DNA of 26,724 nt from a virus. Positions 1-26,724 of the stretch are shown here, piece by piece. The DNA lies in the IMG/VR virus record IMGVR_UViG_3300048909_000182; one strand, 5' to 3'. A program made the position numbers and the translations under genes. Positions within the stretch are counted from its first letter, which is position 1, and each line of letters begins with the position of its first letter. Below the pieces are notes generated by a model. It was not told the origin of the DNA. It worked only from the letters and a program-made list of their open reading frames with translations, and did not search any database.

Positions 1-127
1 TGCGTCCCGTTTCGATCTCGAACCCAGGACACGGATACGCCGCCGCGTATGCGGCCAGCGCGCTTTCCAGTTCCCGCACCCGAGCTTCGAGAAGCTCAGT
101 CTCGTGCCTAGAACTGGGGTTCGAGGC
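1..127. repeat. terminal direct repeat, copy 1 (identical to 26598..26724); circular-closure overlap
   Basis: Read base by base: 1-127 equals 26598-26724 (127/127). An ORF cut by the window edge becomes a clean 204-nt ORF only when the ends are joined. Confidence 0.95.
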
Positions 128-142
128 AGACAGGCCGGTCAT
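1..142 (-). CDS. hypothetical 67-aa protein, 5' part (gene spans the circular junction and continues 26597 down to 26536)
   Basis: ATG at 142-140 overlaps the TGA of the upstream methyltransferase gene (ATGA). Hand translation gives MTGLSASNPSSRHETELLEARVRELESALAAYAAAYPCPGFEIETGR, then TSGCSGVGGDCPTCAARALR-stop across the junction (142+62 nt = 204 nt, in frame). Confidence 0.6.
   Translation of the reverse strand, partial: MTGLSASNPSSRHETELLEARVRELESALAAYAAAYPCPGFEIETGR
113..127 (+). repeat. 15-nt iterated element ACTGGGGTTCGAGGC, copy A (duplicated at 26710..26724 by the terminal overlap)
   Basis: Exact 15-mer. On the minus strand it is GCC TCG AAC CCC AGT = ASNPS, codons 6-10 of the junction-spanning ORF. 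Confidence 0.9.
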
Positions 143-570
143 GCGGGCACCTCGAGCAGCGACAGCTGCCGTGACCGTTCGTACCGCGACAGCAGAACAG
201 GGGTGTGGACGCCAGGGAACTCGCGGTACCAGACACGCGTGATTTGCGCCCAGGCGGCGCAGTACAGCCACGGCGCCATCAGGTAAGCAACCGGGGCAAC
301 CCTGAGCGCTTCACGGACGTAGTCGGCGACCTCTTCCTTGTGGCCGCTGTCCCACGGCGGGTCGGCGAACACCGCCCCGAACGAGTCACGCTCGAACGGC
401 AGCCCCGTCCAATCCGCCTGCACGTCGGCGGCCTCGTACTTGTCCAGGGTGATGTCGCCCCAGTCGGAGCGGCCAGCGCATACGTTCAGCAGGGGGCGTT
501 CGGGGACGTGCCACTTCACGAACGCGTCGATGCTGTCCGTCCAGGTGAACGCCTCCCGGTAGCGAGTCAC
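139..570 (-). CDS. small SAM-dependent DNA methyltransferase-like protein (DPPW motif; N6-adenine/N4-cytosine type)
   Basis: 143-aa ORF with GTG start at 570. Motif-I-like NVCAGRSDWGD is followed about 40 aa later by FADPPWD, the (D/N)PP(Y/F/W) catalytic motif IV. The stop overlaps the next start. Confidence 0.55.
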   Translation of the reverse strand: MTRYREAFTWTDSIDAFVKWHVPERPLLNVCAGRSDWGDITLDKYEAADVQADWTGLPFERDSFGAVFADPPWDSGHKEEVADYVREALRVAPVAYLMAPWLYCAAWAQITRVWYREFPGVHTPVLLSRYERSRQLSLLEVPA

Positions 571-610
571 GCGTTCCGCCTGTAATCGGGGTTCTGATCC
601 GCTAGGCCGG

Positions 611-1405
611 TCAATCGTCCTCGTCCTCGTTTTGGACGTCGAAGGGGATCGGCGGGTTCCATTCGGGCCGAGGGAAACCCTCGGTCTGCTTCAACCCGTA
701 TTTCTTGTCGGGTGATCGACCAGCTTCGTGGTCGTTCCGGGCCTTCACGAACTGCGCGAACTCGAGCTTGAGATCAGTCTTGATCTTGTTCTTCCGGCGC
801 TGGCGCCATAGCGAGCCCAGCATCCCCGCCGGCTTCGAAAGATCAGGCCCGTCGGTGACGAGGATCCGGGTGAACTCCTCGTCGTCAGCGATCAGGTTCA
901 CGAAGCTGAGTTGCTTCGGTGGCGCAACCAAGGACTCGCTCACCTTCGCGACATGGGCGACGAACGGGTAGCGCTCCATGAACACGGCCAAGTCGCCGTC
1001 CCTGGGGTTGCCCATGAACGACACTTGGCCGCGTTCCCACTGCCACGCGAGGGTCGCAACCGCGACGCTGTTCTTGTCGCGATAGCCTCGGATCGCCATC
1101 AGGTCGGCCAGGCTGCGGCCGCCGCCCCGGTCGATGACGTTGAAGTTCTCCGGTGGCGCGTCGAACGTGACAGCCAGCTGCCAGGGGATCCCGGTGTTGA
1201 CGATCGCTTGTAGACGGTGCTGCCCGTCTTGGACGCCGCCGTTGGTATCGAGCGCAATTCCTTGGTGTGTAAGTGCGGCCCGGCCTGCTTTCAGTTCTTG
1301 CTCGAAATACCGGATCCGCGCTTGTGACACCGGCCGGTTGTTGCCGTTTTGGTGCAGCCATCCAGCGGCGATCTGCGGGTCGACAGTGATGGTTTCAGTA
1401 CGCAC
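611..1405 (-). CDS. ParB/Srx N-terminal-domain protein (ParB-like nuclease domain protein)
   Basis: 264-aa ORF; GTG start at 1405 with GGAG 7 nt upstream. It carries NRPVSQARIRYFEQELKAG ... VQDGQHRLQAI (DGxHR box typical of ParB-like N-terminal domains). No ParA partner is seen. Confidence 0.7.
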   Translation of the reverse strand: MRTETITVDPQIAAGWLHQNGNNRPVSQARIRYFEQELKAGRAALTHQGIALDTNGGVQDGQHRLQAIVNTGIPWQLAVTFDAPPENFNVIDRGGGRSLADLMAIRGYRDKNSVAVATLAWQWERGQVSFMGNPRDGDLAVFMERYPFVAHVAKVSESLVAPPKQLSFVNLIADDEEFTRILVTDGPDLSKPAGMLGSLWRQRRKNKIKTDLKLEFAQFVKARNDHEAGRSPDKKYGLKQTEGFPRPEWNPPIPFDVQNEDEDD

Positions 1406-1440
1406 CTCTAATCTCCGATCCCGCGAGCACCATGTGTAGG

Positions 1441-1478
1441 CGCAAACGCCGGTGTGCTCGCATCACCCGGCGTTTGCG
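1441..1478. terminator. perfect 12-bp inverted repeat hairpin (CGCAAACGCCGG-14 nt-CCGGCGTTTGCG), putative factor-independent terminator/insulator between attP and the early operon
   Basis: Arms 1441-1452 and 1467-1478 are exact reverse complements. It sits in the non-coding gap between the integrase end and the ParB-like start. There is no U-tract (common in actinobacteria). Confidence 0.45.
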
Positions 1479-1529
1479 CTAAAAGCCTGCGATTAGCAGG
1501 GTTTTCTGACTTTGCGGCTTTATGCCTGA

Positions 1530-1557
1530 AACAGCGGTTCGAATCCGCTAGGCGCCT
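1530..1557 (+). other. tRNA 3'-end fragment; putative attP core
   Basis: 1533-1557 = AGCGG TTCGAAT CCGCT AGGCGCC T, i.e. T-stem, canonical T-loop, T-stem, 7-nt acceptor 3' strand, discriminator. Upstream sequence does not fold into an anticodon arm. It lies about 60 bp from the integrase stop in an AT-richer gap. Confidence 0.6.
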
Positions 1558-1619
1558 CTTTTCGCTCAACGAAGCGGGCTGCAGCGAACGCCTATATGCC
1601 GGTTTTAACATTCGCGTTT

Positions 1620-2766
1620 TCAATTGTTCTCTGTCCTGCGAACACGGGCGTACGCGTCGGCGGCCTCTTCCTTCCGCCTGCGCGACGAGTGCAGATAGAT
1701 CTCGGTCGTCTTCGTCGACTCATGGCCGAGGAGCTCCTTGACGGCGTAGATGTCGCCCTTGGTCGCGTCGAGGACGCCGGTCGCGAACGTGTGCCTGGTC
1801 ATGTGCGGCTTGCGGTATGTGACGCCGGCCGTGGTCGATCAGCCGCTTCCACCATTCATGGAAGGCGCGTTCGCTCATCGGTCTGTCCGGGTAGGACGCG
1901 GTCACCTGCCGTTCCCTGCTCTGGTAGGCGCCGGCGACGCGCATCGGGAACCAGACGTAGTCGTCGAGCTGCCAGTCGCGGGCCCAGCGGGGGATCGGCT
2001 CGAGCAGCGCTGATTCCCAGGCGAGCCAGAACGGGCCGCGGATCGGGATCTCGCGTTCCTTCTCGCCCTTGCCGCGGACGGTGACGACACGGTCGGCCGG
2101 GTTGATGTCGGCGACCCGCAGCCCGCGTGCCTCGCCCTTGCGCAGGCCGCAGTCGAGCAGCAGGATCGCCCGGGCGCGGTCACGGGCCGGGTCGTCCATC
2201 AGCCTGGAGGCGTTCACGATCGCGGCCTGCTCGCCCTCGCTGAAGGTTTTGTAGACGCGCCGCTGGTTCTGCCGCAGCAAGGTCGGCAGCAGCTCCATCG
2301 GGTTCTTCGCCGAGCGGTGGTCGAACTGGATCGACCAGCGCAGGAAGCCGTTCCAGTGCGACCGGTGCAGCTTCCAGCTGCCCTCCGGGATCGTGTCGAG
2401 GACGAGGATCAGATGTTCGACGTCGAGCTCGGCGACGCCGACGCCGGCGGGGATGTTGATCGCGAGCCGGGCCAGCGACCGCTCGATGCTGTCGAGCGTC
2501 TTCGGCATCGCTTTCGACTGGCGCTTCCAGCGCAGGTACGCCTGGATGGGCGGGCCGAGCCTCGTTTCGAGGTAGCGCATGTCACGCATGGGATCCGCCA
2601 GGATCGCCCGCGCCTGCGCCAGTGTGAGCAGCGCCACCTCGAGCGGTGCTGCCGTAAGATCGTTGCCGCATGGGAGCCGATTCCTCCTGTGCCATGCCCG
2701 GGCCGTTAGCGCGGCGCCGGGCTTTTTATCGTCCCAGGAGCGTACAGCAGCGATGCGGCCTGTCAT
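1620..2766 (-). pseudogene. int: tyrosine integrase, split by a 1-nt insertion (fragments 2766..~1830 and ~1829..1620)
   Basis: The long frame carries the first catalytic Arg region (LLLDCGLRKGEARGLRV) and ends in Arg/Pro-rich nonsense after WWKRLIDH. The adjacent frame reads GVTYRKPHMTRHTFATGVLDATKGDIYAVKELLGHESTKTTEIYLH (HxxR, H and Y catalytic residues). Removing one C of CC at 1829-1830 restores ...KRLIDHAGVTYRKPHMTRHTFAT. The ATG at 2766 overlaps the upstream stop (ATGA). Confidence 0.8.
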
Positions 2767-3014
2767 AGCTTGCGCCCCTCGCGCAGCCATAACGGCGACA
2801 CGTTCAGGACTCGGGCGAGCTCGAACAGTTGCTTGTCGCGTGGTGTGCGGCGGCCGGTCTCCCAGCTGCGGACGGCCCAGGTCGTCGAGCCGACCATCTC
2901 AGCGAGTTTTTCCTGGGTGATGCCGCGGTCGACGCGGAGGCTGCGGAGCCGTTCAGGGAATCCAGCCTCGTCGGTGTCGCGCATTTCGGCCACGCTTCCG
3001 GAGTTTCTCGCCAC
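2763..3014 (-). CDS. XRE/Cro-CI family helix-turn-helix regulator (83 aa), co-oriented with the integrase
   Basis: LRSLRVDRGITQEKLAEMVGSTTWAVRSWETGRRTPRDKQLFELARVLNVSPLWL is a complete XRE-type HTH domain. GTG start at 3014 (alternative ATG at 2984). The stop overlaps the int start. Confidence 0.8.
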   Translation of the reverse strand: MARNSGSVAEMRDTDEAGFPERLRSLRVDRGITQEKLAEMVGSTTWAVRSWETGRRTPRDKQLFELARVLNVSPLWLREGRKL

Positions 3015-3191
3015 TGGCCACCGTCTTTCTGTTCAGCCCGCAGGAGGGGTTTTACCGTCGCAGGCGGGTCTGTGGCAAGGCCACTGTGTGCTATTTGCGG
3101 GGTTCGGATTGATACGCAAAACCCCCGCGTAGCAACGCAGTAGCAAGTTGGTGCAGTAGGCTGTGGGTGAGCGTCGCGGAGACAATCGCCC
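3015..3191. promoter_or_regulatory. divergent intergenic switch region between the two XRE-type HTH genes
   Basis: 177-bp gap between divergently oriented regulators. It contains three GTAG-core direct repeats (GTAGCAA at 3129 and 3140, GTAGGCT at 3156), a TAGGCT -10-like hexamer (3157-3162), GGAGA 9 nt before the TTG start at 3192, and a GC hairpin GCGGGG..CCCCGC (3097-3128). Promoter and operator assignment is not resolved. Confidence 0.4.
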
Positions 3192-3687
3192 TTGTCTAAG
3201 AACACCCACACACTGACGCTCGCCGAACGCATCGACACCCTGATCGACGATCCCGAGGTCAACCCCGAACAGGTTGGTCAGCGGCTCCGACTCGCCCGCC
3301 GCCGCGCCGGGTTCAGCCAGCAAGAACTCGCAGACGCGCTCAACGTCGGCCGCCGCACGATCTACGAATGGGAAATCGGCGAACGGATCCCGAAGAAACA
3401 CCTGACCCGCATCTCCCAGGGTGCTGGCGGTCTCGCGGGCCAGGCTACTCACCGGCCGCGACGACTACTACGCCGAGCTGAGCGAGCTTCGCGAGATGCT
3501 GGCCAAATCCGAAGCCGAACTGGCCGAGCTGCGCCGACAGGTCAGGCTAATGAACGAAAGGAACGCTGATCTTGCGGAAGCCGTCGAATCGGGCTTTGGG
3601 GCTCTTCGTCAACTGGTCGAGGAACGGGTCGCAAGGCGAGAAGAGACGCGGTCGCGGCTCGGATCGCGTCCGCGTGCTCCCGAATAG
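3192..3687 (+). pseudogene. XRE-type HTH regulator with C-terminal coiled coil (CI/Cro-like), split by a 1-nt insertion at the GGG run 3419-3421
   Basis: Frame A (3192 onward) gives RLRLARRRAGFSQQELADALNVGRRTIYEWEIGERIPKKHLTRISQ, then a low-GC3 tail. The frame from 3421 gives VLAVSRARLLTGRDDYYAELSELREMLAKSEAELAELRRQV..., which completes the last HTH-domain helix and has high GC3. That frame is closed by TGA at 3403-3405, so the switch lies between 3406 and 3421. Deleting one G gives ...HLTRISQVLAVSRARLLTG. Confidence 0.7.
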
Positions 3688-3803
3688 CCTCGGTTGACTC
3701 AAAGAGTCGAAGCGTGGCGGCGTCTAACGGCATCGTGGCCTGCACGCCTGAAGTTAACAGATGGTATGCGAGGGGTCGCAAGGAACCGGTTGGGTGTCCG
3801 TCC

Positions 3804-3809
3804 TAGGGT
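3804..3809 (+). promoter_or_regulatory. -10-like hexamer TAGGGT placed 6 nt upstream of the GTG start at 3816 (possible leaderless transcript)
   Basis: Fits the TANNNT pattern. It has the same -10 / 6 nt / start-codon geometry as the RHH gene at 26067. There is no Shine-Dalgarno sequence between hexamer and start. Confidence 0.3.
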
Positions 3810-3815
3810 TCGAAC

Positions 3816-4052
3816 GTGGAAGGGAGAGGCAAGCAGCCGTCCGAGCGGACGATCGCCCGGCTGCGCCGTCTACTCGAGCAGAAGCAGCGGGCGGAGACCA
3901 GAACCGCCGAGGCAACCGACGCGTTGGCCCGCGCCGCCCGTGACGCCTGCGACAAAGAGGGCGCCTCCCGAGCCCAGATCGCGCAAGCCCTGGGGGTTGG
4001 CACGTCAACTGTCCAGGGCTGGGTGCAACGCGGCCGCCAGCTCGACAACTGA
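3816..4052 (+). CDS. small DNA-binding protein with C-terminal HTH (regulator or excisionase-like)
   Basis: 78-aa ORF, GTG start. C-terminus ASRAQIAQALGVGTSTVQGWVQRGR is a typical HTH; the N-terminal half is charged and helical. Confidence 0.6.
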   Translation: MEGRGKQPSERTIARLRRLLEQKQRAETRTAEATDALARAARDACDKEGASRAQIAQALGVGTSTVQGWVQRGRQLDN

Positions 4053-4061
4053 CGAATAGGG

Positions 4062-4103
4062 TCGGCCCGGCGCCGTACTTGGGACGCACGGCAGCCGGGC
4101 CGA
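4062..4103. terminator. long GC-rich hairpin (10 + 5 bp stem, 1-nt bulge, 11-nt loop) after the 3816..4052 gene
   Basis: TCGGCCCGGC GCCGT (4062-4076) pairs with ACGGC a GCCGGGCCGA (4088-4103). It starts 10 nt after the stop codon. Confidence 0.55.
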
Positions 4104-4193
4104 GACCGCCACCCTACACAGCCAGCGTCCCGGGCAGATTCCCCCGTTTGGGTCAGGTAAACCGACGGCGGTGCCGGTACCTTCGCCCGTGAA

Positions 4194-4212
4194 CCGCCCC
4201 GTATCGGGGCGG
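4194..4212. promoter_or_regulatory. perfect 8-bp stem / 3-nt loop hairpin (CCGCCCCG tat CGGGGCGG) just upstream of the RBS of the secreted-protein gene
   Basis: Exact inverted repeat. It ends 12 nt before the AAGGAG Shine-Dalgarno sequence that precedes ATG 4237. Confidence 0.4.
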
Positions 4213-4236
4213 GAACTTGGGACAAAGGAGAACGAA

Positions 4237-4641
4237 ATGAAACTGCGGCTACTGTCGGCCCTCGCCGTCCTGATAGGGGTGTTCGCGAGTTCGGCCAGCG
4301 CAGCGCCGGCACCAAAGCCTCTTGAAGCGTGGGCAAAAATCCGGGCTGTCTGGACGGCCCAGGCACACGCCCGCAACCAGACAATCGTCTGCAACACAGT
4401 GCGTGCTTTGAATGCGGAAGGCGATGGATACAACTATCGCCTTGACTGTTCGATCGTGGTGAAGGACCAAGAGGATCTGCGAGCGTTGGTCAGCGGGGAA
4501 TTCACTCTGCCAGCGTGGGGCAAGTGCAAGTACTACGTCACGCTTACCTACCGGGATCGACCTCAAGCACCTGCGGTGGGTACGGCTCTTGACGTGTGTA
4601 AGCCTGGTTGGCTCAAGAGGGTGCCTCAGCTGGTCGGCTAG
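4237..4641 (+). CDS. secreted small protein with Sec-type signal peptide and four cysteines (prophage moron candidate)
   Basis: ATG at 4237 preceded by AAGGAG. MKLRLLSALAVLIGVFASSASA|APAP is an n-h-c signal peptide with an ASA cleavage motif and no lipobox Cys. The mature part has 4 Cys. Sequence is visibly less G+C-rich than its neighbours. Confidence 0.7.
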   Translation: MKLRLLSALAVLIGVFASSASAAPAPKPLEAWAKIRAVWTAQAHARNQTIVCNTVRALNAEGDGYNYRLDCSIVVKDQEDLRALVSGEFTLPAWGKCKYYVTLTYRDRPQAPAVGTALDVCKPGWLKRVPQLVG

Positions 4642-4811
4642 TCGTCGGGGGGGTCTTCGTGGTCGTCGCGTTCGAGGAACACCCCGAACCTGACGCGGTG
4701 CGACCTGGGGTCGCGGGTCAGCCAGACGATCGCGACGAACCCGACAACCAGGATGATGACGACGGCCGCGACCAGGTCTTGCCATGTCAAGTCGACAACC
4801 CCGAGGTTCAC
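4638..4811 (-). CDS. holin-like single-TM protein
   Basis: GTG at 4811 overlaps the endolysin stop (GTGA). 57 aa: VNLGVVDLTWQDLVAAVVIILVVGFVAIVWLTRDPRSHRVRFGVFLERDDHEDPPDD, i.e. one hydrophobic helix and a charged C-terminus, immediately downstream of the lysin. Confidence 0.55.
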   Translation of the reverse strand: MNLGVVDLTWQDLVAAVVIILVVGFVAIVWLTRDPRSHRVRFGVFLERDDHEDPPDD

Positions 4812-5704
4812 GGTTCCGCGACGCGAACGAACGTGGTCTGGTAGGCCTGGCCGATGTCGCGTTGGCGGCGCATCACCTGGCCGCCGTTCGAGTCGTTGCC
4901 GACAGAGGTGTTGCCTTCGACGGTCGTGAACGCGACGACGTCGCCGGATTCGTAGAGGCCGATGTGGTCGTAGTCGCCGCCGTCCCAGTCGAAGCAGACG
5001 AGGTCGCCGGGGATCGGGTCGTCGGTCACCTCGAGCCCGTTCTCGCGGTTCAAAGCGTCCGCGACTAAATACGGGACGTAGGCGTAGCTTTCGCCTTTCG
5101 CGAACGTTGGCGAGCCGGGGCCGCATTCGAAGCAGTAACTGACGAACATCGCGCACCACGGCGACCCGTTCCAGCCGGGCCCGTACCAGGCACCAAAGGT
5201 CGTCATGTTCGACCCGGGCGGGTCTTCGCTGTAGCCGATGTACTGCTGCGCGAGCTCGAGCGCCTGCTCCCGAACGGTCTGTAGCGGTTTCGCCGGCTGG
5301 TTGAAGAGGGCGAACGCCTCGGCGATCAGCGTCTGCGCGTTGGCGTCCATCGCGTACTCGCCGGCGTGCGGCAAAGGGGAGGGGATGATGATGGAGCGGA
5401 GGCCGTTGAAGGTGCGGACGCCGAGGTAGCCGGTGTCGTCGATCCCGAGCTGGCGTTGCACACCGGCGACACCGGTCTCGGAGACGTTGCCGGTTTTGCC
5501 GTGCGCGAAGCCCTTCGAGTAGGTGTCGTCGAACTTCGTCCACGGCCACCGGCCCGCTCGCGACACCGTCCTCTTGTAGGCGATGACGTCGGGGCCGTCC
5601 GTCGACGGGGTGTACCCGGACGCATCAGGGGGGTAGAGCGGCCTGGGGAAGCCGGGGACGGGCACCATCGGGCCGCCGGGGTAGCCGTGGTCCCACCAGC
5701 TCAT
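4808..5704 (-). CDS. endolysin: C-terminal CHAP-domain peptidoglycan hydrolase with N-terminal PG-binding-like segment
   Basis: 298 aa. SPWCAMFVSYC (catalytic Cys), DHIGLY (His) and EGN are the CHAP signature. GVAGVQRQLGIDDTGYLGVRTFNGL resembles a peptidoglycan-binding repeat. It sits after the tail genes. Confidence 0.8.
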   Translation of the reverse strand: MSWWDHGYPGGPMVPVPGFPRPLYPPDASGYTPSTDGPDVIAYKRTVSRAGRWPWTKFDDTYSKGFAHGKTGNVSETGVAGVQRQLGIDDTGYLGVRTFNGLRSIIIPSPLPHAGEYAMDANAQTLIAEAFALFNQPAKPLQTVREQALELAQQYIGYSEDPPGSNMTTFGAWYGPGWNGSPWCAMFVSYCFECGPGSPTFAKGESYAYVPYLVADALNRENGLEVTDDPIPGDLVCFDWDGGDYDHIGLYESGDVVAFTTVEGNTSVGNDSNGGQVMRRQRDIGQAYQTTFVRVAEP

Positions 5705-5710
5705 CGTGTG

Positions 5711-7294
5711 TCACCAGGCATAGACGTAGACGCGGCCGTCGCCGCCTTTGCCGCCGGTGCCGGCGGTGGCGCCGGAGCTGTTGCCGCCGCCGCCGCCGCC
5801 TCCTCCGCCGGCGCCGCCTGCGCCGCCTGCCGCGCCGCCGCTGGCTGTCTTCGAGCCTGCGCCGCCTCCGCCCCCGCCGCCGTTGAGGCTGGTTCCGTCG
5901 GTTCCGGTGCCGCCGGTGCCGCCGCCGCTGGTGCCGCCCGTGCCTCCTGTTCCGGCGACGCCGGTGAAGCTGGGCTGGTTGCCGGCTTTGCCGCCGGCCG
6001 CACCGGCCTGGGCGGCCGCGCCGGAGGTGACGCCGCCGCCTGAGCCGCCGCCGGCGCCGCCGAAGACGCTGTTGCCGCCCGCGAAGACGCCTGAGCCGTT
6101 GAGGGAGCCGCCACCGGCGGCGCCGCCGTACTCGGCGTCCGTCCCGGCCGAGGACGGGGACGCGCCGCCGCCTGCGCCGCCGATGCCGGCTGCGCCGGCG
6201 GCGATCGGGTTGCCGCCGCCGCTGACCGCGGCGCTGCTGCCGGTGCCGCCGGGGGTGTTGCGGCCGCCGCCTGAGCCGCCGCTGGCGCCGGAACCCAGGT
6301 TGCCGCCGCTGCCGCCGCCTCCGCCGGCGGCGGCGGCGTAGCTGCCGAACGTGGAGGTGCCGCCTGCGCTGCCGTTGTTAGCCGAGAACGCCCCGACGCC
6401 GCCTGCGCCGCCGGTGCCGCAGGTGACGGCCACCGTCGAGGGGAGGTCGGAGGCGCGGAACAGCTGGATGGTGCAGGCGCCGCCGCCGCCGCCTGTCGGC
6501 CCCGACATCGGTGCGCCGCCCGCGCTCGAGCCGCCGCCGCCGCCGCCGCCTGCGCCGTAGAGGACGACCTCGACGAGGGTGCAGCCTGCGGGTTTCGTCC
6601 AGTTCGTCGGCGACGTCGACGTGAACGCTTGCACGTCAACGGAGCCGCCGGCGGCCGCGGCCGCCCATTTCACCCCGGTCGTCTGTGTGCTGTCGGCGGT
6701 GAGGACCTGGCCGTTCGTGCCGACCGGCAGCTTCGCGGCGGTGTCGGCGCCGCTCGCGACGGCGAGATCGCCTTTGGTGTCCCAGATCGTGTCGGCGGCG
6801 ACGCCGGGGGCGGTCGCCGGGGTCGCCCATTTGACGCCGAGCGTCTGCGTCGAGTCGGCCTGTAGCACCTGGCCGTTCGTGCCGACGGGGAGCCGGGCTG
6901 CGGTGTCGGCTGCGGAGGCGGCGACGATGTCGCCTTTGGCGTCGTAGATGGTGTCGGTCGCGGCGCCGGCCGCGGCCGCAGCCCATTTCACCCCGAGCGT
7001 CTGCGTCGAGTCGGCGGTCAGTACCTGGCCGTTGCTGCCGACGGGGAGTTTGCTGGCGGCGTCGGGGCCGGACGCGGCGGCGAGGTCGCCTTTGGTGTCC
7101 CAGATGCCGTCGGTTGAGACGGTGAGTCCGCTGCCGAGGGTGGCGTAGTCGACCCAGGCTGCGGAGACGACGCGTTCGATCTTGTTGTGGGTGGTGCAGA
7201 CGTACATCGTCCCTTCCGGCAGCCCGGTCACGGCGGGTCTCGAGGCGTGGGTGTTGGGGCCGAGGAAGTGCCCTATGAACGTGGTGGCCGTCAT
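5711..7294 (-). CDS. glycine-rich minor tail / tail fibre protein
   Basis: 527 aa; ATG preceded by AAGGAG. It has three 52-54-aa tandem repeats (D.IWDTKGDL..AS..D.A.KLPVG.NGQVL.ADSTQT.GVKWA) followed by a long Gly-rich C-terminal domain ending GDGRVYVYAW, as in actinophage minor tail proteins. Confidence 0.8.
   Translation of the reverse strand: MTATTFIGHFLGPNTHASRPAVTGLPEGTMYVCTTHNKIERVVSAAWVDYATLGSGLTVSTDGIWDTKGDLAAASGPDAASKLPVGSNGQVLTADSTQTLGVKWAAAAAGAATDTIYDAKGDIVAASAADTAARLPVGTNGQVLQADSTQTLGVKWATPATAPGVAADTIWDTKGDLAVASGADTAAKLPVGTNGQVLTADSTQTTGVKWAAAAAGGSVDVQAFTSTSPTNWTKPAGCTLVEVVLYGAGGGGGGGSSAGGAPMSGPTGGGGGACTIQLFRASDLPSTVAVTCGTGGAGGVGAFSANNGSAGGTSTFGSYAAAAGGGGGSGGNLGSGASGGSGGGRNTPGGTGSSAAVSGGGNPIAAGAAGIGGAGGGASPSSAGTDAEYGGAAGGGSLNGSGVFAGGNSVFGGAGGGSGGGVTSGAAAQAGAAGGKAGNQPSFTGVAGTGGTGGTSGGGTGGTGTDGTSLNGGGGGGGAGSKTASGGAAGGAGGAGGGGGGGGGNSSGATAGTGGKGGDGRVYVYAW
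6638..7111 (-). repeat. three tandem coding repeats (about 157-162 bp each) inside the fibre gene
   Basis: The CCCATTT landmark recurs at 6663, 6825 and 6982 on the plus strand. The protein repeats are aa 62-113, 114-167 and 168-219. Confidence 0.85.
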
Positions 7295-7304
7295 CAGCCG
7301 CTCC

Positions 7305-7589
7305 TTAGGCGATCGGGATCAGGGTTGGGATCACGCCGGTGTCGTCGAGCACACAGGTGCCGTCGCTGTCGACCAGCGGCATCCAGACCAGGGTGTCTGT
7401 AGCCGGGTTGCTACCGCCGCCACCGGTGCCGCCCGCCCAGGCGACCCAGTCGGCCGAATAGTCTGTGCCGAGGTCGTACAGGTCGACGGACAGCTCGAGC
7501 TTCTCGTCGGTCTCGCCGAACGGCTCGGTCCTTAGGCCGCGGCCGACGTACAGCCGGACGATCTCGACGACGTGTTGCTGTTCGGCCAC
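7305..7589 (-). CDS. hypothetical small tail-region protein (94 aa)
   Basis: GTG start at 7589 directly after the upstream stop. High GC3 and a position within the tail module; no recognisable motif. Confidence 0.6.
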   Translation of the reverse strand: MAEQQHVVEIVRLYVGRGLRTEPFGETDEKLELSVDLYDLGTDYSADWVAWAGGTGGGGSNPATDTLVWMPLVDSDGTCVLDDTGVIPTLIPIA

Positions 7590-9404
7590 TTAGCTGCCCG
7601 GGTTCCGTTTCCCGCTGGTGTGGTCGATGTCGTCGGGGTCGTAGAGATAGCTGATCGACAGATAGGGGCGCATCCCGTACGGCGGGTTGATCGGTAAAGG
7701 GCTGTAGTTCGGGAAGTGGTCGGTGCTGAACCTGAGCGTGTACGGGGTGTCCTGCCAGGCCTGCAAGCAGATCGTCGCGCCGGCCGGGAGGTCCGCGTCG
7801 GCGGTCAGGGTCTGCACTTCCCCGAACGGCGGATAGCCGACGTCGTTCCTTGTGTACCAGTCGAGAGAATCGGTCGGGGTCATCGCGGGGTACGGCTGCG
7901 GCAGATGCAGCGGCCGTGTCCAGTGGCCCCAGTTCGGCGGGTAGATCGGGAACGGGTCGTCCGACGTGTAGCCGCCGCCGAGGTCTTCTTCAGGCGGGTC
8001 GGGGAACGCCCAGCTGATCATCGCGCGGTGCGTGTCGCCGGGGCTGACGCGTGTCACGGCGCCCGACTGCGGCTGGAACAGCCTGGCCCCGCGAACGTAC
8101 TCGTCGAACCCGACGATCGGGCCGTGCTCGATCGGCACGTCGTCGTCGGGCAGCTTCGCGTAGTCCACGACGGGGTACTCGATCGAGAAGAAGCCCTCGA
8201 GGTGCTGCAGGTTGCCGGGGGTCGCGACCATCCCTGCTGTGATCAGCAGCAGCCCGTCCCTGGCGGCCTCGGTCAGGCCGCGGTCTTCGGGCAGCCACGC
8301 CGACTTCGTCGGCCCGTCAACCGCGGTTTCCCAGGTGCGCAAGATGCGGACGGTGTTGAACGGCACCCGCACCCATTTCATCGTCGGCACGTCGAACCGT
8401 CCGGGTGTCGAGTCGTACAGGACAGCCGTCTCGGTGTGCGCCTGGATGTGCCAGCCGGACGGGGTTGTCGGGGTGCCCACGAACTCGCTCGGCGGCGGCC
8501 CCGGCGCCGGTGTTTCGTCGGGGGTGCCGCCGCCGTGGGTGACCTCGACGCCGGGCGGCTGCCAGACGGGTTGACCGTCCGGGCCGACGCCGAGGACGTA
8601 GCCGGTGTGGTCGGTGACGGGAGGGGTGTCGGCGGCCTTGAGGAGGTCGGCGAGCTCGACGCCGGACATCGCCCGGTCGACGATGAACCCGTACGAGAGC
8701 AAGCAGTCGCGGAGATAGGTTGAGTGGCCGACGTAGCCGTCGCTGCCGAGCCAGGTGTTGTCGCCGTAGCCGCTGCCGGGGCTGCCCGTGAGCGTCCCGG
8801 GTTGCAGGAGCGCGTCGACGTACAGCTTCCAGACACCTGTGTCGCGGACGGCAGCGACGAAATACCAGGTGCCGACGGTCAGCGGGTTCGCGGCCGACAG
8901 CACGGTGCCGTTCACGAAGACCGAGAACATCCAGTGCGGGCTGACGCCCGGGTAGACGATCAGCGCCCAGCCGTGGCCGCCGCTGTGGATCGGCTGCCCC
9001 TGCCCGATCAGCTCCTCGGCCACTATCGGGGCGGCCTGGAAGTTGACCCAGACGCCGGCGGTGAAGTCGTCGGTGAAGTCGACCATCGGCGACGCGGTCG
9101 GTGTCGAGACCCGTGTTGTGGCGTCGACCCAGAGGGCGGTCGTGGTGCCGGGCGGCCCGGCCGGCTGCCCCCACGTCGGCGGTGTGTAGCTGGTGCCGAC
9201 GACGGCGTCCGAGGTGAGGTGGTGGTTGTTCCCGGACGAGTCATGGGCGACGGTGCCTGTGGTTTCGTCGAGTTTCCACCAGGCCGCGGCCAGCACCGCC
9301 AGTTTCTCGTCCAGCGTGTCGCCGGTCGGGAAGCCGGGCAGGACCGGGTCGGCGCCGCCGACGCGGTGGTCGTGGGCGTGCAGGATCGGTTTCGTCGCCT
9401 TCAT
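7590..9404 (-). CDS. minor tail protein with LamG/concanavalin-A-like lectin domain
   Basis: ATG at 9404 (MKATKPILHAHDH...) overlaps the upstream stop by 1 nt. AAWWKLDETTGTVAHDSSGNNHHL...FTAGVWVNF...GWALIVY...GTWYFVAAVRDTGVWKLYVDA is the LamG_3-type pattern common in phage tail proteins. The 5' extension of the 814-aa ORF is out-of-frame overlap with the upstream gene. Confidence 0.75.
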   Translation of the reverse strand: MKATKPILHAHDHRVGGADPVLPGFPTGDTLDEKLAVLAAAWWKLDETTGTVAHDSSGNNHHLTSDAVVGTSYTPPTWGQPAGPPGTTTALWVDATTRVSTPTASPMVDFTDDFTAGVWVNFQAAPIVAEELIGQGQPIHSGGHGWALIVYPGVSPHWMFSVFVNGTVLSAANPLTVGTWYFVAAVRDTGVWKLYVDALLQPGTLTGSPGSGYGDNTWLGSDGYVGHSTYLRDCLLSYGFIVDRAMSGVELADLLKAADTPPVTDHTGYVLGVGPDGQPVWQPPGVEVTHGGGTPDETPAPGPPPSEFVGTPTTPSGWHIQAHTETAVLYDSTPGRFDVPTMKWVRVPFNTVRILRTWETAVDGPTKSAWLPEDRGLTEAARDGLLLITAGMVATPGNLQHLEGFFSIEYPVVDYAKLPDDDVPIEHGPIVGFDEYVRGARLFQPQSGAVTRVSPGDTHRAMISWAFPDPPEEDLGGGYTSDDPFPIYPPNWGHWTRPLHLPQPYPAMTPTDSLDWYTRNDVGYPPFGEVQTLTADADLPAGATICLQAWQDTPYTLRFSTDHFPNYSPLPINPPYGMRPYLSISYLYDPDDIDHTSGKRNPGS

Positions 9405-10801
9405 CAGGTTGGTGCCGCGTCGTCGTCGAAGATCGATTTGCCGGGCTCGTCGTAGTACGCCTTCGGCGACAGATCGAGTGTCATGGTGATGTCGTCGTAG
9501 ACGGGGTTGGCCGGCTGGCTGGTTTCGTGGACGCCCTCGACGAAGAACGGTTCCGCGTTGAAGCCGCCGCCGCCGGGCGAGGCGATCGTGATCGCGACGC
9601 TGTGGCTGATGTCGATCCTCGAGAGGAGGTCCCAGGCTTCGCCGGAGCCGGCCTGGCCGGGCCGCATCGTCCGGAAGCCGATGTCGGTGACCCGGTTCCT
9701 CGGTTGGGCGTAGTTCGCGACGTAATACTCGGCGAACTTTCTGGTTTCCTCGAGGTCGGTGTTGCCGCCGGTTTTGTGGCGGCGCGTCTGGAGCTCCTGC
9801 GCCGACCACGACCGGATCCCGTACTTCGCCTGCGACGCGAGATCCTTGACGACCTGGCCGGCCAGCTCCGTCTGGGTCAAGGATGTGCCGCGGGGCGCTT
9901 CGGCGGGGGTGGCGGTCGCCTGGTTGATCACCTTCGACAGGCCACGGTTGAACCCGAACCGTCTCAGTTGCGCCATCGGCGGCCCCGCTAAAACGGCGTC
10001 GCCGTCGCCGACGTTCCACTGCACGAACTCCCACAACGACGGGTCCGACAGGCCAGAGTGGACACCGACCGGATCAAACTTTGAGTAGCGGCCGTGGAAC
10101 GCCAGCCGGCCGAACCGGTCGACGTACACGTTCGACGGGGCACCGGGGAACTCGGCGTCGGCCGCCTCCTGAATAACGGAGAGGACGTTTTCGCCCGGCG
10201 AGTAGACGGTCTGGTAGACCTCGACGTTGCCGCTGAACACAACCCAGTATTCGGCGGGGATCCCGACCCCGGCGCCGGACGGCGGCGCCGGCCCGAGGAT
10301 GCCGGTGATGCGGTCGTTGACGAAGTCCGGCTCGAAGAAGATGTTGCCCTCGGACTCCTTCGGCGGCGTCTGGCCGGCCTGGCCCGGTTGGAGCTCGATC
10401 GCCGCCAAGATCTCGAACAGGTCGACCAGCCTGACGGTCAGCATGTTCACCCGTTGCGACGGGTCGAACGAATAGTCGAAGTCTTCGATGAAGCCGCGGT
10501 AGCGGGTGTACCACACGTCGTCCATCGGGTTGTAGCGGCCGATCATCGCCTGCAACAACGGCTCCAGCTTCCCGTAATAGGGGCCGGAGCTGTTGGTGGG
10601 GTCGAGGATCCCGTCCCGGTCGCGGAGCTCGACGGTGGCGCGGCCGGTGTCGGTGCGGTCCAATTCGTACTGGCGGCCACGGTCGATCGTGTAGCTGGTG
10701 ACGAGCGACGGGTGCGCCTGGTCGAGTGCCGTCCACGTCGGCGCCCATTCCAGCGTGTTGTCGTCGAACGCGACCAGGAACCTGCCCGGAGGCGGCGGCA
10801 C
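9404..10801 (-). CDS. distal tail (Dit-like) / minor tail protein
   Basis: GTG at 10801 overlaps the tape-measure stop (TAGTG). 465 aa, immediately downstream of the tape measure as in siphoviruses. Starts VPPPPGRFLVAFDDNTLEWAPTWTALD... Confidence 0.65.
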   Translation of the reverse strand: MPPPPGRFLVAFDDNTLEWAPTWTALDQAHPSLVTSYTIDRGRQYELDRTDTGRATVELRDRDGILDPTNSSGPYYGKLEPLLQAMIGRYNPMDDVWYTRYRGFIEDFDYSFDPSQRVNMLTVRLVDLFEILAAIELQPGQAGQTPPKESEGNIFFEPDFVNDRITGILGPAPPSGAGVGIPAEYWVVFSGNVEVYQTVYSPGENVLSVIQEAADAEFPGAPSNVYVDRFGRLAFHGRYSKFDPVGVHSGLSDPSLWEFVQWNVGDGDAVLAGPPMAQLRRFGFNRGLSKVINQATATPAEAPRGTSLTQTELAGQVVKDLASQAKYGIRSWSAQELQTRRHKTGGNTDLEETRKFAEYYVANYAQPRNRVTDIGFRTMRPGQAGSGEAWDLLSRIDISHSVAITIASPGGGGFNAEPFFVEGVHETSQPANPVYDDITMTLDLSPKAYYDEPGKSIFDDDAAPT

Positions 10802-12957
10802 TAGCGGGCTCCGCGGCGCGGCTGCGGCCTCGCCTTCGCCCGCTTCGTCAGCGCGTCCTCCAACTGCTCCGGGTTCTGCGCCGACGAGTTGAAGGTGCCG
10901 ATATGCACCGTCATCCCGCCTGCGCCGGCGAACGCCGCCGTCCTCGACGGCGGCAGCGTGCCCCCGCGGCCGATCCCGGCGACAGCGCCGATCAGGTTCC
11001 GTGTCTGCGCCAACGACAGGTTCAGCCCGAGGCCGGCAACGAACTTGGACGCGTCGACCGGCCGGAACTTCGCGAACTGATCGTCGCTTTTCTTGCGCAG
11101 GTTCGCGATCTCCTGCTGCCACCGGAACACCTGCTGCGCCTCCTCCAACGTGCGTTTCCCGGTCGACGCCTGTTTCTGCCAGTACCGCAACAGGACGTTG
11201 GCGGTCTTCAGGTCGTCGGCGACGGTTTTGGTTGCCTGGGCGCGTTCGAACGCGAACTCCATCCAGCCGACCTTCTCCTGCCTTGCCTGGTCTGCCGCCT
11301 GCTGAGCCGCCTGCGCCGCCTGCTCATGGACACCCTGGACGTCGAGTTGGTTCTGGATCAGCTTCAGCTGCAGCTCTTTCGTGTCGCCGTACTTCTGGAT
11401 CGCCTTCACGATCAACTGGCGTTGCAGCTCGAGCGCCGCCAAATCGTCGCTCAGCCGTTTCGTCAGTTGCGCCTGCAACATGGCGACGTCGGCGCCGCCG
11501 AGCAGGTTGTCCATCGCCTGCTGGCGTTTCTGCGCGACATCGGCGGCGATCTGCGCGTTCACCTGCAACACCTGGTCTTCCAAGTTGAGCTTGCGGGTGA
11601 TGTCGCCGGTGACGTTGATCCTTGCCTGCAGCTTGCTGACGATCGTCCGGTAGATCGCGATCTGTTTGTCGAGGTTCGTCGTCAAACCGGCCCGGAGTTG
11701 CAGCCGGCCGATCAGCGCGTCGAACATCCGGTTTTGCTGTGCGATCGACGGGCCGCCGGCGCCGATCACGATCCCGCCCGCGGTGGTCAGGTCGCCCGGC
11801 CCCGGTTTCGGCGTCCGCAGGCCTTCGGTGAGGGCGTTGAGCGCGGCGCCGGGCTGCATCGCCTGGATGGCTTTCTTTGCTGCGGCCGTCGGCGGCGTCG
11901 GCGGCGTCGGAAACAATTTCCCCAGCGCGGTGATCCCCTGGAACAGGGCGACTGGCAGCTGCGCGTCGGCCAGTCCTTTCAGCAGGTCACCGAACGAGAT
12001 AATCGACCCGGTTCGCTTCTGGGTCTCCTCGCCGAGCGTCTTGATCCCAACCCGGATGTCGTGCAGGCCGTCGGTGAAGTTCTTCATCTTCGTCGTCGAC
12101 GGCTTGCCGCCCGCCGCATCCATGAAGTCGTTCAGTTTGGTGGTGGCGGTGGTGACGGCCGGGATCAGCTTCTCGCCGATCTTCGTCGCGAGGTCGTCGA
12201 TGTTCGCGGTCAGGATCCGGGTTTGGTTCGCGAGTCCTTCTTGGGTGCGTTGGAAGTCGCCCTGTGGTTTCTGGGTGTCCTGGTAGATGATCTTGATCCG
12301 GGCGAGCAGCTTCTCCTCTTCGGTCAGCTGCGAAGCGTGTTTCTTGCCGGAGTCACGTAGCGCTTCCTGCTGCACCCTTGCCGCCGACAGCCGGACGCCG
12401 TACTCTCTGAGCGGCCGCACCTGGCCGACGAGGCCGGACTGGATCGCCTGAAGCGCCTGCGGCAGCGGGGTGTTCGAGAACGACGCCAGGTCGGCGCCCA
12501 ACTGGGTGAGGTTCTCGGACAGGTCGGCTGCCTGTTTGCCGCCGATCCCAACGGTTGAGAACAGGGCGCCGAATGTCGACGCCGTCTTCAACGCGTCGCG
12601 TTCCGAGATCCCGAACGCCTGGGTGGTTGTTTTCGACCATTCGATGACGCCCTGGCTGGCCTGGTCGAACACCCTGCGGGTCTTCGTTGTTTGTTCGTTC
12701 AGGTCGGACGCCGCGACAACGGACGCCTCGAGCCCCCGTTTCAGATCGTCGAAGACGCGGGCGGCGGTGATGCCGCCAAACACCCCTGTCGCGATCGACC
12801 TGCCCAATCCTCTGAACGCGACGGTGGCGGTCCCAGTGGCACGGCCGGTCTGTTCGATCCCCTTCGTCAGCCCGGCGGTCTGCTGCTGCGCCTGTTTGAT
12901 CTGGCGGCTGTAGGCGGCGGCGTCGAGGACGACCTCGACGATCAGCTTACGGGCCAC
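10801..12957 (-). CDS. tail tape measure protein
   Basis: 718 aa, GTG start. N-terminal region ...FGGITAARVFDDLKRGLEASVVAASDLNEQTTKTRRVF...GISERDALKTASTFGALFSTVGIGG...LGADLASFSN matches the conserved tape-measure core, followed by long helical/coiled sequence. It follows the G/G-T chaperones. Confidence 0.9.
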   Translation of the reverse strand: MARKLIVEVVLDAAAYSRQIKQAQQQTAGLTKGIEQTGRATGTATVAFRGLGRSIATGVFGGITAARVFDDLKRGLEASVVAASDLNEQTTKTRRVFDQASQGVIEWSKTTTQAFGISERDALKTASTFGALFSTVGIGGKQAADLSENLTQLGADLASFSNTPLPQALQAIQSGLVGQVRPLREYGVRLSAARVQQEALRDSGKKHASQLTEEEKLLARIKIIYQDTQKPQGDFQRTQEGLANQTRILTANIDDLATKIGEKLIPAVTTATTKLNDFMDAAGGKPSTTKMKNFTDGLHDIRVGIKTLGEETQKRTGSIISFGDLLKGLADAQLPVALFQGITALGKLFPTPPTPPTAAAKKAIQAMQPGAALNALTEGLRTPKPGPGDLTTAGGIVIGAGGPSIAQQNRMFDALIGRLQLRAGLTTNLDKQIAIYRTIVSKLQARINVTGDITRKLNLEDQVLQVNAQIAADVAQKRQQAMDNLLGGADVAMLQAQLTKRLSDDLAALELQRQLIVKAIQKYGDTKELQLKLIQNQLDVQGVHEQAAQAAQQAADQARQEKVGWMEFAFERAQATKTVADDLKTANVLLRYWQKQASTGKRTLEEAQQVFRWQQEIANLRKKSDDQFAKFRPVDASKFVAGLGLNLSLAQTRNLIGAVAGIGRGGTLPPSRTAAFAGAGGMTVHIGTFNSSAQNPEQLEDALTKRAKARPQPRRGAR

Positions 12958-12966
12958 CGGTCACCG

Positions 12967-13454
12967 TCACCTGTTTTGTTCTGACACCCAGGCGTAGCAT
13001 TGCTCGAGTTGGCGGGCGGTCATGCCGCCGATGTCCTGTGGTCGAAGGTGGCACCAGTGGCCGAGCCACGGCTGCCAGTAGCCGGCGGGATCGACGGGGC
13101 CGGGGGCAACACCGAAGGTGTTGGCGAACCGTCGCCAGAACCGTTGCTGGTCGCGTCGGGCAAAGGGAGGTCGTCGGGCACCTCGACCGACACGTCCATG
13201 AACACCTCGTTCAGTTTCGCGACCGGGATCGCACCAACCACAGCACGGATCTGCCTGCTGGTTTCACCGGGTTCAGCGCGGGCGACCGACACGTGGATGA
13301 GTGCGGCGATGACGCCGGGGTTGAACCCTTCGACGTCGGCGATCTGGTCCAACCCCATTTTCGTGTAGTCCCAGACGACCATCGCTTCGGCCAACGTGAG
13401 TTCGTCGAGGGTGACGAGTTGGTAGGTGCGGCCGTTGACGTTGATCTCAGCCAT
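12967..13454 (-). CDS. tail assembly chaperone G-T fusion made by programmed -1 frameshift at 13167..13161
   Basis: The -1 frame after the heptamer stays open and reads ...ARRDQQRFWRRFANTFGVAPGPVDPAGYWQPWLGHWCHLRPQDIGGMTARQLEQCYAWVSEQNR-stop (TGA 12969-12967), ending 10 nt before the tape-measure GTG. Both frames have high GC3. Confidence 0.65.
13020..13454 (-). CDS. tail assembly chaperone (G-like, zero-frame product)
   Basis: 144 aa between the tail-tube region and the tape measure. It contains the slippery heptamer and overlaps a second open frame (see the G-T product). Confidence 0.75.
   Translation of the reverse strand: MAEINVNGRTYQLVTLDELTLAEAMVVWDYTKMGLDQIADVEGFNPGVIAALIHVSVARAEPGETSRQIRAVVGAIPVAKLNEVFMDVSVEVPDDLPLPDATSNGSGDGSPTPSVLPPAPSIPPATGSRGSATGATFDHRTSAA
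13161..13167 (-). other. X XXY YYZ slippery heptamer C CCT TTG for the G/G-T -1 frameshift
   Basis: Plus strand CAAAGGG is minus strand CCCTTTG. In the G frame the codons are ctC CCT TTG (checked by coordinate phase). Confidence 0.55.
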
Positions 13455-13857
13455 GGTTGAACCCGTCGGCGACCCGGTCGAGGAGCTGTTCGAAGCTGGC
13501 GGTGATGTCGTGTTCGTGCCGTTCTAGGGCGGGTTGCATCGCCCTGTCCATCAACAGGTCGCCAAAGCTGGGCGGGCCGGTCCGAGCGCCGCGGCTGCGC
13601 GGGCCGCGCCCCCGGGTGCCTTTCTGGCGAGGGGCGACGTAGACGACGGTGCGGGTGACACCGACCCGCATCTTCGACCAGTCGACCTTTTTCTTCGCGG
13701 ACATCCGCGGGATCTCTGACATGGCCAAGGCGGAGGCGTCACGTTTGACGGGTTCGGCGACCTGGCGCATCCCTTTCCGCCAGCCGAGGCGGAGGTCGCG
13801 GTCGGTGTGCGCGAACGCCGTATTGACGTCGCGGAGCCCTTTGACGACAACAGCCAC
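13447..13857 (-). CDS. hypothetical tail-associated protein (possibly HK97 gp10-like tail component)
   Basis: GTG at 13857 overlaps the major-tail stop. 136 aa, VAVVVKGLRDVNTAFAHTDRDLRLGWRKGMRQVAEPVKRDA... resembles the N-terminus of gp10-family proteins. The stop overlaps the chaperone start. Confidence 0.5.
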   Translation of the reverse strand: MAVVVKGLRDVNTAFAHTDRDLRLGWRKGMRQVAEPVKRDASALAMSEIPRMSAKKKVDWSKMRVGVTRTVVYVAPRQKGTRGRGPRSRGARTGPPSFGDLLMDRAMQPALERHEHDITASFEQLLDRVADGFNHG

Positions 13858-14327
13858 TACTTCGACGAGCTCGCGGGAGCCGATGCCTCTTCGGTCACGG
13901 TGGGGGTGGTGGCTGACCATTGGAAGGTGCCGCCCGGTGCCGGCTTGAACGTCGCCGTCGTCTCCGACCTGGCGTTCAGAGCGCCGGAGAGGCCGTTGTA
14001 GTCGAACAGGACGCCTTGGCCGCCGAAAGCCGGGTTCGTCGCCGAGACCGCCGCCGACGTCGGCACGACATACACCAAGGTTGTGGTGCCGTTCCGGTAT
14101 AGCGGCTCCAACGTCGCGTGCACCTGGCTGGCCGCGAAGTCGTTCTCGAACTGGATCACGATCGACTCGTCAGCCAGACCGGGCAGGAACTCCCGCGTGC
14201 CGACACTCGAGAAGCCGGATACGTCGACCTGCTCCTTGGTGCCTGGCGTGTCGACGTTGAAGGCGTGGGAACTTAGATCAACTGTCCCGACCATGACCTT
14301 GACGTCTTTGAGCAGGAATTTCGACAA
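13857..14327 (-). CDS. major tail (tube) protein
   Basis: 156 aa; TTG start with AAGGAAG upstream. Its position is between the head-tail joining genes and the chaperones. The beta-rich sequence MSKFLLKDVKVMVGTVDLSSHAFNVDTPG... is typical of siphoviral tube proteins. The call rests mainly on synteny. Confidence 0.6.
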   Translation of the reverse strand: MSKFLLKDVKVMVGTVDLSSHAFNVDTPGTKEQVDVSGFSSVGTREFLPGLADESIVIQFENDFAASQVHATLEPLYRNGTTTLVYVVPTSAAVSATNPAFGGQGVLFDYNGLSGALNARSETTATFKPAPGGTFQWSATTPTVTEEASAPASSSK

Positions 14328-14344
14328 CGTCGATCACTTCCTTT

Positions 14345-14767
14345 CTAGAGGATCGTTCGGAGCCGCCATTGGCAGCCCAACAGTGTCTCGCCGGACGCAT
14401 CGGTGTATTCGCCCCAGTTGGATGGCCCCTCGACAACGGAGTCGTCGCAGACACCCGAGAAGCTGGGGTCTGCTGCGAGCGCGGCCGCGACCGATTTGGC
14501 GGAGCTCGGGTCCATCATCTCGAGCAGCAGTGTTTGGCCGGAGTCGACGTCGAGGTCGGTGACACGGGCACGAACAACGAACGTCGCTTGCCGGAACACG
14601 GGCCCGTACGCGTCGGGCTCCTGGAACGGATCGTCCGGATACACATCGATGGAGGGCGGGGTCGGGTTCCGGTTTGCCGTCGACGTGATCTGCAGCACGG
14701 CGATCTCGATTGTGAGCCGCTGCTCGAGCTGGGAGGCGATCCCGGCGGTCAGCTCGAGCAGCGACAT
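14345..14767 (-). CDS. head-tail joining / tail terminator-like protein
   Basis: 140 aa directly upstream of the major tail gene. The call rests on synteny; there is no diagnostic motif. Confidence 0.5.
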   Translation of the reverse strand: MSLLELTAGIASQLEQRLTIEIAVLQITSTANRNPTPPSIDVYPDDPFQEPDAYGPVFRQATFVVRARVTDLDVDSGQTLLLEMMDPSSAKSVAAALAADPSFSGVCDDSVVEGPSNWGEYTDASGETLLGCQWRLRTIL

Positions 14768-14771
14768 CTGT

Positions 14772-15125
14772 TCATCCGATCGGGTACAGCGTCCGCAACG
14801 GGTTCAACCTGAGGTGATGCCGGTACCACGTGTCCCGCGGCGACACCAAAGGGACCATGTCGGCGCCGGCGTTCTGGGCGCCGAACGGACGCTGATGGGC
14901 CGCCCATAATTCGACGGCCCGATCGAGGTTCACGTCGGCCAATAGGTCGTATTCGGGTGTGTCTGGGCGCGGCGCGGGGTTGTCGACCGGGTCATAGGCC
15001 AGGTCCCAGTCGATCTCCCGCGCCGCCACGTCGAGGTCGCGTTGCATCGCCTCCGCTTCGGCCGCGGTCGGGGCGGGCTTCTGCAGCACCCGCTGCAGCT
15101 CCGTGACATCGACGTACGCCATCAC
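14772..15125 (-). CDS. head-tail connector (gp6-like adaptor) protein
   Basis: 117 aa. The N-terminus MAYVDVTELQRVLQKP....AEAEAMQRDLDVAAREIDW follows the gp6-like head-tail connector pattern. It sits downstream of the capsid gene. Confidence 0.55.
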   Translation of the reverse strand: MMAYVDVTELQRVLQKPAPTAAEAEAMQRDLDVAAREIDWDLAYDPVDNPAPRPDTPEYDLLADVNLDRAVELWAAHQRPFGAQNAGADMVPLVSPRDTWYRHHLRLNPLRTLYPIG

Positions 15126-15358
15126 TGAGCCCGGATGGCGTCGATCAGTTCCTGCTTCGTCATGTCGTTGTTCGCCGGGCTGACGTTCCGTTCCTTCGCG
15201 AGCGCGAGCAGGTCGACCTTCGTCATCGCGTCGAGATCCTCCTCACCTTCGGTCGCGACGGGTTCGACGTCGGTGCCGGGGCTGCCGCCGGTGCCCTCGA
15301 CCCACGCCGGGTCCAATCCGACGGCCTGCCGGTTCGGGTCGTCCCAGAGGTCGGTCAT
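15122..15358 (-). CDS. small acidic protein with C-terminal HeH/Rho-N-like (SAP-like) motif
   Basis: 78 aa. MTKVDLLALAKERNVSPANNDMTKQELIDAIRAQ is a helix-extended-helix motif. The ATG overlaps the capsid stop (ATGA). Confidence 0.6.
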   Translation of the reverse strand: MTDLWDDPNRQAVGLDPAWVEGTGGSPGTDVEPVATEGEEDLDAMTKVDLLALAKERNVSPANNDMTKQELIDAIRAQ

Positions 15359-16554
15359 GGCGTCTTCGTGATCTTGATGATCCCGGTCGCCTCGATCACC
15401 ATCGGCGTGAAATAGCCCGCGTAGGCGACCTGCACACCGAGCACGGACGGCTCAACGACCTGCAGGCTGCCGATCCGCTCCTCGTAGCATTCCGCGGCGG
15501 CCGACGAGAGGACGAGGGCGGTGTTCGCGGCGATCGCGGTCGAGACGTAGACGGGGATCCCCGCGATGACGCCGGCGAGGCCGGTCGAGAAGTTCGCGGC
15601 GGAGAACCCCTGCCCTTGCTGGTTCATCGGCCCGTAGGGGGCGAACAGCGAACCCCACGCGCCGAGGAGGCCGGTCGGGACGACCGCGAACACGTTCCCG
15701 ATGCCCTTCGTGCCGGAGTAGATCGACGCGGCGGCGGCCCACAGCGCGCCGGCGATCTGATCGCTGGTGTTCGCGCCGGTCGGCAGTGTGGTACCGGCGG
15801 TCGCGGCGGCCGCGAACGCGGTCGCGGCCGCGGATTCGGTCTGGATCGCGTACTGCGCCGCGAGATCCTGGATGACGATGTCCATCACGCCCGGCTGGGT
15901 GAAGTCGACGTCCTGGCGTGAGACGTTCACATACCCGCCGTAGGTGACGGCAGTCCCGGTCAGCTTCGTGATCGTCATCTTCTGCGACGCGAGCTCGCCC
16001 TTTTCCGCCGACTGCGTCGTGACGGACGTGTGCTGGGTCACCTTCGGCCGGCCCCAGTTCTGGCTGGGCATCTGCCGCGGGCCGAGCGCGTTCACCAGCG
16101 GCCGTGAGGCGTCGATGAAGTTGACGACGGGGCCGAGGATCGGCGTCGGGATCAACCCTGGGTTGTCCGCCGTGGTCTGGTGGGCAGCCGCGCGGTTGAA
16201 GATCTCGAGGCGTTTGCGGGAGTCGTTGTCGCCGAGCCCGGCCCGCCACTGGTCGAGGACGTACTCGCCCGCGCTGCGGTACTCGACCTCTTTCGGCGGC
16301 CCCGGCTGTTGCTGCATGTACTGCGCGAGCTGCCTGATCCGTTCGGCGGACTCGCCGGAGATGCGGCGGGCCTCCTCCAACGGCTGCATCAGCCCGTTGA
16401 CTTTCTGGATCCGGTTCCGTGCTTCGGTGACGAGCTCGAGCTTCTCGTCGCTCAGGTCTTCACCGTTCGACGACTCCACCAGAGAGTCGATGAACTGCTG
16501 GCGATCCTCGATCTCCGCGACGTAGCGGGCGAGGATCTGATCTGTCGCACCCAT
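15355..16554 (-). CDS. major capsid protein, HK97 family
   Basis: 399 aa; ATG preceded by GAAAGGAG. An N-terminal coiled-coil delta-like region is followed by ...LVNALGPRQMPSQNWGRPKVTQHTSVTTQSAEKGELASQKMTITKLTGTAVTYGGYVNVSRQDVDF... typical of HK97-fold capsid proteins. It follows the prohead protease. Confidence 0.9.
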   Translation of the reverse strand: MGATDQILARYVAEIEDRQQFIDSLVESSNGEDLSDEKLELVTEARNRIQKVNGLMQPLEEARRISGESAERIRQLAQYMQQQPGPPKEVEYRSAGEYVLDQWRAGLGDNDSRKRLEIFNRAAAHQTTADNPGLIPTPILGPVVNFIDASRPLVNALGPRQMPSQNWGRPKVTQHTSVTTQSAEKGELASQKMTITKLTGTAVTYGGYVNVSRQDVDFTQPGVMDIVIQDLAAQYAIQTESAAATAFAAAATAGTTLPTGANTSDQIAGALWAAAASIYSGTKGIGNVFAVVPTGLLGAWGSLFAPYGPMNQQGQGFSAANFSTGLAGVIAGIPVYVSTAIAANTALVLSSAAAECYEERIGSLQVVEPSVLGVQVAYAGYFTPMVIEATGIIKITKTP

Positions 16555-16624
16555 AGCGGGACGGCTCCTTTCAACGCAAAGCGAAACAACAGGACTCGCA
16601 TGCGATTGATTGGCACGTCCCCCG

Positions 16625-16663
16625 CTACTGCCGGCCCACCCTGTGGTCTACAACGGCAGGTAG
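16625..16663. other. imperfect hairpin (CTAC TGCCG ... CGGCA g GTAG) in the protease-capsid intergenic gap
   Basis: Seen by eye in the only sizeable gap (110 bp) of the structural operon. It may be an attenuator or mRNA-stability element upstream of the highly expressed capsid gene. Confidence 0.25.
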
Positions 16664-16664
16664 T

Positions 16665-17258
16665 TCAGTGCTGCCCGACACAATAGCGCCGGTCAAGGTC
16701 GGCGTACAGTTCCCGCAGCCGGTCCAGCTCGAGCCGGTCACGGTTCGGCGTCGCGAGTGATGTCGTTTCACTCGCGATTTCTGCGGTGCGGACCGCGAGC
16801 ACGCTGGCGTCCTTGTACGCCGGGATCGGCGTCAACGCGACACCACCCAACCAGGCTTTCGTGATCCGGCGGATCTTGCCCTGCCATGTTTCGCCGCCGG
16901 GCATAACCGCGAACTCCGCCGACGCGTCCAAAATGCCTTCGTCGGCGAGCTCCAATGTTTCGTCGCCGAGCGCGGTGCGGGCGATCCGTAGTTCGCCGAC
17001 CAATCCTTCGTCGCGGGTCGGGTGGAACGCGACGGCCCGGCCGATCATCCGCTGCACGTCGTGGTCGCGGTTGACGCGGACCCGGTTCGGCCTGCGTTCG
17101 ATGCCGTCATAGGCGCCGCGGGCGAACACCTCCCGGATCATCCGGCCCTTGTGCTGAACGTCGGCTTCCCGTTCCCACGGTGTCACGATCACCTCGATCG
17201 TCCGTTTCGGGAAGTCGACGCCGATCGGTGTCGCTGCCCGGTACTCGATCTCCGTCAT
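16665..17258 (-). CDS. prohead (capsid maturation) protease, HK97 family
   Basis: ATG at 17258 overlaps the portal stop (ATGA). 197 aa, MTEIEYRAATPIGVDFPKRTIEVIVTPWEREADV...VRVNRDHDVQRMIGRAV...GILDASAEF... matches the S78/U35 protease pattern. The longer 360-aa ORF is out-of-frame overlap with the portal gene. Confidence 0.85.
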   Translation of the reverse strand: MTEIEYRAATPIGVDFPKRTIEVIVTPWEREADVQHKGRMIREVFARGAYDGIERRPNRVRVNRDHDVQRMIGRAVAFHPTRDEGLVGELRIARTALGDETLELADEGILDASAEFAVMPGGETWQGKIRRITKAWLGGVALTPIPAYKDASVLAVRTAEIASETTSLATPNRDRLELDRLRELYADLDRRYCVGQH

Positions 17259-18520
17259 TTCAGGACTCCTTGTGCGACGTCTGCCGGTGTCGAGTTGTCG
17301 AGCCGTTCGGCGGCGCGGATCTCGTCGACGGTGATCGCCCGCTGCCCCGTCACCGGGTCCTGCAACGCGAACAGGATCTGGTAGGCCTGCGCACGCGCCA
17401 GCGGTGGCGGCTGCACGAACTCGTCCCGGTTCAACTCCACCTTCGTACCCCTGGGCAGCAGCCAGCCGGACAGGGCGGACATCAACGTTTGCGCGGTTGC
17501 TTTCAGGCTGTCGCGCCACCAGAAGTCGAAGAAGTCGCCCATGTTCTTGTACGTCATCGACTCCCCCGACCCCGGCAACCCAACGATCTCCGGCGGGACA
17601 CCGAGGAGCTCCGCGATCCTGGAATCCTGGTACCGCTCCAGGTCGACGAGGCCGAGCTCGGTCGGGTTGATCTGCGACGGCTTCCACTGCAAGCCTTTGT
17701 CCAACACTGCGGGCTCGCCGATCGTCGACATCCGCCGGGCGACCCACGCCTGCTGAATCGCCAACGCCTGGTCGGGTGAGATCTCCTCCTGCGACTCCAA
17801 GACGCCGACGGGGACGCCACCTGAGGCGACGATCTTGGCGCCGTACTGCATCAACGCCTCCGCCGCGACCATCCGGTACGCGCCGGCCTCCAATGGGCCG
17901 TGGCCGTGCAGGTCGACGATGTTCCCCTGGTAACGGATGTGGAGCATGTCGGCGGTGACGTCGTCGCCGCCGATCTCATACCTGCGGAGGCCGTCGGTGC
18001 CGCGGTCGACGTTCACGTACAGCGGCGGCACCACGTGGAAACGCGACGGCCACCCGGTTGCGTAACGCGCCGTTGTGAGCAGGAACACCTCGCCGAGCAT
18101 GAAGTCCCACACCAAGCTCTTGCAGAACTCCTCCCAGGACACGTACAGGTCGGGGTCGGGGTTGTTCATCCAGTCCGCCGACAACGTGTCAGCCGCATCA
18201 ACGAGATACGGCGGCATCGTCGACAACGCCCGCGCGGTCTTGTCGACGCACAGCCAGGCGGTGTCGGTCAAACGTTGCAGCTGGTTCGACCAGTTCGGCG
18301 TGTTCCAGCCAGCCGGCCAACCCGACCAGCCCGACGCGACAATCCGCGGCGGCGGCCCCGCCGGCAAATCGGTGCCGTCGACGGTGACACCGTGCGGATC
18401 CCCTGGGGTGACGAGTTGGTCGGGCCCGACGGTTGATGGCGGCACGCTCGCGGGGTTGTTCGGGTTCGGGACGACGCCTTCGTCGCTCGCCGCGCGGGGT
18501 CTGAGGCCGCGGAGGTTCAT
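17255..18520 (-). CDS. portal protein, HK97 family
   Basis: 421 aa between the terminase and the protease. It shows typical portal sequence (…LTDTAWLCVDKTARALSTMPPYLV…WNNPDPD…). Confidence 0.9.
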   Translation of the reverse strand: MNLRGLRPRAASDEGVVPNPNNPASVPPSTVGPDQLVTPGDPHGVTVDGTDLPAGPPPRIVASGWSGWPAGWNTPNWSNQLQRLTDTAWLCVDKTARALSTMPPYLVDAADTLSADWMNNPDPDLYVSWEEFCKSLVWDFMLGEVFLLTTARYATGWPSRFHVVPPLYVNVDRGTDGLRRYEIGGDDVTADMLHIRYQGNIVDLHGHGPLEAGAYRMVAAEALMQYGAKIVASGGVPVGVLESQEEISPDQALAIQQAWVARRMSTIGEPAVLDKGLQWKPSQINPTELGLVDLERYQDSRIAELLGVPPEIVGLPGSGESMTYKNMGDFFDFWWRDSLKATAQTLMSALSGWLLPRGTKVELNRDEFVQPPPLARAQAYQILFALQDPVTGQRAITVDEIRAAERLDNSTPADVAQGVLK

Positions 18521-20256
18521 CAGTACACCGTCGGGACCCGTGACGGTTGGGCTGCTGCGTGGAGCGCCCAGACCATTGCTTTGACGAGATGCGTCGGCCC
18601 GGAAGGCTCGAGAGCGAGCCCTGCCGCGCGTTCACGCACCATCGCTACCGCCATCGCCTCGTCAAGGTCGGGGGTATCGTCATGAACAACCATACCGCCG
18701 CCCGCGAGATCCCGGAGCAGCGCGAGTCCGGCGCGGGTTTCGGTGCCGCCGACGGGTTTCGGCGGCGGCCACAACCCCGCCGGCAGAGACGCGAGCATCG
18801 ACCCGCCGACACCAACCAGCCTGACCCGCCGCGTCACCAGCAGCGTCTGCAGATCTCTGACGGCGGTGTCCCAGTTCGGGCACAGCCACCCGTCCACCTC
18901 GACGCGGCCGTCGTCGAGCTTCGCCGCCGCCGCGACTGCGGCGCCGGAGCCGAAGTCGTCCTCGACCATCACGAACAACGGCTCGTCGTGCGCCTCCAAC
19001 GGCTCCTGCAACCCCTTCCACAAACCCGCTGGCAACAGAGGTTCGCCGTCGCCGCCGCCTTCCATCGACCTGGGCCACTGGTTGAGCCACTGGGTGCGGA
19101 ACGAGATCTCCGGGTCGGGCTCCGTCGGATCCCTGATTTCGCCGGCCTGAATCGCCGCGAGCTGCTGCCCGACGAGGCGTTCGCGTTGCGGCGTCCAGTG
19201 CGGCGACGCCAAACGCCACGCATCCACGCTGTCGATCGGTAATTCGGGGGGCGCCGACCACTCGATCAGCAGATCACCGGCGCCGGTCTCGAGCTCGGCG
19301 AGCGCCGCCTTGCGGCGTTGCAGCATCAACGCCTCCGACCGCCTATGGGCCGTCGAGATCAGCAACAGCTGCGGCTGCGCCCGTTCGACCATCGTCGGCA
19401 CCAACGACTCGTCAACCGTCGCCGACGTCACTTTCCACGCCTCGTCGACGGCCGCCATCGACACGCTGTGCCCGTACGCAGCTTCTTTCGTCCTCAGCAT
19501 CCAACGCGAGTGATCAGGGAGATACTCCAACGCCTCCTGGCCGTTCACCTGCCGCTGCTTGTACGCATCACCTTGCTGCTTCGCCCACCACACAGCAGGC
19601 CGCTGCACCTCACGAACGACAGCAAGGTCTTTCCCGGTGTGGACGCAATCCTGCGGCTCCCCGAATCGAGCCGCCTGACGCATCCGCCACAACAAGAGCT
19701 CGCGTAGCAACCACGACTTCCCGACCTGACGGGCGACCGTCCACACCGCCGCGTCCCAGACCAATTCGCCGTTCGAATCGATCTCGAGCAGACGTGTCGC
19801 GACGAGACGCTGCCACCACCTGAGCGGCCGTCCCTCCCGCGCATCAGCCCAGGCGCAGAACTCGTCGCCCAACGAACCCGCCGCCCTTGGGTGCGGCACC
19901 GTCATGAACCTGGGCCAGACTGCCTCCGCCGGCACATCCAGCAGCCGCTCGAGCCATGGCACATCCCAACGACGATCCGAGAACGACAAACCGTCGCGCT
20001 CAGGCGGCAACTCAACGACGTTGCCCCGCAGCGTCTTCGCCGCACCCCGGTTACACACCTCATGTTCCGGCCCCGTATAGCCGCGCCGGTCGTCGGTGTG
20101 GCCCAGATCCCACTTCTGGCCAGGCACGATCCAGTCGCCACACCTAGCGCACCTGACACGCCCCGCTAGAACGAGCCGGTTGTACTCGGCCCGCATCCGG
20201 CGATGCCCGGTGCCATAACCCCGAGCAGCCGTCGATGCCCTGACCTTCGCCGGCAT
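18520..20256 (-). CDS. terL: HNH endonuclease domain fused to terminase large subunit
   Basis: 578-aa ORF from ATG 20256. The TTG at 20313 extends it, but those 19 codons have low GC3. aa 11-72, ARGYGTGHRRMR...RCARCGDWIVPGQKWDLGHTDDRRGYTGPEHEVCNRGA, is an actinophage-type HNH motif. aa ~125 onward, LGDEFCAWADA..PLRWWQR...VARQVGKSW (Walker A), is followed by the ATPase/nuclease body. There is no stop codon between the two parts. Confidence 0.8.
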   Translation of the reverse strand: MPAKVRASTAARGYGTGHRRMRAEYNRLVLAGRVRCARCGDWIVPGQKWDLGHTDDRRGYTGPEHEVCNRGAAKTLRGNVVELPPERDGLSFSDRRWDVPWLERLLDVPAEAVWPRFMTVPHPRAAGSLGDEFCAWADAREGRPLRWWQRLVATRLLEIDSNGELVWDAAVWTVARQVGKSWLLRELLLWRMRQAARFGEPQDCVHTGKDLAVVREVQRPAVWWAKQQGDAYKQRQVNGQEALEYLPDHSRWMLRTKEAAYGHSVSMAAVDEAWKVTSATVDESLVPTMVERAQPQLLLISTAHRRSEALMLQRRKAALAELETGAGDLLIEWSAPPELPIDSVDAWRLASPHWTPQRERLVGQQLAAIQAGEIRDPTEPDPEISFRTQWLNQWPRSMEGGGDGEPLLPAGLWKGLQEPLEAHDEPLFVMVEDDFGSGAAVAAAAKLDDGRVEVDGWLCPNWDTAVRDLQTLLVTRRVRLVGVGGSMLASLPAGLWPPPKPVGGTETRAGLALLRDLAGGGMVVHDDTPDLDEAMAVAMVRERAAGLALEPSGPTHLVKAMVWALHAAAQPSRVPTVY

Positions 20257-20326
20257 CAGACCAAAGAGGGTATTTCGCGACGAGGAACGGGGGTCAGAAG
20301 CCGTCGCACCCAAAAAACGGGGTGGG

Positions 20327-21124
20327 TCATGCGCTGCCGAACGTGTAGCGGTTGCCGTTGATCTGCATCCAACGCAGCAGCCCGTTCAGGTTGGTGCCGT
20401 CGGTAAACCCGAGCGTGATCGTGATCTTCGTGATCACGTCGTCTGGGTGTTGTGCTTGGAGGTCGGTGAGTGGTACGCCGCCTGTGCCGGCGTCGTCGTC
20501 GTAACGCCACATCCCTGCTGTTGCAACGAACTCTTGGAACGGGCCGGGTCCGAGGCCGCGGTAGTGCTGCGATCCGGGTGAGAAGACGGCGTCGTGTGTA
20601 TTGCCAGTGGTGTCTTGGGTGAAGATGCGGGCGTATGGTGAGGCGCCGATGTCGAGTAGCACCATCTCGTCGTCGAGGTAGCGCATGTTGTACGCCAGGT
20701 TGCGCACCACACTGAAGGGTTGCCCGTCGAGGCCGTGGTAGCGGATCGACCCACCTGCTGACTTGCCGTCCGCGTATGGCCCGTAGGCGAGGCCGTCCGG
20801 TGTCATGACGACCGTCGGGTTCGATGCTTCCCACGGTTGGGCGATGGTGTCGACGAACGAGAGTTTGGTGCCGAGGTTGGCCCAGCGTGCGTTCGCGTCG
20901 GTGATGGCCTGATCGACGTACTCCTGGCTCGCGACATGCGTCAGTTCGAAGTTCGAGGTGCCGTCATCGACAGGGCTTTTCCCGGCGCCTGGCTGGCCTG
21001 TGACGTCGACGAGATCGAGCAGGCTGGTCGTTGTCGGGCCTGGTGGGCCTGGCGGTCCGGGTGGGCCGTTCGGGATCTGCACTTCGATGATCTGCGGTGG
21101 CCCGCCCTGGCTGGTGATGGTCAT
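20327..21124 (-). CDS. collagen-like-repeat tail fibre / receptor-binding-like protein
   Basis: 265 aa. NGPPGPPGPPGP collagen-like triplets are followed by LLDLVDVTGQPGAGKSPVDDGTSNFEL, a motif typical of actinophage fibre proteins, and a globular C-terminal domain. Confidence 0.6.
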   Translation of the reverse strand: MTITSQGGPPQIIEVQIPNGPPGPPGPPGPTTTSLLDLVDVTGQPGAGKSPVDDGTSNFELTHVASQEYVDQAITDANARWANLGTKLSFVDTIAQPWEASNPTVVMTPDGLAYGPYADGKSAGGSIRYHGLDGQPFSVVRNLAYNMRYLDDEMVLLDIGASPYARIFTQDTTGNTHDAVFSPGSQHYRGLGPGPFQEFVATAGMWRYDDDAGTGGVPLTDLQAQHPDDVITKITITLGFTDGTNLNGLLRWMQINGNRYTFGSA

Positions 21125-21456
21125 GGGGTGGTGTCCTTCCTGACTTGGAGGCGGCCGTGGACCCAGGTTTGGACGCCGAGGTCATCGGCGAACTGGATGT
21201 CGTAGTCGTAGACGTCAGGTGTGAGCCCGCCGGGCGGCGGGTGGATGGTGACGGTGCCGTCGGTGGGGTTGCTGACCTGGACGGTGAGGGTGATCATGGC
21301 GCCGAGCGTCGATCGTGCCTTGGACGTGACGATGACGCCGGTCAAGTCCATCGGGGTGTCGGGGTCGGTGAGGAACCGGAATGTTTGGTTTTGGGTGTCT
21401 CCGGCTGTCCAGATCAGGTTGACGGGTTCGGTTGTGAGGTCGACGGTGACGGTCAT
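21121..21456 (-). CDS. Ig-like (BppU-type) beta-sandwich protein
   Basis: 111 aa. WTAGDTQNQTFRFLTDPDTPMDLTGVIVTSKARS...GTVTIHPPPGGLTPDVYDYDIQF...GRLQVRKDTT follows the phage Ig-like domain pattern. ATGA overlaps occur on both sides. Confidence 0.5.
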   Translation of the reverse strand: MTVTVDLTTEPVNLIWTAGDTQNQTFRFLTDPDTPMDLTGVIVTSKARSTLGAMITLTVQVSNPTDGTVTIHPPPGGLTPDVYDYDIQFADDLGVQTWVHGRLQVRKDTTP

Positions 21457-21545
21457 GTGCCGGCGAGGTTGGCGCCGAAGATCACGTAGACCCAGAGCGC
21501 GATGGCGATGGCGATCAATGCGAGGTCATGCGTGTTGAACGTCAT
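21453..21545 (-). CDS. 30-aa single-TM micro-protein
   Basis: Hand translation: MTFNTHDLALIAIAIALWVYVIFGANLAGT. The ATG overlaps the upstream stop and its stop overlaps the downstream ATG (ATGA both sides). GGAGAAAAC lies before the ATG. Confidence 0.5.
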   Translation of the reverse strand: MTFNTHDLALIAIAIALWVYVIFGANLAGT

Positions 21546-21730
21546 GTTTTCTCCTCGAGGTGGGGCCAGCCTGGTTGTTCGCATTCACCATGCCACGCAT
21601 AGGCGACGTGGTTGATGAAGTCGAAGTGGAAGCGGAGAGCGCTGTTGTGTTTGAACACAATCGGCCGGTTGCAAATGGCGCACGTTTTGGGTTCCCAGCC
21701 GCCACGGGTTGTGTGCGATCCCTTAGCCAC
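21542..21730 (-). CDS. hypothetical 62-aa Cys/His-containing protein, first ORF after the control region
   Basis: GTG start. MAKGSHTTRGGWEPKTCAICNRPIVFKHNSALRFHFDFINHVAYAWHGECEQPGWPHLEEKT. Lower G+C than its surroundings; function unknown. Confidence 0.5.
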   Translation of the reverse strand: MAKGSHTTRGGWEPKTCAICNRPIVFKHNSALRFHFDFINHVAYAWHGECEQPGWPHLEEKT

Positions 21731-21756
21731 GAAAGCCCATTACTTCATTTTTAGAA

Positions 21757-21796
21757 GCAATCACTGTGAGCGGTGGAAGCGCTCACAGTGAGCGCT
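21757..21796. promoter_or_regulatory. operator-like palindromes P1 (21757-21773, degenerate) and P2 (21778-21796, perfect 19-bp AGCGCTCAC A GTGAGCGCT)
   Basis: P2 was checked position by position and is a perfect palindrome. P1 matches the GCGCTCAC-N-GTGAGCGC consensus at 14/16. Centres are 22 bp apart. Both lie in the 183-bp non-coding gap 21731-21913. Confidence 0.6.
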
Positions 21797-21903
21797 GCAA
21801 TAGGAACAGGTCCAAGAACAGAAAACCCAGGACGCCAACGATGGAAAGCTGCGAGACCTAAGAGCGTCAGGCTGTAAGGCTTTAACACGGGTACTGGTCC
21901 CGC

Positions 21904-21932
21904 CGAGAAGCACTCACTGTGAGCGCTTCTCG
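21904..21932. promoter_or_regulatory. operator-like palindrome P3 (14+1+14 bp, one mismatch); core is 18/19 identical to P2
   Basis: CGAGAAGCACTCAC T GTGAGCGCTTCTCG. It overlaps the stop codon (21916-21914) of the winged-helix gene and could also act as a hairpin terminator. Confidence 0.55.
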
Positions 21933-22213
21933 AGTTGGTAGACGTTGCCGGACGTGCGGCCTTGGTGGCCGCGGTCGACGCTGAGCAAACCATTCTGCTC
22001 GAGCTCATGGAGCGATCTGCGGACTGTTGCTTTGGAGAGACCGGCGTCGGCGGCGAGCTGCTGCTGCGACGGCCAGGCTTCGTTGCTGCCGTTGGTGTAG
22101 TAGACGGCGAGCACGAGCGCGAGGTGGTTGGCGCTGGCTGAGAGGGCGCCGGTGCGGGTCTGGCTGCGGATGATGTCGAGCCAGAGGAAACGGTAGGGGC
22201 GTTTGTCATTCAC
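21914..22213 (-). CDS. winged-helix DNA-binding protein (replication-initiator/DnaD-N-like or MarR-like)
   Basis: GTG at 22213 overlaps the primase stop (GTGA). 99 aa, ...ANHLALVLAVYYTNGSNEAWPSQQQLAADAGLSKATVRRSLHELEQNGLLSVDRG... It has high GC3, unlike the competing 152-aa frame. Confidence 0.7.
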   Translation of the reverse strand: MNDKRPYRFLWLDIIRSQTRTGALSASANHLALVLAVYYTNGSNEAWPSQQQLAADAGLSKATVRRSLHELEQNGLLSVDRGHQGRTSGNVYQLEKRSQ

Positions 22214-23331
22214 ACCGCCGCCTGGTGGGCGCCGCAGGGGCAGAACGCGAGCCCGTGCCGGACGCGGTGGACACGGGTGTAGCCGCACCGTTCGCAGTGG
22301 ATGTAGGCGAGCCCGTGCGGCCGGGTCTGGTATTCGGTGTATTCGTGCCAGCGCTCGAGCGTCTGCACGGTCGCTATCAGCTGTTGGCTGGCGAGTTTGC
22401 GGAGGTGGTCGTGGAGGCCGGCGCGGAGGTTGGCGTCGCTGATGTCGGGTGTGACGGTGCGGATGGTGTCGGCGACGGCGGCGAGGTAGTCGACGATGTC
22501 GTAGCCGTCGTGGTCGAGCGGTGACGGGTCGAGCGGGGCAAGGACTGCGACGCCGGCGGCGAGGAGCTGGACGCTGACGTCGTATGCGTGGCGGCGGCCT
22601 GGCTGGTCGCAGTCGCAGATCGTCAGGACGGTCGCGCCGGTGAAGGGTTTGCTGTGGTGTTCGTGCCATTTGCCGGCGCCGCCGGCGTTGGTGGTCGCGA
22701 AGAACCCGATCCGGTCGAGCGCGTCGACGGCTTTTTCGCCTTCGACGATCAGGATCCGGCGGCCCTGGCGGGCATGCGCGATGACTTCGGGGAGCCGGTA
22801 GATGGGAAGGTGGGCGCCGTTCAGTCCTGTCGCCCAGCCTTCGCCGTCGGGGCGTTCCTGCCAGATCCTTTTTTGGCCGTCGGCGAGGTCAAGGCGTCTG
22901 ACGCGGCCTACCGGCCGGCTGTGCTGGTCGACGTACACCCAGTTTCGGTCTTGGACGACGGGGTTGTCGGCGAGGTTGTCCCAGTCGATCTGGCCGCCGA
23001 ACCCGGCCGGTTCCGGCGGTGGTGATGGTGGCGGTGGAGTGGGTTCGACGGGTTTGCGTTTCGACCGTTTCGGCGGGTCGAGGATGCCGTAGTCGGTCGC
23101 GAGCTGGCGGGCTTCGTCGCGGTCGTAGACGCCAAGGAGCTGTAAGGCGTCGAGGATGCCGCCTTTACTGCCGCAGGCGAAGCATTTAAAGCCGCCGGAT
23201 CGAAGATGAACACGGGCGGACGGGTGCCGGTCGTGGTGGCGGCCGGCGAAACAGCGTGTCGATGCCCACCCGTCTTGGAGTGGTGGTAGCCGGACCCCGA
23301 AGCGGCGATACAGCTCGGTGACGTCAGACAC
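22210..23331 (-). CDS. DNA primase (CHC2 zinc finger + Toprim domain)
   Basis: 373 aa. CFAGRHHDRHPSARVHLRSGGFKCFACGSKGGILD is a CHC2 zinc finger. ILIVEGEKAVDAL...ATTNAGGAGKW...TICDCDQPGRRHA is Toprim. There is an extra C-terminal Cys cluster CERCG...CPCG. Confidence 0.85.
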   Translation of the reverse strand: MSDVTELYRRFGVRLPPLQDGWASTRCFAGRHHDRHPSARVHLRSGGFKCFACGSKGGILDALQLLGVYDRDEARQLATDYGILDPPKRSKRKPVEPTPPPPSPPPEPAGFGGQIDWDNLADNPVVQDRNWVYVDQHSRPVGRVRRLDLADGQKRIWQERPDGEGWATGLNGAHLPIYRLPEVIAHARQGRRILIVEGEKAVDALDRIGFFATTNAGGAGKWHEHHSKPFTGATVLTICDCDQPGRRHAYDVSVQLLAAGVAVLAPLDPSPLDHDGYDIVDYLAAVADTIRTVTPDISDANLRAGLHDHLRKLASQQLIATVQTLERWHEYTEYQTRPHGLAYIHCERCGYTRVHRVRHGLAFCPCGAHQAAV

Positions 23332-23334
23332 GGT

Positions 23335-23964
23335 TTAGAAGGGGATGTCGTCGTCCGGTTTCGGTGCCTCTTCGCCTTCGGGCAGGGCCGGCATGTCCTG
23401 GTTGCGTTGCAGCGCGTCGTAGTCGACCGGCCGCGCGGGCCCTTCGTCGTCCTCGACGCGAACGAGGCGGAAGTCGTGGTAGCTCTGGTTCGGGTTCGAC
23501 TGCGACTGCTTCATGCCGCGGTAGCGGATCGCGATGACGTCCCCGGGCTGCAGCCTGAGCCTGAACAGCTGCGCATACAGCGCGCCGGATTCGTTGCACC
23601 AGACCGTCCACTCCGTCCCGTCAGTTGCCCTGACCTCGACGACGGCGCTGTAGGTCCCGAACGTCTTCGACGGGCCAACCCTCGGATCGATCCGGAGCAC
23701 CAATCCGACGATCTGGTCGGGGTGCCCCGTCCCGGTTTTCTGCGGCATCCAGGCGGGCGGGAACTCACGGTCGAGGGCTGCGCTCGCGCGCTTCTCGATC
23801 GCCTCCTTCTGCTCCCGCAGCGCCGGATCCAGTTGCGCTTCGCGTTCCGCCTGTTCCCTACGGCGGCGTTCTTCGGCCTCGGCCTTCTCCTGAGCGGCGA
23901 GCTGGTCGAGCTGGGCTTGGAGTTCCTGTCGGCGCTGTTCAACGTCGACGCTCGTGTCAGTCAT
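23335..23964 (-). CDS. SSB-like protein (N-terminal coiled coil, OB-fold-like core, C-terminal DDDIPF tip)
   Basis: 209 aa; GAGGAGG precedes the ATG. It ends ...EEAPKPDDDIPF, the hallmark acidic tip of bacterial and phage SSBs, and lies next to the primase gene. Confidence 0.6.
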   Translation of the reverse strand: MTDTSVDVEQRRQELQAQLDQLAAQEKAEAEERRRREQAEREAQLDPALREQKEAIEKRASAALDREFPPAWMPQKTGTGHPDQIVGLVLRIDPRVGPSKTFGTYSAVVEVRATDGTEWTVWCNESGALYAQLFRLRLQPGDVIAIRYRGMKQSQSNPNQSYHDFRLVRVEDDEGPARPVDYDALQRNQDMPALPEGEEAPKPDDDIPF

Positions 23965-24250
23965 GGTCCTCCTCTTCGAGGTCGGGTTGGGTTTCCAGCC
24001 AGGTTTCAGGCCAGGCCACGTCGGTTTCCCCCATCGCGGTCTGGGTCGGGCAGTGCTCGAACGTGGTCTCGTTAATCCGGCGGTAGCGCGCCTGGCCGAC
24101 GCGAGTGACGTAGACGGTGTGGCCGTCCCAGTCCCGTTCGACGTCTTCGTCTTCCCAGTCGAGCGTGATGTAATTGCGGGCCGGGTTGACCCGGGTTCTT
24201 TGGCCGTCGAAGGGGCCGCCGATCAGGTTGACCATCTGGCCCCAACTCAT
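23957..24250 (-). CDS. hypothetical acidic protein (97 aa from ATG 24250; TTG 24274 alternative)
   Basis: MSWGQMVNLIGGPFDGQRTRVNPARNYITLDWEDEDVE... High GC3; the stop overlaps the SSB-like start by 8 nt. Confidence 0.55.
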   Translation of the reverse strand: MSWGQMVNLIGGPFDGQRTRVNPARNYITLDWEDEDVERDWDGHTVYVTRVGQARYRRINETTFEHCPTQTAMGETDVAWPETWLETQPDLEEEDHD

Positions 24251-24308
24251 CGCATCCGCCAGGCGAGGACGCAAAGCAGCAGCGTGAAGAGAACGATCAC
24301 GAGAGCGG

Positions 24309-24530
24309 TTATCCGCGCCGTTCGTGTCGGGTGGGGTCGGGGATCTCGTCGAGCTCGTCGGCCCAGACGTTCACGGGGCGTTGGCCGCGGACGGAGACCC
24401 AGTACAGCCAGCGCGGCAGCGGCAGCGACCCGGGCTCACGGGTGGAGTACGGCGGCTGCCATTGCTGGACGTCGGTGATCCGGCCGGTCTCGCCGGTCGC
24501 CTTCAGCCGTACGAGGTCACCGCGTCGCAT
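24309..24530 (-). CDS. hypothetical 73-aa protein
   Basis: ATG at 24530, MRRGDLVRLKATGETGRITDVQQWQPPY... Only this C-terminal part of the 168-aa track ORF looks protein-like; the upstream part is out-of-frame overlap with 24517..24786. Confidence 0.5.
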   Translation of the reverse strand: MRRGDLVRLKATGETGRITDVQQWQPPYSTREPGSLPLPRWLYWVSVRGQRPVNVWADELDEIPDPTRHERRG

Positions 24531-24786
24531 TGCCTGGTCCGTGGTAGTTCTCGAGGTGGGACGCGTGCAGGAATCGTTGCCCGCGCATGACGCCTTTGCG
24601 GTAGAGACCGGTGGTGATGCTGTCGTCAGCGGCGCAGCGGCGGCAGCGGAGCGCCTGGTCAGTCTTCGGCCCTGCGCATTGCGGGCAGATGTGGCCGAAG
24701 CGCCAGTCGCCGCTGTTGGCGCGCGGGTAGAGCTTGCCGGTCTTCGACCGCTTGTAGCTCGTGCCGCCTGTCGCTGGACGTGCCAT
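24517..24786 (-). CDS. hypothetical zinc-ribbon protein (89 aa)
   Basis: CPQC...CRRC pair (GHICPQCAGPKTDQALRCRRCAADD). The ATG directly follows the SLT gene stop (TAGATG). Confidence 0.55.
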   Translation of the reverse strand: MARPATGGTSYKRSKTGKLYPRANSGDWRFGHICPQCAGPKTDQALRCRRCAADDSITTGLYRKGVMRGQRFLHASHLENYHGPGNATR

Positions 24787-25329
24787 CTATCTGCACTGCC
24801 ATTCGTCGCGGCCATGCGCGAGCATCCAGCCGCCAGCGAGCGCGCTCGCGTAGGGCGAAAAGAGGCTGAACCTCGCGAACGGGGTCGTCGCCCAGGTCGA
24901 AGGAAGGAATTGCATCAACCCGCTTGCGCCGGACGGGTTTCGCGCGAGCGGGTTGAGCGTCGACTCGCATGATGCCTTGCGCCAGAGGTCGGCTTCGTGG
25001 CCGTAGACGGTGGCGGCAAGGTCCAGTGCCTCGCTGACGTCCGGACGGTGCACGAGGACGTAGCGCTGCCGGGCGAGCCGGCGTTGCAGCCGTTCGACGA
25101 TCTGGCGTTCTCGTCGGAACCTGAGCGCCCACCGTTCGGGGCCAAGGCCGTCGAACCGGATCTGGCCTTTGCCGATGACGCGGCGGTGGCCGTCGCCGAA
25201 GTGCGGCTCGAGGCCACGGAGCGCACTGCCGGCCAATGCTGCCGCGCGCGCCATCGCGACGATCACGAGCGCGAGCAGGGCGACGCAGAGCGCGATCGCG
25301 GTCCGGCGGCTCGCGGTGTGGGGACTCAT
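24787..25329 (-). CDS. membrane-anchored SLT-domain lytic transglycosylase
   Basis: ATG at 25329 (ATGA overlap with the upstream micro-ORF). N-terminal TM helix TAIALCVALLALVIVAMARAAALA. C-terminal ASCESTLNPLARNPSGASGLMQFLPSTW is the canonical SLT motif set (catalytic E-S, GLMQ, TW). Confidence 0.8.
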   Translation of the reverse strand: MSPHTASRRTAIALCVALLALVIVAMARAAALAGSALRGLEPHFGDGHRRVIGKGQIRFDGLGPERWALRFRRERQIVERLQRRLARQRYVLVHRPDVSEALDLAATVYGHEADLWRKASCESTLNPLARNPSGASGLMQFLPSTWATTPFARFSLFSPYASALAGGWMLAHGRDEWQCR

Positions 25330-25412
25330 CGGCGCCAGTCCCTGTCGGTGGACATGGCGCCGAAGACGAATCCGATCGCGACGCCGAGGAGGAAGAGGAG
25401 GGCAGCGGTCAT
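25326..25412 (-). CDS. 28-aa single-TM micro-protein
   Basis: Hand translation: MTAALLFLLGVAIGFVFGAMSTDRDWRR. ATGA overlaps with both flanking genes. Confidence 0.5.
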   Translation of the reverse strand: MTAALLFLLGVAIGFVFGAMSTDRDWRR

Positions 25413-25621
25413 AGCGCAACCGCCTGCTCGACCTCTTCGTCGTCGAGGTCGACGTCGCTGGCCTCGAGCTCCTCGACGCGCTCGAGCAGGAGCCTGGTCG
25501 CGAGCAGGGCGATGCAGGCGAGCTCGATCGTGGGCGGGTCGTGCCGGTCGACGGCCGCGCGCTCGACGTCGAGGAGCGCTTGCTCTGCGCGGACCGCGAG
25601 GCGTTTGAGGCCGGTCTTCAC
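25409..25621 (-). CDS. hypothetical helical acidic protein (70 aa)
   Basis: GTG start overlapping the upstream stop (GTGA). High GC3; no motif recognised. Confidence 0.55.
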   Translation of the reverse strand: MKTGLKRLAVRAEQALLDVERAAVDRHDPPTIELACIALLATRLLLERVEELEASDVDLDDEEVEQAVAL

Positions 25622-25941
25622 TCGCCGCCCTCGACCTCGGCGATGACTTCGACGGTGACACGGATCGACTGGCCTTCGAACTGTTCGAGGAAATCGCTGA
25701 GCGACCGCCCCGCCGGATGTAGCGTCAGGTCGGTTTCGCTGCCGTAGTGGCGGACGGTGAGCAGTCCCTCAAGCCGATTACTGGGGTTCGAGGCTGAAGG
25801 GGGTTTCGGCTCGTCGACCTTGACGCCGATCGCGGGGTTGCCGCCGGACTTCCAGCAGTCGGCGCACTCGTTGAACCACGGGTCGCGACACTGCGGGTAG
25901 CAGTACCGCCGTTTACTGGGGTTCGAGGCCGACAGGCTCAC
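25618..25941 (-). CDS. hypothetical 107-aa protein carrying two copies of the SASNPS-encoding element
   Basis: GTG at 25941 overlaps the upstream stop. MSLSASNPSKRRYCYPQCRDPWFNECADCW... (Cys-rich module), then PPSASNPSNRLEGLL... (second module). Confidence 0.6.
   Translation of the reverse strand: MSLSASNPSKRRYCYPQCRDPWFNECADCWKSGGNPAIGVKVDEPKPPSASNPSNRLEGLLTVRHYGSETDLTLHPAGRSLSDFLEQFEGQSIRVTVEVIAEVEGGE
25780..25794 (+). repeat. 15-nt iterated element, copy D (internal to the 107-aa ORF)
   Basis: Exact ACTGGGGTTCGAGGC; encodes ASNPS in frame. Confidence 0.9.
25915..25929 (+). repeat. 15-nt iterated element, copy C (codons 5-9 of the 107-aa ORF)
   Basis: Exact ACTGGGGTTCGAGGC followed by CGACAGGCTCAC (start codon GTG). 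Confidence 0.9.
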
Positions 25942-26498
25942 TCGCCCTCCCGTAGTGCGCTCAGAAGGTCAGCGATCTCCGCGAGGCGCGGCCAGTTCTT
26001 CGATGTCGCGTGAAAGCGCAGATAACTCTCGGCGAGGCGCATGTCACGGTGTGATACAATGTGCTCATGGCTAAGACAACGAAGGTTCCGGTCGGCGTCC
26101 TCATCGCTGAGCGCGACGCCGCGGTAAGCGTTCGGATGCCCGGACTGATCAGGGAACGTATGGAAGAGCAAGCGGCGCAAGAAGGCCGCAGCCTGTCGAG
26201 CATGGTTACGTTCGCGCTTTACCAGTGGTTGAACGAGCGCGGCTGAGTTGCCGACCACCGTCCACCAGGGTTCCCCGAGGACGTAGACGCGGACGATCTC
26301 GTCGCGCGTGTGGTTCGCCAGATGCCGTTCGAGCTTCGCCGTCGCAACCTTCATCGCGTCGGCTATCGGCCCGTCGAACTCCGCGCCGCAGATTCGGCAG
26401 CGACGAGCGACCGCTCGCGACGGCTTGCACGTCCGGCATGGACAGTCGGGGTTGTGCGACTGCGGTAGAACCTGTTTGAGGTCGTAGCCAGCCATCAC
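25938..26498 (-). CDS. hypothetical 186-aa ORF (N-terminal Cys-cluster module); its middle third is antisense to the RHH gene
   Basis: GTG-ATG start overlapping the mini-ORF stop. CPCRTC...CRIC cluster. By hand count, GC3 is about 82% in codons 1-84 and falls to about 63% over the 60 codons opposite the RHH gene. No in-frame stop occurs until 25938. Confidence 0.5.
   Translation of the reverse strand: MMAGYDLKQVLPQSHNPDCPCRTCKPSRAVARRCRICGAEFDGPIADAMKVATAKLERHLANHTRDEIVRVYVLGEPWWTVVGNSAALVQPLVKRERNHARQAAAFLRRLLFHTFPDQSGHPNAYRGVALSDEDADRNLRCLSHEHIVSHRDMRLAESYLRFHATSKNWPRLAEIADLLSALREGE
26052..26060 (+). promoter_or_regulatory. extended -10 promoter element TGaTACAAT, 6 nt upstream of ATG 26067 (leaderless-type)
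   Basis: TG at 26052-26053 and TACAAT at 26055-26060, with no Shine-Dalgarno sequence before the ATG. The surrounding 60 bp are about 53% G+C by hand count, well below the neighbours. Confidence 0.5.
26067..26246 (+). CDS. ribbon-helix-helix (CopG/Arc/MetJ-type) DNA-binding protein, 59 aa, nested antisense in the early operon
   Basis: MAKTTKVPVGVLIAERDAAVSVRMPGLIRERMEEQAAQEGRSLSSMVTFALYQWLNERG = beta-strand (VSVRMP), helix A (GLIRERMEEQAAQEG), RS-turn, helix B (LSSMVTFALYQWL). It has its own promoter-like element. GC3 is 44/60 by hand count. Confidence 0.65.
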   Translation: MAKTTKVPVGVLIAERDAAVSVRMPGLIRERMEEQAAQEGRSLSSMVTFALYQWLNERG

Positions 26499-26539
26499 GT
26501 CTTCGGCCTATAACTGGGGTTCGAGGCTGGCAGGCTCAT
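26495..26539 (-). CDS. 14-codon mini-ORF MSLPASNPSYRPKT carrying copy B of the iterated element
   Basis: The ATG overlaps the upstream stop (ATGA) and its TGA overlaps the downstream GTG (GTGA). Whether it is translated is unknown. Confidence 0.35.
   Translation of the reverse strand: MSLPASNPSYRPKT
26513..26527 (+). repeat. 15-nt iterated element, copy B
   Basis: Exact ACTGGGGTTCGAGGC followed by TGGCAGGCTCAT (start codon ATG). Confidence 0.9.
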
Positions 26540-26724
26540 CTCAGCGCCCTTGCGGCACACGTCGGGCAATCACCACCGACGCCGGAGCAACCAGACGTGC
26601 GTCCCGTTTCGATCTCGAACCCAGGACACGGATACGCCGCCGCGTATGCGGCCAGCGCGCTTTCCAGTTCCCGCACCCGAGCTTCGAGAAGCTCAGTCTC
26701 GTGCCTAGAACTGGGGTTCGAGGC
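26536..26724 (-). CDS. same junction-spanning hypothetical gene, 3' part as seen at the right window edge (lacks the first 5 codons)
   Basis: In-frame continuation of the ORF above. The stop TGA at 26538-26536 overlaps the ATG of the next mini-ORF (ATGA). Confidence 0.6.
   Translation of the reverse strand, partial: ASNPSSRHETELLEARVRELESALAAYAAAYPCPGFEIETGRTSGCSGVGGDCPTCAARALR
26598..26724. repeat. terminal direct repeat, copy 2 (identical to 1..127)
   Basis: Same comparison as copy 1. Unique genome length is therefore 26,597 bp. Confidence 0.95.

Follow-up and report, generated by a model that had tools for sequence, protein, structure and literature searches.

The question raised by this locus is why one 15-nt sequence should recur, always in the same orientation and reading frame, in the coding sequences of neighbouring small early genes. 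The window, i.e. the whole stretch of 26,724 nucleotides that was analysed, represents the circular 26,597-bp genome of a temperate siphovirus-like phage with a 127-nt terminal duplication. The GC content of this genome is 66.5%. The 15-mer, ACTGGGGTTCGAGGC, has exactly four exact copies in the window, on one strand and in one reading frame (113-127, 26513-26527, 25915-25929, and 25780-25794); it appears again at 26710-26724 because the terminal duplication of the circular assembly repeats 113-127. An earlier sequence-only reading had reported these four same-orientation copies in the frames of their ORFs, their spacings of 135, 598, and 197 bp, and an inverted partial copy at 17-28, all of which we reproduced; none of 100 shuffles contained as many copies. 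On the minus strand, all four read GCC TCG AAC CCC AGT, in frame with an open ORF, and the coding frames are backed by GC3. Three of them lie 12 or 15 nt past an ATGA/GTGA start/stop overlap, and the fourth lies inside a 107-aa ORF. Near copies at 12725 and 25200 fall in other frames or on the opposite strand and were discarded as chance. The same reading had seen no other full copy, which holds for exact copies only, as two degenerate ones (567-614 and 1524-1557) had been overlooked; it had also counted 23 identical positions of 27 between copies B and C from the start codon, where we count 24.

Comparison with related sequences showed that the 15-mer is the core of a gene junction of about 34 nt. 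The junction starts with an xTGA stop/start overlap and 4-5 leader codons, followed by GCCTnnCnG, TCGAACCCCAGT, nnn, and MGGC; the consensus is RTGAGCCTnnCnGnnTCGAACCCCAGTnnnMGGC. On the coding strand, GCCTnnCnG is followed by a short variable centre, AAYCCCAGT, one free codon, an Arg codon (MGG), and then C. The variable centre between the conserved blocks is 4 nt long and falls into recurrent classes (TCGA, CAGA, and GGTA). The sole symmetry in the junction is the outer 4-nt GCCT/AGGC pair.

We collected 113 distinct junction copies from about 45 metagenomic and viral contigs, where the junction stands at the beginning of many small early genes; the phages are small, come from soil, and form an uncultured family. 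Within each locus the copies share one orientation (81 of 81 copies in 24 loci). An in-frame start codon lies within 6 codons in 61 of the 75 unique contexts, at 12 or 15 nt in 53 of these, and 45 of the 61 in-frame starts have the xTGA overlap. The junction precedes more than 40 unrelated bodies, among them a real MT-A70 enzyme in which the leader is directly followed by the DPPW motif. A TAA or TAG stands in the third frame right after CCCAG in 48 of 75 copies, and the junction therefore halts upstream translation in both other frames.

In the window, the junctions, all on the minus strand, connect consecutive genes in slightly different ways. Junction A (106-142) consists of ATGACCGGCCTGTCT, GCCTCGAACCCCAGT (113-127), and TCTAGGC; its ATG (140-142) overlaps the TGA (139-141) of a 143-aa gene (139-570, minus strand). 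The 67-aa ORF of cassette A runs from 142 to 1 and continues across the circular joint at 26536-26597. Junction B (26495-26539, 15-mer at 26513-26527) is a 14-codon mini-ORF, MSLPASNPSYRPKT followed by a stop, with overlaps at both ends, of its ATG with the TGA of cassette A and of its TGA with the GTG of a 186-aa ORF (25938-26498, minus strand). Junction C (25908-25941) reads GTGAGCCTGTCG, the 15-mer (25915-25929), and AAACGGC, and its GTG overlaps the TGA of the 186-aa ORF. Junction D (25773-25806, 15-mer at 25780-25794) is an in-frame fusion without a start codon, at which the 107-aa ORF (25618-25941, minus strand) joins the cassette bodies C and D. Since junction D is followed in three relatives (L058, L064, and L114) by SRRKT, a stop, and a new gene, the bodies C and D represent distinct cassettes, joined into one ORF in the window. 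A degenerate fifth junction, the mini-ORF TTGACCGGCCTAGCG GATCAGAACCCCGAT TACAGGCGGAACGCGTGA at 567-614, lies between the 143-aa gene and a 264-aa gene (611-1405, minus strand); its upstream overlap is between its TTG and the stop codon of the 264-aa gene, the downstream one between its TGA and the GTG of the 143-aa gene.

Natural variants place the exchange of cassettes at this junction. In a phage 99.8% identical to the window (L022), the left flank of A, the 15-mer, and the right flank of B follow each other, so that cassette A has been lost as a precise 197-bp unit. The left flank of C is joined to the body of A in two proteins (P0002 and P0003) and in the contigs L037, L058, and L114, the last of which carries, on a single contig, the alternative array e0-X1-X2-X3-186-A-N-C-(SRRKT-stop)-next gene, where e0 is the degenerate copy at 1524-1557. 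L037 and the window share only 74% identity in integrase DNA, whereas the 186-aa cassette is 99.7% identical (as it also is in L114), cassette A 98.9%, and cassette C 98.8%; these three window cassettes stand in a different order in L037, and the shared segments begin and end in junctions. Among informative pairs, i.e. those with the same body and different upstream sequences or the reverse, identity switched inside the junction, between -16 and +13, in 15 out of 15. The integrases of junction-bearing phages are 30-100% identical. Joints within the junction, cassettes of about 99% identity across diverged backbones, differences in order, and uniform orientation and frame are direct observations, and the earlier proposal, in which boundary sequences favour the shuffling of ORF modules, gains support from natural recombinants joined within the element.

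The possibility that these variants are assembly chimeras was rejected, since the longest exact repeat is 15-16 nt, far under the assembly k (31 for Logan contigs; 127 is suggested for the window by its 127-nt overlap), and since the alternative order is found on single contigs from independent projects (L114, L037, and L058). The last base of a copy is also the last base of three Logan contigs (k=31), one contig ends 15 nt past a copy, and the window itself starts at a copy. We read such ends as probable graph branches, with mixed neighbours in those samples, and from these contig ends we infer that exchange may be ongoing within a population.

The explanation that we consider the most probable, though with some reserve, is that the 15-mer forms the core of a portable junction whose copies recombine and thereby delete, insert, or reorder small early genes. 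A cassette would then run from the right half of a junction through a gene body to the left half of the following junction, so each ORF would take its start and first codons from the upstream cassette. Recombination between copies would occur both within one genome and between co-occurring phages, with whole small early genes being deleted, inserted, or reordered. Because all copies share orientation and frame and each brings a stop/restart overlap, new neighbours would still be translated by coupling across that overlap, and the products of exchange would therefore be viable. In effect, the upstream cassette supplies the stop, the restart codon, and the leader while the frame stays constant, which amounts to a natural plug-and-play rule for gene cassettes. 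Shared sequence of 15-34 nt would presumably guide the exchange, by way of homologous recombination (phage or host) or of template switching during replication; to homology as the guide we give slightly less than an even chance. Against it, we recognised no RecT-, Erf-, or RecE-like recombinase in the genome, 15-16 nt of unbroken identity is little for homologous recombination, and the conserved blocks with recurrent classes of the 4-nt centre are not predicted by homology alone and look more like protein recognition.

A protein that might recognise the junctions is encoded next to them. A Xer-like tyrosine integrase gene (1620-2790, minus strand) is frameshifted in the window by one extra G near 1830, ahead of the codon for the catalytic Tyr; the copy in L022 is intact and encodes 381 aa. 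Just after the integrase gene lies the junction paralogue e0 (1524-1557, minus strand), whose plus strand at 1531-1557 reads AC AGCGG TTCGAAT CCGCT AGGCGCC T, a perfect tRNA T arm with the acceptor 3' strand and U73. The same 27-mer was found unchanged in L037, L108, L109, L112, and L114; it lies behind the integrase gene in phages with integrases of 57-61% identity, and a wider 34-nt template of e0 is matched at 29-33 of 34 positions in L113, L118, L125, and L133. As a related integrase gene abuts tRNA-Cys in a bacterial contig (L111), e0 is a putative attP core of the tRNA-Cys type, corresponding to the 3' end of tRNA-Cys. A host tRNA-Cys corresponding to this core would end in AGCGGTTCGAATCCGCTAGGCGCCT. 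ARAGORN, and Rfam at gathering thresholds, found no tRNA or known RNA in the window, and a permissive Rfam scan of 1380-1720 gave chance-level matches only. A genome scan for TCGAACCCCAGTAAACGG returned 5 matches, of which only one was plausible, a 2.5-kb contig in an Acidimicrobiales MAG. The junction consensus agrees with e0 at 29 of 34 positions (hand count), including, beyond the universal T loop, acceptor and T-stem bases specific to tRNA-Cys, which suggests that the element descends from a phage attP core.

These features raise an alternative that we regard as possible but rather unlikely: the integrase takes the junctions as attP/attB-like core sites, with a variable overlap between two conserved half-sites, excises cassette circles, and reinserts them at junctions or at attP. 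With a similarly limited likelihood, the locus would be a phage-borne, integron-like gene capture system, in which the integrase uses in-frame sites of about 30 nt resembling the attP core and the progenitor site was a hybrid of attP and a pseudo-attB. The left half of such a hybrid would derive from the tRNA-Cys-type attP, and the right half would be identical to a 23S rRNA gene segment that is itself att-core-like. Should the adjacent integrase act on the attP-like sites, a virus would possess an integron-like way of capturing genes. Besides the kinship of junction and attP core, the array begins right after int-attP, in the orientation of attP, in the window, L112, L114, L125, and L133, and the orders A-186 and 186-A are circular permutations of each other, as expected if a cassette is excised and re-enters at the other copy. 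The arrangement of conserved blocks on both sides of the variable 4-nt centre, with its recurrent classes, also fits the core site of a tyrosine recombinase. The phage-derived portion of the tRNA-Cys in L111 is divergent immediately past the T arm, which puts the crossover within or close to the T loop. On the other side, the site in L052 combines the junction core with the right flank of attP, which implies exchange outside the T loop, and the exact 15-mer type differs from attP at 2 of 7 T-loop positions and has lost the T-stem symmetry. Neither L074 nor L093 has the array directly after int-attP: L093 has junctions with an integrase of only 30% identity, and in L074 the junctions lie downstream of an SLT gene, away from any int. 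L033 seemingly has a different tRNA-like core and yet the same junctions. An attP-left/junction-right hybrid, which integrase-mediated insertion at attP predicts, was looked for in L093 and not found. Finally, the window integrase is interrupted ahead of its catalytic residue, and it scores far under the cut-offs of the integron integrase profiles (55 bits against 265 for TIGR02249, and 42 against 435 for NF011946); its best matches are XerC/D-like, all under their own cut-offs.

A less probable alternative, to which we give about one part in five, leaves recombination as a by-product: the element would serve mainly for expression, as an mRNA re-initiation enhancer, a repressor operator, or a DNA site, and exchange would result from shared sequence together with selection for working junctions. 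The mRNA operator immediately behind the AUG that the sequence-only reading had proposed would be one form of this. The fixed distance of 12 or 15 nt from start codons, the built-in stop/start overlap, and the third-frame stops after CCCAG all fit this idea, as does a conservation that is position-specific across the junction, extends to third codon positions, and maintains rare codons (AGT, A/T-ending) at the GC content of this genome. Accessibility is also predicted to be higher in the junction core than in the flanks, the right half of the junction has a sense-strand match to a 23S rRNA segment, and the start-associated sequences of Cluster K provide a precedent (PMC3203893). The 23S segment related to the right half is GATCGAAGCCCC(A/G)GTAAACGGCGG. 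On the other hand, no conserved RNA structure or covariation was detected at the junction (RNAalifold predicted no pairs over 64 copies, and the mean MFE z-score was 0.09), no conserved candidate binder is shared across the arrays, and the cI-cro control region contains no copy. The internal fused copy and the copies in mini-ORFs further indicate that the element need not start a functional protein. Promoter-like sites were absent from 1-4700 and 25300-26724, and no terminator-like site was found at any junction.

Selection on the peptide, i.e. an N-terminal tag L-x-[AD]-S-N-P-S-x-R maintained as protein, is very improbable. The element is always translated in one frame, and the codons for Leu (CTG/CTA/CTT), Asp (GAT/GAC), and Arg (CGG/AGG) do vary synonymously, but TCG, CCC, and AGT are essentially invariant over about 45 unique flanks tabulated and further listed copies in spite of the available codon options. 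The element is often part of a 14-codon mini-ORF or of the C-terminal end of the upstream protein, outside the functional protein, and the non-coding attP copy has the same sequence; no homologues retaining SNPS with freely varying codons were seen. The sequence-only reading was right that the conservation acts on nucleotides and not on the peptide. Its statement that every synonymous position is identical applies to the copies in the window, while the wider family has rare AAT for AAC and AGC for AGT, CCC and AGT being fixed apart from such variants.

RHH proteins can bind direct repeats, and Pfam confirms the ribbon-helix-helix gene (26061-26246, plus strand), antisense and nested within the 186-aa cassette, as real (RHH_5 at 28.9 bits, with the cut-off at 26). 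It is nonetheless extremely improbable that the copies form an operator, iteron, or centromere array for this protein or for the 264-aa 'ParB-like' protein, as had been proposed, because both genes are themselves cassettes bounded by the element and missing from other arrays, because no ParB domain is detectable, and because a DNA operator needs neither a fixed frame nor a fixed distance to start codons. By tblastn of the searched stretches in other array-bearing loci, the 264-aa protein had no homologue, and the RHH gene was found only where its own 186-aa cassette had moved; it is a passenger and not the binder of the element. The label 'ParB-like' for 611-1405 has no support in sequence searches of Pfam, NCBIfam, and PDB, the sole match of the 264-aa protein being a PHROG of unknown function.

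Further database searches were carried out for the genome and for the element. A megablast search with 25 kb found nothing among 50,697 phage records and 72,556 plasmids, and IMG/VR locus searches seeded with the 186-aa and 143-aa proteins found none. When two junction consensus sequences were compared with the phage collection, one (37-39 nt) matched nothing and the other gave chance-level matches (E of 2-7), four of them in 23S rRNA. The exact 15-mer had 19 single matches with unrelated flanks in IMG/VR, which we judged to be chance-level.

Stoperators match the operator of a repressor and are spread over the whole genome. The stoperators of Cluster A mycobacteriophages (named in PMC3203893) resemble the present element in being asymmetric, about 13-15 bp long, and located at gene junctions in one orientation to transcription. 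Here, in contrast, the copies are confined to the early cassette region; neither the cI-cro intergenic region (2985-3191) nor the structural genes contain a copy or half-copy, and the stoperator idea was rejected on account of the former.

Among comparable recombining elements are the promoter-early stem-loops (PeSLs) of T4-type phages, short repeats that also flank small non-essential early ORFs (Arbiol et al. 2010, PMC2839356; PMC4122927). They are expression cassettes in hyperplastic early regions, and their exchanges can form mini-circles (PMC2839356; PMC4122927). As with PeSLs, recombination between copies inserts, deletes, or replaces genes among close relatives, here in the L022 deletion, the L114 permutation, and all 15 joints. 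A PeSL, however, is intergenic and combines a sigma-70 promoter with a terminator hairpin, whereas the present element is embedded in coding sequence 12-15 nt past the start codon, has no promoter-like site, terminator, or consensus hairpin, and is related to attP; it would act, if at all, through translational coupling.

The SAS/ESAS of Cluster K mycobacteriophages are likewise asymmetric, in one orientation, and associated with the starts of non-structural genes that belong to different families (Pope et al. 2011, PMC3203893), and, like our element, SAS is confined to one phage group and of unknown function (PMC3203893). The SAS, GGGATAGGAGCCC, is a 13-bp consensus that precedes the start codon by 3-7 bp, at the position of the ribosome-binding site, and contains AGGAG, the Shine-Dalgarno core. 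The present element shares no sequence with it, lacks AGGAG, is translated, stands downstream of the start (at 12 or 15 nt in 53 of 61), and, unlike SAS, has documented recombination joints.

The 'linker' boundary sequences proposed for lambdoid phages are, as a concept, also short, conserved, and placed at gene boundaries, where otherwise unrelated modules are joined through homologous recombination (PMC3029335, with reference to the original proposals). Mosaicism has long been viewed either as exchange at conserved linkers or as illegitimate recombination followed by selection. Real joints have seldom yielded linkers, and PMC3029335 states that most mosaic joints have no such sequence that can be found. 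Unlike those linkers, a single element here marks whole arrays of consecutive genes, in frame and with a stop/start overlap, at 113 sites in about 45 contigs. It is common to phages that are dissimilar there (integrases 30-100% identical), and the mosaic joints coincide with it. With one defined junction, near-identical cassettes in diverged backbones, and joints in the junction, the linker model becomes directly testable on a compact 26.6-kb genome.

In integrons (IntI, attI, attC), too, promoterless single-gene cassettes stand in one orientation, in variable order, each with a related site at its border and the boundary inside that site. The integron array is preceded by a primary site and a tyrosine recombinase, an arrangement seen here in the window, L112, L114, L125, and L133 but not in L074 or L093. 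The attC sites are imperfect palindromes that form hairpins, in contrast to the sites described here, which are about 34 nt long, non-palindromic, without a predicted hairpin, and inside ORFs; also unlike integrons, the array is transcribed in the same direction as its integrase gene, whose product is no IntI-type enzyme, and some arrays lack this integrase. We agree with the initial view that the motif and its arrangement correspond to no described system.

The cassettes themselves amount to a catalogue of exchangeable early genes. The 264-aa gene is the first cassette after e0. The 143-aa gene, whose product has a DPPW motif and is weakly methyltransferase-like, is itself a cassette, and its counterpart in L088 is 93% identical in DNA and preceded by a different junction type. 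The 186-aa cassette moves as a unit with its nested RHH gene. Many of the cassettes encode small Cys-rich proteins.

Gene cassettes are joined, lost and rearranged at the junction, an element of about 34 nt built around a repeated 15-mer. The window, a circular assembly of 26,597 bp plus a 127-nt terminal duplication (GC 66.5%), represents a small, temperate, siphovirus-type phage with almost every gene on the minus strand: cI-like, cro-like and tyrosine integrase genes, a block of small early genes, an SLT-domain gene and a primase are accompanied by HNH-terminase, portal, protease, capsid, tape measure and tail genes. The exact 15-mer ACTGGGGTTCGAGGC occurs at 113, 25780, 25915 and 26513 (the copy at 26710 is due solely to the terminal duplication), a number of matches reached in 0 of 100 dinucleotide shuffles. 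The sequence-only reading was right that each copy reads GCC TCG AAC CCC AGT on the minus strand in an open frame, and GC3 backs these coding frames. At junctions A (106-142), B (26495-26539) and C (25908-25941), the copy lies 15 nt from an ATG, 12 nt from an ATG and 12 nt from a GTG, respectively, with each start overlapping the preceding stop as ATGA or GTGA; copy D (junction 25773-25806) sits within the 107-aa ORF. Counted from the start codon, B and C are identical at 24 of 27 nt, and not at 23 as first counted. Two degenerate copies had been overlooked: one at 567-614, where a mini-ORF junction separates the 264-aa gene from the 143-aa gene, and e0 at 1524-1557, beside the integrase.

Natural variants switch at the junction, which supports the earlier idea of boundary sequences for the shuffling of ORF modules. 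In L022, a contig from another study that is 99.8% identical to the window, the left flank of A, the 15-mer and the right flank of B follow one another, so that cassette A (the 67-aa ORF) has been lost precisely. The cluster proteins P0002 and P0003 have the N-terminus M/VSLSASNPS followed by the A body, i.e. the left flank of C joined to the right flank of A. The cassette order in the window is e0, 264-aa, 143-aa, A, 186, C, D and 70-aa; a full alternative array on a single contig of 1,950 bp (L114) runs from e0 through three unrelated cassettes to 186, A, the new cassette N and C, and then to SRRKT* and a next gene that differs from the window's. In a phage with an alternative array, the integrase shares 74% DNA and 61% protein identity with that of the window, while cassettes 186, A and C are 99.7, 98.9 and 98.8% identical, and both ends of the common stretches fall in junctions. 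In a systematic comparison, identity switched between -16 and +13 in 10 of 10 pairs with the same body and different upstream sequence and in all five pairs with the same upstream sequence and different bodies. The mobile unit is a body preceded by the right half of one junction and ended by the left half of the following one; an ORF therefore receives its start codon and first four codons from the upstream cassette.

The final base of a copy is also the final base of contigs L022, L023 and L026; L025 runs 15 nt beyond a copy before it ends, and the window starts at one. Since the Logan assembly uses k=31 and a 15-nt repeat is too short to break such contigs, these ends are probably branches caused by mixed neighbours. 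The RHH gene (26061-26246, plus strand) lies antisense within the 186-aa ORF (25938-26498, minus strand), whose GC3 drops over this stretch. The pair travels as one cassette, both proteins being 100% identical in L037 (186-aa cassette DNA 99.7%).

Contigs identical to the window were present in many samples among Logan and JGI assemblies. A metagenome scan with the 15-mer followed by NNNMGG returned 70 loci, about 25 of them true relatives, with RTGAGCCTGTCN or ATGACCGGCCTAGNN as the left flank and unrelated sequence to the right of the junction. Another 16 viral contigs (17-48 kb) came from a looser scan of IMG/VR, and contigs fetched around integrase relatives yielded whole arrays, such as nine junctions in 2.3 kb in L112. 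Among the 113 distinct copies with full context, the junctions are uniform in orientation, frame and stop/start overlap: orientation was uniform per locus for 81/81 copies (24 loci), an in-frame start lay within 6 codons in 61 of 75 unique contexts (at exactly 12 or 15 nt in 53), and xTGA overlaps occurred at 45 of these 61 starts. Conservation extends from about -15 to +18, counted from the T of TCGA, and comprises the start/stop overlap, GCCT, C, G, TCGAACCCCAG, T, a free codon, and then MGG with C or T after it. TCGAACCCCAG is invariant within the close family; in more remote phages, the four bases at the centre come in recurring classes (TCGA, CAGA, GGTA, CCTA), with GCCTnnCGGA and AAYCCCAGT kept despite the varying centre. 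Conservation is as strict at third codon positions as elsewhere (CCC, and the rare codon AGT), and the constraint must therefore act at the nucleotide level. The junction is found fused to a downstream protein (e.g. a bona fide MT-A70 enzyme with its DPPW motif directly after the leader), as a mini-ORF of 14-15 codons with a TGA that overlaps the GTG of the following gene, or as the end of an upstream protein.

On the plus strand, window 1531-1557 reads AC AGCGG TTCGAAT CCGCT AGGCGCC T, a perfect tRNA T arm, acceptor 3' strand and U73. This 27-mer of e0 stands unchanged directly downstream of the integrase in phages with 57-61%-identical integrases, and in a 739-kb bacterial contig a tRNA-Cys(GCA) with a near match in its 5' acceptor strand adjoins a related integrase. 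Because of this tRNA 3'-end match and the tRNA-Cys beside a related integrase, we take e0 to be a putative attP core. By hand count, the GAT-type junction consensus is identical to e0 at 29 of 34 positions, including seven tRNA-Cys-specific bases outside the universal T loop.

The right half of the junction, TCGAA-CCCCAGTAAACGGC(GG), matches in sense orientation a conserved segment of 23S rRNA immediately 5' of helix 69. Local alignment scores were 17-19 against a null maximum of 11 +/- 1.3, about 5 sd over chance for a target of rRNA-operon size; e0 did not match this segment (score 7). The junction thus looks like a hybrid of the attP left side and an rRNA-gene sequence itself att-core-like. 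The rRNA-like half may reflect an origin in secondary-site integration, mimicry or coincidence.

The window integrase (1620-2790, minus strand) is split by one extra G at about 1830 (CCACGGCCGG vs CCACGCCGG in L022), ahead of the catalytic Tyr, whose region forms a separate 60-aa ORF. Among Logan contigs spanning the site (five samples), the frameshift is present in L020, L021, L023 and L025 but not in L022, and it is likewise found in four JGI contigs. This recurrence excludes a one-off error, and the integrase is therefore a real pseudogene or subject to programmed frameshifting.

We tentatively favour homology-guided exchange, in which copies would pair via their common 15-34 nt and then recombine, with products kept viable by the continued translational coupling of any pair of neighbours. 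We lean this way because L093 has junctions with an only 30%-identical integrase, the junctions of L074 stand away from any integrase, the window integrase is frameshifted before its catalytic Tyr, the exact 15-mer type has diverged from the T loop of attP, and the exchange in L052 falls outside that loop. Recombination of junctions by the phage tyrosine integrase is possible but less likely; the paralogy of junction and attP, arrays that begin at int-attP, the circularly permuted order of A and 186, and the two conserved blocks around a variable centre speak for it. A mainly regulatory role appears unlikely: the start-codon distance is fixed and conservation is position-specific, but the junction has neither a conserved RNA structure nor a candidate binder, and the cI-cro region carries no copy. 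The earlier proposal of an operator for the RHH or "ParB-like" (264-aa gene, 611-1405) protein is contradicted by co-occurrence, and the ParB label itself found no support.

In function, the junction comes closest to the PeSL of T4-type phages (PMC2839356), but it lacks the promoter and terminator that define PeSLs. In position, it is nearest to the start-associated sequence of Cluster K (PMC3203893), which precedes the start codon and differs in sequence. Integrons have a similar layout, but the integrase and the junction fall outside IntI and attC. No junction was found in deposited phage genomes at BLAST sensitivity, nor a description of it in the literature. It is a real, widespread, non-random and apparently undescribed element, a variant of recombination-mediating junctions or regulatory cassettes, and it could credibly be a site-specific capture system. 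Conserved boundary sequences reportedly cannot be traced at most mosaic joints in phages (PMC3029335); the junction is the clearest case of that model known to us.

Several further observations were made. Beside a related prophage integrase, the tRNA-Cys of L111 (7055-7126) has a 3' acceptor strand unpaired with its 5' strand, which fits a 3' end supplied by the phage and a crossover in or close to the T arm. Some 40 nt on the right side of e0 (1491-1530, TTCAGGCATAAAGCCGCAAAGTCAGAAAACCCTGCTAAT) are 86-92% conserved in L037, L052, L093 and L114, extending to a phage with an only 30%-identical integrase; in L052 and L093 they are attached to junction-type left halves with a start codon. This stretch may represent an attP arm, a promoter or a small RNA. 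L033 opens with another tRNA-3'-end-like sequence (8-34, reverse complement TGGGGGCGGGAGGATTCGAACCTCCGT, with CCA), after which comes an array of the junction described here, and may combine a different attP with the same cassette system. On the coding strand, TCGAA-CCCCAGTAAACGGCGG (e.g. window 25905-25926, L134) is near-identical to the 23S segment TCGAAGCCCCAGTAAACGGCGG, from which the host 23S may differ. Paired, zinc-ribbon-like CxxC motifs in many cassette proteins of 35-70 aa (window A and C; L033, L034, L052, L063, L079, L084) suggest small early binders of host factors or nucleic acids. At the start of the 70-aa gene (25589-25621), GTGAAGACCGGCCTGAAGCGCCTCGCGG resembles a decayed junction (ACCGGCCTG...GCCTCG), whereas in L082 an intact mini-ORF junction precedes this gene. 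An inverted partial 15-mer copy (CTCGAACCCAGG, plus strand, 17-28) within cassette A, some 90 nt downstream from junction A, could pair with a junction core in the mRNA. The large-terminase ORF (18520-20313) has an N-terminal HNH endonuclease match at residues 24-94.

Follow-up and report, generated by a model that had tools for sequence, protein, structure and literature searches.

A ribbon-helix-helix gene nested antisense and in codon antiphase within a chimeric open reading frame of an actinobacterial temperate phage

The small ribbon-helix-helix (RHH) regulators of phages and plasmids, including CopG, Arc, Mnt and the omega/ParG-type proteins of the MetJ/Arc clan, represent the closest described counterparts of the gene considered here, whose predicted product resembles them in fold, size and strand-helix-GxS turn-helix order and which, as a small gene standing alone in the genome of a temperate phage, also resembles them in setting. 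Unlike these regulators, however, it carries a 19-residue N-terminal tail, lacks an antirepressor, toxin or ParA partner and is encoded entirely within an open frame of the opposite strand. RHH repressors occur together with an antisense RNA in P22 immI, while lambda OOP is antisense to cII. Temperate actinobacteriophages furthermore carry morons, reverse-oriented accessory genes which are expressed from the prophage and normally lie between genes. The RHH gene is similar to these in being short, in having its own predicted promoter, in opposing the flanking operon and in its location in a variable region, but it is embedded in an open frame and encodes a regulator with no obvious defence or conversion function.

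Genes hidden within other reading frames have two further parallels. In the ShiLan-type in-frame insertion, a foreign gene is likewise found inside an actinobacteriophage ORF that is kept open across it, and the hidden gene similarly lacks a ribosome-binding site, with leaderless initiation being invoked. The ShiLan-type gene codes for a homing endonuclease, whereas the gene described here codes for a regulator, runs antisense in codon antiphase and has its own promoter; moreover, no uninterrupted host gene could be found, the relatives ending at the junction. Complete ORFs nested antisense in a longer ORF have also been described in E. coli and Pseudomonas, where the context is G+C-rich, shadow ORFs are frequent and the embedded ORF is the novel one (PMC9927249, PMC8850804). 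Here, by contrast, it is the embedded gene whose old family can be recognised, the orphan part being the enclosing frame.

The window, the entire 26,724-nucleotide stretch of DNA that was analysed (IMG/VR record IMGVR_UViG_3300048909_000182), represents the circular genome, about 26.6 kb in size, of a temperate phage with an actinobacterial (Gaiellales-like) host, and its portal protein is closest to those of actinobacteriophages. We favour, with a probability of roughly 0.6, the interpretation that a self-promoted RHH module was joined antisense between gene fragments and that the minus-strand frame reads through it as a passenger. The regulator itself is an ordinary kind of protein, and the locus is a curiosity and not a new kind of system.

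The ribbon-helix-helix gene and its predicted promoter

The RHH gene is located at positions 26067 to 26246 of the plus strand (ATG at 26067, TGA at 26246) and encodes a 59-aa protein comprising an N-terminal tail, the β-strand VSVRMP, helix A, a GRSLS turn and helix B. The textbook RHH layout ascribed to this ORF in the earlier note is borne out by both family and fold. The profile-HMM search returned a significant match to Pfam RHH_5 (PF07878; E-value: 8.9e-7; 29.0 bits, above the curated cut-off of 26), while nine RHH/Arc-like PHROG families match the protein (best E-value: 3.9e-8) and the translated sequence contains the tight G-x-S/T/N turn (G-R-S-L-S, residues 41-45). An AlphaFold2 (AF2) monomer model places a strand at residues 20-23 and helices at residues 26-39 and 43-58, a β-α-α arrangement with a core pLDDT of 75-89. 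When this model was compared against the PDB with Foldseek, the matches listed were nearly all RHH proteins, including PutA-RHH, ORF56, CopG, Arc, AmrZ and ParG (probability up to 0.97, TM 0.76), with few exceptions, such as AcrIF25 and MatP. The E-values are weak (0.2), as is expected at about 43 residues, while the match to 2rbf_A has a probability of 0.97, a TMt of 0.76 and an rmsd of 1.4 Å; the top named viral structure matches are CopG-like proteins. Weak matches were further obtained to the NCBIfam models YlcI/YnfO, RelB-like and TprA, and to Mnt in the PDB (E-value: 1.4). Together, the profile matches and the modelled fold show the plus-strand ORF to encode a genuine RHH DNA-binding protein, which would act as a dimer and recognise DNA via its β-ribbon.

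As had been noted earlier, this is the only plus-strand gene outside the repressor block, with which the gene calls on identical contigs agree. The RHH ORF itself has no gene call in any of about 25 public contigs, making it a checkable real gene that is missed by annotation pipelines which call the longer 'shadow' ORF on the opposite strand. Its nearest relative shares 41% identity over 39 aa, and a close relative of the protein was not found in a database of 5.8 billion clusters.

An extended -10 element, TGaTACAAT, can be read from the plus strand at positions 26052 to 26060 (TG at 26052-53, TACAAT at 26055-60). The last T of this element is at -7 from the ATG at 26067, the geometry of leaderless transcripts, so that the predicted transcription start coincides with the A of the ATG, and no Shine-Dalgarno sequence precedes it. 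These positions, which had been reported previously, were reproduced and the motif is unique genome-wide: TGNTAYAAT occurs once on both genome strands together, against 0.075 occurrences expected from dinucleotide shuffles, while TGNTANNNT occurs twice in the genome against 5.8 expected on the same basis. For the sole genomic TGNTAYAAT to be spaced in the leaderless manner from the ATG of the RHH gene, the joint chance is about 1e-5 to 1e-6. A simple two-hexamer scan revealed no -35/-10 promoter at the gene, as expected for an extended -10 promoter without a -35 element. The G+C content around the promoter is 48-59%, in line with the previous figure of about 53%. By its sequence, the RHH gene thus shows a predicted promoter of its own, from which transcription beginning at the first base of the start codon would yield a leaderless mRNA; this is a consensus match, to be read with the caveat that Thermoleophilia promoters are uncharacterised. 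An imperfect palindrome on the plus strand (TGTCAC-GGT-GTGATA; positions 26042 to 26058), which is unique in the window, overlaps the TG/-10 element and is a speculative candidate operator.

The RHH frame could conceivably be a silent relic or a coincidence, with only the protein of the enclosing frame being expressed and the promoter motif being fortuitous. This is consistent with the missing gene calls in public contigs, the distance of the best relative and the fact that an antisense ORF as such means little where 60% of antiphase windows are open. The curated threshold is nevertheless exceeded, independent RHH models and fold matches concur, and five neighbouring antisense ORFs have no Pfam match at an E-value of 0.1 or below, unlike the RHH ORF. 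The placement of the lone TGNTAYAAT at exactly leaderless distance and a codon usage which favours the RHH frame likewise argue against a relic, making this explanation very improbable.

Regulatory surroundings

The head-on orientation of RHH transcription towards the long minus-strand gene string, pointed out in the earlier note, is real. No convincing terminator could be located on the plus strand downstream of the RHH gene, so that a transcript would run antisense into the 5′ part of the enclosing ORF and beyond. The locus could therefore act at the level of RNA or transcription: convergent transcription would collide with the early transcript of the minus strand or form duplex RNA against it, and the RHH protein would provide a second immunity regulator of the Arc/Mnt type. 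P22 immI and lambda OOP provide precedents. The Arc family model (PF03869), however, scores 18.9 bits against the RHH protein, below its cut-off of 20.4, and neither an adjacent antirepressor gene, sought among the immediate neighbour ORFs with Pfam, PHROG and PADLOC, nor another target gene was found nearby. No repeated or shared operator motif was found that the switch region and the RHH promoter have in common. A 14-nt direct repeat upstream of the promoter, TCTCSGCGAGGCGC (positions 25976 and 26027), might have served as an RHH operator but was dismissed, as it represents the RLAE codons occurring twice in the C-terminal part of the enclosing ORF; copies with two mismatches elsewhere are at chance level. 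We regard an action of this type as decidedly improbable, and the Arc/Mnt-like immunity or transcription-interference switch that had been proposed remains at the level of inference.

Other partners were also sought around the gene. The RelB-like model scores 15 bits against the RHH protein (cut-off: 50), the plus-strand ORFs flanking the gene have no family match at an E-value of 0.1 or below that would indicate a co-oriented toxin or partner, a ParA partner gene is absent and PADLOC matched no defence system near the gene. No Rfam families were found, nor was significant RNA structure found downstream of the RHH gene or in the linker. The RHH protein may repress a promoter, most simply its own, and would be made in the lysogen while the long minus-strand gene string is silent.

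Composition of the enclosing minus-strand frame

The enclosing minus-strand ORF (positions 25938 to 26498) encodes 186 aa; the gene calls of public contigs give it a length of 185 aa or 138 aa. Several of its properties had been described correctly: the ends overlap the neighbouring genes as GTGA/TGATG, indicating translational coupling at both ends; the RHH ORF lies wholly inside it in exact codon antiphase, as is reproduced from the ORF coordinates; and the hand-counted GC3 values, namely 69/84 (82%) in minus codons 1-84, 38/60 in the minus frame over the overlap and 44/60 in the RHH frame, proved exact on recount. It is also true that the minus frame has no stop across the overlap. However, this carries no weight as evidence, because stops are absent from 60% of 60-codon windows when the real genes of this genome (66% G+C) are read in the antiphase antisense frame.

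Sequence comparison divides the ORF into three segments. Segment A (residues 1-84; minus strand, positions 26247 to 26498) comprises a Cys-rich N-terminus and a conserved HTR..IVRVYVLGEPWW domain. Residues 24-84 share 55-70% identity with P0004, P0006 and P0007 in HMMER comparisons, while the counterpart of residues 1-24 is a separate ORF of 63 aa in L018. The relatives of segment A are stand-alone proteins of 66, 82 and 37/95 aa, all of which stop 2-19 residues past a common WW/WY motif (WWTV), with three of the four terminating at, or no more than one codon from, the 3′ end of the RHH gene. The codon score of this segment is +16.6 bits in the minus frame against -3.5 for the opposite frame, and its AF2 pLDDT is 57-74.

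Segment B (residues 85-144; minus strand, positions 26067 to 26246) is the minus-frame read-through of the RHH gene. Neither a search of 5.8 billion clusters nor an exhaustive HMMER search of 1.84 billion representative proteins yielded a homologue of residues 85-141; within the overlap, family matches are thus restricted to the RHH frame. The codon score is +9.3 bits in the RHH frame versus a neutral +0.7 in the minus frame, and the AF2 pLDDT of the segment is 37-52, with values below 50 over most of residues 83-147. These negatives of homology, codon usage and pLDDT are weak for a 57-residue stretch without alignment depth. The overlap as such shows signs of selection in the RHH frame only.

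Segment C (residues 142-186; minus strand, positions 25938 to 26075), the opposite strand of which bears the RHH promoter, matches the C-terminus of the 110-aa protein P0008, a singleton which has a different N-terminus, is unrelated to segment A and has no antisense RHH gene at its locus. Residues 142-179 share 61% identity with P0008 over 38 aa (pairwise E-value: 3e-14), and the mismatches per codon position (11/11/29 of 38) follow a third-position pattern, with WPRLAEIADL being retained despite six synonymous changes. The AF2 pLDDT of this segment is 66-70. A protein joining segments A and C without B was not found. The substitution pattern shows the last 38-45 codons of the minus ORF to be apparently under protein-level conservation, or purifying selection, in the minus frame. 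As such, something must translate segment C, the sole visible route being via segment B, and continuity of the minus frame may be selected. The chance of the three segments sharing one open frame is about 0.07 (~1/3 x 1/3 x 0.6), which also hints that continuity is selected.

These observations bear on whether the locus constitutes a dual-function antisense pair, in which the 186-aa protein would need residues 85-144 and both frames would be selected over the same 180 nt. Both ORFs are intact and have sequence-based expression signals (coupling of the minus ORF, the promoter of the RHH gene), and such a pair would be in keeping with the conservation of segment C, reachable only through segment B, and with the low chance of a shared frame. 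Against it, the central residues lack a homologue while both flanks have them, the relatives of segment A stop close to the junction, the minus-frame codon usage in segment B is neutral, its pLDDT is low and antiphase frames are open by default in this genome. We therefore consider a dual-function pair unlikely, and favour the passenger interpretation because the A relatives stop near the junction, segment B has no homologue, the codons favour the RHH frame and antiphase frames are commonly open. Of the two alternatives offered in the earlier note, an RHH cassette in a frame that happens to stay open is accordingly favoured over a genuine overlapping pair; the host of the cassette, however, would be not a single interrupted early gene but a chimeric frame composed of three or more unrelated pieces.

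According to the passenger interpretation, the 186-aa chimera would consist of a small, Cys-rich early protein of ~84 aa, the antisense of the RHH module and the last ~40 codons of an unrelated gene. The minus frame would be open owing to the rarity of stop codons in antiphase to G+C-rich genes, and may also preserve coupling to the next gene at the GTGA junction and/or deliver the conserved C-terminal piece. With an RHH gene that has its own promoter and a chimeric minus ORF that is open, the 180 nt are probably translated on both strands. The 186-aa ORF shows how a gene-like open frame can be assembled from unrelated pieces in G+C-rich DNA.

Core repeats and exchange of the cassette

The RHH module (promoter and gene, about 200 nt) sits backwards within an exchangeable cassette of 621 nt, measured from core to core (positions 25915 to 26535), which is 100% identical inside the ORF across differing contigs. 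The 15-nt element reported to flank the minus ORF (GCCTCGAACCCCAGT) was found on the minus strand at both ends. One copy (positions 25915 to 25929) forms the downstream boundary of the cassette and reads ASNPS at the start of a 107-aa ORF. The second (positions 26513 to 26527) is held by a 14-codon mini-ORF on the minus strand, MSLPASNPSYRPKT (positions 26495 to 26539), which joins an upstream 67-aa ORF to the 186-aa ORF via ATGA and GTGA overlaps. The window contains six matches to the core, five exact ones representing four distinct sites and one with two mismatches, against 0.1 expected.

Contigs that differ in the genes next to the cassette, and whose integrase is only 74% identical, carry it in identical form. 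The only two differences in the cassette, at positions 26528 and 26530, both fall in the repeat, and the crossovers lie inside the 15-nt core. The cassette is therefore probably swapped among related phages by recombination at the core repeats. Related backbones exist with the same core repeats but without the RHH cassette, indicating that it is dispensable, which also speaks against its action as a second immunity regulator. The cores further move neighbouring cassettes that lack an RHH gene, and as such the core repeats explain the spread of the RHH cassette.

That the cassette is identical at every nucleotide in the different backbones would fit the strong constraint expected of a dual-function pair, but the neighbouring cassettes are likewise highly identical (97-100%), which is suggestive of recent transfer rather than dual constraint. 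Since every public copy is identical, there are no substitutions from which dN/dS could be scored in either frame, and searches for relatives that might provide substitution patterns gave no match in INPHARED (DNA or protein), IMG/VR, GTDB genomes or plasmids.

A selected design can also be envisaged, in which a self-promoted regulator invades a coupled operon antisense in codon antiphase, leaving the host frame unbroken and avoiding polarity, the resulting fusion (Zn-ribbon domain, linker and conserved C-terminal helices) being functional and the unit travelling among phages of uncultured Gaiellales as one of several core-exchanged cassettes. This design, which likens the core-in-mini-ORF cassettes to an integron-like cassette array in the phage early region, appears rather improbable. 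The cassettes shuffled at the short conserved core could allow modular exchange to be tested directly in phages whose actinobacterial hosts belong to an uncultured lineage.

Two further roles were considered for the 15-nt core and rejected. The RHH protein is not taken to bind the cores, many related contigs carrying cores without the RHH cassette. The core likewise does not represent a tRNA T-arm or an attP-like site: its flanks form no T-stem, the window contains no tRNA and the real attP is located elsewhere. The attP core is identical to the tRNA-Cys 3′ end of Thermoleophilia/Gaiellaceae MAGs, which, like the portal protein, supports the actinobacterial host, and the variable region that contains the RHH module is some 2 kb away from attP.

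A ribbon-helix-helix gene and its predicted promoter

The plus strand carries an ORF (ATG 26067 to TGA 26246) encoding a 59 amino acid protein, which is wholly nested, in codon antiphase, within a minus-strand ORF (25938-26498) encoding 186 amino acids; the coordinates, translation and nesting described in the earlier note were all reproduced. The translated product matches the Pfam RHH_5 model (Bitscore: 29.0; cut-off: 26; e-value: 8.9e-7), in agreement with the ribbon-helix-helix (RHH) layout recognised in that note, and falls just under the cut-off of the Pfam Arc model. Nine PHROG families, annotated as Arc-like, 'partition protein ATPase' or of unknown function, match the protein (best: 3.9e-8), as do, weakly, the NCBIfam YlcI/YnfO, RelB-like and TprA models, all of which are RHH, while Mnt was the only match in a sequence search of the PDB. 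The single-sequence AF2 model comprises a strand (residues 20-23) followed by two helices (26-39 and 43-58), with a core pLDDT of 75-89. Its top Foldseek matches in the PDB are the RHH proteins PutA, ORF56, CopG, Arc, AmrZ, ParG and antitoxin N-domains (probability up to 0.97; TM 0.76), and its viral structure matches are CopG-like proteins, including those of Rhodococcus, Mycobacterium and Gordonia phages. Five other antisense ORFs nearby, searched against Pfam as a control, gave no match even at an e-value ≤0.1. Judged by profile matches and predicted fold, the plus-strand ORF is a real RHH gene, and its product is a new, distant member of this family.

An extended -10 was read from the plus strand upstream of the RHH gene (TG at 26052-53; TACAAT at 26055-60). 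Counted from the A of the ATG, the TG occupies -15/-14 and the last T of the hexamer -7, and no Shine-Dalgarno sequence precedes this ATG, confirming the motif and leaderless spacing proposed previously. A -10 at such spacing reportedly represents the standard geometry of leaderless transcripts in mycobacterial transcription-start maps (Cortes 2013 and Shell 2015, to which PMC11855218 refers). The sequence TGNTAYAAT occurs once in the genome, counting both strands (0.075 in shuffles), and the looser TGNTANNNT only twice, versus 5.8 expected; on these counts, the RHH -10 motif is not background. The only other extended -10-like motif, TGTTAACTT (3743-3759, minus strand), is followed after 5 nt by a GTG (3745-3743) in frame with the ORF 3542..3781. 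The frame starting there, whose product has no Pfam match, is a candidate for another small leaderless gene (~67 amino acids), antisense within the repressor block.

Composition of the enclosing minus-strand ORF

The minus-strand product can be divided into segments A (residues 1-84), B (85-144, antisense to the RHH gene) and C (142-186). Exhaustive HMMER comparison against 1.84 billion representative proteins identified homologues for two stretches only, residues 24-84 and 142-179, and residues 85-141, opposite the RHH gene, have no match among these representatives. The homologues of residues 24-84 are small stand-alone proteins, including P0004 (66 amino acids, ending WWTVTS*), P0006 (82 amino acids, extending 19 residues beyond the shared WW motif) and P0007, really a 95 amino acid ORF in a 25.9-kb phage contig, which terminates in WWKVGREA* and has an unrelated gene coupled directly to it. 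In three of four relatives the stops fall at positions matching residues 84-86 of the window ORF, exactly where the RHH stop codon is read in complement as TCA (Ser85). Residues 1-24 match the N-terminus of another ORF in the related contig L018, where the counterpart of residues 1-84 (L018 787-1175) consists of two separate coupled ORFs of 63 and 66 amino acids, the former starting MAGYD..HNPDCPCRSC, indicating that segment A is itself a deletion-fusion of two genes.

Residues 142-179 share 61% identity with the C-terminus of P0008, a 110 amino acid protein whose N-terminus differs and whose gene has no RHH in antisense. Over 38 codons, the mismatches number 11/11/29 at minus-frame codon positions 1/2/3, and WPRLAEIADL is kept despite six synonymous changes, from which it follows that this stretch evolved as minus-frame protein-coding sequence. 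The P0008 gene (L017 313-645), the only homologue of segment C, stands out as an island of 58-71% G+C within a contig otherwise of 36-50% G+C, and was probably horizontally acquired, unless L017 is chimeric. At the level of sequence homology, the enclosing minus-strand ORF is shown to be a chimera.

A codon log-likelihood model trained on the long genes of this phage assigns +9.3 bits to the RHH frame and +0.7 to the minus frame across the overlap (26067-26246), and favors the minus frame in segment A (+16.6 vs -3.5), while in segment C the minus frame is the best of six, yet scores negatively. The GC3 hand counts reported previously proved exact (69/84 for segment A; 38/60 and 44/60 for the minus and RHH frames of the overlap). 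The AF2 pLDDT of the 186 amino acid protein is 57-74 in segment A, 37-52 at residues 83-147 and 66-70 in segment C, a contrast constituting weak evidence since the alignment lacks depth in segment B. The lack of stops across the overlap is uninformative, as 60% of 60-codon windows contain no stop in the antiphase antisense frame of the real genes in this genome, where stops arise solely from the rare codons TTA, CTA and TCA (together 0.9% of codons). The earlier note had offered two alternatives, a genuine antisense gene pair or an inserted RHH cassette with a frame open by chance; the latter is favored, with the caveat that segment C is conserved at the protein level. The rough chance probability that A, B and C share a single continuous frame is about 0.07 (1/3 x 1/3 x 0.6), and segment C looks, from its sequence, as if it needs translating; as such, frame continuity may have been selected, either to yield a fusion protein or to keep the next gene coupled. 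The GTGA/TGATG overlaps indicating coupling at both ends of this ORF are indeed present.

As in the ShiLan-type in-frame insertions of mycobacteriophage methylases (PMC11855218), a hidden gene resides within an ORF kept in frame, but here it is antisense, self-promoted and a regulator. Embedded antisense genes of E. coli and Pseudomonas are likewise nested in opposite-strand ORFs; the roles are, however, reversed in the window, where the embedded gene is ancient and the enclosing frame an orphan.

Cassette exchange at 15-nt cores

Four minus-strand copies of the core GCCTCGAACCCCAGT are present (25780-25794, 25915-25929, 26513-26527 and 26710-26724, the last equal to 113-127), two of which flank the minus-strand ORF, as observed previously. 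The core forms part of a ~42-nt unit, a 14-codon mini-ORF (MSLPASNPSYRPKT; 26495-26539, minus strand), which is either coupled between genes by ATGA/GTGA overlaps or joined in frame to the start of an ORF. Its reading is always ASNPS and its nucleotides are invariant, third positions included. The RHH cassette spans 621 nt, cores included (25915-26535), and is identical inside the ORF in >20 contigs, in several of which the neighbours differ and integrase identity is only 74%; the only two differences among the copies fall within the repeat. Left and right core flanks occur in changing combinations from contig to contig, three cassettes appear in different orders (2-1-3 vs 1-2-3), with cassette 1 missing in one contig, and cassette identity is 97-100% on backbones sharing 70-74%. 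Scanning metagenomes for the extended core retrieved 16 contigs with many different flanks, only one of which, identical to contig L009, carries the RHH cassette. These sequence comparisons show recombination at the cores, and the core unit resembles a joint at which recombination shuffles the cassettes. The RHH cassette is therefore an accessory unit that was exchanged recently, and its perfect conservation is a sign of this recency rather than of dual coding, since neighbouring cassettes lacking RHH are equally conserved.

Predicted regulation, phage genome and host

The RHH gene of the window is thus intact, belongs to a recognised family and is nested antisense, with a unique extended -10 at leaderless distance. 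This gene would be transcribed from its own promoter, also in the lysogen, and the protein would dimerise and repress a promoter, the simplest target being its own, where an imperfect palindrome read from the sequence (TGTCAC-GGT-GTGATA), overlapping the TG/-10, is a candidate operator. The transcript would extend antisense into the upstream minus-strand genes; no terminator for it was detected in terminator and RNA-structure scans, so that run-on and interference with the early transcript are possible. Neither an antirepressor nor a toxin, a partition ATPase or a defence gene was found among the neighbouring genes, the flanking plus-strand ORFs or in a defence scan, and the gene is therefore not assigned to the hypothetical Arc/Mnt-like immunity switch suggested earlier, nor to a toxin-antitoxin, ParG or defence role.

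The window is a circular contig (66.5% G+C) in which the first 127 nt are repeated at the end (1-127 and 26598-26724), giving a genome size of ~26,597 bp; the duplication is presumably an assembler overlap of a circular or circularly permuted genome. A minus-strand 67 amino acid ORF crosses the junction of the contig ends. The minus strand encodes a Cro-like HTH protein, tyrosine integrase, several unknowns, an SLT-domain protein, replication-type HTH proteins, terminase, portal, protease, capsid and tail proteins and a CHAP lysin, and a CI-like repressor lies with two more genes on the plus strand (~3192-4641). The same gene string occurs on near-identical contigs from several JGI, ENA and Logan samples, and a DNA-level search of 50,697 deposited phage genomes returned nothing similar. 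The portal protein shares 41-45% identity with Mycobacterium phage portals, and many Microbacterium phages match too (<60%).

The non-coding gap after the integrase holds a tRNA T-arm and 3′ acceptor and is a probable attP (~1492-1606, plus strand; core about 1536-1560), with an 85-nt non-coding block identical across backbones whose integrases are only 74% identical. This block contains the 25-mer CAGCGGTTCGAATCCGCTAGGCGCC, the 3′ end of tRNA-Cys(GCA) in genome contigs, exact copies of which occur in 56 genome contigs, almost all Thermoleophilia/Gaiellaceae MAGs, so that the element is a temperate phage, probably of an uncultured Gaiellales-like actinobacterium. Such a host supports reading the promoter by actinobacterial rules, although no experimental study of promoters in the Thermoleophilia is known. 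A perfect 13-bp inverted repeat (GCGCAAACGCCGG ... CCGGCGTTTGCGC; ~1440-1479, minus strand) just downstream of attP and upstream of a 264 amino acid gene may act as a terminator or insulator, separating the integrase from downstream genes. Finally, the otherwise identical contig L001 lacks one C at ~3420, within the CI-like repressor gene (3192-3569, plus strand), and its repressor reads through to 164 amino acids with a Phage_CI_repr match, compared to 125 in the window; this difference is a single-base indel polymorphism in the immunity repressor or an assembly error.
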